Made by a program: the position numbers and the translations under genes
Shown: positions 1 through 64,000 of the stretch, piece by piece
Layout: every line of letters begins with the position of its first letter
How positions within the stretch are numbered: the first letter of the stretch is position 1
Assembly (NCBI GenBank): GCA_963703955.1
Contig: CAVPGK010000010.1
Span: 237,969 to 301,968, forward strand
Source: Nitrospirota bacterium
GTDB taxonomy: Bacteria; Nitrospirota; Nitrospiria; Nitrospirales; Nitrospiraceae
DNA length: 64,000 nucleotides
Direction of reading: 5' to 3'
The notes under the pieces: model-generated
Database searches by the model: none
What the model was told of the DNA's origin: nothing
Seen by the model: only the letters and a program-made list of their open reading frames with translations

Positions 1-2301
1 CTTTTTCGGCTCATGATATCACGGCCGGCTCAGAGAACGAACTGCAGGCCGCAGTTGCGGGTCATACCGACCATGTCGACCTCCCCATCGTTATCGAATC
101 CTCGAACTACATGAAGAATATTCTAAGACGCGCTGCGACCGGCGAAAGCCCTAAGCAGCTCATCGCCAACCTTGAAGCTTATCTGCGTTCCCATGCGTCG
201 AATGTGTGGGAAAACTCCTGGGTCCGGTTACCTGTTTCAACACTGACGCCTTTTGCACTCAATCTCTTGCGCCGTGACATGACCGAGGATAAACGCGACG
301 CCTGTGGCGCTCCACGCAAAGACGTATCGCGGTTTTTTTTCCCAACAAAGGCAAGATTGGCTGCGAGTGCCAGTCAGCTACCTGCTGAAACTCGCCCTGG
401 CGCAGGCCATTAGCGATGAGGGTGCGGCTCACCCGCTCCTCATGAAGGCGGGCGAGCGCTTCTTGGCGCACTTCCTCAATGATAATAGCTCGCCGGAAAC
501 GTTTTCCTTCTACGTCATACCTTTGACTCCTGAGACCGGCATGGGGCGGGCTGTTGCGAAAGAAATGGCGCAGCGGTTCTTGCTGACTCAGCTTCTTGTT
601 ATGTACGCGAACGTCCGTTTCGGGTTGAAGGATTCCGGCCAGCGCGCTCTGATCTATTTCGCGCCACATCCACCAATTCGACAGAAGGAGCTCAATTCGC
701 TGATTTCCGACTCCTTCTATCGGGAGCTGTTCATGAACCCATGCTTGTCAGGGTGGGATCGTGGTGAGGACAAGTTCCGCTACATGCACCTCTGCCATCA
801 GATGCTGTCCCGGAGCCAGCTCAACGCCGTGATCAAGCTCAGAGATGCCGGTATCATCACGCGAAATCTGGTTGTACTTCCGTCTACGTCCAATACCAGT
901 TTGGCCAACAACGGCACGCACCTGAGCTTGGGCAGCCGAACGCTGACGAGGCTACTGCAAGACTGCTCGCCCGCCTTCACTGAGCAACATGAGAAATATG
1001 TGGGCGATCTCGTCATCAAGATCGCAGAGCATTTCTTTCCTCTCTTTGTCGGGACCTATAGCGCGGCACCGTATCGGCTGGATTTCTGGGATTTCCATCC
1101 AGAAAAAGCGCTCGGGTTTCTTCCTCATGAGCTGGAGGACACACATCTACGGATGCTCTGGCGTCGGTGGAAAAAGAAGGCCGGTCTCAGTGTCTTCGGA
1201 CATCCGATCACGCCGCTGGGCCCGCTTTGGCTGGATAAGGCCACGAGTGCCATCTTTCGGTTGAAAGGCGATTTTGTTCCGGACTTTCGCTTGATCGATT
1301 ATCTGGTGGCGTTGCTGAGCACAAGTGAAAGCCCCGCGCACGACGGTAGGCTTGGGAACGATCAGCGGTTGAAGCGCGACCTCGCCCAGCTCGGCGTCTT
1401 CGACGAATCAATGTCGCTGTACCTCCTCTACAAGCTTCGCAGCTATGCAGCCATGGGTTTTTCGGGATTCGAGGGCCGCCAATACAGTCTCTTTGAGAGC
1501 CTGGTCGACGATATGGGGGATGCTGCGAGTTTGCAGGCTCTCGTGACCGCGCTCGCCTTCAAATATGTCGTAGAAGGAATTATCCGACACACGGATATTC
1601 CCGATGATCCTCTCACGGAGAGCGAACGCCGGCAGATGATATTCGGGACTGCGATCGGAATCCCGACCTGCAATGTGCGACATAACAGCCCTAATTCATT
1701 CCTGATGAAAATTCTCTCGAAGACTCAGAAGACGCGGCTGAGCCGGCGGTACGCCGATCACCTGCGTGTCCGACTGTCTGATTATCAATGGGCCCTTTTA
1801 GTCACACTCGAGGAAGATGGGGTGGACATCATCGAGCAATTCGGCCTGCGGGAGGTTATCAATCGGCTGAGAGAACGGCTTCTGAATTCCGAGCACCACG
1901 GGGTGGCCGGGAAATTGACCGCTGGCATTTTGAGGGAAGCCGGAGCGCGCTCAGCGATGAGCCTATCAGGGGACGAATTCAACGTCGCAGCCGAATCCTA
2001 TTATCGGGAAACGTTACGTCTGCGTCACCTCATCGAAGCGTTTGAAGTCCTCGAAAACGGTGTCGGCCAAATTGATACGGCGAAGAGCAGTACTGACGAA
2101 CAGTACCGCCGAGCGATGACGACCGTGCTTGGACCGAAGAGCGGCACCCAGTTTCTTCAAGAGGCCAAGGAAGAGCTCATCCGGGAGGACGCAGACTCCC
2201 GCACATTGCAGCTATGCATCTACCTAACGTTGCTCATCATCTGCCGAGATCGGGAAATCGCCGTGGCGGCGATGGCAGAGGCAGAGCGGGACTCGACGTG
2301 A
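1..2301 (+). CDS. Large conserved hypothetical protein (>760 aa, 5' end outside window), putative carboxylate-amine ligase of the GCS/GS-like fold; one frameshift at the poly-T run 333-340
   Basis: The frame starting at nt 3 is open (FSAHDITAGSENELQAAV...) and continues through ORF 111..413. It joins ORF 304..2301 if one T is removed from the T8 run. Motifs GSENE, NNGTHLSLG and FEGR are present; the fold call is inference. Confidence 0.7.
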
Positions 2302-3335
2302 AGCATCAATATGTTGACCGGGAAACCTCCACCGTCCATACCGAACGGCTGTACGGAGACCGGTTTCTCACGTGGGCCTATCAGACTCCATGGGAAGACG
2401 CCGCGTGGTTTTGCAAGGCGTTGACGTCTTCCCGAACTTCCCAAATGTTGAGCTTCTTCAACTATGACGTCGAGTTCGTGGCCGCGTTAGCCGGGGTCCA
2501 TCGTTTTATCAAGTCTCTCGGAGTGGATCCTACCGAATGTCTAGAGGCCCCCGGGACGCTTAATACTCCTCGAAAGGTGTTCGAACGCAAATTGCGTTAT
2601 TGGGAAGTTCGCCCGATGGATGAGGAGAGAGCGGCCATTGTCTCTCCATGTGATGCCCGGATGCTGGTCGGTTCGTTTGCCAAAACCTCGGCGCTCTTCC
2701 TGAAAGGAAAATTCTTCGAATTGAAAGAACTCTTTGGAATGGAACGTTCTACATGGTGGGCCGACTTTGAGGCTGGCGACTTCGCGATCTTCAGACTCAC
2801 GCCCGACAAGTACCACTATAATCATCTTCCGGTTGGCGGTGTGGTCGTCGACAGGTTCGATATCCATGGCAGGTATCACTCGTGTAATCCTTCTGCCGTA
2901 GTCGTCGCATCGCCATATTCAAAGAATACGCGCGTGGTGACGATTTTGGACACTGATGTCGCAGGCGGCAGCCAGGTAGGACTGGTCGCCATGATCGAGG
3001 TTGTTGCGCTCATGATCGGCCGAATTGACCAATGCTACTGTGAATCCCGATACGACCATCCGCGCAACATTTCAAAGGGAATGTTGCTTCGCAAAGGCCA
3101 ACCGAAGAGCTTGTACCGACCCGGCAGCTCCACAACAGTCGTTGTGTTCCAGGCGGGACGGGTGTGCTTCTGTGAAGATATTGTCTGCAATCTGTCGCGC
3201 CCGTGCGTCGCCAGCCGCTTCTCGGAAGGATTCGGACGTCCGTTGGTCGAAACAGATGTAAAGGTCCGCTCAACGATTGCGTACCGGCGACAAGATCCAA
3301 CCCGGCATTCTTTGGGGGTCGCCTATGGTGAATGA
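2298..3335 (+). CDS. psd: Phosphatidylserine decarboxylase family protein
   Basis: Contains SPCDAR, RLTPDKYHYNH and the GSST self-cleavage motif. The GTG start at 2298 overlaps the upstream stop (GTGA). Confidence 0.85.
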   Translation: MKHQYVDRETSTVHTERLYGDRFLTWAYQTPWEDAAWFCKALTSSRTSQMLSFFNYDVEFVAALAGVHRFIKSLGVDPTECLEAPGTLNTPRKVFERKLRYWEVRPMDEERAAIVSPCDARMLVGSFAKTSALFLKGKFFELKELFGMERSTWWADFEAGDFAIFRLTPDKYHYNHLPVGGVVVDRFDIHGRYHSCNPSAVVVASPYSKNTRVVTILDTDVAGGSQVGLVAMIEVVALMIGRIDQCYCESRYDHPRNISKGMLLRKGQPKSLYRPGSSTTVVVFQAGRVCFCEDIVCNLSRPCVASRFSEGFGRPLVETDVKVRSTIAYRRQDPTRHSLGVAYGE

Positions 3336-4377
3336 AGTGTTTCTTCTGAGCCTTGTGATTTGCTACGCCATACTGTTTTCTTGGGCGTTTCGAACGCTGC
3401 CACAAGAGGATTGGCAATTTCTCGCCTCCCTCCCGAAGCGCAAGACTAACCTCGGAACCTGGAGCGGCCTCAATCTCACATACTATGGTTTCTTGACCGC
3501 CATGGCGGTGACGATCGCTGTCGCGTTGGCTATTGTGCTCATGGGTTCACTCTCTTTGCCGCTGATCAGCATCACAGTGCTTGTCGTTGCGCTCCTCGCC
3601 CTAACGGTTCCCGCCGCCAAACTGATTGCCCAGGCGATTGAGGACAAGATGAATACGTTTACGATCGGCGGCGCATCCTTTGTCGGGCTTATCGCGGCAC
3701 CGTGGGTGATCACACTGATCAATTCCACCCTTGCACCCCGGATGGGATTCGAATTGCCGATGTTCGGGACACTGGCTCTCCTCGCGGTCGCATACGCGTT
3801 GGGTGAAGGAACCGGACGTCTCGCTTGCATCAGTTTTGGGTGCTGCTACGGCAAACCCGTCTCGGTCGTCCCGGCATGGTGGGGCTATTTCTTTCGCTTT
3901 CGCTATTTCGCCTTCATCGGGCAGACCAAGAAGGTCGCGTACGAAGGCGGTCTGGAATCCGTTCCTGTCATCCCAGTCCAAGCCATAACAGCCGTCCTCT
4001 ACGTGGGAAGCGGGCTGCTGGGCCTAGCCCTGTTTCTCGGGGGACAGGCTCTGGCGGCCTTCATGATCACAGTCCTTATCACACAGGCGTGGCGAGCCCT
4101 TTCCGAATTGCTGCGGGCAGATTATCGCGGGCGGAGCGGGCTTTCGGCCTATCAAACCATGGCAGTGATCGGGTGCTTCTACGCGCTGATCCTTATCGTC
4201 CTGTTACCCAATGAACCAAGGAGACTCCCTGATATTGTCAGAGGTCTGACATTGCTTTGGCACCCCGCCGTCATACTGTTCCTTCAAGCCTTATGGCTGA
4301 TGATCTTCCTCTACACAGGGCGTAGCAGAGTCACTGCCTCAACAATCTCCTTTTCCATCCTTAAAGATCGTATTTGA
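3325..4377 (+). CDS. Prolipoprotein diacylglyceryl transferase (Lgt) family membrane protein, divergent
   Basis: Multi-TM protein with GRLACISFGCCYG, PVQ and WRALSELLRAD motifs resembling Lgt signatures. Overlaps the psd stop. Confidence 0.75.
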   Translation: MVNEVFLLSLVICYAILFSWAFRTLPQEDWQFLASLPKRKTNLGTWSGLNLTYYGFLTAMAVTIAVALAIVLMGSLSLPLISITVLVVALLALTVPAAKLIAQAIEDKMNTFTIGGASFVGLIAAPWVITLINSTLAPRMGFELPMFGTLALLAVAYALGEGTGRLACISFGCCYGKPVSVVPAWWGYFFRFRYFAFIGQTKKVAYEGGLESVPVIPVQAITAVLYVGSGLLGLALFLGGQALAAFMITVLITQAWRALSELLRADYRGRSGLSAYQTMAVIGCFYALILIVLLPNEPRRLPDIVRGLTLLWHPAVILFLQALWLMIFLYTGRSRVTASTISFSILKDRI

Positions 4378-4378
4378 G

Positions 4379-5143
4379 ATGATGTTCTGGTATGCGATCT
4401 CCGCCTTGGCTATCGCTGCGGGATTTGCTTCTCTCAGCCCCACTCCGGCCGTAGCTTTGAATAATCATGACTCTATTCCGGCGACCTACCCTCAATCGCT
4501 GGAGCGGGATCTCAAGATCTTGCTTGATGCCGCCCGCTCCGGTCGACAGGATAGCGATCTGTTGGCGAGGCTTGCAGAGGTCTATCTCGATCTCGGGGAT
4601 GACCTGTATGACGACGAAAAAAAACGGCATCATGCCTATGAGGAGGGAAGCCGTGCCGCTCGTCGCGCGCTTGAAATTGACGACAGGAACGCAGATGCGC
4701 ATTTTCTCTTCGCGGCAAACTTGGGAAGCGCGACACGCTTGAAAGGTCTGCCCTCTGCCGCCTGGACCCTGAAGGACATCAAGAACCACCTCGAACGAGC
4801 CATCGAATTAAGACCTGATCACGCCCCCGCGCTACAGATGATGGGAGGACTGTTGGCCGAACTTCCGTGGCTGGTCGGCGGTGATTCGCGGGCGGCTCAG
4901 CGCTATCTTGAACGGGCGATCGCCGTCGATGCGAACTACACCAATGCGCGCCTTCTGCTGGCCAAACTGTATGTCAAGCAGAACAGGCTCGACGAGGCGC
5001 GTCAGGAGCTCGAGGCAGTCATTCGCACCGCCGATCCTCACTACCGTTACGCGTGGGCAAACAAATTCAAACCCGAAGCGGAACGGCTTCTGAAAACCCT
5101 ACAGGAAAAATCAGACAGAGAACGAAGAAGACGGCCCGGCTGA
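4379..5143 (+). CDS. Secreted tetratricopeptide-repeat protein (TatT-like)
   Basis: N-terminal signal peptide and TPR-like helices (ALEIDDRNADAHF, AIELRPDHAPAL, AIAVDANYTNARLLLA). Starts 1 nt after the upstream stop. Confidence 0.75.
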   Translation: MMFWYAISALAIAAGFASLSPTPAVALNNHDSIPATYPQSLERDLKILLDAARSGRQDSDLLARLAEVYLDLGDDLYDDEKKRHHAYEEGSRAARRALEIDDRNADAHFLFAANLGSATRLKGLPSAAWTLKDIKNHLERAIELRPDHAPALQMMGGLLAELPWLVGGDSRAAQRYLERAIAVDANYTNARLLLAKLYVKQNRLDEARQELEAVIRTADPHYRYAWANKFKPEAERLLKTLQEKSDRERRRRPG

Positions 5144-5265
5144 TCGGTGGTTGCCCCAGCTCCGACTATCTGTCGGTGTTCCAATCCTGAGTTAACACGA
5201 AATTCAACCCAATGGTTTCGTCGATAGGATTGTAGCGAAACCGCCGTCGATCAGATGAGAGTGAT

Positions 5266-5907
5266 TCAACCTGAATCCTTGCCCCGCACCAGCGCCTGCG
5301 CTGCTTTGAATGCGGCCTCCATGTCCGGGAGTTGGGCCAACTCGGGTGTCACCTGCATGTACTGAATCACGTTATTCTTGTCCACGACCAGGACCGACCG
5401 GGCAAGGATGTGCGGATCTTTGACGAGCAATCCGTAGGTTTTTCCGAAATCTCCGCCACGATAGTCCGACAAAAACGTGACGTTGTTGATTTTGGCTTCC
5501 TCGGCGAACCGTTTTTGCGCAAACGGCGTATCGACGCTCAGAGTAATCAGCTCGACGTTCTTGTCCAGACCATTGTTCTTCTCGCTCAGATAATGGGTCT
5601 GCTGCTCGCAGACCTTCGTGTCGAGCGAGGGGACGAGGCTGATGATCCTGACCTTGCCTTTGGTGTCCGCAATATTCAATAGCGAGAGATCGTTCTTGGC
5701 GACCTTGACGTCACGGAGAGTGTCTCCCACTGTGATGCCCGGGCCTTCCAGGGCCAGCGGGGCGCCTTTAAACGTGACCGTATGTCCCTCGCCGGCCATC
5801 GCGCTTTCGCTGGCGACAGGAAGGTTCTTATACGTGAAGCCGCATCCCGCCGAGCCAGTCAGGATCATAGAGACGACGAAGATGGAAAATAGACACGATC
5901 GTGCCAT
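5266..5907 (-). CDS. tpx: Thiol peroxidase (Tpx family) with lipoprotein-like signal peptide
   Basis: VTFKG, VPSLDTKVC, SVDTPFAQKRF and LSDYR motifs; SAGC lipobox-like sequence; AAGGAGG RBS. Confidence 0.9.
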   Translation of the reverse strand: MARSCLFSIFVVSMILTGSAGCGFTYKNLPVASESAMAGEGHTVTFKGAPLALEGPGITVGDTLRDVKVAKNDLSLLNIADTKGKVRIISLVPSLDTKVCEQQTHYLSEKNNGLDKNVELITLSVDTPFAQKRFAEEAKINNVTFLSDYRGGDFGKTYGLLVKDPHILARSVLVVDKNNVIQYMQVTPELAQLPDMEAAFKAAQALVRGKDSG

Positions 5908-5984
5908 GGTTCCTCCTTACCGATGAAGGTTTTGTCTCGAGCGTGTCTGTCTCTATACCGCGTGTCATGGGGGACGTGAGAGTG

Positions 5985-6929
5985 TCAAGGCGCTAAGAAC
6001 TTCATCAGAAGCGGATTGACCAGGTCCGGCCGTTCCCACATGGGGATGTGCCCGGCCTCCGGAATCAATTCGAGCATCGCGTTCGGAACGGTGGAGGCGA
6101 GGTCTCGACCGACCTGCGGAGGAAAGACCTTGTCCCGCGCTCCCCAGACAATCATAGCCGGGTGGCGAATCTGTCCGAGCCGGGTGGCGAATCCCGTCTC
6201 CCATTCCGGGAGGTGTGTGAGGAGGTCGAGCAACGGGCCAATCATGCCAGATCGCTTGCGGTTGCGATAGGAGCGTTCAACGACGGTCGGAGTCAGCAAG
6301 CCGGGATCGTGCACCATTTCGGTGAGCACCGTCCGCGTGACGCCAAGGCCGGTGAACCGGTTCCCAAATTTGATGAGCCAAGCAGGCGCCCAGGTGTCAA
6401 TGGCCCGCTGCATAAGCGGACTCGTCAATTTTTCTCTCACGTGATCCGGAAATCCGCCGATCAGGACGACCCGGTCCACTCGCTCCGGGTGGGTGAGCGC
6501 CATGCCGATGACCACTCCGGCTCCCATGGAGTTGCCGACCAGCGACGCACGTGGAATATTCAGGGCGTCCATGAATCCGCGGAAGGACTCCACGAGGCGC
6601 GCTGGTGTGTAAGCAATGTCCGGCTTGTCGGAGAATCCCGATCCCAGCAAATCCAGCGTGACGATCCGGTGACCAGCGGACAGCGACCCCTGCTGGTGCT
6701 CCCATTGCCAGAGCGCGCCCCCGAACCCATGGATCAGAATCACAGGGGGACCTGTGCCTTCATCCAGATATGCCAGGCGGTGTCCTTCGACCAGCGCGGT
6801 CTTCACCGGCATGCGGTGAACGGCATCGAACCACTGCGGGATACCGGAATGGGCAGAGCACGCGGTCAGGAAGAGCGGTATGATCATGAAGAAGGCGGTC
6901 GGCCATGCGAGCGACGGGTCCCGCCGCAT
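5985..6929 (-). CDS. Alpha/beta hydrolase, probable lipoprotein
   Basis: HGFGG, GNSMG nucleophile elbow, WGARD and GHIP motifs; LTAC lipobox. Confidence 0.9.
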   Translation of the reverse strand: MRRDPSLAWPTAFFMIIPLFLTACSAHSGIPQWFDAVHRMPVKTALVEGHRLAYLDEGTGPPVILIHGFGGALWQWEHQQGSLSAGHRIVTLDLLGSGFSDKPDIAYTPARLVESFRGFMDALNIPRASLVGNSMGAGVVIGMALTHPERVDRVVLIGGFPDHVREKLTSPLMQRAIDTWAPAWLIKFGNRFTGLGVTRTVLTEMVHDPGLLTPTVVERSYRNRKRSGMIGPLLDLLTHLPEWETGFATRLGQIRHPAMIVWGARDKVFPPQVGRDLASTVPNAMLELIPEAGHIPMWERPDLVNPLLMKFLAP

Positions 6930-6931
6930 GG

Positions 6932-8905
6932 CTACTCCAATTGGATCAATGTCTCGTCCGTCTTTACGTCGTCGCCGTCTTTGACGTAGAGGGCGGCCAC
7001 GGTCCCGTCAACCGGAGCTGGGACCCGACTTTCCATCTTCATCGCTTCAATGATCAAGACGGGTTGGCCCTGTTCGACTCTGTCGCCCTTCGAGACGAGC
7101 ACTTTGACCACTCGGCCGGGCATGGGAGAGGCGATATCGCCGGGCTTCGTGGGCCGAGGACGTTTCGGCGTGGCCGGCGAACCAGACTCGGGCGCTTCCG
7201 GCACTCCGGCCAATACCTCTTGGAGCGGTTCCAGATAGACTTCTTCCAGCTTCTCGTTGACGCGAATGTAATACGGCTTGCGTCCCTCTTTCTTGCGGCC
7301 GGCCCCCGACACTCGGATGTGGTAGGACTCCCCGTGCAGCGTGAGGTTGAACTCGACCGGCGCGAGGTGGAGTTCGTGGGCTACGACCGGGCCTTTCTCC
7401 GGCGGAGGCTCCAGGGCTTCGGGCTTCAGCTCCCCGCGCTCCCGCTGGTCGAAGAATTCGCGGCTGACGGCGGGGAACAGCGCGAACGACAGCACATCCT
7501 CGATCGATGTGGCTTTCTCGCCGAGTTCGGCCTTGACTGCATCCAGTTCCGGTTCCAATCGATCGGCCGGTCGGCCCTTCACCGGGTCTTCATCGCCGAT
7601 GGCACGGCGTAGGACGTCGGGGTTGAGCGGACCGGGTGGCCGTCCATAGAGCCCAAGGAAGTAGTTCTTCGTCTCATTCGTGATCACCTTGTATCGCTCG
7701 CCGGTCAAGATGTTGAGCGTCGCTTGGGTGCCGACAATTTGGCTGCTCGGGGTGACCAACGGAGGGTACCCCATATCCTTGCGGACGCGCGGGACTTCCT
7801 CCAACACGTCTCGCATCTTGTCCAGCGCGTTCTGTTCAACCAACTGCGCGGCGAGATTGGACAGCATGCCGCCCGGAATCTGGGAGGAGAGAATCTCCGC
7901 ATCAACGCCGGTGAAATCGCTTTCAAACTGATGGTACTTTTTTCGAACGGACCGAAAGTGCTCGGCGATCGGCACGAACCGCGGCAGTTCCAAGCCGGTG
8001 TCGTACGGGGTATTTCGCAAGGCGGCGACCAACGTTTCGGTCGGCGGATGGGACGTGCCGCCTGCCAAGGGTGAGATGGCCGTGTCCAACATGTCCAATC
8101 CGCCGAGCACGGCCATGAGGGCGGACATGGAGGCCATCCCGGAGGTGTAGTGCGAATGGAGATGGATCGGGACCCGCACCGCCGCCTTCAGTCGTTTCAC
8201 GAGTTGGAACGCATCGAATGGTGCCAGAAGGCCCGCCATGTCTTTGATACAGATCGTGTCGCTGCCGAGGTCTTCCAGTCGCCTCGCCTGCTCGACAAAT
8301 CGATTGAGGCTGTGGACCGGGCTGACCGTGTAGCAGATCGACCCTTCAAGGTGTTTACCGCAGGCTTTGACAGCCCGCATGGCCTGTTCCATGTTCCGGA
8401 TGTCATTCAAGGCGTCGAAGACACGGAACACATCGATCCCGTTGGCCGCCGACCGTTCGATGAATCGCTCGAGCACATCGTCGGCGTAGTGCCGATAGCC
8501 GACGACGTTCTGGCCGCGCAAGAGCATCTGCATCCGGGTGTTCGGCATCGCAGCGCGGAGGGCGCGGAGTCGTTCCCAGGGGTCCTCTTTGAGGAAGCGC
8601 AGGCAGGTGTCGAACGTCGCGCCGCCCCAGACTTCCAGTGACCAGTAGCCTACGGAGTCGAGTTTCTCGGCGATGGGCAACATGTCCTCAGTCCGCATCC
8701 GCGTGGCCAGCAGCGACTGGTGGCCGTCGCGAAGAACGACATCCGTGATCAACAACTTCTTGGCCGGCGCAGGGCTGAGGTCAAACGCGTCTCGGCGTTG
8801 CGGGGATCGGCTCCGTGATGAATGGAGTGGCGTTCTGGTGGGTTGCCCGGATAGATGGCTCCGAGGGCTCCGGGTGACTTTTTTCTTTTGTATCGGTCTA
8901 GCCAT
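6932..8905 (-). CDS. pycB: Pyruvate carboxylase subunit B (carboxyltransferase plus biotinyl domain)
   Basis: RDGHQSLLATRMRT, WGGATFD, CIKDMAG, HLHSH and the EAMKM biotin site; adjacent to a biotin carboxylase gene. Confidence 0.88.
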   Translation of the reverse strand: MARPIQKKKVTRSPRSHLSGQPTRTPLHSSRSRSPQRRDAFDLSPAPAKKLLITDVVLRDGHQSLLATRMRTEDMLPIAEKLDSVGYWSLEVWGGATFDTCLRFLKEDPWERLRALRAAMPNTRMQMLLRGQNVVGYRHYADDVLERFIERSAANGIDVFRVFDALNDIRNMEQAMRAVKACGKHLEGSICYTVSPVHSLNRFVEQARRLEDLGSDTICIKDMAGLLAPFDAFQLVKRLKAAVRVPIHLHSHYTSGMASMSALMAVLGGLDMLDTAISPLAGGTSHPPTETLVAALRNTPYDTGLELPRFVPIAEHFRSVRKKYHQFESDFTGVDAEILSSQIPGGMLSNLAAQLVEQNALDKMRDVLEEVPRVRKDMGYPPLVTPSSQIVGTQATLNILTGERYKVITNETKNYFLGLYGRPPGPLNPDVLRRAIGDEDPVKGRPADRLEPELDAVKAELGEKATSIEDVLSFALFPAVSREFFDQRERGELKPEALEPPPEKGPVVAHELHLAPVEFNLTLHGESYHIRVSGAGRKKEGRKPYYIRVNEKLEEVYLEPLQEVLAGVPEAPESGSPATPKRPRPTKPGDIASPMPGRVVKVLVSKGDRVEQGQPVLIIEAMKMESRVPAPVDGTVAALYVKDGDDVKTDETLIQLE

Positions 8906-8932
8906 GTCTGACGTCTTGTCTCAGTTGTATTC

Positions 8933-9020
8933 CAGGATCCTCAACTGCTCTCCAACGAGGCCCGAGGGTGAGGCATCCAATTGAAGTACGTTGAAGTTAA
9001 GGACCATTCTCAGCATCCTG
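8933..9020. repeat. Short inverted-repeat (MITE/REP-like) element between pycA and pycB
   Basis: Ends CAGGATCCTCAA... and ...CTCAGCATCCTG resemble the termini of the element at 24513-24682. Confidence 0.5.
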
Positions 9021-9021
9021 T

Positions 9022-10443
9022 TCACAACCCTTCGTAAGCGGCGATCGCCGCTGATATGGCGACCACCAAATCTTCAGGTTCCAGCGTTTCATGGTAATCG
9101 AACACGTGCGAATGGGTCTCCAAATAGGAGGTATCGAACCGACCCGCTCGAAAGTCGGCATCTTCCATAATGCGCTTCAAGAATGGAATGGTGGTCTTCA
9201 CCCCGCGCAGGACGTACTCCTCGAGAGAGCGGTGCATCCGGCTGACGGTTTCGTCCCACGTGCGGCCTCTCACCGTAAGCTTGGCGAGCAACGCGTCGTA
9301 ATACGGCGGCACGACGTAGTCCTTGTACACGGCACCATCGATGCGCACACCGATTCCGCCGGGGGAGAGATAGGCCGTGATCACCCCGGTCGACGGTCTG
9401 AAGTTGTTGCGCGGATCCTCGGCGTTGATCCGGCACTGTATGGCATGTCCCTGAAGGGTGACGTCTTCCTGCCGGATTTCCAGCGGCTCACCGGCGGCAA
9501 TGGAAATCTGCGACCGGACGATGTCCACCGCCGTGATCTGCTCCGTCACCGTGTGTTCCACCTGAATCCGCGGATTCATTTCGATGAAATAGAAGCGTCC
9601 CTCGGAGTCCAGAAGGAATTCGACGGTCCCCGCGTTATCATAATCCACAGCCCGGGCGATGGCGATGGCGGCCTCGCCCATGTCCTTGCGCAGGCGGGGA
9701 GTCAGAACCAACGACGGCGCAATCTCGATCAGCTTTTGGTGGCGCCGCTGGATCGAGCAATCGCGTTCACCGAGATGAATGACATTGCCATGCCGGTCCG
9801 CCAATATCTGGAATTCAATGTGATGCGGTCTCTCCACGTACTTTTCGATAAACACGCTCCCGTCGCCGAAGGACGCCAATGCCTCTCGAGAGGAGACCTC
9901 CATGCCGTCTCGAAGCTCCTCGTCCGAGCGGACGACCCGAAGGCCGCGACCACCTCCTCCGGCGCTGGCTTTGATCATGACCGGATAGCCGGCCGTTCGA
10001 CAAAACGCAAGCGCCTCATTGACCGCGGCCACCCCTCCGTCGGTGCCGGGCACCAGCGGGACGCCGACCTCTTTCGCCAACTCCTTTGCCTTGACCTTGT
10101 TGCCCATCATATGAATCGCCTGGGGCGAAGGACCGATGAAGGTGACTCCCGATGCCTCGCACAGGTGGGCGAACTGGGCGTTCTCAGCGAGAAATCCGTA
10201 ACCGGGGTGAATCGCGTCGGCCCCAATGCGCTGGGCCAGATCCACGATCTGCTGCATGTCCAGGAACCCCTTGACGGGACCGGGACCGACCAAGTACGCC
10301 TCGTCGGCCTTCTTGACGTAGATGCCGGTCGAATCCTGTTCGGAATAGATCGCGGCGGTGGCGATGCTCAATTCGCGGCATGCCCGGATGATCCGCATGG
10401 CGATTTCACCACGGTTGGCCACAAGAATTTTCTTAAACATCAT
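9022..10443 (-). CDS. pycA: Biotin carboxylase subunit (pyruvate carboxylase subunit A)
   Basis: KILVANRGEIA, HPGYGFLAEN, GGGGRG, ERDCSIQRRHQK and EMNPRIQVEH motifs. Confidence 0.9.
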   Translation of the reverse strand: MMFKKILVANRGEIAMRIIRACRELSIATAAIYSEQDSTGIYVKKADEAYLVGPGPVKGFLDMQQIVDLAQRIGADAIHPGYGFLAENAQFAHLCEASGVTFIGPSPQAIHMMGNKVKAKELAKEVGVPLVPGTDGGVAAVNEALAFCRTAGYPVMIKASAGGGGRGLRVVRSDEELRDGMEVSSREALASFGDGSVFIEKYVERPHHIEFQILADRHGNVIHLGERDCSIQRRHQKLIEIAPSLVLTPRLRKDMGEAAIAIARAVDYDNAGTVEFLLDSEGRFYFIEMNPRIQVEHTVTEQITAVDIVRSQISIAAGEPLEIRQEDVTLQGHAIQCRINAEDPRNNFRPSTGVITAYLSPGGIGVRIDGAVYKDYVVPPYYDALLAKLTVRGRTWDETVSRMHRSLEEYVLRGVKTTIPFLKRIMEDADFRAGRFDTSYLETHSHVFDYHETLEPEDLVVAISAAIAAYEGL

Positions 10444-10671
10444 GGAGGGCAACCACTTGGACGGCTGAAGTACTGCTGGCCGGTCGCAGAGCGAAGTAAG
10501 CTACCACAATGCCTTGAATATTGTCTATTGCTGGAGATGTGGGAGCGGCACGCGGCGATGGGTGACGAAGGAGGAGGAAAGATGGAGATGAAAGCATCGA
10601 GCAGGAGGCAATGGGTAAGTCAAAAGGCTTGGCTTCTGGCCCCTCTCCCATCGCCTCTCGCCCGACGGACC

Positions 10672-11136
10672 TTACTTGCTCTTGATCAACACAGGTCTTG
10701 ATTGGGCGCTGCCGCCTCCAGCTACCACGATCACAAAGCTCATCCCCGGTTTCGCGTTAGGAACTGTGGCCTCGATGGTCGTGTCGTTTACGTACTTGTA
10801 ATCAATTTTCGTTCCGGCAGCCGAGCTGAACGTGACCCCATGGAGACACTCTTTGGTGCCGAAATTTTCTCCCTTGATCGTGACGCGTTCGCCCGGATTC
10901 GCTTCATCCGGTTCGACCTTGGTGATCCTAGGCCGCTTTGAGCGATCACACACGGGGTCGCTGGTGATCTTGCTCTCATCGAACCCCTTTATCGATTCCG
11001 TCTCGAACAAACTGAACCCGGAACCTTCTACAGTGGATCCTTCTTCTGCGCCCCAGGCCGTTCTGGTCGTGATTGACCCCCCCGTCACCGCGACCGCGAG
11101 TATTAGGATGAAAACAGCCGAAAAATGCCTCACCAT
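10672..11136 (-). CDS. Exported IPT/TIG (Ig-like) domain protein
   Basis: Signal peptide, then PRITKVEP...PGERVTIKGENFG...TTIEATVP typical of IPT/TIG domains; GGAGG RBS. Confidence 0.75.
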   Translation of the reverse strand: MVRHFSAVFILILAVAVTGGSITTRTAWGAEEGSTVEGSGFSLFETESIKGFDESKITSDPVCDRSKRPRITKVEPDEANPGERVTIKGENFGTKECLHGVTFSSAAGTKIDYKYVNDTTIEATVPNAKPGMSFVIVVAGGGSAQSRPVLIKSK

Positions 11137-11158
11137 ACCGCCTCCTTCATAATAAAGG

Positions 11159-11992
11159 TTATGGTTTCTGGCCCAACGGAGTATAGAATTCGTTATCAAT
11201 GATGGTTTGTCCTTCCTTGCTCAGGGCAAAGGCGGCAAATGCTTCTGCCGTTGGATTGGGTTCTTTCTTGGTCAGAAGAAGAAGCGGGCGGCGGAGTTTG
11301 TACCGGCCGTCCTTGACGGGTGGTTCTTCGGCTTCGACCTTGTCGACGGGGAGCAACCGAACGGCTACGCCCGCGCTGACCGCTTCCAGAGCTTGTCCCA
11401 GCGAAATATAGGTGACGGCCGAGAGAGGAGGAAGCGTGCCCACCACGGTCTTGATGGCTTTATCATCCGGGCCGATGACTTTCGCGGAATCCGAAATCTT
11501 CCCGACAATCCCCAGGTGCTGCTCAAACGTGTCTCGAATATTGCGGTTCTTCGGCCGGTCGATGATCAAGATCTTGGTCTCCGGTCCCCCTAAGTCCGAC
11601 CAAAACTTGACCTTTCCGGAAAAGATTTCCGCAACCTGCTCTGTGGTGACTTCTTTCGTATGATTGGAGAGATTGACCATGACGGCAATGCCGTCCCAGC
11701 CGATTTGGGTCGCGCCCAAATTGGGATCTTCTCTTCCAGTCACCGCAATCTGAGCTTGACCGGACAGGACGATTTCGACCGGTTTCGAGTTTTCATCCCA
11801 CAGAACATCCACATAGGCTCGTGGATTGGCCTTCTCAAACGCTCTGGCCAACTTTTCGACCAGGTGTTGCTCGGGACCATTCCCGGCAATGGCCAATGAA
11901 CCGGAAGCGGCTCCTTCGGCAGCGTATGATGGCACATAGATCGCGACGGAGAAAGGAAGCAGAACAAGTGCGATTAGGACCTGAATGATCAT
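11159..11992 (-). CDS. PstS-like periplasmic substrate-binding protein
   Basis: IGWDGIAVMVN, EIFSGKVKFWSDLGG and GRYKLRRPLLL motifs; signal peptide; GGAGG RBS. Confidence 0.8.
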   Translation of the reverse strand: MIIQVLIALVLLPFSVAIYVPSYAAEGAASGSLAIAGNGPEQHLVEKLARAFEKANPRAYVDVLWDENSKPVEIVLSGQAQIAVTGREDPNLGATQIGWDGIAVMVNLSNHTKEVTTEQVAEIFSGKVKFWSDLGGPETKILIIDRPKNRNIRDTFEQHLGIVGKISDSAKVIGPDDKAIKTVVGTLPPLSAVTYISLGQALEAVSAGVAVRLLPVDKVEAEEPPVKDGRYKLRRPLLLLTKKEPNPTAEAFAAFALSKEGQTIIDNEFYTPLGQKP

Positions 11993-12089
11993 GGAGCCTC
12001 CTGGAGGCCAGCGTGACGCAACGCACGGCTTCGACCGCGGGGTCGACTGGGCGTGAGTTGAGCCGGTTGCGTGGGGGAGGGACACGGCT

Positions 12090-12422
12090 TCAGGGCTTGA
12101 CTTTTTTCCCATCCGCTTTCGGCGACGAGACGTTCGGTGCGCCGAAGATTTCTCCCGGTGGGGGAGGGTCGGCGCGTTTCCCGTAAGCGGGAGGCAGCTT
12201 GCTGAATTTGTGCATCCGTTCGTTCAGCTGGCTGTATGCCTTCATCTCGGCAAACCCCGTCTTGTGATCCCCCACGATTTTCGACGCGAAAGCCGACATG
12301 AGCCGCGTCGCTTTCTTCGCCTGACAATGAGGGCACACGGTGTCTTCCGCCCGCACCGTAACCGACTGGGCTACTTCAAATTGCTCGCCGCACGCTTCGC
12401 ACCGATATTCATACAGCGGCAT
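12090..12422 (-). CDS. FmdB family zinc-ribbon protein
   Basis: MPLYEYRCEACG...CPHC pattern; GGAGGAG RBS. Confidence 0.85.
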   Translation of the reverse strand: MPLYEYRCEACGEQFEVAQSVTVRAEDTVCPHCQAKKATRLMSAFASKIVGDHKTGFAEMKAYSQLNERMHKFSKLPPAYGKRADPPPPGEIFGAPNVSSPKADGKKVKP

Positions 12423-12533
12423 GACTATACTCCTCCACGAGACTAAGATAACTGCAACATTATAACCCAAGCGACCCCTCGAGGCCACCCTTAATGAGGC
12501 CGGTCAACGAACCCGGGTGACCATGGACGGACC

Positions 12534-12563
12534 TTGACCGGCCAGGAAACAGTCGGGTATCTT
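12534..12563 (+). promoter_or_regulatory. Putative sigma70 promoter
   Basis: TTGACC-N18-TATCTT upstream of the small ORF at 12605. Confidence 0.45.
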
Positions 12564-12604
12564 AACAGGTTACTGATAACGGTGAACTGAGTAGGGAGGA
12601 GGAG

Positions 12605-12781
12605 ATGTCACTGCTGATTCGGAAGTACAAGCTGACCACCGGAATGATGCAAGAAGAACGGATCGACGACCCGGAGAGGATCGAGCGCTACATGCGCTTG
12701 TTCGAAAAGGAGGACATCAAGAAACTCCAAGCCGGTGGAAAGGTTTTCATCGAAAAGGACGAGTGGCAACTCCTCCCCTAG
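12605..12781 (+). CDS. Small hypothetical protein (58 aa), absent from the ORF track
   Basis: Strong RBS AGGGAGGAGGAG directly before ATG; translates to MSLLIRKYKLTTGMMQEERIDDPERIERYMRLFEKEDIKKLQAGGKVFIEKDEWQLLP. Confidence 0.75.
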   Translation: MSLLIRKYKLTTGMMQEERIDDPERIERYMRLFEKEDIKKLQAGGKVFIEKDEWQLLP

Positions 12782-12896
12782 GGTTCCCTCTCAATCCGCT
12801 TCCCCCATCCGACCGTCTGTTCATTCCTGCCGTGCATTGCGAGCCGAACGGGGCTCGTGATAGGGTCTGCTGGAGACCAGCAGAGGGGGCAAGATC

Positions 12897-13100
12897 ATGA
12901 TCTACTGGGTCCACATCGCACGGTCGATCGACCGTGCGACCTTGCACCGCGAGCGGTGTTCCGAGGTTCCGTCCAACTATACGCGAACGGATTTCTGGGA
13001 AGGCGGATGGTTCGACTACCCGGACAAGGAACGAGCGTTGGCGGCAATGGAACAAGCCGGGACGACCTTCCAGAAAAAGTGCACCCTGTGCAAGCCTTAA
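12897..13100 (+). CDS. Small hypothetical protein, possible metal-binding (H...C...CxxC)
   Basis: LHRERC and C-terminal CTLCKP; GAGGGG RBS-like sequence. Confidence 0.6.
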   Translation: MIYWVHIARSIDRATLHRERCSEVPSNYTRTDFWEGGWFDYPDKERALAAMEQAGTTFQKKCTLCKP

Positions 13101-13186
13101 CCGGGAGGCCAAGTTTCGAGTGCTGAGTTTGTGAGTTCTGAGTTCGAACTCATACCTTATTAACACAATAGTCAGAACCGCATTCG

Positions 13187-14059
13187 ATGATTCCTCAGCT
13201 TGCCCTGCTGCTCACGACCTTAATCTGGGGGGCCACCTTTCCGGTCACCAAGGTGGTGCTTGAGCAAATCCCGCCTCTCTCTTTTCTGTTTCTTCGGTTT
13301 CTGTTGGGTGCGCTGCTCACCCTGGCGATTGTCATGATCATGGGGCGTCACCTGCGGTTGGATCGCCCACTGCTCCGTATGAGCCTGATTACCACTGGCT
13401 GGCTGTTCCTCGGCTATGTCCTGCAGACCGAGGGGTTGCGCTATACGACCGCGTCCAACTCAGCCTTTATCACCGCGCTATACGTGGTATTCGTTCCACT
13501 GTTCGTAAGGCGATTCGAAACCCGCATCTGGATTGCAGCCGGTCTCGCCATGCTGGGACTGTGGCTGTTGGTCGAGCCCAGCGTCACGATAAACCTCGGC
13601 GACGTGATGACGCTTGGCTGTGCCGCCGCCTTCGCCGTACACATCATCTGTTTAGAACGGTACACTCGGGAAACCGACCCGGTCTTGCTCTTCCTGTGGC
13701 AACTACTGTTCGTCACCGTCACCATGCTGCCCGCTATGGCTTTGGAAGCGCCCGGGGCAGTTGCCTTCACTCCAACCGGTGTATTGCTGCTGGCCTTGTT
13801 GATTACCGGTGTTTTGGCCACGGGCGCGTTCGCCGTGCAGATGTGGGTGCAGCAGCTTGTGCCGGCACAGCGTGTCGCATTGATCTTCTCATTGGAGCCG
13901 GCCTACGCCGCCTGGCTGTCCTGGTACTTTCTCAGTGAGCGCTTGAACCCTAAAGGATGGGTCGGCAGCGGTCTCATTCTCGCGGCGGTACTGCTCGGCT
14001 CCATGTCCAAAGAGGTGGTTAGCGTGAGTCAGCCAGTCAAAGCATCGCCCGCGCTCTGA
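13187..14059 (+). CDS. DMT/EamA family transporter
   Basis: IWGATF, LQTEGLRYTTASNSAFIT and FSLEP motifs; about 10 TM segments. Confidence 0.9.
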   Translation: MIPQLALLLTTLIWGATFPVTKVVLEQIPPLSFLFLRFLLGALLTLAIVMIMGRHLRLDRPLLRMSLITTGWLFLGYVLQTEGLRYTTASNSAFITALYVVFVPLFVRRFETRIWIAAGLAMLGLWLLVEPSVTINLGDVMTLGCAAAFAVHIICLERYTRETDPVLLFLWQLLFVTVTMLPAMALEAPGAVAFTPTGVLLLALLITGVLATGAFAVQMWVQQLVPAQRVALIFSLEPAYAAWLSWYFLSERLNPKGWVGSGLILAAVLLGSMSKEVVSVSQPVKASPAL

Positions 14060-14074
14060 CGGAAACAAGCACGG

Positions 14075-14542
14075 ATGGCCCAAAAGTTTGGGAATTCGCG
14101 ATGGGTGAAAGACGGTTTCTTGGACAACCGCACGACCGGTTGCGTCGTGGGCCGGATCACCTTTGCGGCGCTGGGCCCGGTTGATCTATACCTCAAGGGT
14201 GATTGCAAAGGAGAAATCGCCGGCAAGGCCATCCGTTTTGCCAATCGCGGTTTTACCGACGAAGATTTGGCTGGGCACGTGTTAGGCGACTTTGAGATTC
14301 CGCATGTCGGCGAAGTGAGTCTGATTTCGTTTGATCCACATCCCATGTTAGCTCCTCACCCCTATATCGAGTGGTTCTCGATTCAGAAGAACCATTACCG
14401 CATCGAACTCTCCCCAGGCGATGCCTGGATTCTCACAGGCGATGAAGCCGCCGAACTGGATCAGGACAGCCAAGCGATTCGTGCCGCACTCGGTTCACAG
14501 GTTCGCTCCACGCGCGATCGAGAAGAGTCCGAGTGGATCTGA
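14075..14542 (+). CDS. Hypothetical protein
   Basis: 155-aa ORF with coding-like composition, closely spaced after the transporter. Confidence 0.65.
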   Translation: MAQKFGNSRWVKDGFLDNRTTGCVVGRITFAALGPVDLYLKGDCKGEIAGKAIRFANRGFTDEDLAGHVLGDFEIPHVGEVSLISFDPHPMLAPHPYIEWFSIQKNHYRIELSPGDAWILTGDEAAELDQDSQAIRAALGSQVRSTRDREESEWI

Positions 14543-14582
14543 AGGCGGAATGACGTACAAGTGAGCCGCGGAGATTGCCGTT

Positions 14583-15383
14583 ATGGAGCAGTTGTTACTG
14601 CTGGTTGTTATCGTAATCCTTCTCGCTCTTCTAGTGGTGCTTCTTTACGGCTTCTATAGGATACGCCGGAGGTTTTATACCGTTCAGGAAGAGTTGCACC
14701 ATCGGTTTGCTTACGAATTGGAAAAACAGTTGCGTCAGTCTGAGGCTTTAGCTTGGCTATTCATTGAATTAGGTCTCAAGAAAAGCTTACCGGGCACCCG
14801 CCCAATCATGACGATGACCGGCATTGGAGTTTGGGTCGCTGCTCCAGACTTCCTGAGGGAGATTGCGCTCCACGCGATTCATGCTCATCCGAAAGTGATC
14901 GTTGAGTGTGGTAGTGGAGTATCGACAGTCGTTCTTGCTCGTTGTATGGAGATCAATCAGGCTGGACATGTTTACAGCCTAGAGCATTTGCCTGAGTATG
15001 CTGAGCAGACCCGCCAAGAACTCGAAAGGCATTCCCTGCAAGATTGGGCGTCGATTTTGACGGCACCTCTTCGTCCCTATGAAATTAAGGGAGAGACATA
15101 TGCTTGGTATTCGACTGAGGAACTGCCATCAATGGCATTTGACATGTTGGTCGTCGATGGTCCTCCGGGCGATATCGGCAACCTTGCCAGATATCCGGCT
15201 GGCCCTGTTTTATTCGGCCGACTAAACGATACGGCTGCTGTCTTCCTGGACGATTCCAATCGAGAGCAGGAAAAGGTTACCCTCCAGCGATGGGCTGAAG
15301 AATTCCGACAATTCCGTCAAGAGGCAAGGAATTGTGAGAGAGGATGCGCAGTTCTGTGGAAGGATACACAGAGGATCTCTTGA
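14583..15383 (+). CDS. Class I SAM-dependent methyltransferase with N-terminal membrane anchor
   Basis: IVECGSGVST, SLEH, LVVDGPP and FLDD motifs. Confidence 0.85.
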   Translation: MEQLLLLVVIVILLALLVVLLYGFYRIRRRFYTVQEELHHRFAYELEKQLRQSEALAWLFIELGLKKSLPGTRPIMTMTGIGVWVAAPDFLREIALHAIHAHPKVIVECGSGVSTVVLARCMEINQAGHVYSLEHLPEYAEQTRQELERHSLQDWASILTAPLRPYEIKGETYAWYSTEELPSMAFDMLVVDGPPGDIGNLARYPAGPVLFGRLNDTAAVFLDDSNREQEKVTLQRWAEEFRQFRQEARNCERGCAVLWKDTQRIS

Positions 15384-15498
15384 TGCCGATTCAACCCGGC
15401 GCACCGGACTGATGGGTCGCGCGAATAGGACTGATTGGAGGGAACCACATAATCTAGTAGTGATGGGATAATCGATCGAATCGAAAAGGGTACCGACT

Positions 15499-17034
15499 GT
15501 GGATCTAGACGAACCCTATTTTTACGCCAAGACACGAGGCGACCATATTGAGACACGCGGACTTCAGATGTGCGTACTGGGCCACGAACGACGCGACGAC
15601 GGCTCTTCTCAGGGCCCCTTCGGTCGCTGGGCGTGGGATGGACATCGCTTGCAGGTTCGCAATGATCGCTATGGCTTCTACCCCTTATACTATTGGGCCC
15701 AAGACGGAGCAGTTGCCGTCTCGCCTTCCATCCCCACACTCTTGGCTGAAGGCGCCCCTGCTGAGTTAGACGCGGCCGGGCTCGCCGTGTTTCTTCGATT
15801 AGGATTCTTTATCGGAGACCACACTCCCTTCCGAGCCATTCGCGCCGTGCCCCCTGATACAACGTTCGAATGGGAGGATGGCCGACTCCAGGTATCGGGT
15901 AGAGTGATACCAACCAGGTGTGAGCGTCTGAACCGAGTCGAGGCGAGTGAGCGATATGTGACGCTCTTTAAGACGGCTATTCGGCGTCGCCTTCCCACCG
16001 ACACAGAATTTGCTGTGCCGGTGAGTGGCGGTCGGGACTCACGTCATATCTTACTCGAGCTGTGCGAGGCAGGTGTTCGCCCGAAGGTGTGCGTGACCTA
16101 TCGAGGCCCTCACGTTTGGATGAACCGGGATGTCTTAGCCGCCACTCAACTGTGCGAGTTCTTAAAGCTGCCACACGTGATTCTTGATCAGCCACGCTCA
16201 AGGTTCAAAGCCGAGCTAAGAAGGAATATCGAGAATAATTTTTGCGCGGATGAAAATTGGCAAATACCGCCCCTCGTTGATTATGTCCGCGGGAAATTCA
16301 AAAGCATTTATGACGGGATAGCCGGCGATGTGCTCTCCAATGGCCTCTTTCTGAATGAAACCCGGCTCGCTTTATTTGAGAAAGGCGCGTTCTCGGCATT
16401 CGCGGAAGATCTACTTCATGATTTTCCGATGCACTCGGACCTAGACCACGAAGAGGTGCTCGCAAAGGTCCTTCGCCCGGATCACTATCGGCGATTCAGT
16501 CGAGACCTCGCTGTCCATGCCTTAACCGATGAAGTGAGCAAGCATGCCGGGGCTCCCAACCCGGTGGGATCCTTCTTCTTTTGGAATCGAACTCGACGAG
16601 AGATTGCGCTGATACCATTTATGCTTGGTAAAGCGGCACAGGTGTTCTGCCCCTATCTCGACGATGATCTCTATGACTTCTTAGCATCGCTACCGGCAGA
16701 CTTGTTTCTGAGTCATACCTTCCACACCGAGACGATCCGCCAAGCATATCCGCATTCTGCGCGGATTCCGTTCGATAATGAGGTGAATCCCTCGAAGGAC
16801 ATACCACAAAGTGGATATTACCGGCTATTTGGACGAGAGTGCCTATCGTATGCGCTGACTCACGGCCGGTCCCGCTACCTTCGCTATTCGTACATCTTGC
16901 CCAGATTGTTGAAATGCGCGCTCGACGAAACGTATGGCGAGACTTTGTTTTCGTATCGATGCTTGGGTTCCCACGCCCTGTACCTGCTTCACCTTGAACG
17001 CTTTGCCGAAAATCCTGATGTCATTCGTCGCTAG
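15499..17034 (+). CDS. Asparagine synthetase-related amidotransferase
   Basis: DRYGFYPLYY, VSGGRDSR PP-loop, DGIAGD and CPYLD motifs. Confidence 0.8.
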   Translation: MDLDEPYFYAKTRGDHIETRGLQMCVLGHERRDDGSSQGPFGRWAWDGHRLQVRNDRYGFYPLYYWAQDGAVAVSPSIPTLLAEGAPAELDAAGLAVFLRLGFFIGDHTPFRAIRAVPPDTTFEWEDGRLQVSGRVIPTRCERLNRVEASERYVTLFKTAIRRRLPTDTEFAVPVSGGRDSRHILLELCEAGVRPKVCVTYRGPHVWMNRDVLAATQLCEFLKLPHVILDQPRSRFKAELRRNIENNFCADENWQIPPLVDYVRGKFKSIYDGIAGDVLSNGLFLNETRLALFEKGAFSAFAEDLLHDFPMHSDLDHEEVLAKVLRPDHYRRFSRDLAVHALTDEVSKHAGAPNPVGSFFFWNRTRREIALIPFMLGKAAQVFCPYLDDDLYDFLASLPADLFLSHTFHTETIRQAYPHSARIPFDNEVNPSKDIPQSGYYRLFGRECLSYALTHGRSRYLRYSYILPRLLKCALDETYGETLFSYRCLGSHALYLLHLERFAENPDVIRR

Positions 17035-17146
17035 CCTGCACACCGGTCGCACCCAGGCAGGGTTGGTCTGGCTGAGTCCGTGGGCGAACCGGGCTAGGCT
17101 GACGGACAGATTGGCTTCTGAACCACCGGCAGAGTCGGCAGAAAGA

Positions 17147-17614
17147 CTACTTCTTTCTTTTGTCACGCACGCGCCGTTTACCCTCGGTAATCTGCTCGAC
17201 GGTCATCTTCTCGCTCAGGTAGTCTCGCGCATCGAGAGCGTGCTGATTGCCCTGAGCGGCTGCAAGGCTGATCCAATAGTAGGCCGTGACGAGGTCCGGC
17301 TGGACTCCTTGCCCATTGGCATACATCAAGCCGAGATTGTACTGTGCACGCGGTTCTCCTTGTTCTGCGGCAAGTGTGTACCACTTCAGCGCCTCTCGAT
17401 CATCTTGGGGAACGCCTTGGCCCTTGTCATACAGCAATGCCAGGTCGTATTGTGCACGGGGTTCACCATTTCTCGCCAGATCCCGTAATTCCCTGGCTGT
17501 GGTTTCGTAGTCCCCACGGCGGTAGGCCTTGTCCGCACGACGGTCCGCGCACGCGGCTGTCGCCACGCATAGTGTCACGAGGCAAGCCGTGAGCAAGGCG
17601 AGTCGTGTCATCAT
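17147..17614 (-). CDS. Sel1-like repeat exported protein
   Basis: AQYDLALLYDKGQGVPQD and AQYNLGLMYANGQGV repeats; signal peptide. Confidence 0.9.
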   Translation of the reverse strand: MMTRLALLTACLVTLCVATAACADRRADKAYRRGDYETTARELRDLARNGEPRAQYDLALLYDKGQGVPQDDREALKWYTLAAEQGEPRAQYNLGLMYANGQGVQPDLVTAYYWISLAAAQGNQHALDARDYLSEKMTVEQITEGKRRVRDKRKK

Positions 17615-17888
17615 AACCGAGTGCCAAAACGGGAGCGACGGTATCCATGAGGGGAGGAGGGTACTCCAGGAGACACGGCCTAGATCCTCAGATCAACAAA
17701 AGGCTCCGTGGTTTCAAGAGAAGGGATCGAAATAGGTTTATTAACCCCTTTCACCCCGGAGGCGCTCGGGAGGCCGCTTGGGGATGGCAATAGGTGTGAC
17801 CACGTCTTGACCTTCCCCGAGCAAGACATGGAACGGCCAATGAGACTATACGGTCACACAGACCGTTCCTGCGCGTGATCGTCGAGCG

Positions 17889-18132
17889 TTACTCGGTTTT
17901 CTCCTTCATCTCGTTCGCTGTGCCCTTCGCTCGCTCCATCTCAGCCTTGCCCTTATTTCCCTTGGCTTCTTCCACTAACGCCTTTGATTCTCCCTTGACC
18001 TCTTCAGTCGCAGCCTTCGTTTCTCCTTATCATTTTTTCAACCGCGGCCTTCGTCTCTCCTGCTTGAACACTTGAATATGCCCCAACGAGGGGGAACAGA
18101 AGTGCGAGTGCGGCGATCATAATTGATCGCAT
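17889..18132 (-). CDS. Small secreted LEA/CsbD-like protein (~80 aa) with a 1-nt frameshift near 18030
   Basis: GGAGG RBS; signal peptide MRSIMIAALALLFPLVGAYSSVQA; 11-mer repeats GETKAAVEKMK, GETKAATEEVK and GESKALVEEAK once one base is removed. Confidence 0.65.
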
Positions 18133-18315
18133 GGGAACCTCCTGGTGAGAGTCAAGTGCGCCTTTGTCTTGGCTATCAATCTTTCTTCTGGCAGCAGCTC
18201 ATCAACAAGCTCCAGCCAGGTAGCAGGGCAGTTACTACCACACCGATGGTGTAGGAAGCGAGCGTAAGTTGACGGAAGACGGATGTCATGTCAAGGGTAG
18301 AGTGTCGTTCTTGTC

Positions 18316-18590
18316 CTGCCAGCGGCAGTCAAACACGTGGGGCGACAGTAGCAGAACCGGAAGCAACAGCAAGGGGGTACCACAACTGCAGTAACTGCCG
18401 GAGTAGATGACTGTCGCAGCGCGTCGAGTGAGTGTCGGCTTCTCCATCCTTGGTAATCAAAAGGCTCTTCTGCTTGGCTGCGAGGAATGGAACGCAGCCT
18501 CGACGGCCTCAACCGCTAGAGCAACGATAGCGCAAGTCGGAGAAACGAGAACGCCCGCGGGCGGCATTGCCCGCGGGCGTTCTTACTATG
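18316..18590 (+). ncRNA. Candidate structured non-coding RNA of unknown family
   Basis: Several nested or serial stems ending in a perfect 15-bp hairpin; no credible ORF. Strand is not certain. Confidence 0.35.
18548..18583. terminator. Strong hairpin, possibly a bidirectional terminator
   Basis: AGAACGCCCGCGGGC-N6-GCCCGCGGGCGTTCT forms a perfect 15-bp stem. Confidence 0.6.
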
Positions 18591-18712
18591 TGCTGTCAGC
18601 TGTCTCCGGGACCCTTCGTTGCTTTCGAACCGCCCATCTCATACAATCTCGTTTCGGCTCACTCCTTCAATCATGGCTGAGGCTGACGGTTGAAAGCTTT
18701 CGAGTCTTCATC

Positions 18713-19723
18713 ATGATCAAAGACGCGATCGCCAAGCTGGCCGATAAGATAGACCTCTCGGAGAAAGAAGCCGAGGAGGTTTTGCTGGAGATCATGAGCG
18801 GGGCCGCGACGGCTGCACAAATGGCGGCCTATCTCATGGGGCTGCGGATCAAAGGTGAGACAGTGGACGAAATTGTCGGATCGGCGCGGGCGATGCGCTC
18901 ACGCGCAGTGCGCATGCAAGTGGCTGATCCGCTTGTGGTGGATACGTGTGGTACCGGCGGGGATCGTTCGCACACGTTCAATATTTCCACGACTGCCGCG
19001 TTCGTCGTGGCCGGGGGAGGGTTGACCGTTGCCAAGCATGGAAATCGGTCGGTGTCATCCCGATGCGGGAGCGCCGACGTGCTGGCCGCTCTGGGCGTCA
19101 AGATCGATTTGCCGACCGACCGAGTCGGAGAGTGCGTCAACGAAATCGGCATCGGCTTTTTATTTGCGCCACTCTTTCATGGCGCCATGAAGCACTGTGC
19201 AGGACCCCGGCAGGAAATCGGTGTGCGAACGCTCCTCAATATCCTTGGCCCCCTCACCAACCCGGCAGGCGCCACCATTCAAGTCTTAGGTGTGTATGAC
19301 TCCAGCTTGACCGAGTTACTTTCCAGGGTCTTGATGCACCTCGGCACGCAGCATTGCTTTCTTGTCCATGGCATGGACGGATTGGACGAAGTGACACTGA
19401 CGGATCGGACTCGGGTGTCCGAAGGTAAAGCCGGCTTGGTCTCCAGTTACTTCGTCGAGCCCAAAGATTTTGGCCTGGAGCGGGCGCGCCTGCGGGACCT
19501 AGTGGGCGGAACAGCGGAAGACAACGCACACATCACACGGGAAATTCTTCAAGGACGGAAAGGCCCCAAACGCGATGTCGTATGCATGAATGCGGCTCCC
19601 GCGTTCGTAGCCGGTCGCAAGGCGAAGACCTTGCAGGAGGGATTTGCACTGGCGGGGCAGGTCATCGATAGCGGAGCGGCTATTGAAAAGTTGGAGCGGC
19701 TGATCGCGTTTACAAACAGATGA
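18713..19723 (+). CDS. trpD: Anthranilate phosphoribosyltransferase
   Basis: DTCGTGGD, NISTT, KHGNRSVSS and GLDE motifs. Confidence 0.96.
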   Translation: MIKDAIAKLADKIDLSEKEAEEVLLEIMSGAATAAQMAAYLMGLRIKGETVDEIVGSARAMRSRAVRMQVADPLVVDTCGTGGDRSHTFNISTTAAFVVAGGGLTVAKHGNRSVSSRCGSADVLAALGVKIDLPTDRVGECVNEIGIGFLFAPLFHGAMKHCAGPRQEIGVRTLLNILGPLTNPAGATIQVLGVYDSSLTELLSRVLMHLGTQHCFLVHGMDGLDEVTLTDRTRVSEGKAGLVSSYFVEPKDFGLERARLRDLVGGTAEDNAHITREILQGRKGPKRDVVCMNAAPAFVAGRKAKTLQEGFALAGQVIDSGAAIEKLERLIAFTNR

Positions 19724-19727
19724 AGAG

Positions 19728-19877
19728 GGGAAGGGTGACATCGTCGAGACCTCGTGCTCGCGCAGCGCGCACACTAAGAAGGTGCTCGCTCGGGAAGGGG
19801 TGCGTCTTGGCGCGCCTGGGGGGTGGGCGGGTGTAATAGGACGCGCGCAGTAACGCCTCGACGATGCCACCCCTCCC
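19728..19877. repeat. MITE-like element with 21-bp terminal inverted repeats between trpD and trpC
   Basis: GGGAAGGGTGACATCGTCGAG ... CTCGACGATGCCACCCCTCCC match at 19/21. Confidence 0.65.
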
Positions 19878-19942
19878 GGAGAATCGGCGATGGGCCTGGG
19901 GGAGAGAGTAAGGAAGAGGGGAAGAGGGTTGAAAGGGAAGAG

Positions 19943-20788
19943 ATGATTCTGGATCGGATTTTGGAACATAAGAAGGCGGAGGTTCGGCACAAGCAGAGTC
20001 GGGGGTATCTGGCTGAGCTGAAGTCGAAGATTCGGGATCGGATGCCGCCGATGGGGTTTTGTGTGACGCTGGAGGCCATGCGGACCCCGTCGAGTCCGGC
20101 GCTGATTGCCGAAGTGAAGAAAGCCTCGCCAAGCCTCGGCTTGCTGCGGGAAGAATTCAAGGACAAATTTGAGCCGGTCGAGATCGCCAAGCAATACCGC
20201 AAGTATGGGGCCTCGGCGGTCTCGGTGCTGACGGATGAGATGTTCTTTCAGGGGAGCTTGGACGACCTGCAAGCGGTCAAAGATCAGGTCGGTTTGCCGA
20301 CGCTGAACAAGGAGTTCATGGTCCATGGCATTCAGTTCTATGAGGCACGGGCGTTCGGCGCCGACGCGGTGCTCCTGATTGTTGCTGCTCTCGAGCGACG
20401 GCAGGTGATCGACTTTCATGCATTGGCCAAGGACCTTGCGCTGGATGTGCTGATCGAGATTCACCATGAGCGAGAACTCGATACGGTGCTGGAATGGCTG
20501 CCAGATGCAAGGCTTATCGGGATCAACAATCGAAACCTCAAGACCTTTTCAACTGATCTGGGCGTCACGCTCCGCCTCGCCAAACGCATTCCTCCCGACA
20601 GGCTGATAGTTAGCGAGAGCGGCATTCACAAGCGCGGCGATGTGCAATGTCTCATTGAAGCCGGCGTGCACGCCATGCTGGTCGGGGAGTCTCTTATTCG
20701 ATCAAATGACGTTGGCGCCAAGGTCAGAGAGTTGCTTGGCAACGATACGAACAGCAAATCTAAGAATGACGACGCTCCTCTTCGGTAG
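19943..20788 (+). CDS. trpC: Indole-3-glycerol phosphate synthase
   Basis: IAEVKKASPS, SVLTD, GINNRNL and VSESGI motifs. Confidence 0.96.
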   Translation: MILDRILEHKKAEVRHKQSRGYLAELKSKIRDRMPPMGFCVTLEAMRTPSSPALIAEVKKASPSLGLLREEFKDKFEPVEIAKQYRKYGASAVSVLTDEMFFQGSLDDLQAVKDQVGLPTLNKEFMVHGIQFYEARAFGADAVLLIVAALERRQVIDFHALAKDLALDVLIEIHHERELDTVLEWLPDARLIGINNRNLKTFSTDLGVTLRLAKRIPPDRLIVSESGIHKRGDVQCLIEAGVHAMLVGESLIRSNDVGAKVRELLGNDTNSKSKNDDAPLR

Positions 20789-20818
20789 AGAAAATCTATT
20801 CAAGCGGCGGAGGCTGTA

Positions 20819-21361
20819 GTGACTGAGAGTGAGGAACGAAAAGCTTTCACTCGTTTTCCGGTTATCTCATACGGCGCAGAGTACCTTGTTATGGGTTATC
20901 TTATGCGGCGAAATATCCTCGCCTATAAGGCACCACCGAACCATGAAGGCTATGATCTAATCTGTATTCATCCTGATCCAAAAGTCGTAGGGTCGAAGAT
21001 ACGTGTTCAAGTTAAGAGCAGGCTTGCTACTGACTGCGATCGAGGCTTCCCTGTCAAGGAACGCAGTTTTGAAGCCTTTGATTATCTTATTGTGACCTTC
21101 CTCAATGTGGGTTACTTCTTCGGCAAGGCGAAAACGCATGGAACCAGAGAAGGTGCTCGGGAACCAGAGTTTTACACTTTCCCCCTGGAGTTTATTCGCC
21201 TCCATCATGATCGTACTAGCTCATGGCAAAAAGTACGGACTCGCGGTCTTGATATAGAGTGTTATAAGAACGAACTCGGCTTCGAGTTGATCGCCAAGGA
21301 CTTGGACATTCGTTACCCATCAAAGTTGAGAAGATTAGAGAAGCGTTCAGCAATTGTTTAG
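20819..21361 (+). CDS. Putative PD-(D/E)XK family nuclease-fold protein
   Basis: GAEYLV...EGYDLI...RVQVKSR pattern (E...D...QxK); visibly more AT-rich than the trp genes. Confidence 0.6.
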   Translation: MTESEERKAFTRFPVISYGAEYLVMGYLMRRNILAYKAPPNHEGYDLICIHPDPKVVGSKIRVQVKSRLATDCDRGFPVKERSFEAFDYLIVTFLNVGYFFGKAKTHGTREGAREPEFYTFPLEFIRLHHDRTSSWQKVRTRGLDIECYKNELGFELIAKDLDIRYPSKLRRLEKRSAIV

Positions 21362-21363
21362 AG

Positions 21364-21843
21364 ATGATGGGCATTCTCGCAGTAACACTCTCATGGATAA
21401 TAAGCGCCGCCGCAATCGCTCAAGTCATCGGTGAAGAAGCCGAGATGGAGCGGTTACAAGGACGCGCGGAAGAGGCGATCGCGAATGGCGATGCGGATGG
21501 CGCTTCCATGAACATGGGGAAGGCGGCGCTCATGGCATCGCAGTTGGCCAAGAAGCAAGATGATCAATCCAAGGCGCAGTGGTACCGTGGCGCTGAAGCG
21601 CTGTTCAGGTCGCAGGAACACGGGTACCGGGCGTTGGCCTTATTCGAGCGAGCCGGTGGGCAGACGCCTGCCTCGTCCGGGGTCTGCGGTAGCATGCGTC
21701 TTGCCAAGCAACACCTCGATCAATCGATCAGTCTATTGGTGGATGCCGCTCCTGTCGATCGCCGATCGAAACAATTGCAGACCACGGCTACGGATTGGGT
21801 CAAGACTCTCGAAGGCATGAACGCCGACTTTCAATGCCGGTGA
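21364..21843 (+). CDS. Exported helical hypothetical protein
   Basis: Signal peptide, Ala-rich helices and two Cys residues. Confidence 0.7.
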   Translation: MMGILAVTLSWIISAAAIAQVIGEEAEMERLQGRAEEAIANGDADGASMNMGKAALMASQLAKKQDDQSKAQWYRGAEALFRSQEHGYRALALFERAGGQTPASSGVCGSMRLAKQHLDQSISLLVDAAPVDRRSKQLQTTATDWVKTLEGMNADFQCR

Positions 21844-21852
21844 TCTCATCTA

Positions 21853-22665
21853 ATGGACGTTGTGCAGACGAAGAAGACCTACACACCGGGCTACAGTGAT
21901 GTAGCAATCCGGTATATGATGAGACGCCATGCTCGCAGAGACGCCGCGTTTCTGCTTCCGCGTCTCCACAAGGGGGTGAGCCTCCTTGATTGCGGCTGCG
22001 GTCCAGGGACAATTTCGGTCGGTCTGGCCGAGAACGTCGCTCCAGGTCCAGTCATCGGTATCGATATTGAAAAAGGGCAGATTGATCTCGCTCGCAGCGG
22101 CGCACAGCAACGTGGTCTGATCAATCTTCTATTCGAAGTGGCCAGCGTCTATGACTTGCCGTTTCGGACTGACGCCTTTGATGTGGTCTTCTCGCACGCG
22201 CTCTTTGAACACCTGACCGATCCTGCCGGCGCGCTCAAGGAGATTCGTCGGGTGCTTCGTCCTGGTGGAATGGTTGGCATCGCCAGCCCGGATTGGGGCG
22301 GCAACATGACCGTGCCCGCTGATCCGGTCGTTGATGAGGCGATTGAACTATACAAGGGTCTCCAGGCTAAGAACGGAGGGAACCCTTACATCGGGCGGGA
22401 ACTCAGACGCCTGCTTGAGGAAGGTGGGTTTTCAGGGGTACGGCTCACGGCGATGTACGATTGCTATGAGGATGTGGAGCTTTTTGCAGAGCTCATTACA
22501 GAGAGAATCCAATCTGCTCGGACATCCGACCGATTGACCGAGGGTGGTAGTTCCGATTCAGCGCGTATCGAGCGCTTGGGCAATGCGTTTCGCCAATGGG
22601 CCAAGCAACCCGGGGTCCTCTACGCTCAGAGTTTCGTCGAAGCAGTTGGGCATGTAGTGAAATGA
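21853..22665 (+). CDS. Class I SAM-dependent methyltransferase (UbiE-like)
   Basis: LLDCGCGPG, FDVVFSH and RVLRPGG motifs. Confidence 0.9.
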   Translation: MDVVQTKKTYTPGYSDVAIRYMMRRHARRDAAFLLPRLHKGVSLLDCGCGPGTISVGLAENVAPGPVIGIDIEKGQIDLARSGAQQRGLINLLFEVASVYDLPFRTDAFDVVFSHALFEHLTDPAGALKEIRRVLRPGGMVGIASPDWGGNMTVPADPVVDEAIELYKGLQAKNGGNPYIGRELRRLLEEGGFSGVRLTAMYDCYEDVELFAELITERIQSARTSDRLTEGGSSDSARIERLGNAFRQWAKQPGVLYAQSFVEAVGHVVK

Positions 22666-23303
22666 GCCTCCTGAAGGTCAAAATCTGCGGGATCACGAAC
22701 CTTGAAGATGCTCTCGCCGCTGTCGAGGCGGGAGCCGATGCGTTGGGGTTTGTCTTGTACAAAGCAAGCCCGCGGTGTGTGGGCCCGGATGTGGTTCGTG
22801 CGATTGTCAAAGTGCTGCCCCCGTTTGTGCTGCCGGTCGGAGTGTTTGTGAATGAGGACCTGAAGGTGGTGCAGGATGTCATGGATTCGTGTGGCTTGGC
22901 GCTGGCGCAGCTTCATGGCGATGAGCCGGCGACCTACTGCGAACAATTAGGACGGCCGGTGGTGAAAGCGATTCGGCTACGCAATGTGGCGAGCTTCTTG
23001 GCATTGGCGGAGTACAAAGGTCGCGCGCAGGTGCGCGGGTTCATCGTGGACAAGTTTTCAGAATCGGCGTATGGCGGAACCGGGGAGGTGGTGGATTGGG
23101 CGCTCGCGGCGCAAGCGGCGCGCACGGCGCCGGTGTTGCTGGCCGGCGGTCTCACGCCTGACAATGTGACGGAAGCCATCCAATACGTTCGGCCCTACGG
23201 TGTCGATGTGAGCAGCGGCGTTGAAGTCTCTCCGGGGAAAAAAGATTACGCCAAAGTGCAAGCCTTTATCCAGGCCGCCAAACTTGCTTCGACCAACCCC
23301 TGA
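22662..23303 (+). CDS. trpF: Phosphoribosylanthranilate isomerase
   Basis: [23 protein letters not shown] and VDVSSGVE motifs; ATGA overlap with the upstream gene. Confidence 0.96.
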
Positions 23304-23320
23304 GCCTATACTGCCTGACT

Positions 23321-24514
23321 ATGAGATCCGCTCCCGATCAACGCGGACGATTCGGAAAATTCGGCGGGCGGTACGTCCCCGAAACCCTCATGCCGGCGCT
23401 CCACGAGCTGGAGCAAGCATATGCGAAGGCGCGCACAGATCCTCAGTACCGGTCCGAATTGGCGCATTATCTCAAGGAGTATGTCGGGCGACCGACCCCG
23501 CTATACTGTGCCGAACGGCTGAGCCGTAAGCTGGGCGGCGCGAAGATCTACCTCAAGCGGGAAGACCTCTGCCATACCGGCGCGCACAAGATCAACAATT
23601 CCATCGGGCAAGCCCTCCTGGCTCGCCGGATGAAGAAACACCGGATCATTGCCGAGACAGGAGCCGGCCAACACGGCGTATCGGTGGCCACCGTCGCCGC
23701 GATGTTCGGGTTGACCTGCGAAGTCTACATGGGCACCGAAGACATGGAGCGTCAGGCGCTGAATGTGTTTCGCATGCGGCTGCTCGGCTCGAAGGTGACC
23801 GGGGTGGACGCGGGAAGCCGGACGCTCAAGGACGCGATCAATGAGGCCATGCGTGATTGGACGACCAATGTCAGGACGACCCATTATATCCTCGGATCGG
23901 TGCTCGGGGCGCATCCCTATCCGATGATGATTCGCGACTTTCAGTCGGTTATCGGGCGAGAGGCCCGCCGCCAAATGTTATCGATGGAAGGCAGGCTTCC
24001 GGACTGTCTCGTGGCATGCGTCGGGGGCGGCAGTAACTCAATCGGCCTTTTTCATGCTTTTGTCAAAGACAAGAATGTGAAGATGGTCGGGGTGGAGGCG
24101 GGCGGCCTCGGCGTCGAAAGCGGGAAGCATGCGGCGCGTTTCGCCGGCGGGCGGCCGGGCGTGCTGCACGGCACCATGACCTATCTTTTGCAGGATGATG
24201 ATGGGCAGATCAACTTGACCCACTCGGTCTCCGCGGGATTGGACTATGCGGCCGTCGGACCGGAACACAGCTATCTGCACGATGCCGGGCGCATTCGGTA
24301 CACGTCGGCCACGGATGAGGAGGCTTTAGCCGCGTTCGATCTGTTGTCGCAAGAAGAGGGCATTATTCCGGCCTTGGAAAGCGCGCACGCCATCGCCGAG
24401 ATCGTCAAGCTCGCGCCCACTATGGCAAAGCGCCAAGTCATCATCGTGAACCTCTCCGGTCGTGGCGATAAAGATGTGAATCAAGTGGCCCGCATCAAAG
24501 GAGTGACTTTGTGA
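23321..24514 (+). CDS. trpB: Tryptophan synthase beta chain
   Basis: [23 protein letters not shown] and NLSGRGDKD motifs. Confidence 0.98.
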
Positions 24515-24682
24515 GAATGCTGAACAAGGTCCCCAGCCCTTGGGTTCGACTTCGCCTGCAGCACTCGCCCGGGAAGAAGCGTGTCCCTCGGGCAAAGCGC
24601 CGGCCTTGGTCGGCGCAGGGTGGGCGGGTGACATAACGCTTGGGGTGGGCCGGGCGCAACAGATACCTTTTTGAGCATCCTC
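24513..24682. repeat. MITE-like element with 18-bp terminal inverted repeats between trpB and trpA
   Basis: GAGAATGCTGAACAAGGT ... ACCTTTTTGAGCATCCTC match at 15/18; shares GGGTGGGCGGGTG with 19728-19877. Confidence 0.65.
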
Positions 24683-24693
24683 CGGAAAAGAAG

Positions 24694-25536
24694 ATGAGCA
24701 ACCGCATAGAAACCACATTCGCTCGACTCAAAGGTACTGCGGAGAAGGCCCTGATCACCTACATCATGGCCGGCGACCCGTCTCTGCACGAGACAGAGAC
24801 GCTTGTGTTGGAATTGGAACGGAACGGGGCCGACATTATCGAGCTGGGGGTGCCTTTTTCCGATCCGATCGCCGATGGGCCGGTGATTCAGAAGGCCGCC
24901 GAGCGCGCCCTGCGGAGCGGTACGTCGTTGCGCCGCATTCTGGATACCGTAGCGTCCCTGCGGGCTCGCACCCAAATCCCGCTGGTGCTGATGGCCTACT
25001 ACAACACGATCCACGCCCTCGGCGAAGGGGCCTTCTGTCGGCAGGCTGCGGCAGCAGGGGTAGACGGACTCATCATACCCGATATGCCGCCTGAGGAAGA
25101 TGCGCTCCTCGCCGCGGCGAGCTGTGAGGGGGGACCGGTATTGATTTATTTACTGGCACCGACCAGCACCCCCACGCGCATGGCGTGGATCGCACGCAAG
25201 TCAAAAGGGTTCATCTACTACGTCTCCTTAACCGGCATTACCGGCGCCAAGCTGACCGACCTCGCAGGAATCAAGCGAAACGTCGCCCGGATCCGCAAAA
25301 CAACGGACGTGCCGGTCGCCGTGGGATTCGGGATTGCCACGCCACAGGATGTGGCGCGAGTCGCTGGCCTTGCAGACGGGGTGATCGTCGGCAGCGCGAT
25401 CGTTCGTCAAATTGAACAGTATCGGGATGATCCTCGGATGCCGCATCGCGTGGGGCAATTCGTCAGGTCTCTGAAAGATGCGACACGGCTCAGGACCGGA
25501 AGGTTCGGCGTGCCGGTCTCCGTGCCCACGACGTAG
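24694..25536 (+). CDS. trpA: Tryptophan synthase alpha chain
   Basis: ELGVPFSDPIADGPVIQ, VGFGI and DGVIVGSA motifs. Confidence 0.97.
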   Translation: MSNRIETTFARLKGTAEKALITYIMAGDPSLHETETLVLELERNGADIIELGVPFSDPIADGPVIQKAAERALRSGTSLRRILDTVASLRARTQIPLVLMAYYNTIHALGEGAFCRQAAAAGVDGLIIPDMPPEEDALLAAASCEGGPVLIYLLAPTSTPTRMAWIARKSKGFIYYVSLTGITGAKLTDLAGIKRNVARIRKTTDVPVAVGFGIATPQDVARVAGLADGVIVGSAIVRQIEQYRDDPRMPHRVGQFVRSLKDATRLRTGRFGVPVSVPTT

Positions 25537-25712
25537 GTCCAGCCACTCTGTCTCATCAATTTGGATACTCTCTGTATCACCTTCGATACGAAAGCGCAGG
25601 ATCGTGGCGAGTCGGTCCACAAAGGGGGAACGGCTGTCACTCGTTTACGCTGTTTACCGGCAGGGAAAATGAGGCGACGCGAAAGATGGCTCCAGATGCC
25701 CGAAGATCTTAT

Positions 25713-26321
25713 CTACTTGGGGATGAGTTTGACCATCTCATCCGCCAGCTCGGAGGCGAGGTCCTTGATGTCCGGCTTGAGAAAGATGTACCCCTCCCTT
25801 TTTTCAAGTTTCCCCTTCCAGACGATCGCTCCGTGTTTGGTATCAACCAGACGAAAACCCATCGAGACCCGGGCGACATTTTCGCCTTCGGCACGGGTGT
25901 ACTCCCACGCGTTTACTCTGACAATGAAGAGGGCCTCCGCCCGTAAGGCCAGCCCTAGTTTCGCAGCTGCCTCCTTATCCGACAGCCCGGCAGTTTCGAG
26001 CAGGGAGAGATAGCCAGCAAAGACCTCTCTCGTCTCGATGGAATTGATGAGGATGCCGTTGACCTGCTCCGGCTCAATCACCTGGGGATAGCGATTGGAC
26101 TTTTTGAGCGCGTTCGTCACGATCTCGTGCGCCAGATCGCGCGATCCTTCCAAGGTGCCGATGATCGGCGGCAGCACCGCGATCGAGGTTGGATGGAAAG
26201 CGGCCGCGCCGGGCCCCTCCCAGGTTTCATGCATCCCTCCGCAACCGGTCAGGACTCCGGTGACCAGCACGATCCATCCCCACATCGCTCGTTTCGTACG
26301 GAGAATTCTCATGGTAATCAA
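25713..26321 (-). CDS. Lipoprotein (CsgG/LpoB-like fold possible)
   Basis: LTGC lipobox; IAVLP and RLVDTKHGAIVW motifs. Confidence 0.7.
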   Translation of the reverse strand: MITMRILRTKRAMWGWIVLVTGVLTGCGGMHETWEGPGAAAFHPTSIAVLPPIIGTLEGSRDLAHEIVTNALKKSNRYPQVIEPEQVNGILINSIETREVFAGYLSLLETAGLSDKEAAAKLGLALRAEALFIVRVNAWEYTRAEGENVARVSMGFRLVDTKHGAIVWKGKLEKREGYIFLKPDIKDLASELADEMVKLIPK

Positions 26322-26326
26322 AGGGT

Positions 26327-27475
26327 TCAGAAGGTCATCGCAATGGAAGCCGAGGCCAGCGCCTGACTTTCACGGAAATCATACCCACCGGCGATCTCCA
26401 CCCGCAAGGCATAGATCCTGAGACCCAGCCCGGCAGTTGGGACAAAGGTCGACGTGGCATCCTGGACGTTCTTGAACACCCCGGCTTGCAGGGAAATAAA
26501 ATTCGACAAGATAACTTGTTCGGCTCCAAGGCTCAGGACTTGACTTCTCACGCCGGGGAGCAGGGTCGGATTCGAGGTGATATCGCCATCAAACGTTATC
26601 GTGAGCGAGTGAGTTGGGTTGATGGCGATGCCCCCTCTCACTTGTGGGGTCACCTTGACCTCACCCCCGTCCGGCGTATCGAAGGTCGGCTGGGTCAGGT
26701 TCTTGCCGACGATCCCGAAGCGAATCCAGGAGGCCGGTCGATAGATGGCACCTAGGTCGAGGCTTACGGCCGTCGACAGCGTCGCTTTTCCCAGGGCGTC
26801 TTTGACGTTGGAATAATCATATGCTTGGGTGACAGGGATTTGGCCGAGGTAGGAGGCGCCCTGAATGATCTTCAGCGAGCCGCCAAGAGAGAAAGTACGG
26901 TCCGCAAAGGCATAGGCGTAAGAAAAGACCACCTGTCGTTGTTCGAGCGCAGTGAGGGCTAGCTGGCCGTTGACGTTCAGGCTGCTGCCTGTATTCGTCA
27001 CCGTTATGGGAGTCGAAACGAAGCTCCCGCCAGTCGCGACATCGGACACGTTCATGCCGAACGCGTGATGGCCGTAAAAGCCTTTGAAATACAGACCCGC
27101 AGCGCCGGCGGTCGAGAGGTTTGCACCGGGTTGATTCAGCTCTGACACGTACCCTTGGAGCTGCGACTGGTTGGCAGCCGATGTATCATTGAAATTCGTA
27201 TCGCTGATACCCTTGATGGCTTGCCCAAACCCGAGCCGGTCAGTGACCTGGCCACTTGCTTGTATGCGGATATCGAGGGTTCTGGACATGGCCAGTCCGG
27301 CCGGATTCCAATAGGTAGCCAGCGAGTCGGTGGTGACGGCCACGCCGGCCCCGCCCATGCCTGTGGCTCGCGGGCCCACGATCACGAATTCCATGGCCTC
27401 ACCCGACGAGGCTGTGGCAAGCCACAGTAGGGCAATCAGGATCGCGCCCAGCGCGGCCTGATGGACTCGTTTCAT
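26327..27475 (-). CDS. TraF/FadL-like outer-membrane beta-barrel protein
   Basis: Signal peptide; GPRATGMGGAGVA...YWNPAGLA N-terminal motif; C-terminal Phe. Confidence 0.75.
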   Translation of the reverse strand: MKRVHQAALGAILIALLWLATASSGEAMEFVIVGPRATGMGGAGVAVTTDSLATYWNPAGLAMSRTLDIRIQASGQVTDRLGFGQAIKGISDTNFNDTSAANQSQLQGYVSELNQPGANLSTAGAAGLYFKGFYGHHAFGMNVSDVATGGSFVSTPITVTNTGSSLNVNGQLALTALEQRQVVFSYAYAFADRTFSLGGSLKIIQGASYLGQIPVTQAYDYSNVKDALGKATLSTAVSLDLGAIYRPASWIRFGIVGKNLTQPTFDTPDGGEVKVTPQVRGGIAINPTHSLTITFDGDITSNPTLLPGVRSQVLSLGAEQVILSNFISLQAGVFKNVQDATSTFVPTAGLGLRIYALRVEIAGGYDFRESQALASASIAMTF

Positions 27476-27586
27476 GCTGGCTCCATCGGTCCAATAGAGG
27501 CTGGATGACACGAGCTGACGAAGAAAACGTACGGCAAAATACCGCTATCGTCAAGGCAACAAAGGCGGACCTTGGCAAACCGGGTG

Positions 27587-28255
27587 TCAGCATTCGGTGA
27601 TCAGTCCGTCTTCCATATGGATGATGCAGTCGGTCTGGGCCGAGAGCTTCTCGTTGTGAGTGACGATAACAAAGGTAATGCCGCGATCGCGATTTAAGGT
27701 CCGCAGGAGACCGAACAGCGCCTCACCCGTGTGCGTATCGAGGTTGCCGGTCGGCTCGTCGGCAAGGACGACATCGGGCCGTTGCATCAGGGCGCGCGCC
27801 ACCGCCACCCGTTGCTGCTCTCCCCCGGACAGTTCTCCTGGTTTATGGTGAAGCCGGGCCTCGAGCCCCACCTCCTTGAGAAGGCTGACGGCTTCCTCTC
27901 TGGTTTCCATCGCCGGTCGATTCTGAATGTACGCCGGCAAGCAGACATTCTCGAGCGCAGTGAACTCAGGCAGTAGGTGGTGGAACTGGAAGACGAAACC
28001 GATGCGACGATTGCGGAACTCGGCTTGCCTCTGATCTGATAATTTGAACAGGTCCTGTCCCTCAAACGTGACGGTGCCGCTGGTCGGCCGATCGAGCGTG
28101 CCGATGATGTGAAGCAGTGTGCTCTTTCCCGCCCCGGATGCCCCCACGATGGCCAGCATCGTGCCGCGAGCAATCTCAAGATTGATCCCCTTCAAGACCG
28201 TGAGTTCCTGCCCGCCCATCGGGAACGATTTGTAGAGATTGCTGATCTGAATCAT
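27587..28255 (-). CDS. lolD: Lipoprotein-releasing ABC transporter ATP-binding protein
   Basis: GASGAGKST, FQFHHLL, LSGGEQQR and DEPTGNLD motifs. Confidence 0.93.
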   Translation of the reverse strand: MIQISNLYKSFPMGGQELTVLKGINLEIARGTMLAIVGASGAGKSTLLHIIGTLDRPTSGTVTFEGQDLFKLSDQRQAEFRNRRIGFVFQFHHLLPEFTALENVCLPAYIQNRPAMETREEAVSLLKEVGLEARLHHKPGELSGGEQQRVAVARALMQRPDVVLADEPTGNLDTHTGEALFGLLRTLNRDRGITFVIVTHNEKLSAQTDCIIHMEDGLITEC

Positions 28256-28265
28256 TGAAGAATTT

Positions 28266-28380
28266 TCTGATTAGTTTGTTTGTTGATTTGCTGATTGAAT
28301 GTTACGAAACCTTTTGTGAGATCACCTAATGCTCCGGCAATCAACAAATCAGCAACTCGACACATCAAACAAATCAACAC
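28266..28380. repeat. AT-rich palindrome built from ~8-nt units (ATCA[A/G]CAA)
   Basis: TTGTTGATTTGCTGATTG pairs with CAATCAACAAATCAGCAA, with further degenerate units on both sides. Confidence 0.65.
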
Positions 28381-28387
28381 ATTCTCG

Positions 28388-29686
28388 TTATTCATACCGC
28401 AGCGCGGCCGCCGGATCCAACTTCGCCGCCTGCCACGATGGGTAGAGCGTTGCAGCAAAGCTGATCAGAATCGCGGAGAACGAGACCAGAATGACATCCA
28501 CCGCCTGCACGTGTACCGGCACATGCGAGATGTAATAGACGGTCTGGTCGAAGGTCCAATAATGTTGAATGAGCCACAAGAAGGCGTATCCCAGCGGGAC
28601 GCCGATGACGGTGCCGGTCAAGCCGATGATCAATCCGTTCAGCATGAAGATGCGCATGATGGCCTTTCGCGTCGCCCCCATGGCTTTCAGGATCGCGATC
28701 TCCCGCTGCTTTTCGCTGACAATCATCGTCAACGTGCTGACGATGTTGAATGAGGCCACAATGGTGATCAGGACCAGCAACAAGAACATCATGGTCTTCT
28801 CAAGCTTCAGCGCGGAAAAGAGGTTCCGGTTCAGTTGCATCCAATCCCGGGCTGCGTACGGAAAACCCAGGACATGGTCGATGACTCCGGCGATCCGGTC
28901 GGCAGCGAAGATGTCGTCGACCTTCACCTCAATCCCGCTGACGCGATCGTTCATATTGAAGAATTTCTGTGCCTCACCCAATCCCATATAGGCGAGCGAC
29001 GAGTCGTACTCGAACATGCCGGATTCGAACACCGCGACGACGGTGAAGGTTCGGATCTTGGGAACCATGCCGACGGCGCTGATGGGTCCCACCGGCGAGA
29101 CGACATTCACGGTATCGCCGACGAACGCGCCCAGGCGCATGGCGAGCTCCTTGCCGAGAACAATGCCGGGATGGCTCTGAGTTGAGGCTGCATCGGATGG
29201 TATGGAGCCCGGTGTCTGGGATGGTGTCTCGTTACGGGACGGCGCGCGATCCGGCGTGATCAGGTCGTTCAAGCTTCCGGAGGTAATGTTCTTGCCGAGT
29301 TCGGTGACCTTCACTTCCCGTTGGGGATCAATCCCGCGGAGCACGATACCTTGCACGGCGGATCGAGAGGTCAGCAAGACCTGCCTGAGCACAAAGGGCG
29401 TCGCGGCCAGCACGTGAGGCACACCCTGGACCTGCCCCACGAGTGCGTCGTAGTCGGCCATACCGTCCTTCGTCCGGTCTTGAATGACGATGTGCGACGT
29501 CGTCCCCAGGATCTTGGCCTGCAAGTCCTCTTTGAAGCCGGTCATGATGCCGAGCGTACCGATCAGCGCAGCGACACCCAATGTGATGCCGGCCACCGAG
29601 ACGAAGGTGTTGAGTGATATCGTCCGATGGCGGCGCTTGGCGCGCAGGTACCGCAAGCCGACGAACATCTCATAGGGCAGCGGCAC
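28388..29686 (-). CDS. lolE: Lipoprotein-releasing ABC transporter permease LolC/E
   Basis: GLRYLRAKR, GITLGVAALI, EIAILKAMGA and LYPSWQAAKLDPAAALRYE motifs. Confidence 0.9.
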   Translation of the reverse strand: MPLPYEMFVGLRYLRAKRRHRTISLNTFVSVAGITLGVAALIGTLGIMTGFKEDLQAKILGTTSHIVIQDRTKDGMADYDALVGQVQGVPHVLAATPFVLRQVLLTSRSAVQGIVLRGIDPQREVKVTELGKNITSGSLNDLITPDRAPSRNETPSQTPGSIPSDAASTQSHPGIVLGKELAMRLGAFVGDTVNVVSPVGPISAVGMVPKIRTFTVVAVFESGMFEYDSSLAYMGLGEAQKFFNMNDRVSGIEVKVDDIFAADRIAGVIDHVLGFPYAARDWMQLNRNLFSALKLEKTMMFLLLVLITIVASFNIVSTLTMIVSEKQREIAILKAMGATRKAIMRIFMLNGLIIGLTGTVIGVPLGYAFLWLIQHYWTFDQTVYYISHVPVHVQAVDVILVSFSAILISFAATLYPSWQAAKLDPAAALRYE

Positions 29687-29688
29687 CG

Positions 29689-31160
<1,472 letters not shown>

Positions 31161-31214
31161 GATCCCAATCAATCCCATTCCTTTGTAAGGACGGGGTCAG
31201 AGAGAAACACGGAA

Positions 31215-32322
31215 TTATTTACTGGCCATTTGGTGCTTCAAATACGCTTCAATAAACTCGTCCAATTCGCCGTCCATGACGGCATCCACCTGCCCGACCT
31301 CGACATTCGTGCGGTGGTCCTTGACGAGTTGATACGGCTGAAAGACATAGGACCGGATCTGGCTGCCGAAGCCGATCTCCTTCTTTTCGCCCACGATCGA
31401 GTTGAATTCCGCTTCCTTCTTCTGCTGCTCCAGCTCGTAGAGCCGCGCCTTCAACACTTTCATCGCCGCCCGATTTGTTCTTGAGCTGTGACCGCTCGTT
31501 CTGGCACTGGACCACGATGCCGGTCGGAAGATGCGTGATGCGGATGGCGGTCTCCACTTTGTTGACGTTCTGGCCGCCGGCTCCGCCGGACCGAAAGGTG
31601 TCGATCCGCAGGTCTTTATCGTCGATCACGATGTCGATATCGTCGTCCAATTCAGGATACACGAAGACCGACGCGAACGAGGTGTGGCGTCGCTTGTTGG
31701 CATCAAACGGCGAGATCCGCACCAGCCGGTGTACCCCGGCCTCCGCCTTGAGGTAGCCGTAGGCGTAGGGCCCGTTCACCGCCAGCGTGACGCTCTTGAT
31801 TCCCGCTTCATCGCCCGGTTGGAGATCCAGCGTTTCGATCTTATACCCCTTTCGCTCGGCCCAGCGCGCGTACATGCGTAAGAGCATCTGGGCCCAGTCT
31901 TGTGATTCGGTGCCTCCAGCGCCCGGGATGGATCGGCTAGGATCGCATTGTTCGCGTCTCGCTCCCCCGAGAGCAACAACTCGACCCGAAACTGGTTGAC
32001 GGATGATTCGACCTGGGCCAATTCACCGGCGAGTTCCTGTTCCAGCGCCGCGTCCCCGGATTCTTCGGCCAGCTCAATCATGGCCTGGAGATCGGCATAC
32101 CGGCGTTCAATGTCCGCGACACGCTTGATCTCACGCTCGATCGCGGCCTTCTTGCGGCTCAGGCGCGCGGCGGCCGGGGGGTCTTTCCAAAAGTCCGGAT
32201 GCGTGATCTCTAGCTCGAGGTGTTCGAGATCGGATGTGAGTTGAGGGAGGTCAAAGATGCCCCCGAAGTTCCCGAACCTGGTCCCCGACCGTGGTGACTC
32301 GTGCTCGTAACTCGTCCAACAT
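31215..32322 (-). CDS. prfB: Peptide chain release factor 2 with programmed +1 frameshift, plus extra indels near 31935 and 31465
   Basis: SPF and GGQ motifs; N-terminus [23 protein letters not shown] followed by CTT-TGA-C. Confidence 0.95.
32250..32264 (-). promoter_or_regulatory. prfB programmed ribosomal frameshift site
   Basis: The minus strand reads GGGGG CAT CTT TGA C, an internal SD-like sequence plus the canonical CTTTGAC slippery stop. Confidence 0.9.
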
Positions 32323-32338
32323 GCGTCTGTCCTCTTCG

Positions 32339-33964
32339 TTAGGTGGGAGTGGCCCTGAGCACGATCCCTTCGGGGGCGCTGTCATGGGGCCAAAACCACG
32401 CGATCACAATCAAAAGTCCGGTGATTATAACACAGGCGTAGGCAAAGACATCGCCGTAATGGCTGTAGAAGGTGGGGGTATTTCTCACGGGAATCTGACC
32501 GCTGAGGGCGGTCTCGACGAAAATAGGAGTGGCATTCAGAATACGGCCCTGCCGATCGATGAAGCCGGATATGCCGGTATTGGCGGCGCGCGCGAAGGCG
32601 GTGCGATTTTCAACGGCGCGGAACACGACCATGCCGAAATGCTGGAACGGCGCCGCAGAGTCGCCGAACCAAGCGTCATTCGTGATGGTCACCATGAATT
32701 CCGCGCCATCCCGCACGAATTCACGGACGAGGTTGGGAAAGATGACCTCGAAGCAAATGACCACACCGAATCGGGCAGGCGGATCACTTGACACGCCTTC
32801 GGCCCGGTTAGTGGAGGCGGTGGGCAAGAAGAGGACGGTCGGGACGATCCCGGCTTCAAAATCACCGATGCCTTCGACCAGCTTGTCCAAAAAAAATAAG
32901 ACCCAGCGGAGCGGGACATACTCCCCGAACGGGACGAGATGCCGCTTATCATACCGACTAAGAATCTGGCCCTCCACAGAGAGCAAGTACGCGCTGTTGA
33001 GCAGGTAAGGTTTGCCGTTATCATAAAAGCGAAGAGCGGGACTCCCGAAGAGAAGCGGAACGTCGTGCTGGCGCGTGAGAGACGTCATTTCGGCTCGATA
33101 ATCTGTCTCCCTCTCGAACAGGAACGGCGTAGCGGCTTCGGGCCAAATCACCAAATCGGCGCCCTTCGCCACCCGGTCCGTTAACTTCCTATAACGATCC
33201 ATCGTCTCGCGTTGATGCGCGGCATCCCATTTCTGGGATTGGTCGATGTTCGCTTGGACGAGGGCGATGGTGAGGGACCGCTTCAAGTCGAGCTGCCTGC
33301 CGGGGTGCAGGGCAGACTGGCCATATAGCAACGTCAAGGCCATCCCAATCGTGGCTGCTGATGAAGAGAGCCATGGAAAGGAGCGATCAGACTGTATCTT
33401 GCCACCGGACCATACCCACAGGATGACCTCGCTCAACGCGGCGTTGACCAGGACAACCATGAACGACACACCGTACACGCCGGTCACATCTGCAATCTGG
33501 ATGGCCGGCAACCATTGATATTGCGTGTAACCCAGCAGAGACCAGGGAAGGCCGGAGAAGAGGTAGGTGCGAATGAGCTCTAGTGAGACCCAGAGAAACG
33601 GAGCCCCGAGGAATGCGACGAGAGGAACGGTCCTCCGCAACCACGCGAGGCCGAATGCATAGACGGCGACATAGAGACCGAGATAGCCGGCGAGCAAGGC
33701 CAAGGCCATGTAGCTCAGGATGAGGGGGAGCTGGCCGTAGGTATGCATGGCCGTAACCACCCAGGACATGGCACCAACGAAGGCGATCCATCCTGCCCAC
33801 CATCCCAGCCGAAACGCGCGCCGAGGGGCGAGGCGGTCGAGCGCGACGTGCAAAGGAACCAGCGCGACCCACGCCATCATGCCGAGGTCGAAATTAGGGA
33901 AGCAGAGCGGATAGAGGAGGCCGGTAAGGCTGGCGAGCAAGAGGTGGCCGGGTCCCTTCTTCAC
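32339..33964 (-). CDS. lnt: Apolipoprotein N-acyltransferase
   Basis: WPEAA, YDKRHLVPFGEYVP, ICFEVIF, TNDAWFG and RAANTGIS motifs. Start position is approximate. Confidence 0.95.
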   Translation of the reverse strand: MKKGPGHLLLASLTGLLYPLCFPNFDLGMMAWVALVPLHVALDRLAPRRAFRLGWWAGWIAFVGAMSWVVTAMHTYGQLPLILSYMALALLAGYLGLYVAVYAFGLAWLRRTVPLVAFLGAPFLWVSLELIRTYLFSGLPWSLLGYTQYQWLPAIQIADVTGVYGVSFMVVLVNAALSEVILWVWSGGKIQSDRSFPWLSSSAATIGMALTLLYGQSALHPGRQLDLKRSLTIALVQANIDQSQKWDAAHQRETMDRYRKLTDRVAKGADLVIWPEAATPFLFERETDYRAEMTSLTRQHDVPLLFGSPALRFYDNGKPYLLNSAYLLSVEGQILSRYDKRHLVPFGEYVPLRWVLFFLDKLVEGIGDFEAGIVPTVLFLPTASTNRAEGVSSDPPARFGVVICFEVIFPNLVREFVRDGAEFMVTITNDAWFGDSAAPFQHFGMVVFRAVENRTAFARAANTGISGFIDRQGRILNATPIFVETALSGQIPVRNTPTFYSHYGDVFAYACVIITGLLIVIAWFWPHDSAPEGIVLRATPT

Positions 33965-34052
33965 GGCGCGTACATTAACGAAAGAACCGAAGCGGTTGCA
34001 ACTGTCGCCATTTCCGGGGGAGTTCGCTATGATAGCGAGCGTGGGGAATCGC

Positions 34053-34442
34053 ATGAAGAGCTGGATTGCAGGGCTGATGGTAGGCGTGAGCCTCTGCATG
34101 GCCACGCCGTCATTTGCTGAAGACCCGCCGCTCCTCCGTCAGATGGGAACAAAGCTCATGCGAGGGGTGGCGAATCTCACGACGGGATGGGTGGAAGTGC
34201 CCAAGCAGATCTATCATGTCGGGCACGAAGAAGGCTGGGTGATCGGCGCCGTCCGCGGGCCGATTGACGGATTGGGAATGTTTGCGGCTCGCACGATAGC
34301 CGGGGCCTATGAAATCCTGTCCTTCCTCTTTCCCATTCCGTCCCAGTACCAGCCGATGCTGCAACCGGATTACGTCTGGCAGGCCGATGCGCCGGAAGCC
34401 CCTGCGTCATCCTTCGAGCCGATCCCTCCCGTCACCCCTTAG
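34053..34442 (+). CDS. Exported protein resembling exosortase system-associated proteins (TIGR04073-like)
   Basis: Signal peptide; KLMRGVANLTTGWVEVPKQI and RTIAGAYEILSF motifs. Confidence 0.7.
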   Translation: MKSWIAGLMVGVSLCMATPSFAEDPPLLRQMGTKLMRGVANLTTGWVEVPKQIYHVGHEEGWVIGAVRGPIDGLGMFAARTIAGAYEILSFLFPIPSQYQPMLQPDYVWQADAPEAPASSFEPIPPVTP

Positions 34443-34750
34443 CCCGGATTATTCATGAACGCCTACTGTGGCTGCCGATCCTCTCGACCAGCGGGGCTTT
34501 TCTCGTTCAGTGGACCGGCCGCCTCAGCGTCTCGGCGGCGCGCACAAACGTGGCGCTCTTTATTCATCGCGCCGTGCGCCCTCGACGGACCGCAAGTACG
34601 CCTGCGTCGGCTTCACTTGCGAGAAGCCCCGGTGGCCTTCGGTCTCAGCAAGACACAGCCACCTCACCACTCGGCGGCGTCCGCAAACGTGACGCTCGTT
34701 ATTCCTCGCGTCGCGGACCTCGCGACGGCATTCACGAATAATCCTGGCTA
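34440..34750. mobile_element. MITE-like element (~310 bp) with 24-bp terminal inverted repeats and an internal ~54-bp direct repeat
   Basis: TAGCCCGGATTATTCATGAACGCC ... GGCATTCACGAATAATCCTGGCTA match at 21/24; internal repeats at 34531-34584 and 34670-34723. Confidence 0.7.
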
Positions 34751-34754
34751 GCCC

Positions 34755-35246
34755 ATGGATCATTCCAGCGACGCCCATCATCACAATCATCACGCGCATC
34801 AGGAAAGCCCGTCTCTCAATCAACTCTCCCTAGCCGCCACGTTGCACTGTCTCACCGGCTGCGGCATCGGGGAGGTGTTGGGCCTGGTCATCGCGAGCTG
34901 GTTGGGTTGGGGGAACGTCGCGTCGATCGCCCTCGCCGTCGCGCTCGCGTTCCTCTGCGGGTATTCGCTGACGCTGCGCCCGCTGCTCGCAGCCGGAATG
35001 GATATGGGAATGGCCGCCCGGCTGGCGTTCGCCGCAGACACCCTGTCCATTATCGTCATGGAGATTATCGATAACGCGGTCATGTTGGTGATTCCCGGCG
35101 CCATGGACGCCGGTGCGACCGACCTGCTGTTCTGGGTGAGCCTCGCGATTTCTCTCGTCGCCGCTTTCGTCGCCGCCTTTCCCGTCAACCGCTGGCTGAT
35201 TACCCAGGGCCGCGGCCATGCGGTCGTGCACGCCCACCATCACTGA
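34755..35246 (+). CDS. DUF4396 family membrane protein with His-rich termini
   Basis: ATLHCLTGCGIGE, DTLSIIVMEI and FPVNRWLI..GRGHA motifs. Confidence 0.85.
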   Translation: MDHSSDAHHHNHHAHQESPSLNQLSLAATLHCLTGCGIGEVLGLVIASWLGWGNVASIALAVALAFLCGYSLTLRPLLAAGMDMGMAARLAFAADTLSIIVMEIIDNAVMLVIPGAMDAGATDLLFWVSLAISLVAAFVAAFPVNRWLITQGRGHAVVHAHHH

Positions 35247-35468
35247 GAGGGTCTGGATGCGCTGATTCTGGGCTCAACCGCAGCAAGAATGGGGCTATGC
35301 CGATCGGTGTGTGTCGCCCATGTGAGATCGTTGACAAGTTCTCGAAGAGTGGCGAGAATCGACCTGATGGTTCTTCGTTTGTGGGACTGGGATATGCCGA
35401 TCAGTATACTCAAAGGTTAGGTCCCAATCGAGGTCGATGCAAAATTTGGACACATTTGGAGGTTCAGG

Positions 35469-35669
35469 ATGGGTGTCATCGAACAAATCGAGGCGCAAAT
35501 CGAGAAGCTCGGCGCGAAGGCCTTCGCTGCGCTTCGCGGTTGGTTCATCGATCACATGCACAGCCGTTGGGATGAACAGATCGAGGCTGATTCCGCAGCC
35601 GGGAAGCTTGACTTTCTGGTCGAGGAGGCTTCAGAAGCAGAGCGGCGCGGGGAAACTCGCCCTCTGTGA
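35469..35669 (+). CDS. Putative antitoxin
   Basis: 66 aa with WDEQIEADSAAGKLDFL; GGAGG RBS; GTGA overlap with a RelE/ParE-like ORF. Confidence 0.65.
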   Translation: MGVIEQIEAQIEKLGAKAFAALRGWFIDHMHSRWDEQIEADSAAGKLDFLVEEASEAERRGETRPL

Positions 35670-35837
35670 AACACAGAACGACTCCAAGGTTTTGGCGCGC
35701 CTATGAAGCGCTTCCCGCCGAGATTCGAAGGCTCGCGGACAATTTTGAGCTGTTGAAGTCCGACCCATCGCATTCTTCCCTTTACTTCAAAAAGGTCGGG
35801 AAGTTCTGGTCGGCGAGAGTTGGACGTCAATACCGTG
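35666..35837 (+). pseudogene. 3'-truncated RelE/ParE-like toxin
   Basis: MKHRTTPRFW...LLKSDPSHSSLYFKKVGKFWSARVGRQYR, after which resemblance stops and the frame runs on into the next gene. Confidence 0.55.
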
Positions 35838-35911
35838 GCTCAAGCCGGGACGAACCTCATTGTGACTTCGAAAAGACTGAAAAAGCGCAGAATAAAAAAT
35901 GGAGTGGAAAA

Positions 35912-37060
35912 ATGACGTTTGAAGGTATACCGCAAGTTGTGGAGCGGTTCTTTATCGGGTTAGCGGCTCTTCTCCTTGGGATCTCGGTGAGCGTCGTCTC
36001 CAGTGTCCAGGCTCGAACGCTCGAATGCGGTACGTTCACGTTCCCTAAGTGCGGCGGCCCCGACTACCAGTACGGGGGTCGTTTTAAGCCTCGCCTAGGA
36101 TTTGGCGGCTTTGGTGGCGGAACCTGCGTAGCCACGCACACACCCGTTGTGTTTATCCATGGCAACGGGGACAGGGCGACCACGTGGGATTCTCCGATTA
36201 CCGGTCCGGTTGGAAATTTGCCGGCACCGGCAAAATCAATGTATGACGAATTCAAGGCGCGTGGATACAACGAGTGCGAGCTATTCGGCATCACGTATTT
36301 AAACAAGGATGAGCGCAAAGCTCCGCAGTCGAATTATCACAGCCCGGACAAGTATAAAATCATCATAGGGTTCATCGAAGCGGTCAAATCATACACGGGT
36401 AAGCCGCAGATCGATGTCGTGGCCCATTCATTAGGGGTATCCATGACCATCGCCGCGTTAACCTATCACGATTCTCGAGATCCGGTGCGCCACGGTTGGG
36501 ACAGCATACGGAAATTTGTGAACATTGCCGGCGGCATCCGCGGACTCAGCTCGTGCCTGTATGTGGGTTATGCAAACGTCCTCGCAACGACATGCGGCTC
36601 TGAGAATGTGTGGAACCGGTATATTTTCGGCTTCTATCCGGATAGCGCGACCTGGTTCGGTTACAACGCATGGACCGGTCCCGTCGGACCTTTTAGTATG
36701 CGCCGAGCGCCGGTAGTTCATCCCAAAGTGGAGTTTTATTCCATCCATGCCGGCGAACATGACCAAATCCACTGCAGTACTCTCCGGGGTATACCGGACT
36801 GCAGCAAAGGCGCGCTTTTCGTTAACAATGCCAACGTCAAGGCCCAGTTGAACGTTGGCGCCGGCGCGACGCCTCAGCAGTTGGATTTCAACTTTAAAGA
36901 CTGGAGTCCATTCGTCCAGATGGGGGGCGATGCTGATGGAGTCGGGCACTTTAAGTCAAAGAATAATGCGGGGGAAATCATTTATCACATGCTGAATTCG
37001 GATTGCACTGATTTGGATTGTAAAGGCACCTACACGGGCGGCCCCGTCATCGCAGAGTGA
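35912..37060 (+). CDS. Secreted lipase-like alpha/beta hydrolase
   Basis: PVVFIHGNGD and IDVVAHSLG motifs; hydrophobic signal; GGAG before ATG 35912. Confidence 0.8.
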   Translation: MTFEGIPQVVERFFIGLAALLLGISVSVVSSVQARTLECGTFTFPKCGGPDYQYGGRFKPRLGFGGFGGGTCVATHTPVVFIHGNGDRATTWDSPITGPVGNLPAPAKSMYDEFKARGYNECELFGITYLNKDERKAPQSNYHSPDKYKIIIGFIEAVKSYTGKPQIDVVAHSLGVSMTIAALTYHDSRDPVRHGWDSIRKFVNIAGGIRGLSSCLYVGYANVLATTCGSENVWNRYIFGFYPDSATWFGYNAWTGPVGPFSMRRAPVVHPKVEFYSIHAGEHDQIHCSTLRGIPDCSKGALFVNNANVKAQLNVGAGATPQQLDFNFKDWSPFVQMGGDADGVGHFKSKNNAGEIIYHMLNSDCTDLDCKGTYTGGPVIAE

Positions 37061-38368
37061 CCGGCCGGGGAGATAGGTAACAAAGTTGTCGAGGGACATG
37101 GGTTACACGGGTTTGCGGTTAAGTCTGCCATATTCGTCCTCGATACGCATGTGTCGCTCGATGAGGCGTCCAAGCTTGAGCGGCCCGAAGTAGACATTCC
37201 AAACCCCGTTGTCGATCTCCTCGAGCCCGACGTATTCGCCGACGCAGACGATCGAGACGTTGACCCACTCGCGGTTCCAGCGGATGCCACCATTGGCGCT
37301 GACGTAGCGCACTTCGAATCTGTCGGGGTATTCCAGGGGTGGCAATGTGCTGGGCATCTTGCGCGTTGACGCGCGGTAACAGGACGCGGGCGTGTGCTGG
37401 TCGAGCGCTTCGTGTGGGCGCTCGTGATTGAACTCATCTCGAAAGGCATTGAATCGGCGTTGTTGTGCGGCCAGACTGCCGGCGGCCGGACGGGTCGTGT
37501 CGGCTTTGAGGGTACGATGCATACGCTCGTGGCGCCCGTTCTGTTGGGGTTTGCCCGGTTCGATGAACTCCGGCAGGATCCCGAGCCGTACCCACCAGGC
37601 CGAAAGCCGCGACAGCCGCGCCAGGGTGTTGGTGGCAAACGGCACGCCGTTATCGGTGCGGATGCGCATGGGCAGACCGTATTCCTTGAACAGCCTGGTA
37701 AAAACTGGCTTGGCTTCGTCCACGGCGGTTGAGTTCAGCCCCTGGCACCCCAGTAGATAGCGGCTGAAGCCGTCGGCCACGGTCAGCGGGTAGCAGTAGC
37801 GGCCATTGCCGGTCTTGAACTGGCCTTTGAAGTCCGCGCTCCAGAGGTCATTGGGAGCCAGGATCGAGCCGGTCGGCTTGCCTGGATGGCCGATGCGCCG
37901 ACGGTGGCGCGTGTGAGGCACCATGCCGTGTCGCTTGAGGATGTCACCCACGGTGGATCGGTGAGGCAGATCCCAGCTCGGGTCGCGCTTGTGTAGCAGC
38001 GCCAAGAGTTTCTTGCCACCCCAGGACGGGTGACGGCGTCGCGCCTGGAGGAGCGCCTCAACGATGTCCTCCGCCGTCTGATTGGGCGAATGCTGTGGCC
38101 GACGCGAGTGGTCCTGAAGCCCGGCCGGTCCGTGTCGGAGGTAGCGGTCGATCCACTTATAGGCGGTCTTGCGCGACACGCTATACAGGGCGCACAGTTC
38201 CGTGACGCTCAGCGTCTCGCGCAGGTAATCGGCGATCAATTGTGTTCTCTGGTCCATAGGTGACGTCTGACTCCACGGCATGGGCACCTCCTTTGGTGCC
38301 CGTGAGTGTGCGCAAACTGTTACCTATGTCCCAAGACTAAACTGTTACCTATGTGTCCAGACCGTACC
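37058..38368 (-). mobile_element. IS481-family insertion sequence
   Basis: Transposase flanked by imperfect ~25-bp inverted repeats containing ATAGGTAACA / TGTTACCTAT, each with a second internal copy. Confidence 0.8.
37103..38281 (-). CDS. IS481-family DDE transposase
   Basis: N-terminal HTH (SRKTAYKWIDRY); WSADFKG, RTDNG and PQQNGRHERMHRTLK motifs. Confidence 0.92.
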   Translation of the reverse strand: MPWSQTSPMDQRTQLIADYLRETLSVTELCALYSVSRKTAYKWIDRYLRHGPAGLQDHSRRPQHSPNQTAEDIVEALLQARRRHPSWGGKKLLALLHKRDPSWDLPHRSTVGDILKRHGMVPHTRHRRRIGHPGKPTGSILAPNDLWSADFKGQFKTGNGRYCYPLTVADGFSRYLLGCQGLNSTAVDEAKPVFTRLFKEYGLPMRIRTDNGVPFATNTLARLSRLSAWWVRLGILPEFIEPGKPQQNGRHERMHRTLKADTTRPAAGSLAAQQRRFNAFRDEFNHERPHEALDQHTPASCYRASTRKMPSTLPPLEYPDRFEVRYVSANGGIRWNREWVNVSIVCVGEYVGLEEIDNGVWNVYFGPLKLGRLIERHMRIEDEYGRLNRKPV

Positions 38369-38455
38369 GAGGGCGAACCATAATCAACCTAACTTGGCGC
38401 TCCAGCCAACCACGCAAGAACGGTGCGAAAGACGAGAGACTGTACGTGAGCCTTG

Positions 38456-39855
38456 TCAGACTGCATGCCAGCACGTCCCGTGCTCGCGTTGGGTGTCGGT
38501 CAGCGCGTCGGCTCGGTAGAATTTGTCATAGAACTCCATGTCCAGATGATGCGCTTGGTGAGCCAGGATTGTGCGGAACGGCCCGCTGTTGGCCGGGAAG
38601 CGGCCGTAGCGGTCGTACACATACTCGCAATAGGCGATGGTCGCGGCGATCGCCTTGTCGGAGTAATGCGGAATACCGGCCTGCACCCTTGCCCCATCCT
38701 TCCAGCCGGTGGCTGCTCCACCGTCCCGGAAGGTGCCAGTTCCTTCGGCGTACTTGGAACGCACAAACGCCAACACCGCCTCCTCCATATTGGCATAGTA
38801 GGGTGGGCAGTAAGGCCTGATGAGCACGTCCCCGCCACGCTCCAATCCCACCGCGGTCGGAACGGCCATGTCTCTACGAAGAAGGTTGAGCACCCTCTTT
38901 GTGATCGGGCCTGCCCCGATGGTGCGTGAAAACGGCACCGCCTCCATGCGAAACCCCAATGTCTCGAACCAACTGAAGGGATGGGCCGCGAAGTGAGGAA
39001 ATCCGCCCAGCCCCAAGGCCTGGGTCATCAGGGCCAGATTCTGGAGAATGCCGCCCTGTTCGATCGCGGCGAATTCGTACAGCCAGGTCTCGAAGAACCC
39101 CACCGTGGCGGTCAGCCCGCGCGACGGATCGTCCTCGAGATGACCACCGCGTGATCGGGCAAAGGCGCCGACCCCTGCCGGCCGAACCGATTGCGCTCGT
39201 CCACGACAAAGTAGCCGAACTCTTCCCCGAACGCAGACAGCAGCACGTTGATATAGTCGGCGGAAAACTCGTTGACGGGCAGGAAGTAGGTTGTACCGGG
39301 CAGGTTGGCGGACCATTGGTTGAACGGCGGCACGATCGGTTTTGGCCGCGGCACGTCTAATCGCCGGTCGGCAATCCGAATCCGGCTTTTCTCGTACAGC
39401 TCGACAAACCGATTGTCCTTGGCCGCGTCAATCAAGCCCGGGATCTCGGCTTGCGGAAAATCCTGCGGACGTTTCAGCATCCAGACTCCGTCATCGTTGA
39501 TGACAAACACAATGACGTAGTGCAATGCATGGCCGCTGGCAATGGTGCGGCCGATGAAGCGCACCATGATATTGCCGCCGCCAGCCCCGGGCGCGTCGCC
39601 GGACTGATAGGGCAGTTCAGCCAAGGCGTAGCCGGTGATGCCGCAGGCCGCAAAGGCGAGGGCCGCTTCTTCGTCAAGCGTCAAGGGCTGCGCGGGATGC
39701 GCGCTCCGATAGGCCAGCGGTCCGCCGTTCAAGACCATTCCTTTGCCGAAGCGGCGAGAACGGCGCTCCTTCAAGGCGGTCAACAGAGGGTAATCGGTGA
39801 GACGGTCCATCACATGGGATGTGGAAAGAGCATCATGGGATGGCATGTGGGCCAA
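38456..39855 (-). CDS. Nitroreductase-like protein, frameshifted near 39175
   Basis: ALKERRSRRF and EQGGILQNLALMTQALGLGG motifs; ORFs 39112..39855 and 38456..39316 join into one frame. Confidence 0.7.
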
Positions 39856-40050
39856 CCTCCATCGAAACTACCAGCGCCCGTTGTTATGGGCGATGCGATA
39901 GCCTAGGGACGAGCATCTAGACGATGGCAAAAAAATTGAGGGGCTCTCGCTGACGCTGTTGCGCCAAGGTGGCCTCCGCTCACTCTACGAACGAGCCTCG
40001 ATTTTGGTTTTCTTGTGAGCTGCAGGGCAGGGACGTACGCCAGTCGGCCG

Positions 40051-41526
40051 CTAAGACCACGCTTTGCGCCCGCGTTTCTCGAGTTTGCCCCACAAATCCT
40101 GGAGCCCTGCTCTGGCGGCGCGGCGGCGAGCCCGCTGGCGCTCCACGATCACGCCCGCCGCGAACACCGCTCGACTTCCGCGTGAGCGGGTGAGGAGCCT
40201 GCGGAGTCGATCCTCCGCCACGACGGCATCTTGATGGTCGCCGAGGAGTTGCTGGACGTCCTTCGCCCGTTGAATGAATCGAGAGGCGGCCTTGCCTACC
40301 ACAATCTCGGCCAGTTCGGCTGTGTACCGCGCTCGCTTCACCTTGATCCTCGCCGCGTGCAGCGCCGCATCGCTCGGTTCCGGTCCCAAGTCATGAATGG
40401 TCCGGCGGAGCTTCTTGAATTGGGCTGCCGCCAAGGCTCGGAGCGAGACCTCAGGCGACACCACCTGTGGGGCGTCGGCGTCCACTTCGAGCCGGTCTAC
40501 AAGTTTGAGATAACGATCGCTTCTGAGGGCTTCCATCATAGCGGCACGGGCCTCGGTACGCTCGGCCCCGAACGATGTCAAGACTCGTTCGAATGCGCGA
40601 TGCTCCCGGGGATCGAGTGCGGCGGCTTCGGTATGGAAATGCTCAAGCAGGACGTCCAGATCGCGCACGGTTCCCAGCACCTCGCCCAACCAGGCCAGTT
40701 CAGTGCGGAGCCCATCGACCCATTCGGGCGCCAGCATGGGCTTGGCGGCGCGCAGGATTGCGCGGAGGCGACGCGTTGAGACGCGCATCTGGTGAACGTC
40801 CTCGGAGTCGAGGCCGAGACGTGCGCCGGGATCGTGCGCTAGGATCGCCTCCACTTCTGCGCGGAAGTTGGCCTTGAGGTGATCGACACTGGGCGCCGTT
40901 GGGGAGACATGGGTCGGTTGAAGTGGAGATTGGAGCCCGATCGCTTGAAAAATGATGGGGCGTTCGTCGGCGGGTTCGGTGTCGGTCCCTCGGGAGCGAA
41001 GCGCGCTCTCAACCCGACTGAGTTCCGATTCATCGCCTTCAAGTGGCTCGATCGATAGCGCTGAGAAACGGCGGACGGATCGACGGGCCTCGAGCTGGGT
41101 GATCGAGTCGAACAGAACATTCGCGAGCGGCCGGGATTCGTCGAGGACACGCGATCCGCTCCGCCGCGTGCGCAGCTTGGCGATCGGGACCAATTCCTGC
41201 CCGCGCAGATGAGCGCGCAGGACATCGGAAATGGCGGGAGAGGGGAGTAGCGACCGATCAGGAAACTCAATCGTGAGACTCGCCGGCGATCGGGGTAGCG
41301 TGAGCTCCCAATGCGCTGTTCTGTCTTCGACCCGTCGCCGGAGCGTGATGCCACGGCGACCAAGCAGGTAGTCGGGGGCATCGTAATACGTACAGGTAAA
41401 GACCCGCAGCGGGAGCGGCTCGCCCGGAAGTTCCCCTGGATGGAATCCATGAGCGACGCTGAACGTGCGCGTCTGTTCGACGGTCTTTCGGACGACCTTG
41501 GTGTTCTGGTCCAAGCATTCCCTCAC
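40051..41526 (-). CDS. CYTH and CHAD domain protein
   Basis: YYDAPD...ITLRRR (CYTH); VHQMRVSTRRLRA, RDLDV, LHAARIKVKRARY and LGDHQD (CHAD). Confidence 0.9.
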   Translation of the reverse strand: MRECLDQNTKVVRKTVEQTRTFSVAHGFHPGELPGEPLPLRVFTCTYYDAPDYLLGRRGITLRRRVEDRTAHWELTLPRSPASLTIEFPDRSLLPSPAISDVLRAHLRGQELVPIAKLRTRRSGSRVLDESRPLANVLFDSITQLEARRSVRRFSALSIEPLEGDESELSRVESALRSRGTDTEPADERPIIFQAIGLQSPLQPTHVSPTAPSVDHLKANFRAEVEAILAHDPGARLGLDSEDVHQMRVSTRRLRAILRAAKPMLAPEWVDGLRTELAWLGEVLGTVRDLDVLLEHFHTEAAALDPREHRAFERVLTSFGAERTEARAAMMEALRSDRYLKLVDRLEVDADAPQVVSPEVSLRALAAAQFKKLRRTIHDLGPEPSDAALHAARIKVKRARYTAELAEIVVGKAASRFIQRAKDVQQLLGDHQDAVVAEDRLRRLLTRSRGSRAVFAAGVIVERQRARRRAARAGLQDLWGKLEKRGRKAWS

Positions 41527-41561
41527 TGAGGAAAGTGCTCACTCCGCTCCGGTCCTCACAG

Positions 41562-41999
41562 TCAGTCAACCACGACCACATCCAGGCCCGATTGCTTCGC
41601 TGCGCCTGCCTGTTTGCGGTCACCCGTAACAAAGTGGATATGGATGCCGGAGCTGGCTTGGAAGGCCAGAGCGGATGCGACGTGAATCGCATCAAGAGTT
41701 CGCAAGGTTGTTCTCCTGATTAGCTCCTCCGCTTGATCCAGGACCAGAGGGCTCACTTCGACCAATTCCCAGAACGCGCGATCGTGACCCATTCTTGATA
41801 GGATCGCGATGAAGTCTCGATCAGCTAGTTCGCCGGAAGCGCGACGGCGACAGAACGCTGACTTGGCCTCGACCGGACTGACGGCCGAGGACAGAAGTCG
41901 ATGGTGGCGGAGCAGGTTTCTTGCACGGATCGAACCGTGCTCACGGACGTATCGTTTGACGATAATACTGGTATCGAAATATGCCCATGGAGCGGGCAT
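41562..41999 (-). CDS. vapC: VapC family PIN-domain toxin
   Basis: YFDTSIIVKRY, LRTLDAIHVASA and FVTGD motifs. Confidence 0.9.
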   Translation of the reverse strand: MPAPWAYFDTSIIVKRYVREHGSIRARNLLRHHRLLSSAVSPVEAKSAFCRRRASGELADRDFIAILSRMGHDRAFWELVEVSPLVLDQAEELIRRTTLRTLDAIHVASALAFQASSGIHIHFVTGDRKQAGAAKQSGLDVVVVD

Positions 42000-42277
42000 C
42001 AGGAATCGTCTCGCTCTTCACGGATCGTGACTGTCAGCGGTGGGCCTTTTAGGGGGCGTGGAGTCCATGAGGGTAAGGGACGGGGCTTCGCCGCCCGCCG
42101 CAAGAGACCTCCGGCTTCTAATTTTCGGATCGTGGCCTCACCCACCTCTGTTTTTCGCAGCGGCTTGATGACCGCAATGGGTTTTCCTCGTTCAGTCAAC
42201 ACGACTTCTTCGCCGGCTTTGACTGCTTTGACTGCCTTGGAGAAATGCTGGTTCGCTTCTCGTAGTCCGAGACGCAT
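41999..42277 (-). CDS. Phd/YefM family antitoxin
   Basis: LREANQHFS...GEEVVLTERGKPIAVI; overlaps the vapC start. Confidence 0.9.
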   Translation of the reverse strand: MRLGLREANQHFSKAVKAVKAGEEVVLTERGKPIAVIKPLRKTEVGEATIRKLEAGGLLRRAAKPRPLPSWTPRPLKGPPLTVTIREERDDS

Positions 42278-42292
42278 TCTTGATCGCTCCAG

Positions 42293-42337
42293 TGTAGTGA
42301 GGTTACTACAATAGACCATCTATCACCGTTGCGTCAA
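42293..42337 (-). promoter_or_regulatory. TA operon promoter with overlapping palindromic operator
   Basis: The minus strand has TTGACG-N18-TATTGT; palindrome TGTAGT-N6-ACTACA at 42293-42310. Confidence 0.6.
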
Positions 42338-42577
42338 GGCCGATTGTGGTCGAGTGCCCTGTGTGTATCCGGAGGAAGTGGAAGATCTTGTCGACAGTGA
42401 TTGGTCTTCTCGGGAGTTTGAAGAAAGGGTGACGATGCCGCCGACTTGTCACGCTGCAGAAAAGCCATTATCTTGGCTCTCCTATCAAGTCGAGATACGC
42501 CGAGGCCGGATCGCACAACCTGATCAACGGGCGGCACAAAGTATCGCCCGCCTGTGAAGGAAGCATGGGAGAAGAAC

Positions 42578-43588
42578 ATGAAAACCATCAGGATCAACAC
42601 AGCACTCGCGGGGGCGGCCGCATGCGTGCTCGTCGCGGCTCATGCCGTGGCCGACTCGGGCGACCATCGGTTTGCGAGTGGCGTTGAGAAGGCCAAACGC
42701 GCGACGGTCGGTATCCTGCAGGATTCTCAAAACGCACGCGCCCAACGGGGAAAGCCAAATTTTTCGCTCAAAGGGTCCGGCTTTCACGTCCGGGACGGGT
42801 ACATCGTGACTGCCCGGCATGCCGTGGAACGGGACGAAGCAGGACAGAAGGTGGTGCCCAAAGAGATCACGGTGCTGACGACGGACCTCGACGAATTGCC
42901 CGCCGAGCTGACGGGAATGAACGAGTTCCTCGACGTGGCGGTTTATCGGGTCGAAGAGTTGGTGCCGGCCTCATTGAAGACGATTGTCTTCGGAGGCAAG
43001 GAACCTGAGGCGGGCGACGAACTGTTCACCGTGGGGTATCCGCTGGGGTGGGGACCTGCCGTCGGGTTCGGACGCCTTGGAAACGCCAACGTGTTCTTAC
43101 CGACGGTGGATTCTCGGCTGTTTCAAATCGATCTGTCCGCCTGCAGCGGTAACTCGGGCGGAGGACTCTTCAATGCGGACGGCGAGGTCGTGGGCGTCGT
43201 CCACGCGATTATCCAGACGGAAACCCTCCAAGGGGAGGCGCGATGCAGCCGGTTCGCGTTTGCGGTGCCGGGTATGCTGGTTCAACGGATCGTGACCGCG
43301 CTCATTCAAGGCGAGCAGCCCACGTTCTCGAAGCTCGGTATTCAACTGACGGTGATGAAGGTAGGAACCCGGTGGCGGGTGGCCGTGTCTGAGGCCGCCG
43401 GACCGGCGTTCGAAGGCGGTATCCGCAAAGGCGATATCTTGCTGGCGATCGAGGATACGGCCATCACGGACGGCGTGCAGTTGAAAAACTATCTGATCGA
43501 GCGGACCGTTCCTGGCCAGAAGGTGGCCGTCCGGGTCCTTCGCGGCCAGACCGAGCACACTGTGTTCGTGACGCTGGGGAAGGCCTAG
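42578..43588 (+). CDS. Trypsin-like (HtrA/S1C) serine protease with PDZ domain
   Basis: VTARHAV, DVAV and GNSGGGL catalytic triad; C-terminal PDZ (GIRKGDILLAI). Confidence 0.9.
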   Translation: MKTIRINTALAGAAACVLVAAHAVADSGDHRFASGVEKAKRATVGILQDSQNARAQRGKPNFSLKGSGFHVRDGYIVTARHAVERDEAGQKVVPKEITVLTTDLDELPAELTGMNEFLDVAVYRVEELVPASLKTIVFGGKEPEAGDELFTVGYPLGWGPAVGFGRLGNANVFLPTVDSRLFQIDLSACSGNSGGGLFNADGEVVGVVHAIIQTETLQGEARCSRFAFAVPGMLVQRIVTALIQGEQPTFSKLGIQLTVMKVGTRWRVAVSEAAGPAFEGGIRKGDILLAIEDTAITDGVQLKNYLIERTVPGQKVAVRVLRGQTEHTVFVTLGKA

Positions 43589-43675
43589 ATCGGGGTCAGG
43601 GGTTGGTAACCAGGTCGTATGAGGTGTACAATTTGGCAAGGTCCGACTCATCGATTCCTACGTTCTATAGATGCT

Positions 43676-44389
43676 ATGGCTGTCTCGCGCCTTCGATCCA
43701 AAGCCGCCGACTTGCGACGCGTTCGGTGGATGTTTTTCGTCTGCCTGCTCGCGTTCGCCATCGGCGTGGCATGGGGCTGTTGGAATCCTGAAATCCGCAT
43801 CCAGCAATCGCCGGCGTCGCCTCTGCACGAGGCATCGCTGAATGCCTGGTTGGTGTGTTTGCAGGAAGCTGCCTACGTCAGTGGGGTTGATCCCGCCCTC
43901 TTTCATGCCATCGTGACCGTGGAATCAGGAGAGCACCCGTATACGTTCGGGTGGTTCGACAAGGCCGGAACGCGCAGAGTCTATAAGGCGCCCAGCTATC
44001 GCGAGGCCGTGGCGAAGTTTGACAAGCTGGCGCAGCAACAGATTCGCTTCGATGTGGGGCTGGCTCAAGTGAACAGTCGCAACCTCACTGTCCTGGAGCG
44101 CCGGATGGGAGTCTCCCCGATTCGGGCCTTGGACCCTTGCACCAATCTTCGACTGGCTGCGATCATCCTCCGAGAGCAGATCCAGATTCACGGGCCGACC
44201 TGGCGAGCGGTGGCCGGGTACAACGGTGCGTTGGCGTATGTCCCCAGAGTCCATCGTGTGTACTGCGCGCAGGTGCCTGATGCAGCCGGTTGCCACGCTG
44301 CTCTTCCCTTGTCGCATCTCCTCTGCGAGCCGCTTCCGTTCTCCGAGACCGAACGATACTACCGCGTCTTCTTCAGGACGCTGGCGTAG
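43676..44389 (+). CDS. Lytic transglycosylase (VirB1/SLT-like)
   Basis: AIVTVESG, DVGLAQVNS, DPCTNL and AVAGYNG motifs. Confidence 0.85.
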   Translation: MAVSRLRSKAADLRRVRWMFFVCLLAFAIGVAWGCWNPEIRIQQSPASPLHEASLNAWLVCLQEAAYVSGVDPALFHAIVTVESGEHPYTFGWFDKAGTRRVYKAPSYREAVAKFDKLAQQQIRFDVGLAQVNSRNLTVLERRMGVSPIRALDPCTNLRLAAIILREQIQIHGPTWRAVAGYNGALAYVPRVHRVYCAQVPDAAGCHAALPLSHLLCEPLPFSETERYYRVFFRTLA

Positions 44390-44559
44390 AACAGATAAAT
44401 TTGATGATCTGTTGATCTGTTGAATGAGATTCAACGCCGCAGCGGCGCGACTCACGAATTATCAGCTGTGTGTCAATGCGTTAGGAATAGCTCGGTGAGT
44501 GGGAGGGGATAGTGTAGAAACTATGTAGAAGAGAGGAAGGGCGCGCGGAGTCACCCCCG

Positions 44560-44729
44560 GTCCCGATGTCGGGATGTAATACCCCCGGTTGACCTTGAAG
44601 GCCCAAGGAAACTTCCCGCTTTCAATCCACCGGTGTGATCGTGTCCGGGCTCACGCGAAAGAGTTCAGTGAGGTCGCGGACGGTGTAGAGACGCGGGCCG
44701 AGGGCAGGGTCGCGGGGCGATCGTGGCAT
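44560..44729 (-). pseudogene. Excisionase-like (HTH_17/MerR) DNA-binding protein, frameshifted; 3' end approximate
   Basis: MPRSPRDPALGPRLYTVRDLTELFRVSPDTI, then in another frame RWIESGKFPWAFKVNRGYYIP. Confidence 0.55.
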
Positions 44730-44867
44730 CTCAGGGCAAATACGTGCGTCCGAGAGGGTGTTCGGTAGGGGACTTTGTCAGAGTTGAAGCGAAAGGGCAA
44801 GCCCCTAGCGGTCTTCGTCCCACACGTTCAGGATGCGTGCGTCCACGCAGCTGAAGTTTGGGTAGGA

Positions 44868-45101
44868 TCAATCATCCTGAGCTAACTGTTTGAGGTCCAT
44901 CCATTTTATCGCCATGGCCAATGCAGCATTATTCGCCTCTTCCTCGGAAGCAAAAGGCTTAATAGCGTCGCCATAAATCGGTGTTATGGTTTCTATGCCT
45001 TCAATGGATTCCCGAATCCGAGCCGCAGGAATCCAGCCAACTCGAAGGCTTTGATAAGAATCAAGGCGAAATTGACGATTGTTAATAGTGCGCCATTTAT
45101 G
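44868..45101 (-). CDS. Small hypothetical protein
   Basis: ORF with FASEEEANNAALAMAIKWMD; lies in tandem with neighbouring small ORFs. Confidence 0.55.
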   Translation of the reverse strand, partial: HKWRTINNRQFRLDSYQSLRVGWIPAARIRESIEGIETITPIYGDAIKPFASEEEANNAALAMAIKWMDLKQLAQDD

Positions 45102-45105
45102 CATT

Positions 45106-45297
45106 TTAAGAATCTCGACCATTGTGCTTCGTCTCCGTCAACTTCATGGTGGCCTTGGCAGCGGCGACGCGCCGATGCCAGTTATGCTCAGCACAAGTTT
45201 CGGGCATTGTTACGAACGGGCACATGGCCAAGAGCTCCGACAGCGCATCCCGTAGCCGCAGGACCTTCTCTCGTTCATCTAATTCGAATACACCCAT
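45106..45297 (-). CDS. Small phage-like hypothetical protein
   Basis: GGAGG RBS; 63 aa (LRDALSELLA...AAAKA). Confidence 0.5.
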   Translation of the reverse strand: MGVFELDEREKVLRLRDALSELLAMCPFVTMPETCAEHNWHRRVAAAKATMKLTETKHNGRDS

Positions 45298-45554
45298 TCA
45301 TCGACCTCCTCCGATTGCTTTATCTGATGCTAAGAATACCTTGTAGTTGTCTTTCTGTGAAGTGAGTTTCCCTGTTTTGGCAGCTAGTACGTTGGCCCCC
45401 AGGTTCGCTAAATAGTCGGTAGTTCTTTGCCAGCGTAAGTGGCCCCTATGCTCGCTATGACTGAAGGACAGTCATCAAGGGGTAAGATGATCTCCCGCCT
45501 CTGATGAACCTCAGAGCACTCGTTGCAGAAGAAGTGAACTGAATATAACGTCAT
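45298..45554 (-). pseudogene. Small CxxC protein, apparently frameshifted near 45410
   Basis: MTLYSVHFFCNECSEVH...; the coding-like frame resumes as ...KTGKLTSQKDNYKVFL. Confidence 0.4.
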
Positions 45555-45870
45555 GCGTATGTGCCCTTCCTGTGGGGTTACCACTTGTCTTCCATCACCT
45601 CGCCTCGCTGACACCCTGTCAAAACAGGAGGGCTCCGCTTGCGGCATAGAGGATCGCCGCGTAGGTGCGCCTAGAGAAGGCGCTCAGCGCACCATGATAA
45701 AGCGGTTAGAAATGCAACCTCTTGCTCGGCTGAAAAAGTTCTCTAAGCGTGGACATGAATTGATCTCATTGTTAGCAAAAGCGTAAAGTGAGGGCGGAGA
45801 CTACTTAGTGAGAGAGAAATCGCGGGTTTTCGGAACGTTTCTGCGCGCGCTATGCAGGTAGGTATGCTCA

Positions 45871-47260
45871 ATGGCTGGGACTCGTGGTCCGAATAACCCC
45901 GATCAGGATGCGGCACCGATCAGCACTCAGACTGAGCGCGTCCTTCGTGACTTCGTGCGCGATGCGGTATCGCGTCTCTCGGAGGCGCTGAAGGATTCAG
46001 GCACCAGAGTGGGAGGATGACACCCGATGGGAACGCGGGACCGATGGCCACTTCCGGGAGCGCAAGAAGCGTACACGGACGTTGTGGCCGATGCTGAGCG
46101 ATGAGTGGCTCCACTCGCTGCCCGATTATCAAACATGCGTCGAGCGCCTGAAATCCGATGTGGTCGTCGGACCACATCTCGATCGCTTAGTAGGGACCAG
46201 CAGCTCAGCCTCGCGCCTTGAGGCAAACAACATCCTGACAGTCGCTGATCTACGCGATGCTGGACGACGAAGGACGCCTTGCGTTCACGGACGAGCGATT
46301 CGACGGTAAATGGCGGGAATTGGTCAGCTTTTTTGGCGCGGAGCGGATTGCTTTCAAGACGGTTGCGCCGCTTCCACACCTGGTTGTCCAGCTTTCCCGC
46401 TTCGGCTGAGCAACGAGCTAGTCCTCGACCGCCTGACTGACGATGAGGTGACGCGCTGTTACCAGGTCGGTGTGCTTCGGCCTCAATCGCGGCGATTTCC
46501 GCTGATCACGGCGAGGTCGCCGTCGGAATTCGGAGGACGATGTTCTTGCCGAAACTGATCCGGAAGGTGAAGAACCGCATGAGCTGCCAGAGGCCGAGGA
46601 TGAGGGTAGCTTCGGCAATCGCCCTCTTTTTCGAGACGATCTCGTCAGTCGACGATGTTCTTTCGGCACTGCGACTCTTTAAGCACACCCAGATTCGCAC
46701 CGCCGGTCACGCGACTTGGACCGATTCCTATTGGTTGAAAGGCGGGACATCGTATCGAGTGCTCGGGCAGTGGCCGTACGGGGGGAAGTTCGAATTATCG
46801 GAAGGTGAAGTCCCGCAGTTTCTCGAACTGTGGCGCCTGCTAGAGGAAGGAGCTGCGCGCTTCGGCTTCAGTATCCACCGCTTCAATCTCGCCTTCGACC
46901 GCGGACTCCTCGCCGACCGGATCGTCGATTTGGTTATTGCGGCGGAGGCGCTATTCTTGGGCGATCTCGACGAACAGTATCGTGGAGAGCTGCGGTTCCG
47001 CTTTGCGCTACGGGCAGCGAAGTTCATCGAACACCCGAACTACGGTGAGCATGACATCTTTCGCGTAATGCGCCGAGCCTATGACGCCAGGAGTGCGATC
47101 GTGCACGGCGGTTCGCCGAAGGACACCAGCCTGCCCGACAATCAGTCCGCCAAGTTGCCGACCTTCATTGACGCCATCGAAGAGCTTGTGCGGCTCGGGC
47201 TGCGCAAGGCGCTTTCGATGAAGGAAGACGGAAAGAAGATGCGCCAAGCCGAGTTGAATG
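45871..47260 (+). pseudogene. ApeA-like HEPN-domain protein, multiply frameshifted, with the 3' end running into the direct repeat
   Basis: DLVIAAEALF, ELRFRFALRAA and YDARSAIVHGG (RxxxxH) in ORF 46540..47391; upstream fragments 45871, 46082 and 46310 are in other frames. Confidence 0.65.
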
Positions 47261-47272
47261 AGATTCAGCAAA

Positions 47273-48845
47273 TCAGCAGATCGCCAAATCAGGAAATTCA
47301 CTCAGGCCTTTCCCCCGCTTGGCGTAGAAAGCCCGCACGGTCTCGATGGTGTCGGCTTGTTCGGGCGTCTTGTCCGGGCGATACCGTTTGACTCGCGCGA
47401 ATCGCAGCGCGAGCCCTCCGGGGTAGTGCGGGCTTGCCTGGATGTCAGTTGAATGCGATCTCCACGACCAATTCGGGGCGAATGTGCACGGTGTAGGCGT
47501 CCCGCGCGATTTCGAGTTCCTTGAACTTGTGCGTCTGCCATTCCAGCATTGCGTCGGTCATGCCCTTGAACGTTTTCCCGAGCATGACAAACCCGCCGGT
47601 TGCGGCGTCTCGCGCGCCCAGATGTAGATTGCTCAGCCAACCCTGTCGGCGGCCGTTGCCCCACTCGGCGGCCAAGACCACCAAGTCCAGTGTATGGGCG
47701 CGCTTGATCTTGAGCCAGGCGCTCCCGCGCCGACCTGCTTGGTAGGGCGCATCCAGTGCCTTCGCCATGACGCCCTCATGCCCACGGCTCAGGGCCTCGC
47801 GCAGAAACGCGTCGGCCTCAGTCATGTCCATCGTGACCAACCGTGGAGTCACCGACGCGGCGGGCACGACCGTCTGCAGAGTCGTTACACGTTCCTGCGC
47901 GGTCCGATCGATAAGATCCTCACCCTCCAGATGAAGGCAGTCGAAGAAGAACGGCATGAGCGGCAGCGTCGCACGCATCTGCGCCACGTCGAGTTTGCGA
48001 CCAAATCGCCGCATGGTCACCTGAAAGGGATGGGGAATCCCATCAGGTCGGAACGCCAGAGCTTCGCCGTCCAGGACGAACGCGCGAGCGGGGAGCCGCT
48101 GCGCGGCTTCGACAATCTCAGGCACGGCGGCCGTCACGTCGTTGAGCATGCGGGTAAAGACCTTCACCTCGGCTCCCACCTTATGGACTTGCACCCTCGC
48201 GCCGTCCATCTTGTATTCAAACGCGGCTTCATTCAGTTGATTCAGGGCGTCGGCGATATCGTCTGCCGGTTGAGCCAGCATGGGCTGGATCGGTTGCAGA
48301 AGTTCCAGCGCGAAGCTTTTGAGACCTGCAAGACCTTCCGTCAAGGCGGCTTTGGCTACCGCAGCCAGATCGCCGGCGAGCATCAACGCTCGCCGCACGT
48401 CTGAAACCGGCACTTCCGCTGCCCGCGCGACGGCCTCAACCATGAGTCCTTCAAGCGCGCCTTGACGTAGGTCTCCCAGCGCGAGCCGGGCCAGGAAACG
48501 CTGTTCGTCCCGGGTTGCTTTTGACAGCAATGCTCCTAACAGGCGACGTCGTTCAGTCGTCGAGCGGGCCCCTGTCGTGCGGGCAATGTGGTCAAATGCC
48601 TCATCGACCTGAACGAGCGTGAGGGAGGCCTCCTGCGGCGCGCCAGCGGGAGAAACGGCGTCCAGCATGGCCGGCCCGATCCCCACGTTTCCCTGACGCA
48701 GCCGTCCTGCCAGGTAGTTCACGCCGATGACGATTTCGTTAGACGAGAGTCGGCGAAGACACGCGCTCAGATACCCGATCTTTTCAAGTCGGCCTTGGGT
48801 CTGGGCAATCCTTTGGGATGTACGGACAAGCTCGAAGAGGAGCAT
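47273..48845 (-). CDS. ATP-dependent DNA ligase (LigB-like), 1-nt insertion near 47447
   Basis: [19 protein letters not shown] and WLKIK motifs; the C-terminus [26 protein letters not shown] lies in the shifted frame. Confidence 0.92.
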
Positions 48846-48986
48846 GGTTCGCTCGGATGGCCCCAGTCGATCACATTCTCGCCTGTCTTGGCAAACATGG
48901 CCGGGTTACAGCCGAAGCCGGAGGTCTTTTTTGACATCCAGCACCGGCCTCTGGTGAACCCGCCACGCTATGGGTAGACTGCATGC

Positions 48987-50351
48987 ATGACTGATGGCGG
49001 ATTACTTCGCGGTCATTCGATCATCGTCGTGGGGGCAGGACTGGCGGGGCTAGCGGCCGCCGTCGATCTCCGTGAGAATGGCGCACGGGTGATCGTGTTC
49101 GAGGCGCGCGACCGGATCGGGGGACGCGTGTGGACGCTGCGTGACGGCTTTGTCGCGGGGCAGCATGCCGAGGCCGGCGGCGATCTCATCGAAGAAGGGC
49201 AGGAGGAAATCCGACGGCTGGCCGTCAAGCTCGGGCTTGAGCTGGCCCCCATCCTCCGGCGAGGGTTCTCCTTTGTTGGGCGTGGTCCCGACGGTCGCCC
49301 ACGCCCACGTATCGGGCCGGGCGGCGGACCGTGGAAAAAGCTCAGCGAGCTGCTCGAGTCATGGGTCCGGGACTTTTGTTTGGCCGAACAGCAATGGGAC
49401 AGCGTGATTGCAAAAACCCTGGCTCAGGTTTCTGTGGCGGAGTGGCTCGATCAGGTAAAGGCCGGCGGGGAATTGCGCGCGCGCGTGTTGGGCTTGAGAG
49501 GGTTCTTCCTGGCCGATCCACGCGATCTCTCATTACTGGCGCTCGTGGATCAATTGGCCTCCGAGGTCCCCGGACGCGGAAGGATGCACCGGATCAAAGG
49601 CGGCAACGATCGGCTCGTATCGGGCCTGGCTGCCATCCTCGGCGCCCGCGTGCACCGACGGACAGAGTTGCTCGGAGTCTCGCAGACACCCGATACGGTA
49701 CGGGCAACTGTTCGCTCGACCGACGGTGCGCAGAGCCTGATGACCGCGGATTATGTGATCCTCACCCTTCCGGCAACCACATTGCGAGATATTGCCTTTG
49801 AGCCGCCGCTGCCGCCGCGACAGCGCGAGGCCATCCGGCAACTGCGGTACGGTCGCGCGACCAGAACCCTGTTGCAGTTCAAGCGCCGGTTCTGGCGGAA
49901 GGGCGGGTGGCCGAAGGCCTTCGGGACAATGCTCCCGATCGGCGCACTCTGGGACGGCAATGAGGAACAGCCCGGCAGGGAAGGTATCCTGTCGCTGCTC
50001 GCCGGGGGATCAGCAAGCGAAGAGACGAGGGTCATCACCGAACGCGGCATCGAGGGACTGGTGGACTCGCTTGAATGGCTGGGTGCGGCAGGCGTTCCTG
50101 TGCTGGCCTCACGCCAGGTCTGTTGGGAGGATGACCCGTGGGCGCGTGGGGGGTACGCTTACTTCGATCCGCTCTTCGATCCGGCGCTGCGCGGCTGGCT
50201 AGGACGACCTCATGGTCGCGTGCTCTTTGCGGGGGAGCACACGAGCTTCAGGTGGCAGGGGTACATGAATGGCGCCGTTGAAAGCGGCCTGCGAGCCGCG
50301 GCAGAGGTCCGAGCGCTGGTTCGGCAACAGAAACGAGGAATGAGAGATTGA
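48987..50351 (+). CDS. Flavin monoamine oxidase family protein
   Basis: GAGLAGLAAA, EARDRIGGRV and FAGEHT...GYMNGAVESG motifs. Confidence 0.9.
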   Translation: MTDGGLLRGHSIIVVGAGLAGLAAAVDLRENGARVIVFEARDRIGGRVWTLRDGFVAGQHAEAGGDLIEEGQEEIRRLAVKLGLELAPILRRGFSFVGRGPDGRPRPRIGPGGGPWKKLSELLESWVRDFCLAEQQWDSVIAKTLAQVSVAEWLDQVKAGGELRARVLGLRGFFLADPRDLSLLALVDQLASEVPGRGRMHRIKGGNDRLVSGLAAILGARVHRRTELLGVSQTPDTVRATVRSTDGAQSLMTADYVILTLPATTLRDIAFEPPLPPRQREAIRQLRYGRATRTLLQFKRRFWRKGGWPKAFGTMLPIGALWDGNEEQPGREGILSLLAGGSASEETRVITERGIEGLVDSLEWLGAAGVPVLASRQVCWEDDPWARGGYAYFDPLFDPALRGWLGRPHGRVLFAGEHTSFRWQGYMNGAVESGLRAAAEVRALVRQQKRGMRD

Positions 50352-50363
50352 GTCGAGGTACCA

Positions 50364-50858
50364 TCAGACATGCGGAAGCTTGGCCAGAAAAGCCGGCATG
50401 GCCCGCCAGATATGGTCGATGACGGACACGACGTAGTCGCGCGAGGCCCGGAGGTTCGTGTGCCAATCCGGAACGGCCTCGTGGAGATCCAGAATGGGGT
50501 CGGGCTTCTGAAAGCAAATCTCGTTGAACAGGAACACTTCCCGGTGAAATTGCCGGCGAATGAACTCCCGATGATCCAAACCCATCGCCACCGGAAGATC
50601 GGCGCTGTCAAGCAGTGCTTGCGTGAGTCTGCGCTGAACATGCTGTGAGAGGTCTACGCCTTTTGCTTTCAGATAGTCGCGAATGAAAGGATGCACCGAC
50701 TGAGGAGCGGGTGTCATCACTTCGATCCCGGCCGAGCCGATCACATAGCGTGAGTCATGCCGGAGGTGCGCCTTTACCGCGTATTCGGCCACCATGCTCC
50801 GAAAAATGTTGCCGGTGCAGATGAACAGAATGTTTTTCACGGGCTGAGAGCTACTCAT
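50364..50858 (-). CDS. Low-molecular-weight protein tyrosine phosphatase / ArsC family
   Basis: ILFICTGNIFRS P-loop and SAG motif. Confidence 0.85.
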   Translation of the reverse strand: MSSSQPVKNILFICTGNIFRSMVAEYAVKAHLRHDSRYVIGSAGIEVMTPAPQSVHPFIRDYLKAKGVDLSQHVQRRLTQALLDSADLPVAMGLDHREFIRRQFHREVFLFNEICFQKPDPILDLHEAVPDWHTNLRASRDYVVSVIDHIWRAMPAFLAKLPHV

Positions 50859-50953
50859 CCTGCCCTGAATCTTCCTTTCTTTATCATAGTAGGTGTTGCT
50901 GATGGCGGCAGGACTATCCCTTTTTCTTTCTGAAGACGGTACAATGAGCCGCT

Positions 50954-51833
50954 ATGACCACGACTGCAACACAGAAACCAGTGATCGGGAAGGCGGCCGG
51001 CAAACTCGGCGAAGAAACGGACAGGCTGCGGACGCGCTTGTGCCGGCTGGTCGGGCAGGCCATCGCCGACTACCGAATGATCGAAGACGGCGACAAGATC
51101 ATGGTCTGCCTGTCAGGCGGAAAAGACAGCTACGGCCTGCTGGACATCCTCGTGGCCCTGCAGAGTCGCGCTCCGATTCGTTTCGATCTCGTTGCGGTCA
51201 ACCTCGATCAGAAGCAGCCCGGCTTTCCTGCTCACGTGCTTCCCGAGTACTTGACGGGACTCGGCGTGCCCTTCCGCATCGAAGAACGGGATACCTATTC
51301 AATTGTGAAGCGTCTTATCCCAGAGGGCCAGACCACCTGCTCATTGTGTTCGCGGCTCCGGCGGGGACACCTCTACCGCATCGCCTCCGAGTTGCGGGCG
51401 ACCAAGATCGCCCTGGGTCATCACCGCGACGACATCCTCGAAACCCTGTTCCTGAATCTGATTCTATGGAGGGAAGCTCAAGGCCATGCCTCCCAAGCTC
51501 CGTTCAAAGGATGGGAGGCATCTCGTGATTCGTCCGCTGGCTTATGTGAAGGAGGCCGATCTCGCGCGCTACGCGGAGCTACGGGAGTTCCCGATCATTC
51601 CGTGCGACCTGTGCGGCTCGCAGGAGAACTTGAAACGCAAGCAGGTCAAGGCGCTACTGCGCGACTGGGAGCAGCGGTTCTCCGGGTGCGACGAGAGCAT
51701 CTTCGCGGCGCTCGCAAACGTCTCACCGCCATTCCTCATGGACCGCACGCTGTTCGATTTCCACGCTCTGCGGGCAGCAACTCAAGCCGACGAGACCGAG
51801 CTCACCCCACCAATAACAGACTCGAATTCCTGA
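50954..51833 (+). CDS. ttcA: tRNA 2-thiocytidine(32) synthetase, frameshifted near 51460
   Basis: [32 protein letters not shown] and PCDLCGSQ motifs. Confidence 0.93.
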
Positions 51834-51868
51834 CGTCTGCGAGAAGCGCTCGTTCGGGGCAGCGACAC

Positions 51869-52393
51869 TTAGTCGTGCGCAAACCGTCGGCAGAAGAGAT
51901 CAACCGTTTTCCGAAAGATGAACAGTGCTGTGTCTTGGGGAGAGGCTGCCACGGCAGCATCGGCTGCCGCCCTGACATCCTCCGGCGAGACCCGAAACCG
52001 CTTCGCAACCGAGTCTGCATCTTCCAGATCCAATTCTGTTCCTCGGCGTAACTTGGCAATGATGAAGTCGGTCGGGGCGAGCAGGCGTACGCGTAATTTC
52101 GCACGGTCGATCAAGGTGGAGGTCCGCTCGCGATAGCCCGGAGGCATGGCTATAACCGACCATCCGGAAATGTTCGCGCCGAGGTCCGCCGGAATGTGAT
52201 GATCAGCCAGGAATTGGACCAACGGACTGAGCTCGCCGATCAACTCTCCATCCACGTCATGAGTGGCTCGATCCCGGTCTCCATAGGCCTGAAGGGCAAG
52301 TCCTCCGACCAGGATCAAATCGATGGCGGAACCGGTCGCGTCCACATAGTCGGCGAGAAGGGCAAGAAGCCGGTCAGTGGTGAGCGCCGACAA
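51869..52393 (-). CDS. DUF6036/AbiEii-like nucleotidyltransferase
   Basis: LVGGLAL...RATHDVD and IIAKLRRG...DLED motifs. Confidence 0.75.
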
Positions 52394-52646
52394 AGTGGAG
52401 GGCCTCCATCACAGTCCGGTACTCTCGATAATCAATCGGTCCCATGTCAGCAGGGAGTGGTTGGCGAGGAACGAACTCGGTGATCACACTGCGGTAGGCG
52501 GTAAACCATCGGCAGGCCTTCTGATATGCCTCCTGAACAGCAGCGTGCTGACACCACCGAGAAAGGTCCAACCGGTCGTTGACGAGAATTTCCAACCACA
52601 GCAACCGTTGCCCTCTCGGATCAGCAAGGGCCTGTTCGAGGGACAT
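52374..52646 (-). CDS. Hypothetical protein, partner (antitoxin-like) of the nucleotidyltransferase
   Basis: About 90 aa, GGAG RBS, overlaps the downstream NTase start. Confidence 0.6.
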   Translation of the reverse strand: MSLEQALADPRGQRLLWLEILVNDRLDLSRWCQHAAVQEAYQKACRWFTAYRSVITEFVPRQPLPADMGPIDYREYRTVMEALHFVGAHH

Positions 52647-52738
52647 TGCTCCCGTGTAAGCAGGCAGGACCTTCAGATGAGTCTCAAGCACAGGGACCTC
52701 ATATCCCAGTGACGCCCCCAGGGAGACAATTTCAACTC

Positions 52739-52767
52739 AGTATAAGAGGGCATCTAAGGAGTTGCAA
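52739..52767 (-). promoter_or_regulatory. Putative sigma70 promoter of the NTase pair
   Basis: The minus strand has TTGCAA-N17-TATACT. Confidence 0.55.
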
Positions 52768-52945
52768 GAAACAGCCTTCATGCCGATGGAGCGCGAGGTG
52801 ATAGGTGGTCGAACCTGGCCGGTAGATTGATCATCATCCGGCGGCCTTCCGACCGACCGGAGAGTTCGCTCGTCGCAGAGGTGCAGGGGAAGACCAAGAT
52901 GGAGTTTCCGTTCTGTCCGCCGGTCCGATTGGCGGAATGGTACGC

Positions 52946-54452
52946 CTAGGCGTCCTTAGCTGACAGCGGCGTCGCGATGTGCTCCAGCGACTGTCGCTCA
53001 GCCTTCACTCCATAGACCATTTCGACGACAGCGGCGATGAGCATGAGCCCTGCGCCGACGAGATTCCCCCAGAAGACGCTTGCAGCCGAGCTCTGAATCA
53101 GTTGCGCAAACAGCCATGGCGCGAGGATGCCCGCGCCCTGAGCGACGACGAAGAAGAAGGCGATGGCCATGCCGCGGATCTCCATCGGAAAGACCTCGCT
53201 TACGGTCAGGTACGCCGAGCTTGCGCCGGCGGAGGCGAAGAAGAAGATGATCGACCACGCAATGGTCTGAGTCAGCGCGGTCAAGTACCCCTGCCAGAAC
53301 AAGTAGCCCGTGCCGGCCAGCAATACGCCCGAGAGCCGCGTAGGTCAGCGTGATCATCGGTTTGCGTCCGATTGTGTCGAAGAACCGCCCCAGCAGGAGC
53401 GGCCCGAAGAAGTTGCCGATCGCGAAGGACAGGATATACAGCCCGACGCGACCGGCCGGCACTTCGTAGAACTTCGTGAGCACGAGGGCATAGGTAAAGA
53501 AGATCGCGTTGTACAGGAACGACTGCGCCATCATCAAGGCTGAGCCCGAGCACCGTGCGGGTCGGATAGGTTCGAAACAGTTCCCGCGCGACCAATGCCG
53601 AATGTCGCAGGGGGAAGTGGGCGGCAGGGTGATCGGCCCTCCGGCGCGGGCAACTGTCTCGAGGCCTTCGTCTCGCTGTTACCGTCTCCTCGATCTGGCA
53701 AACGACCTGCCTCCGCCTCGTCGTACCCGGCCGTGGGTCATCAGCCAGCGCGGGCTTTCCGGAACGTAATCGGCGAATCAGCAGGATGCCGAGACCAAGA
53801 ATTCCACCCAGCGCGAAGCAGAATCGCCATCCGAGGTTTTGCGGCGATCACATTCGGGGTTGAGCAGCGGGATCGTCGAGGAGCGCACCCATCACCGTGC
53901 CCAGCCCACCAGCTGCCGTTGATCGCCAGGTCGGTGTGCCCGCGCAGCCCGCGCTGGGATCAGCTCGTCGATGGCCGAGTTGATCGCCGAGTATTCGCCG
54001 CCGATCCCGGCGCCCGCGAGAAAACGAAATACCATGAAGCTCCAGAGGTTCCACGAGAAGGCCGTCAGGACCGTCGCGACCAGGTACAGGAGGAGCGTGA
54101 GGATGAACCATTTCTTGCGCCCTTGCCGGTCGGTGAGGTAGGAGAACACGAAGGCCCCCGTGACGGAACCGGCGAGATACGCCGACGCCGTCAGTCCGAC
54201 CTCGGCTTCGGTCAGGTTCAGCGTCGTGGGGGCGGTAAGCACCGCGCCCAAGGCGCCCACGATGGTGACTTCGAGACCATCGAGAATCCAGGTTATGCCA
54301 AGCGCGGCGACAATCAGCCAGTGCCAACGCGACCACGGCAAGCGGTCCATGCGTTGAGGAATATTCGTGGTGACCAAATGACCCGCACCAGTCGCCACGT
54401 CGCCATCACGTTCTGTCATTGAGAGATCTTCTCTCCTTTCCATGCCGACCAT
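52946..54452 (-). CDS. MFS transporter, broken by multiple indels
   Basis: [36 protein letters not shown] and [10 protein letters not shown] motifs spread over several frames. Confidence 0.85.
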
Positions 54453-54627
54453 TCATCCGGGTTGGCTGCGTCTTATACACCAACCAACTCCGCGAGGCCA
54501 GGCTTCAGCTCTCTGCCTATAGTTGACGATTGGGATGCAGGCGAGCAAGGAGAAGGAGAACGAGCAGTCATCCTGAGAGCGGCAAAAAAAAGATTCTGGA
54601 TCGAGCGATGAGGAACCTGGACAAGCG

Positions 54628-55191
54628 TTACTTCTTCAACTTTTCGGCGAACTGCTTCCGGAACTTGGCGACCTTGGGATTGACCACGTAGACACAGTAC
54701 CCCTGCGCCGGGTTTCTGGCAAAATATTCCTGGTGGTAGTCCTCGGCGATGTAGAACGGTCCGGCGGGGACCACCTCGGTGACGATCGGACGGTCGAAGA
54801 CTTTGTCCTTCGTGAACGTGGTGATCACGTCCTCGGCGATGGCCTTCTGATCCGGCGAGTGAGAGAAGATCGCTGACCGGTATTGGGTGCCGACGTCGTT
54901 GCCCTGGCGGTTGAGCGTGGTCGGATCGTGGATCGCAAAAAAGACCTCGAGAATTTCCCGGAAGGAAACCACGTTCGGATCGAAGGTGATCTGCACCGCT
55001 TCGGCATGGCCGGTGCGGCCGCTGCATACCGCCTCGTAGGACGGATTCGGAACCTGGCCGCCCATATAGCCGGACTCGACCGACTCCACGCCCTTCATCT
55101 GGTCATAGACCGCCTCCAGGCACCAGAAGCAGCCGCCGGCCAGCGTGGCAACTTGCTTCCCGTGAGGCGGGATGGCTTGCGCGTCAGTCAT
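54628..55191 (-). CDS. msrA: Peptide-methionine (S)-S-oxide reductase
   Basis: [18 protein letters not shown] and AEDYHQEY motifs. Confidence 0.96.
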
Positions 55192-55282
55192 GCTCGTCTC
55201 CTCTCGTGGGTCCGCAGCAATATTTCCATATGCACACTGTAGGTGTTATAGCACCACCGGCCACCGCGTCGCCACGGTGCCG

Positions 55283-55606
55283 TCACAATTGGCCTTCTAA
55301 ATGGTCATGAGCTGCACGCAGCGTGATGCCTAGCTGAACCAGCTTGCGCGTAAAACCCTCGGATGTATTCAGCGTGTGGACGAAACTTCCATCCGGGCGC
55401 GCATAAGAAATGAGCCCACCGCCCTCGAGCTGAACGACGATCACGGGATCGGTCGCAGCGGCACTCATAAATGTTTGGACCTGGCAGTCTGATTCCAGAA
55501 GGCTGGTCAGTGACATGAACTTGTCTTCGGTCACAAGCACAAACCTGCCGGGACAATGTCGAAGGGGCTTCCACTGCCACCGATCAAGGAGTGTTTGGAC
55601 AGTCAC
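55283..55606 (-). CDS. Hypothetical protein
   Basis: 107-aa coding-like ORF (WKPLRHCPGRF...HTLNT). Confidence 0.6.
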   Translation of the reverse strand: MTVQTLLDRWQWKPLRHCPGRFVLVTEDKFMSLTSLLESDCQVQTFMSAAATDPVIVVQLEGGGLISYARPDGSFVHTLNTSEGFTRKLVQLGITLRAAHDHLEGQL

Positions 55607-56056
55607 CGCTCTTCACTTGCCCAGCATCAGATTCCATCACTGCGCCTCAGGTATTCTACAACACCGTGTGCCATGATGCCCCTTTGGCAGATAAAAATAC
55701 GTGTATTGACTTAATCGAAAGAACGTGCGATAAAGGCTGCGCCGCATCAAACAACAGAGGAGGCGGCTAGTGGTCGGGCACAGATCAACTTCTATGCGCC
55801 CGAAGATATTGAAAAGCGCTCGCTTCTGTTCTCAGCACGCATTACTCCCACAACGCGTTCGCCTCCTCGTGAGCTTCTCCGCGTCCCTTTCGGCGATGAT
55901 TTTTGTTCCTCCGAGTAGTGCTGAACCAAGACTCCCCGGTTTCGTTTCAGAGCAGCAGCGCCTTGTCCCTTGGTCATTTTCTGGTGGAAACTGACGGTTA
56001 AGAGTTTGTACTATTCAGAAACCTCGTGAGCGCAACAAATCCTATTTCAGGGAGGT

Positions 56057-56485
56057 GTGATGATGATCGCGCTTAGACTGTTTGCATTTTTTATTTTTTC
56101 AGCTTTGCTGACTGGTGCTAGCGTCGCTGAAGCCGCCGATGAATATGTCGAATGCCCTACTCCGGATAAGCATTCGACGGTCAAGTGTTATTACAGGCTT
56201 GAAATCACTAACGTGATAGGACAGGGCGTGTTCGAAGGCAAGGTCGCGGAGAAGACCAAAGCAGATGTTAAGAAAAATTGCAAAGATCACAACTCGAAGC
56301 CGACGGAAAAGCCGTGCGGTGACAGAAACGATACCGGGACCTACAAATTTAAGATCGACGGTGACACATCAGACATAAAAAAGAATTCAGACGTCCATTT
56401 GGAAAATGACCCCACGTCAACCGGCCCTATCAACCTTCTTAAGAGAACGGCGCCTGCGGAGCTACCAAAAAAACTAATGAAGTAG
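56057..56485 (+). CDS. Secreted hypothetical protein with 4 Cys residues
   Basis: GGGAGGTG RBS; signal peptide ending AEAA; AT-rich. Confidence 0.7.
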   Translation: MMMIALRLFAFFIFSALLTGASVAEAADEYVECPTPDKHSTVKCYYRLEITNVIGQGVFEGKVAEKTKADVKKNCKDHNSKPTEKPCGDRNDTGTYKFKIDGDTSDIKKNSDVHLENDPTSTGPINLLKRTAPAELPKKLMK

Positions 56486-56546
56486 CATTGGTCTTTGGTC
56501 TTATGGTGATCGCAGTTAGATCGTTTGATCATGTGAAGGAGGTGCT

Positions 56547-56954
56547 ATGATGCGGAAGCTCAGGCTAGTCCCTGCTTTCTTATTCTTCTTCCTGCTCGCT
56601 GGTCAGGCTCTGCTTTTGCCCGGTCAGGCAAATGCGTGGTGCTGCGGCTGTGGTATGTGCTATTGGGGGTGGTGTACCTGTCCTGGCTACACGGATCCAG
56701 GAGGAGGCCGGTGCCCCTACTGTGGTTCAGAGGACGGTGCGTCGAATGCAACGACCGACTCTGGTACGCCTGGCCTCACTCCTGTTCCTGCGGTTTTGTC
56801 GTCGACTTTCACCGAATCAAATGTCACTCAGCGAGTCATGGAACTGGCGACGGGACGGAAATGTCTTCTCGACAAGCTGGCTCTGAGTCTGCTTGGCAAT
56901 GCCGGGAAAGGTCTGAAGTTTGAACCCATTCGTTTTGATGAGAAAAACATTTAG
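56547..56954 (+). CDS. Secreted Cys/Trp-rich protein
   Basis: AAGGAGGTG RBS; signal peptide ending ANA, then WCCGCGMCYWGWCTCPGYTDPGGGRCPYC. Confidence 0.7.
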   Translation: MMRKLRLVPAFLFFFLLAGQALLLPGQANAWCCGCGMCYWGWCTCPGYTDPGGGRCPYCGSEDGASNATTDSGTPGLTPVPAVLSSTFTESNVTQRVMELATGRKCLLDKLALSLLGNAGKGLKFEPIRFDEKNI

Positions 56955-57116
56955 GGTCTGACCTTGGCTTTCCAGATAGTGGGAGAAGAGAAATAAGGAT
57001 CAGACGGTGATCTGAGGCGAGCAGTCAAGCGTCAAAGATTCTCCGACTGCTCGCCGACCAGTGCAGATTCCAGGGTTGAGAACAACCAAATTCGATTGGA
57101 GACGACGGGAGTCAAG

Positions 57117-60100
57117 ATGGGTGTTGCGTTTGCCAGAACGGCTCGTAAGTCCCGGTTTAGGGTTTTTGTCATCTTGTTTCTGGCCCTGTGCCTGCCAGGA
57201 ATCTGGATTTCGTTCGGGCTGGCGCAAGTACCTCCCATTACACCTTCCGGATTGAACACACAGATCAGCGCGCCGATCGTCATTCCCGGCGGGACTCAGT
57301 ACAACATCACCGGCGGGACTCGACCTGGTGCGGGTCCCAATCTCTTTCACAGCTTCGGTCAATTTGGTGTTCCCACCACCAACATTGCGAACTTCCTCAA
57401 CGAGACTGCACTGCCGACTTCCAACATCCTCGGCCGCGTGACCAGTGGAAACGCATCGAACATCTTTGGAACGATTCAAACCACCGGCTTCGGCAATGCC
57501 AATCTGTTCCTGATGAACCCGGCCGGGTTTTTGTTTGGACCTACGGCCGCCGTGAACGTGGGCGGGATGGCGACCTTCACCACGGCGGATTACCTTCGAT
57601 TGGCCGATGAGAAACTCTTCCGCGCCACGCCAACCCCCGCGGCAGATGCGCTTCTGAGTACGGCCCCGGTCGCAGCTTTTGGATTTCTGGGCTCAAATCC
57701 CGGAGCCATTACTGTCCAAGGCAGTCAGCTCTCGGTAGCAAACGGTCAAGGGATTGCGCTGGTTGGAGGGAATATCACGGTTCAGAATGGGGTATTGGAG
57801 AACGGGAGCGCGCAGTCTGCTCAGCTCTCCGCACCCGGTGGCCGGATCCATCTGGCGAGCGTCGCCTCTCCCGGAGAAATCATGGCGGGAACCTTGGACC
57901 AGGCGCCCAATATCAACGGTCAGTCCTTTGGAGCACTGGGCACGGTCCAGGTGTTGCAGAAGTCCGTCATTGACGCGAGCGGCAATGGCGGCGGCGACCG
58001 TCGTATTCGTGGTGGTCGCTTCATCTTGGATGACTCGACGATCTCCGCCAATACCACGGGTCCGGCCGTGGGCCCGCTGGTTGGCCCGCCCGGAGCCGGC
58101 ATTGACATTCAGGTTGCGCAGGATGTGATGATCCAGAATACAGGCGTTCTCGAAACAAACGTTTCCCCGGATGTGGCTCCCGGAATTGGCTCCGGTGGCG
58201 TGCGCGTCACGGCTGACCACATCGAGATTGTCGGAGTTCCTCCTCCACCTTTCCTGCCGCCGCCGAATCCTCCGCCGCCGATCCCGTTCACAGGCATCCG
58301 CTCCGAAACCAGTGGAGGAGGAAACAGCGGCGATATCACCTTGGTCGCCAATTCCATCCTGCTGAGGCAATTTGCTACCATTCAAACGATGACAACCGGA
58401 GCCCCACCGTCCCCGACTGGGCCAACGGGCCCACCGGCCACCGGTAACGCAGGCAATATCAGCCTGACCACGAATCAGAACCTTGAAATGAACATGGTGG
58501 CGGCTATCCTGTCCATTGCCCAGCCGTTCACTTCAGGAAATGCGGGGAATATTAGCCTGATAAGCACGAATGGAAACATCTCCATGACGAGTAGCGCGGC
58601 CACCTCTCAGACAATTCAGAGTCCTGGAAATGCAGGCACCGTCACGGTGAGCGCGCCACGTGGAGATGTCCTTCTGGACGGTGGTTCGACGTTTTTCAGC
58701 TCCATCTTCGGGCCTGGCGCGGTTGGAGGCAGTGGCGGCGCGGTTCAGGTCACTGCCAACAACCTACTTTCTCCTGAATCAATCTGAGGATCGCCGGGGA
58801 GCACTTTTTAACCCGCAGGTGCCAGGCAACCTCACGGTGAATGTCTCAGGCACCTTACGTGTCGCCGGTGACGCCAGAATTGAAACGGTCGCACGGGGGC
58901 CGGCTCTCGCTGCGGCTGATATGAATATCACCGCCCATGACATCAGCATCACCGGGGGTGGTTTCCTAAGCACTGAATCGAAGAGTTCCGGGCCCGGCGG
59001 ACGTCTGAATATTTTTGCGGAAAATCTGGAGCTCACCGCCGGAGGTCAAATCAGGAGCGGGAGCACCCTAGGGCTCGATCCTCTGACTGGAACGGCCGTG
59101 ATCCCTTCCGGCGCGGGAGGAACCATCACCATCCAAGGCCTGGCAAGTCCGGCTGCCTCAGTGGTGATCGATGGCGCTGGCAGTGGAATCATTACGGACA
59201 CTGTGGGCACGGGCGCAGGCGGCAATACTAACGTCTCGGCGCAATCCGTGACCATCCAGAATGGGGGGATTATCTCAGCCTCCACGTCCGGGATCGCTCC
59301 CAGCGCGACCGGCGGCAGCATCACGATCTCGACCGGGCAGCTCGCACTCAACACCGGCGGTTCTATTTCTGCCGGCAGTAGCGGCCCGGGCAACGCGGGC
59401 ACCGTGACCGTGCAGGGCGTGGCCAGCCCGGCCACATTGGTCCTGATCAACGGGGCCGGCAGCGAGATCCATACTGATACCACCGGCACGGGAGCAGGCG
59501 GCAATATCATCTGACGGCGCAATCGGTGACACTTCAGAATGGCGGCAGCCTTTCGGCGTCAACTTCGGGGACCGCTCCGACCGCGACCGGCGGCAGCATC
59601 GCGATTTCGGCCGGTCAGTCGGTGACGCTAAATGATTCGTCCATTACCGCCAGCAGCACCGGACCGGCCAATGCCGGCAACATTGTCATCAATGCCGGCC
59701 AAAGTTACAGCAGCACGAATAGTTCGGTCACCACGGAGCCGAGCAGGCCAGCGGCGGCAATATCACGGTGACAGCCCCGGTGTGATTCAGCTGACGAATA
59801 GCCAGATCAATGCCTCGGTGGAAGGTTCCACGACGACCGTCGGCGGCGACGTCACGATCGATCCGCAGTTTGTGATTTTGCAGAACAGCCAGATTATCGC
59901 CCAGGCCACCCAGGGCCAGGGCGGGAACATTTCCATTACGACCAATGCCTTGGTCCCGGATGCCACGAGCCTGGTGGACGCCTCCTCCCAGACGGGGATA
60001 AGCGGCACCGTGCGGATTCAATCGCCGAATGCTCCAGCAGCCGGCAAGATCGTGCCGCTGTCCAAGAGCCCGCTCGCGGCGACGGCGCTCCTCGGGGAGC

Positions 60101-60340
60101 GCTGTGCGGCCGTGGTGGGCGGCCAGTACAGCAGCTTCGTGGTGGCGGGACGCTACGGCTTGCCGACGGAGCCGGGCGGGTGGCTGGCCAGCCCGCTGGC
60201 GGGCTGGGCACCGACGCGGGGCGTGAGGCGGCCTCCTCGTTCACGCAGGCAACCGAGATCGTCGCGCTGCGCCGGCTGCCGTCGGCGGGCCGGTGACCCC
60301 GATCTTTTCGACGGACTGGATGGCAGGTTGTGGATCATGA
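57117..60340 (+). CDS. Filamentous haemagglutinin N-terminal (TPS) domain exoprotein, broken by several indels
   Basis: NLFHSFGQF and NLFLMNPAG motifs; GxAGxIxI beta-helix repeats; C-terminus parallels 60518..63769. Confidence 0.85.
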
Positions 60341-60517
60341 CCGGTGGAAGCGAGTTTCAATGGTGGTGCGGACGACCAACGTGATGAAGCATTCCGAAGG
60401 ATTCAGGGACGAACCTAAGGTCTCTGGAACTGTCAACCATCTTGACGAACCGAATCCAGGGCCTTATCTAGGGGGTGTCTCTGGGAATTCATCCGATACG
60501 TGTAAAGAGGGTGAAGC

Positions 60518-63500
60518 ATGCGCAGCATGGCCTCAAGCCATTTCCGGCATGGTCACGTCTTCCGTTTCCTCGCTTGGCTGCCGGCCGGGCTGGTGCTCTC
60601 GCTGCTCTGTGCGCCGGACGGTGCCCGTGCTCAAGGCACGCCGCCGATCACATCGTCCGGCCTGAACACACGGGTCAGCGGGCCGATCACTGTTCCTGGC
60701 GGAACTCAGTACACCATCACCGGCGGGACGCGACCCGGGGCGGGCCCCAATCTCTTTCACAGCTTCGGGCAGTTTGGGGTGCCCACCGCCAACATCGCGA
60801 ACTTCCTCAACGAGACGGCGCTGCCGACTTCCAACATCCTCGGCCGGGTGACCGGGGGGAATCCCTCGAACATCTTCGGCACGATTCAGACCAGCGGCTT
60901 TGGGAACGCCAATCTGTTTCTGATGAACCCGGCCGGCATCCTCTTCGGCCCCAATGCGACGTTGAACATTGGTGGGATGGCGACCTTCACGACGGCGGAT
61001 TCGCTGAAACTGGCCGACGGGACGGTCTTTCACGCCGCGCCCAATGCGGCGGCCGACGCGCTGCTGAGCGTCGCCCCGGTGGCGTCCTTTGGGTTCTTAG
61101 GGCCGCGGTCGGGTCCGATCACGGTCGATCACAGCACGCTGCAGATGCCGGAGGGGAAGGGGTTGGCGCTGGTGGGTGGAGCGATCAGCATCGTGGGGGG
61201 GCGACTGATCACCAAGGGGGCGCCCATTGAGCTGACCGGGCGCGAGTCGATCGTCGTGTCGGGCGTGGGGCAGGCGGGGCCGACCGGCGTCTTGACGTCC
61301 ACCGACAGCACGGGCCAGCGAGGCAGTATCACCCTCTCGGCGCCGACGGTGCGGCTGGAGACGGCGATGGTAGAGAGCACGGCGGGGGAGATCGGCAGTG
61401 CGGGGACGATCAGGATCCAGGGGTTCGGAGGAACGGCGGCGAAAACCGTGTCCCTGGACAATGCCACGGTCCGGACGACGATCAGCGGCGGCAGCGCGGC
61501 CAGCACGCCGGGAGCCATCTCGTTTACGGCGGATACGGTGACCTTGGCCAACGGGACACACATTACGGCCGACACCTCTGGTGCGGCTCCCGCTGGGGAC
61601 ATCACCTTCAACGTGGGTACTCTGACCACAACCGGAGGGCCGAATCGCATAGAATCACACCCAGAAAACCCCGGGCCTGGGACGTTCACACTGACCGGGG
61701 TGCTGATTGAGAGCAATAGCAGGAGTCTCGATGCTAGCGCGGGGAAAGCGGGCCAGATCGCCATCCAAGGCATCAATGGTCCAGGAAGTGCGGCAAGGAG
61801 CGTGAGCCTCGACGATACCACACTTGCCACGAAGGTGTTTGGGGGGACGCCCGCGACCACGCCAGCCTCGATCACCATCACTGCGGACTCGGTGGCTCTC
61901 GGTACAGCGGACTCGGTGGACCTCGGCACCTCAGTAGACCTTGGAAATTTTAAATCAGTCATTGAGGCGGCGTCCGCCGGCTCCGCGCCTGCGGGGAACA
62001 TTGCCTTTCACGTCAACACGCTGCGGACGAATGTGCACCCAGATGGCACGCCGATCAAAGGTGCAGGCGGGGCGTTCCTCTTCACAGGAAGCCAAAGCCG
62101 CGACAGCACAGCCGGCCCGGCGGGGACCATCACCATCTCGGGACCGGGCCCGGAGCCTACGGATGTCGCTGCGCTGGTCGCCCTCGATAAGATTGGGATC
62201 AACACGTCGGTGCTCGGTGGCACCGCCGCCACACCTCCGGCGGCGATCACGATCACGGCCGACACCCTGGCCCTCAGTTCTGAAATAGGGTCTCGCTTAT
62301 TTAACGAGTTAAATGCCGAATCCGGGATTTTTGCGGCCTCGGCGGGTGCCGCGCCCGCAGGGCATATTGCGTTCCACGTCGACACGCTGCGGGCGAATGT
62401 GAACCCGGATGGGACGCCAATGGGCCACGGCTATGGGTTCCTCGGCACCTTTAGTCAAAGCCGAGATAGCACCGCCGGCCCGGCCGGGACCATAACCATT
62501 TCGGGGCCGGGCCCGGGACCGACAGATGCCGCCACCTTGGTGTCCCTCAGCAACTTCTCCCTCAATACCGGTATTGCCGGCGGGACGGCGGCCACGGTCC
62601 CGTCGGTGGTCACGATCACGGCGCACACCCTCACCTTCAGCGGGAGCATCCGCACCAATGACCTTGGGTTCCGAACGGGGATTCTGGCGTCCTCCTCCGG
62701 CGGTGCGCCCGCGGGGAACGTTGTGCTCAACGTGGATACGTTGTCGACCAGCAACACGAACTTTTCGAGCAGTAGTACCAGTGCCGCCGCCAACGCGGGC
62801 AACGCCGGGAGGATCACCATTCAAGGCGTCGCTGGGGCCGGCTCGCTCCCGACGGCCGTGACGCTCAACCAGACCGACATCGCAACGGAAGCGAACGCCG
62901 GCACCGGCGGGTCCATCGCGCTGGCCTCCGCGACGGACATTCTGCTGACTGACTCCACCATTTCGGCCGCCGTCACCGGCGGCAGCCAACCGGGCGGCCA
63001 TATCACGCTGTCGGCGGATAACCGCATCATACTCACCGGCGGATCGGTGATCTCCGTGCAGAGCACCGGTTTGGGGAATGCGGGCAACATCACCCTCACG
63101 GCAGGGGAGGAAGTGCTCAGCACCAACAGTGCGCTGACCACTGCAGCGAGCCATGCCAGCGGCGGCAATATCACGGTAACCGCACCCGGTCTGATTCAGC
63201 TGACGAACAGCCAGATCAACGCGTCGGTGCAAGGATCCACGACCACCGCGGGCGGCAACATCACCATTGACCCGCAGTTTGTGATTTTGCAGAACAGCCA
63301 GATTCTCGCCCAGGCGACGCAGGGTCAGGGCGGGAACATCGCCATCACAACCATTGCCTTGGTCTCGGATGCCAGAAGCCTGGTGGACGCGTCGTCGCAG
63401 TTTGGGGTCAATGGGACCGTGCGGGTTCAATCGCCGAATGCCCCCGCGGCCGGCAAGATCGTGCCGCTGTCCAAGACCCCGCTGGAGACCGCCCCGCTGC

Positions 63501-63769
63501 TCAGCCAGCGTTGTGCGGCGATGGCAGCCGGGGAGTTCAGCAGCTTCGTGGTGGCCGGGCGCTACGGCTTGCCGACGGAGCCGGGTGGGTGGTTGGCGAG
63601 CCCGCTGGCGCTGCTCGGCGCTGACGCGGGGCGCGGGGCTCCAGAGGGGACGAACGCGACCTCCTCGCTCACGCAGGCAACCGAGATCGTGGCGCTGCGC
63701 CGGCTGCCGTCGGCAGGCCGGGTGACTCCGATCGTTTCGACTGACTGGATGGCAGGTTGTGGATCATGA
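60518..63769 (+). CDS. Filamentous haemagglutinin N-terminal (TPS) domain exoprotein
   Basis: Signal peptide; NLFHSF and NPAGILFG motifs; beta-helix repeats; C-terminal RCAA...SSFVVAGRYGLP. Confidence 0.9.
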   Translation: MRSMASSHFRHGHVFRFLAWLPAGLVLSLLCAPDGARAQGTPPITSSGLNTRVSGPITVPGGTQYTITGGTRPGAGPNLFHSFGQFGVPTANIANFLNETALPTSNILGRVTGGNPSNIFGTIQTSGFGNANLFLMNPAGILFGPNATLNIGGMATFTTADSLKLADGTVFHAAPNAAADALLSVAPVASFGFLGPRSGPITVDHSTLQMPEGKGLALVGGAISIVGGRLITKGAPIELTGRESIVVSGVGQAGPTGVLTSTDSTGQRGSITLSAPTVRLETAMVESTAGEIGSAGTIRIQGFGGTAAKTVSLDNATVRTTISGGSAASTPGAISFTADTVTLANGTHITADTSGAAPAGDITFNVGTLTTTGGPNRIESHPENPGPGTFTLTGVLIESNSRSLDASAGKAGQIAIQGINGPGSAARSVSLDDTTLATKVFGGTPATTPASITITADSVALGTADSVDLGTSVDLGNFKSVIEAASAGSAPAGNIAFHVNTLRTNVHPDGTPIKGAGGAFLFTGSQSRDSTAGPAGTITISGPGPEPTDVAALVALDKIGINTSVLGGTAATPPAAITITADTLALSSEIGSRLFNELNAESGIFAASAGAAPAGHIAFHVDTLRANVNPDGTPMGHGYGFLGTFSQSRDSTAGPAGTITISGPGPGPTDAATLVSLSNFSLNTGIAGGTAATVPSVVTITAHTLTFSGSIRTNDLGFRTGILASSSGGAPAGNVVLNVDTLSTSNTNFSSSSTSAAANAGNAGRITIQGVAGAGSLPTAVTLNQTDIATEANAGTGGSIALASATDILLTDSTISAAVTGGSQPGGHITLSADNRIILTGGSVISVQSTGLGNAGNITLTAGEEVLSTNSALTTAASHASGGNITVTAPGLIQLTNSQINASVQGSTTTAGGNITIDPQFVILQNSQILAQATQGQGGNIAITTIALVSDARSLVDASSQFGVNGTVRVQSPNAPAAGKIVPLSKTPLETAPLLSQRCAAMAAGEFSSFVVAGRYGLPTEPGGWLASPLALLGADAGRGAPEGTNATSSLTQATEIVALRRLPSAGRVTPIVSTDWMAGCGS

Positions 63770-64000
63770 CCGGTGGAAGCGAGTCTCATGCAAGCCAGTG
63801 AAGCAGGACGGGTGGCGCGGACTACCGGGACGATTTCGGAGCGGCTTCCACTGCCACCGAATCTGTGAGTGGCGGCGCCACTCGTGGGCTTTGCGCCGAT
63901 GGTGTGAGAGAGAAGCTGGAAATGGAAGGATTTTAGGTGAAGGTCAGTCCCTTGTCGGAGTCGCGTTTCAAAACGGAGCGTATCTCAAAAGATACGGGGT

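Follow-up and report, generated by a model that had tools for sequence, protein, structure and literature searches.

We find three adjacent, previously unannotated genes (A, B and C) in a Nitrospirota genome that probably form one phosphate-starvation (PhoB-type) operon. Judging from sequence and structure models, their products probably make a sulfur-containing aminolipid that is zwitterionic and free of phosphorus, S-(diacylglyceryl)-N-(4-aminobutyryl)cysteine, identical to or isomeric with the BACys lipids of a sulfate reducer. This reading draws on predicted folds, conserved residues, gene linkage, paralogy, an upstream motif, a formula identity and the presence of the genes in the producing strain. 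With less assurance we lean towards one particular BACys pathway, in which a flipped, histidine-free paralogue of Lgt would move the phospholipid core onto the thiol of gamma-Glu-Cys, recovering the phosphorus, and a paralogue of Psd would give a zwitterion similar to phosphatidylethanolamine (PE). The genes lie at the start of the window, by which we mean the whole 64,000-nucleotide stretch of DNA that was analysed (Table 1).

Table 1. Features of the operon and its surroundings, in window positions unless a locus or contig is named.
Feature	Coordinates	Strand	Description
Gene A, 5' part	1..413	+	ORF start 108 nt before window (L001:11892); true reading ends near 340
T8 homopolymer	333..340	+	Frame-change point of gene A
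Gene A, 3' part	304..2301	+	Glutamate-cysteine-ligase-fold carboxylate-amine ligase, ~800 aa when intact, soluble
Gene B	2298..3335	+	Pyruvoyl decarboxylase, phosphatidylserine decarboxylase family, paralogue of housekeeping psd
Gene C	3325..4377	+	Lgt-fold membrane transferase, nine hydrophobic helices, predicted inverted topology (cytoplasmic active site)
Gene D	4379..5143	+	TPR protein, secreted, resembles TatT/BstC hydrophobic-ligand carriers; accessory
Pho-box-like element of gene A	L001:11811-11854; G000:C10 about 237780		146-189 nt before window base 1

The earlier note described genes A to D as a tightly coupled four-gene unit. The four forward-strand ORFs and their coupling are in the sequence as described: the stop codon of gene A (TGA, 2299-2301) overlaps the GTG start of gene B (2298) in a GTGA at 2298-2301, genes B and C overlap by 11 nt (3325-3335), and a single nucleotide at 4378 separates gene C from gene D. 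What does not stand is the start of gene A, an ATG that lies 108 nt upstream of the window, its intact frame, and the membership of the TPR gene. Contigs of two public runs differ by a 2-nt indel in the tail of gene B, so the exact length of its overlap with gene C is probably strain-specific. The family calls hold for PSD (PF02666, E 1e-34) and Lgt (PF01790, E 4e-8), gene D does have TPR repeats and a hydrophobic N-terminus, and no pssA adjoins gene B; an ordinary psd-pssA pair is found on another contig. Scans for sigma-70 promoters (1 promoter-like site, 3.4 by chance) and for terminators (4 terminator-like sites, 4.8 by chance) are uninformative. Absent from the earlier reading are the putative phosphate-starvation control, the frameshift in gene A and the orientation of the Lgt copy, which appears to be inverted.

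The coupling of genes A, B and C is far beyond chance. Their linkage extends over several phyla, both in 80 GTDB loci and in Desulfobacterota genomes, as the proposal of a shared pathway had called for. Where a locus includes enough DNA downstream of gene A, a psd-like gene is there in 66 of 68 cases and an lgt-like gene in 65 of 67. Among 301 Desulfobacterota genomes, 35 have gene A, 35 have gene C, and 34 have both. The trio occurs in about 12% of the sampled Desulfobacterota and is patchy in Nitrospirota, Acidobacteriota, Planctomycetota and Bacillota. No other conserved partner appears across the 80 loci amongst ORFs of at least 90 aa. A gamma-glutamyl cyclotransferase gene adjoins gene A in four loci, and lipid-remodelling genes are present as a GT4 fusion (20/80), an OlsF-like gene (3/80) or a Zn-phospholipase C (7/80). 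Separate housekeeping lgt and psd genes, a check raised with the original proposal, exist in all five carriers checked; this genome has its psd-pssA pair, and a canonical lgt was not found in the 82%-complete assembly.

Gene A has no significant match in Pfam, NCBIfam or PDB sequence searches. The GshA (PF04262) and GCS2 (PF04107) models do not match it, nor does the Pup ligase/Dop model (PF03136), which has four genes elsewhere in the genome. The guess that it is a ligase is borne out by fold. The predicted model (pLDDT 81) has the carboxylate-amine ligase superfamily's GS/GCS fold, and seven GCL, Dop and PafA chains align with it at Z 10.2-13.2 (rmsd 3.7-5.0, 328-399 residues aligned): YbdK (1TT4; Z 13.2), Dop (9CKU; 13.0), GshF (3LN7; 12.7), PafA (4BJR; 12.6), GshA (1V4G/3NZT; 12.0/11.9) and a plant GCL (10.2). 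Glutamine synthetases reach Z 5.5-7.7, and unrelated rows at most 4.1. A Foldseek search with the model has no match at E <= 0.001 (Dop is at rank 12, E 0.85), and the ESM Atlas returns unnamed clusters only. Catalytic motifs of the superfamily are GhExE in strand 1, acidic residues, H-x-[NH] in strand 4, an Arg in strand 5 and E-x-[RK] in strand 6 (PMC2588565). Gene A has G47-S-E49-x-E51, E204, H345-x-S347, R468 and E529-G-R531 on or beside predicted strands, a mapping by motif and secondary structure and not by residue-level superposition; over a set of 34 diverse sequences, the conservation of E49/E51, E204, H345, R468 and E529/R531 is 94% or higher. The metal/ATP motif of GhExE type, G-S-E-N-E, sits in the 5' part. 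Two positions deviate: Ser stands for the h of GhExE and again at the third place in the His motif. The profile of gene A gives no significant alignment to the Dop/PafA proteins of this genome (probability 0.1%), so residue equivalence cannot be set by that route. In common with the superfamily, gene A has its fold (Z 10-13) and motifs of the E-x-E, acidic, H-x-x, Arg and E-x-R kinds; it departs from the superfamily in its large insertions (~800 aa in all), 8-15% identity, lack of sequence matches, and tie to lipid genes; glutathione synthetase is not among its constant partners. Since the fold is equally near Dop/PafA, YbdK and GshA, the structure does not fix the amine substrate. No other GCL turns up in the carriers checked (PF04262 in 0/5, full-length PF04107 in 0/5, with one partial match of 69 positions), so gene A would be the likely source of gamma-Glu-Cys.

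In this assembly the frame of gene A is broken at a T8 run. Homologues of about 800 aa with an intact frame match in two halves, one with the 5' part (frame of ORF 3-413) and one with the 3' part (304-2301); the 5' part covers profile positions 32-162 (E 4e-46). Either T7 or T10 would restore the frame, and T10 agrees with the spacing in homologues. Contigs of four DNA runs cover the locus in pieces, of which one listed piece bridges the T-run. One contig of a public run has T9, an allele likewise out of frame. Of the 45 genes that could be tested, gene A and one other have matches in two frames, which does not indicate an assembly-wide indel problem. Being frameshifted here, the local copy may be inactive. 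A phase-variable tract conserved family-wide is not supported: among 116 loci scored near the site, one has T8 and seven have T6, and the listed ones are in frame. That slippage at the T-run adds an on/off switch in this lineage is doubtful.

Gene B, the second member of the phosphatidylserine decarboxylase family in this genome, passes the PF02666 cut-off (120 bits vs 22) and misses that of the housekeeping Psd equivalog (best model NF001941/PRK00723, 124 bits vs 371). Residues D117, H171, H174 and G274-S275-S276 are invariant in 28 sequences, D117/H171/H174 align with D90/H144/H147 of E. coli Psd, and the cleavage motif G-S-S-T is invariant or nearly so; either of its two Ser could form the pyruvoyl group. 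We take these Asp, His and Ser residues to be the autocleavage triad and the self-cleavage site. Residues 17-31, in the N-terminal region, form a moderately amphipathic helix. With E. coli Psd (PDB 7CNW) gene B shares the Asp-His-Ser autocleavage residues, the G-x-S-T motif, and a predicted decarboxylation of an alpha-amino acid in a lipid head group; unlike it, gene B has no pssA partner, occurs alongside a separate psd-pssA, and has a predicted substrate that is phosphate-free.

Gene C passes the PF01790 cut-off (33.3 bits vs 24.9), and its top PDB fold match is E. coli Lgt (PDB 5AZB; Z 13.4, rmsd 3.9, 235 aligned; next match 5.0); a search of its profile against PDB by sequence finds no Lgt chain. 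R165, R257, E261, R264, Y54 and G176 are invariant in 32/32 sequences, matching residues of E. coli Lgt that bind phosphatidylglycerol (PG) (PMC4728403, PMC8689077). The canonical R143, R239, E243 and R246 (numbering of PMC4728403) are kept as R165, R257, E261 and R264, and Y26 and G154 also have equivalents. Three other residues, H103, N146 and E151, are reported to be essential in E. coli Lgt (PMC4728403, PMC8689077). Gene C has no conserved histidine, the H103 position being V120 (V/L/A/I in 32 sequences), and C168 and C173 replace N146 and E151, so activation of a thiol must work differently. It has three invariant Cys, together with E106, E161 and K203. The strongest Lgt of Desulfatibacillum alkenivorans has a GCCYG motif in common with gene C and also departs at the places of H103, N146 and E151.

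Canonical Lgt has seven helices, a periplasm-facing active site and a cationic cytoplasmic side (PMC8689077, PMC4728403). Gene C has nine predicted hydrophobic helices and the reverse charge bias. Three loops with 9-11 K/R in five canonical Lgts have 1.4 in gene C, which carries 21.7 K/R on the active-site side and 2.4 on the opposite side (32/32 sequences), as counted in windows set by us on the structure model. This suggests that gene C is inverted in the membrane, with a cytoplasmic active site. A quick tree, using 16 of the 32 gene C rows, places gene C in its own long-branched group (SH-aLRT 99). It is a paralogue of the canonical lgt in carriers, and its predicted acceptor, unlike that of E. 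coli Lgt, is a small molecule.

The TPR protein, which the earlier note had made a core member of the pathway, is a lineage-limited add-on present in 7/80 GTDB loci, all Nitrospirota according to their record titles. Gene D resembles the TatT/BstC carriers in its TPR body, export signal and similar size; a homologue passes PF16811 (33.2 vs 26.5 bits), and its ESM Atlas neighbours are named TatT. It differs from them in lying far under the BstC cut-off (NF045602, E 2e-8, 34 bits vs 350) and in being confined to one lineage of the operon. No cognate transporter (TRAP or sterol) was recognised among the recurring neighbours of the operon loci. In this genome gene D has no Cys at all.

Upstream of gene A there is a repeat of four half-sites at 11-nt spacing. 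Scored with a motif that was trained on 76 upstream regions from other genomes, the composite motif of gene A ranks 4 of 3153 upstream regions, between a phoB-like gene (rank 3) and pstS (rank 5), and none of 100 permuted motifs ranks gene A as high; the best single site of gene A has rank 87 only. Gene A has this 11-nt direct-repeat box in common with the pstS and phoB-like promoters, and we take this type of repeat to be a Pho box. A gene of pst, phoU, ppk, ppx, phoH or phosphatase type is present in 51 of the 80 loci, which are mutually related, compared with 2.3% of this genome within 11 kb of such genes, a background taken from one incomplete genome.

BACys are N-butyramide cysteine glycerol lipids of D. 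alkenivorans PF2803, described (tentatively as to structure) with a head of butyramide plus cysteine, in the portion of the paper available (Ding et al. 2024, PMC11181052). There they rise from <1% to about 65% of the lipids under phosphorus limitation, and they have ester and ether cores like the PG of the same strain, as a transfer of the whole core predicts. The earlier note had imagined a Cys dipeptide that receives diacylglyceryl (DAG) as a thioether and is decarboxylated to a phosphorus-free aminolipid, and that sum is the exact formula of this lipid class: DAG + Glu + Cys - 2 H2O - CO2 equals the published BACys formula in the 7/7 saturated chain lengths computed from the rows available, and the RS+ ion of GABA-Cys has the same composition as the head fragment, C7H13O3N2S+. 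One of the 16 available BACys rows (row 348) has two H more than the series. D. alkenivorans DSM 16219, which is PF2803, carries A-B-C (L065), with a motif site upstream at a locus that belonged to the motif training set. The genes are thus present in a producer of a lipid of the predicted formula, in one strain and with a formula common to several isomers. The predicted product shares with BACys the formula and the head-group ion, and would share the induction by phosphate limitation and the ester and ether cores. The available text of the BACys paper names no genes, and the word thioether is absent from its main text. Literature searches, with subscription papers mostly outside them, found nothing relevant on the gene set or pathway, and no relevant source on BACys and the 205.064 ion besides Ding et al. 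2024 (PMC11181052). The alternative of a small lipopeptide, also raised in the earlier note, is not supported.

In the pathway that we propose, gene A, going by its fold and motifs, would use ATP to join the gamma-carboxyl of Glu to the amine of Cys. At the cytoplasmic face, gene C would move the diradylglyceryl of PG to the thiol. Glycerol phosphate would be released, and a single reaction would thereby consume a phospholipid and free its phosphorus. Gene B would self-cleave to a pyruvoyl enzyme, bind the glutamyl group through its free alpha-amine as a Schiff base and remove the glutamyl carboxyl. A lipid of net negative charge would become zwitterionic, as happens when phosphatidylserine is converted to PE. 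The order of the last two steps and PG as the donor lipid are proposed.

The same lipid class could arise in another order or as an isomer, with gene B acting ahead of the transfer, by decarboxylating either free Glu or gamma-Glu-Cys in soluble form, or with gene C making S-DAG-cysteine, gene B converting it to S-DAG-cysteamine and gene A gamma-glutamylating the result. Every order yields the computed formula, the tryptophan decarboxylase PsiD is a pyruvoyl PSD-family member with a soluble substrate, and the cyclotransferase gene beside gene A in four loci would fit. We find this improbable, as the head reported in the available text fits GABA-Cys and not gamma-Glu-cysteamine, the amphipathic helix of gene B is as expected of a membrane-surface enzyme, and gene A has no membrane segment. 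The trio is also unlikely to make some other phosphorus-free lipid, or a small metabolite that carries a lipid, from another amine or thiol acceptor, with BACys coming from other genes. The exact match of formula and head fragment, the trio in the producing strain and the lack of any other GCL found in the D. alkenivorans genome stand against it, even if the Pho context and motif hold whatever the product, the fold of gene A leaves the acceptor free, and gene C, with no thiol-activating His and with its invariant Cys, E106, E161 and K203, allows other chemistry.

The match of gene A to Dop and PafA is as good as that to GshA, known Lgt substrates are proteins, and gene D is translationally coupled here, all of which would suit a trio that modifies a protein or peptide, by ligation similar to that of Pup/Dop and by attaching a lipid to a peptide, cytoplasmic or secreted, such as the TPR protein. 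We rejected both a protein substrate and core membership for the TPR gene, and hold this reading to be very improbable: gene D is rare among the loci and Cys-free here, no other conserved partner accompanies the trio (a peptide gene under the 90-aa limit of ORF calling is possible), the profile of gene A does not align with Dop/PafA, and the decarboxylase has no place. Least probable of all is that genes B and C are just spare copies of ordinary psd and lgt, placed by chance behind an unrelated ligase. Their family matches, the canonical lgt not found in this assembly, and the D. alkenivorans Lgt that also lacks His103 would fit it; against it are the canonical lgt and psd elsewhere in 5/5 carriers, the separate group formed by gene C, genes A and C occurring together in 34 of 35 genomes each, and the inverted charge bias, which would place the active site of gene C away from lipoboxes.

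Phosphorus-free lipid routes go by the gene names PlcP-Agt (glycolipids), BtaAB (betaine lipids) and OlsBA/OlsF (ornithine lipids); these and the SQDG route use free DAG or acyl donors as their starting material. The A-B-C trio would share with these phosphorus-starvation modules Pho control, phospholipid replacement and a frequent gene neighbourhood, and would differ from them by moving the glycerol core straight from a phospholipid to sulfur (lipid classes as in the available part of PMC11181052).

These are candidate genes for a lipid that reaches about 65% of the lipids in a phosphorus-starved sulfate reducer and for which the literature searched gave no published biosynthesis. For enzymology, they offer a candidate new family of carboxylate-amine ligases and an Lgt-fold enzyme with a predicted non-protein acceptor and no catalytic histidine and, if the pathway is right, a natural topology inversion within a membrane enzyme family. 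BACys would then be a lipid that makes up the bulk of a membrane and whose head is linked through carbon and sulfur. The genes would allow phosphorus stress to be traced in sediments, aquifers and soils, and would predict the range of sources of the lipid biomarker. Anaerobes and some Nitrospirota would have an additional route to phosphorus-free membranes.

Re-reading of the sequence gives the same four ORFs and junctions that the earlier note had claimed: ligase-like gene A, psd-like gene B, lgt-like gene C and TPR gene D, of which A-B-C are here called the trio. The families proposed for B and C hold as well, the former matching PF02666 (E 1e-34) and the latter PF01790 (E 4e-8), and gene D matches TPR families. 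Gene A has no significant match in Pfam or NCBIfam. Its homologues are mostly intact, with about 800 aa (best 120 of 3104 matches; 8000 candidates scored), and the nearest named ones among the matches listed are from Nitrospirota. The two pieces of gene A match profile positions 32-162 and 157-806, and the frame shifts at a T8 run. T7 or T10 would restore the frame, and T10 agrees with the spacing in the closest homologues among the matches listed. A public soil run has one contig with T9 (depth 3, the rest identical over 304 nt), which is likewise out of frame. Split frames occur in 2 of 45 testable genes of the assembly, gene A included. The frameshift may be an assembly error, a young pseudogene or a slipping tract. 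Two other ORFs look truncated, perhaps by further frameshifts: one in the locus of the window, presumably TenA-like, and a 5'-nucleotidase with 207 aa versus about 550 in its family.

Coordinates of the trio and other features (window positions unless a locus, L, or genome, G, is named; L001, locus of the window; G000, genome under study; G231, Desulfatibacillum alkenivorans)
Feature	Location	Strand	Remark
Gene A start codon	L001:11892	+	108 nt ahead of window
Gene A, 5' part	1..413	+	
Gene A, 3' part	304..2301	+	
T8 run in gene A	333-340		
Gene B	2298..3335	+	
Gene C	3325..4377	+	
Gene D	4379..5143	+	
Pho-box-like repeat of gene A	146-189 nt before first base of window		
HAD-family phosphatase	L001:11104-11787	same as gene A	213-896 nt before window
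ORF, presumably TenA-like	L001:8049-8507	-	
5'-nucleotidase ORF	L083:12401-13024	-	
Other repeat site	G000:C17:357289	-	
Other repeat site	G000:C21:112243		
Other repeat site	G000:C19:36724		
Lipoprotein-like gene	L083:8676-9215		
GT4 fusion	L063:1580-4024	-	
GT4 fusion, D. alkenivorans	G231:C54:36296-38707		
Gamma-glutamyl cyclotransferase	L028:9198-9632	-	
Dop/PafA pair	G000:C1:20921-25396		
Dop/PafA pair	G000:C3:30229-35049		
Decayed operon	G185:C1:2324330-2326074		L132/L136/L155
Gene A copies in one locus	L070:1-2328 and 9971-12391		
Strongest Lgt, D. alkenivorans	G231:C40:384239-384973		L141
735-aa protein	L029:13331-15538		
254-aa protein	L040:7031-7795		
DUF2062 protein	L079:14359-14877		

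GTDB has at least 352 confirmed relatives, the best 80 of which were studied as loci. Linkage across phyla, a check named by the earlier note, is found in these: where there is enough downstream DNA, a psd-like gene is present in 66 of 68 loci (directly adjacent in 65) and an lgt-like gene in 65 of 67, and record titles place the 80 loci in Nitrospirota, Desulfobacterota, Acidobacteriota, Planctomycetota and Bacillota. For the two exceptions, L014 and L016, gene C is present elsewhere in the same genomes. In Desulfobacterota, the phylum of D. alkenivorans, gene A occurs in 35 genomes, gene C in 35 and both in 34 (even sample, 301 genomes). Named carriers of the trio include Trichlorobacter thiogenes and Citrifermentans bremense. 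Among 201 Nitrospirota genomes, strong matches to A occur in 6, leaving aside two further weak ones, and to C in 5; in the sixth A carrier, G185, gene A is in pieces and is followed by no more than the tail of C. By these counts the trio forms a patchy, accessory module whose genes are passed on together. The G185 genome is complete and its operon is decayed: C is down to its last 45 profile positions, with a TPR gene after it, and gene B is not found behind the split gene A at this locus. The claim that the TPR protein belongs to the pathway is not supported, since gene D stands behind the trio in only 7 of the 80 loci (best 80 of at least 352), all Nitrospirota by title. Gene D is an add-on; it resembles TatT/BstC carriers and is possibly a periplasmic lipid carrier.

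Phosphate genes predominate among the neighbours of the trio. Neighbours in the best 80 of at least 352 loci include pstB (19), phoU (18), pstC/A (17), pstS (16), ppx (8), and ppk, phoH and a Zn-phospholipase C (7 each), with a GT4 glycosyltransferase fusion in 20 and an OlsF-like gene in 3. At least one phosphate-type gene is present in 51 of the 80, versus a background of 2.3%, the share of the genome under study that is no more than 11 kb away from one; the loci are related to one another and the background comes from one genome. An unsupervised motif search in 76 upstream regions, with the genome under study left out, found a Pho-box-like 11-nt direct repeat, TTAACN...TT(T/C)AC (log-likelihood 193 versus 64 on shuffled input). 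When the motif is ranked over 3153 upstream regions of the genome under study, a phoB-like gene comes 3rd, gene A 4th (by the sum over adjacent repeats; its best single site is 87th) and pstS 5th; none of 100 column-permuted motifs does as well. Three other high-ranking sites mark candidate regulon members, one preceding an unannotated 179-aa lipoprotein-like gene and the others two further genes. Just upstream of the repeat of gene A lies a phosphatase of the HAD family that resembles beta-phosphoglucomutase (124 bits to TIGR02009, under the cut-off); 7 loci have a homologue close to gene A (L001, L003-L006, L012, L047).

Several loci have further features. In L070, gene A is present twice, and the interval of about 8 kb between the copies contains pstS, a GT4 fusion and an OlsF-like gene. 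A dksA/traR gene sits between B and C in L036, L046, L055, L059, L066, L068 and L078, several of them titled Syntrophaceae or Smithella, and a pst operon is often next. In Geobacteraceae-type loci, unannotated proteins of 735 aa (9 loci) and 254 aa (10 loci) and a DUF2062 protein (13 loci) recur by the trio.

The guess that gene A has the GCS fold of a ligase is borne out by the structure modelled for one intact homologue (pLDDT 81, pTM 0.87): Z is 10.2-13.2 against YbdK, Dop, GshF, PafA, two GshA and plant GCL, 5.5-7.7 against glutamine synthetases and at most 4.1 against unrelated chains. The catalytic motifs of the GS/GCS superfamily, as defined in the accessible part of PMC2588565, have counterparts in G47-x-E49-x-E51, E204, H345, R468 and E529-x-R531, each kept by 94% or more of a diverse set of 34 sequences. 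Gene A very probably encodes an active, ATP-dependent amide ligase of the gamma-glutamyl type; which amine it uses cannot be read from the fold. Neither a GshA match nor a full GCS2 match turned up in any of 5 genomes examined. Four loci have, close to gene A or in divergent orientation to it, an AIG2-like gene for a gamma-glutamyl cyclotransferase, which may serve in the recycling of gamma-glutamyl intermediates. Dop/PafA pairs are also present at two separate places in the genome under study, with four PF03136 genes in all.

All 28 gene B sequences compared share D117, H171, H174 and G274-S275-S276, the first three aligned with D90, H144 and H147 of E. coli Psd. Pyruvoyl chemistry requires a free alpha-amine beside the departing carboxyl, so the glutamyl end of gamma-Glu-Cys would be decarboxylated, giving 4-aminobutyryl-cysteine.

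For the gene C model (pLDDT 93), E. coli Lgt is the sole match (Z 13.4, rmsd 3.9, 235 aligned; next 5.0). Equivalents of Y26, R143, G154, R239, E243 and R246, which hold the PG head group in Lgt according to the parts of PMC4728403 and PMC8689077 available, are invariant in 32 of 32 gene C sequences. The model has one more helix at either end than canonical Lgt, whose active site is on the periplasmic face and would be apart from the ATP-dependent ligase. Three loops with 9-11 K/R in 5 canonical Lgts have 1.4 in gene C, and in windows chosen on the model gene C has 21.7 K/R in 144 residues on the active-site side versus 2.4 in 70 opposite (32 of 32 sequences). By the positive-inside rule, this reversed bias predicts that gene C is inverted in the membrane, its active site facing the cytoplasm, where the product of gene A is.

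Folds, residues, linkage, motif and formula are directly observed, and the three reactions and their order are inferred. Probably, gene A makes gamma-Glu-Cys; gene C would then put the diradylglyceryl core of PG on its thiol at the cytoplasmic face, freeing glycerol phosphate, from which the HAD phosphatase could strip the phosphate; and decarboxylation by gene B would leave a PE-like zwitterion.

The product would be the N-butyramide cysteine glycerol lipids (BACys), which in P-starved D. alkenivorans PF2803 rise from <1% to ~65% of lipids and have ester and ether cores and a head ion C7H13O3N2S+, tentatively butyramide plus cysteine (PMC11181052, accessible part). For each of the 7 saturated chain lengths calculated (28:0, 30:0-35:0), DAG + Glu + Cys - 2 H2O - CO2 agrees with the formula given there. 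Among 16 of the ~59 BACys rows there, one has two extra H and three an extra O, which would fit a sulfoxide or hydroxy acyl. The head ion is identical to the RS+ that GABA-Cys would give. Only four O stay in the neutral loss, which we read as suiting a carbon-sulfur bond at sn-3. Another step order or an isomer is unlikely. PF2803 is DSM 16219 (PMC4703814, part available), whose genome carries A-B-C (L065) and the GT4 fusion. This fusion (~815 aa; L063 and 19 other loci; 50% identity in D. alkenivorans) is a candidate one-protein phospholipase and glycolipid synthase for glucuronosyl lipids, the second phosphorus-free class of D. alkenivorans. Its N-terminal part has no Pfam match; from PHP-like motifs we take it to be metallo-phosphoesterase-like. 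Another phosphorus-free product of the trio has a small probability, a shade above that of a different order or isomer.

That B and C are back-up housekeeping genes is the least probable reading. Canonical lgt is not found in the genome under study (assembly 82% complete), which has a psd-pssA pair on another contig; separate housekeeping lgt and psd, as the earlier note proposed to check, are both present in 5 of 5 other carriers, where the Lgt matches have E values of at most 1e-70. In a quick tree, a long branch (SH-aLRT 99) stands between 16 rows of gene C and 5 canonical Lgts. A protein as the substrate is very improbable too. Gene C is without H103, the proposed thiol base, has Cys in place of N146 and E151, and has no His among alignment columns conserved at 90%; judged by sequence, these losses count against canonical Lgt activity. 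They are not confined to gene C: among the Lgts of D. alkenivorans, the strongest carries Tyr at the H103 position and shares the Cys-rich GCCYG signature of gene C, although the H103Y form of E. coli Lgt is reported to be inactive. This points to a His-independent subtype of Lgt akin to gene C. That genome also has a third, weaker Lgt-like gene (L142).

The literature searched holds no report naming the A-B-C genes, and the A-B-C route is without precedent there; subscription literature and the PMC11181052 supplement may bear on this. Phosphorus-free lipid substitution is itself a known strategy, with BACys already described.
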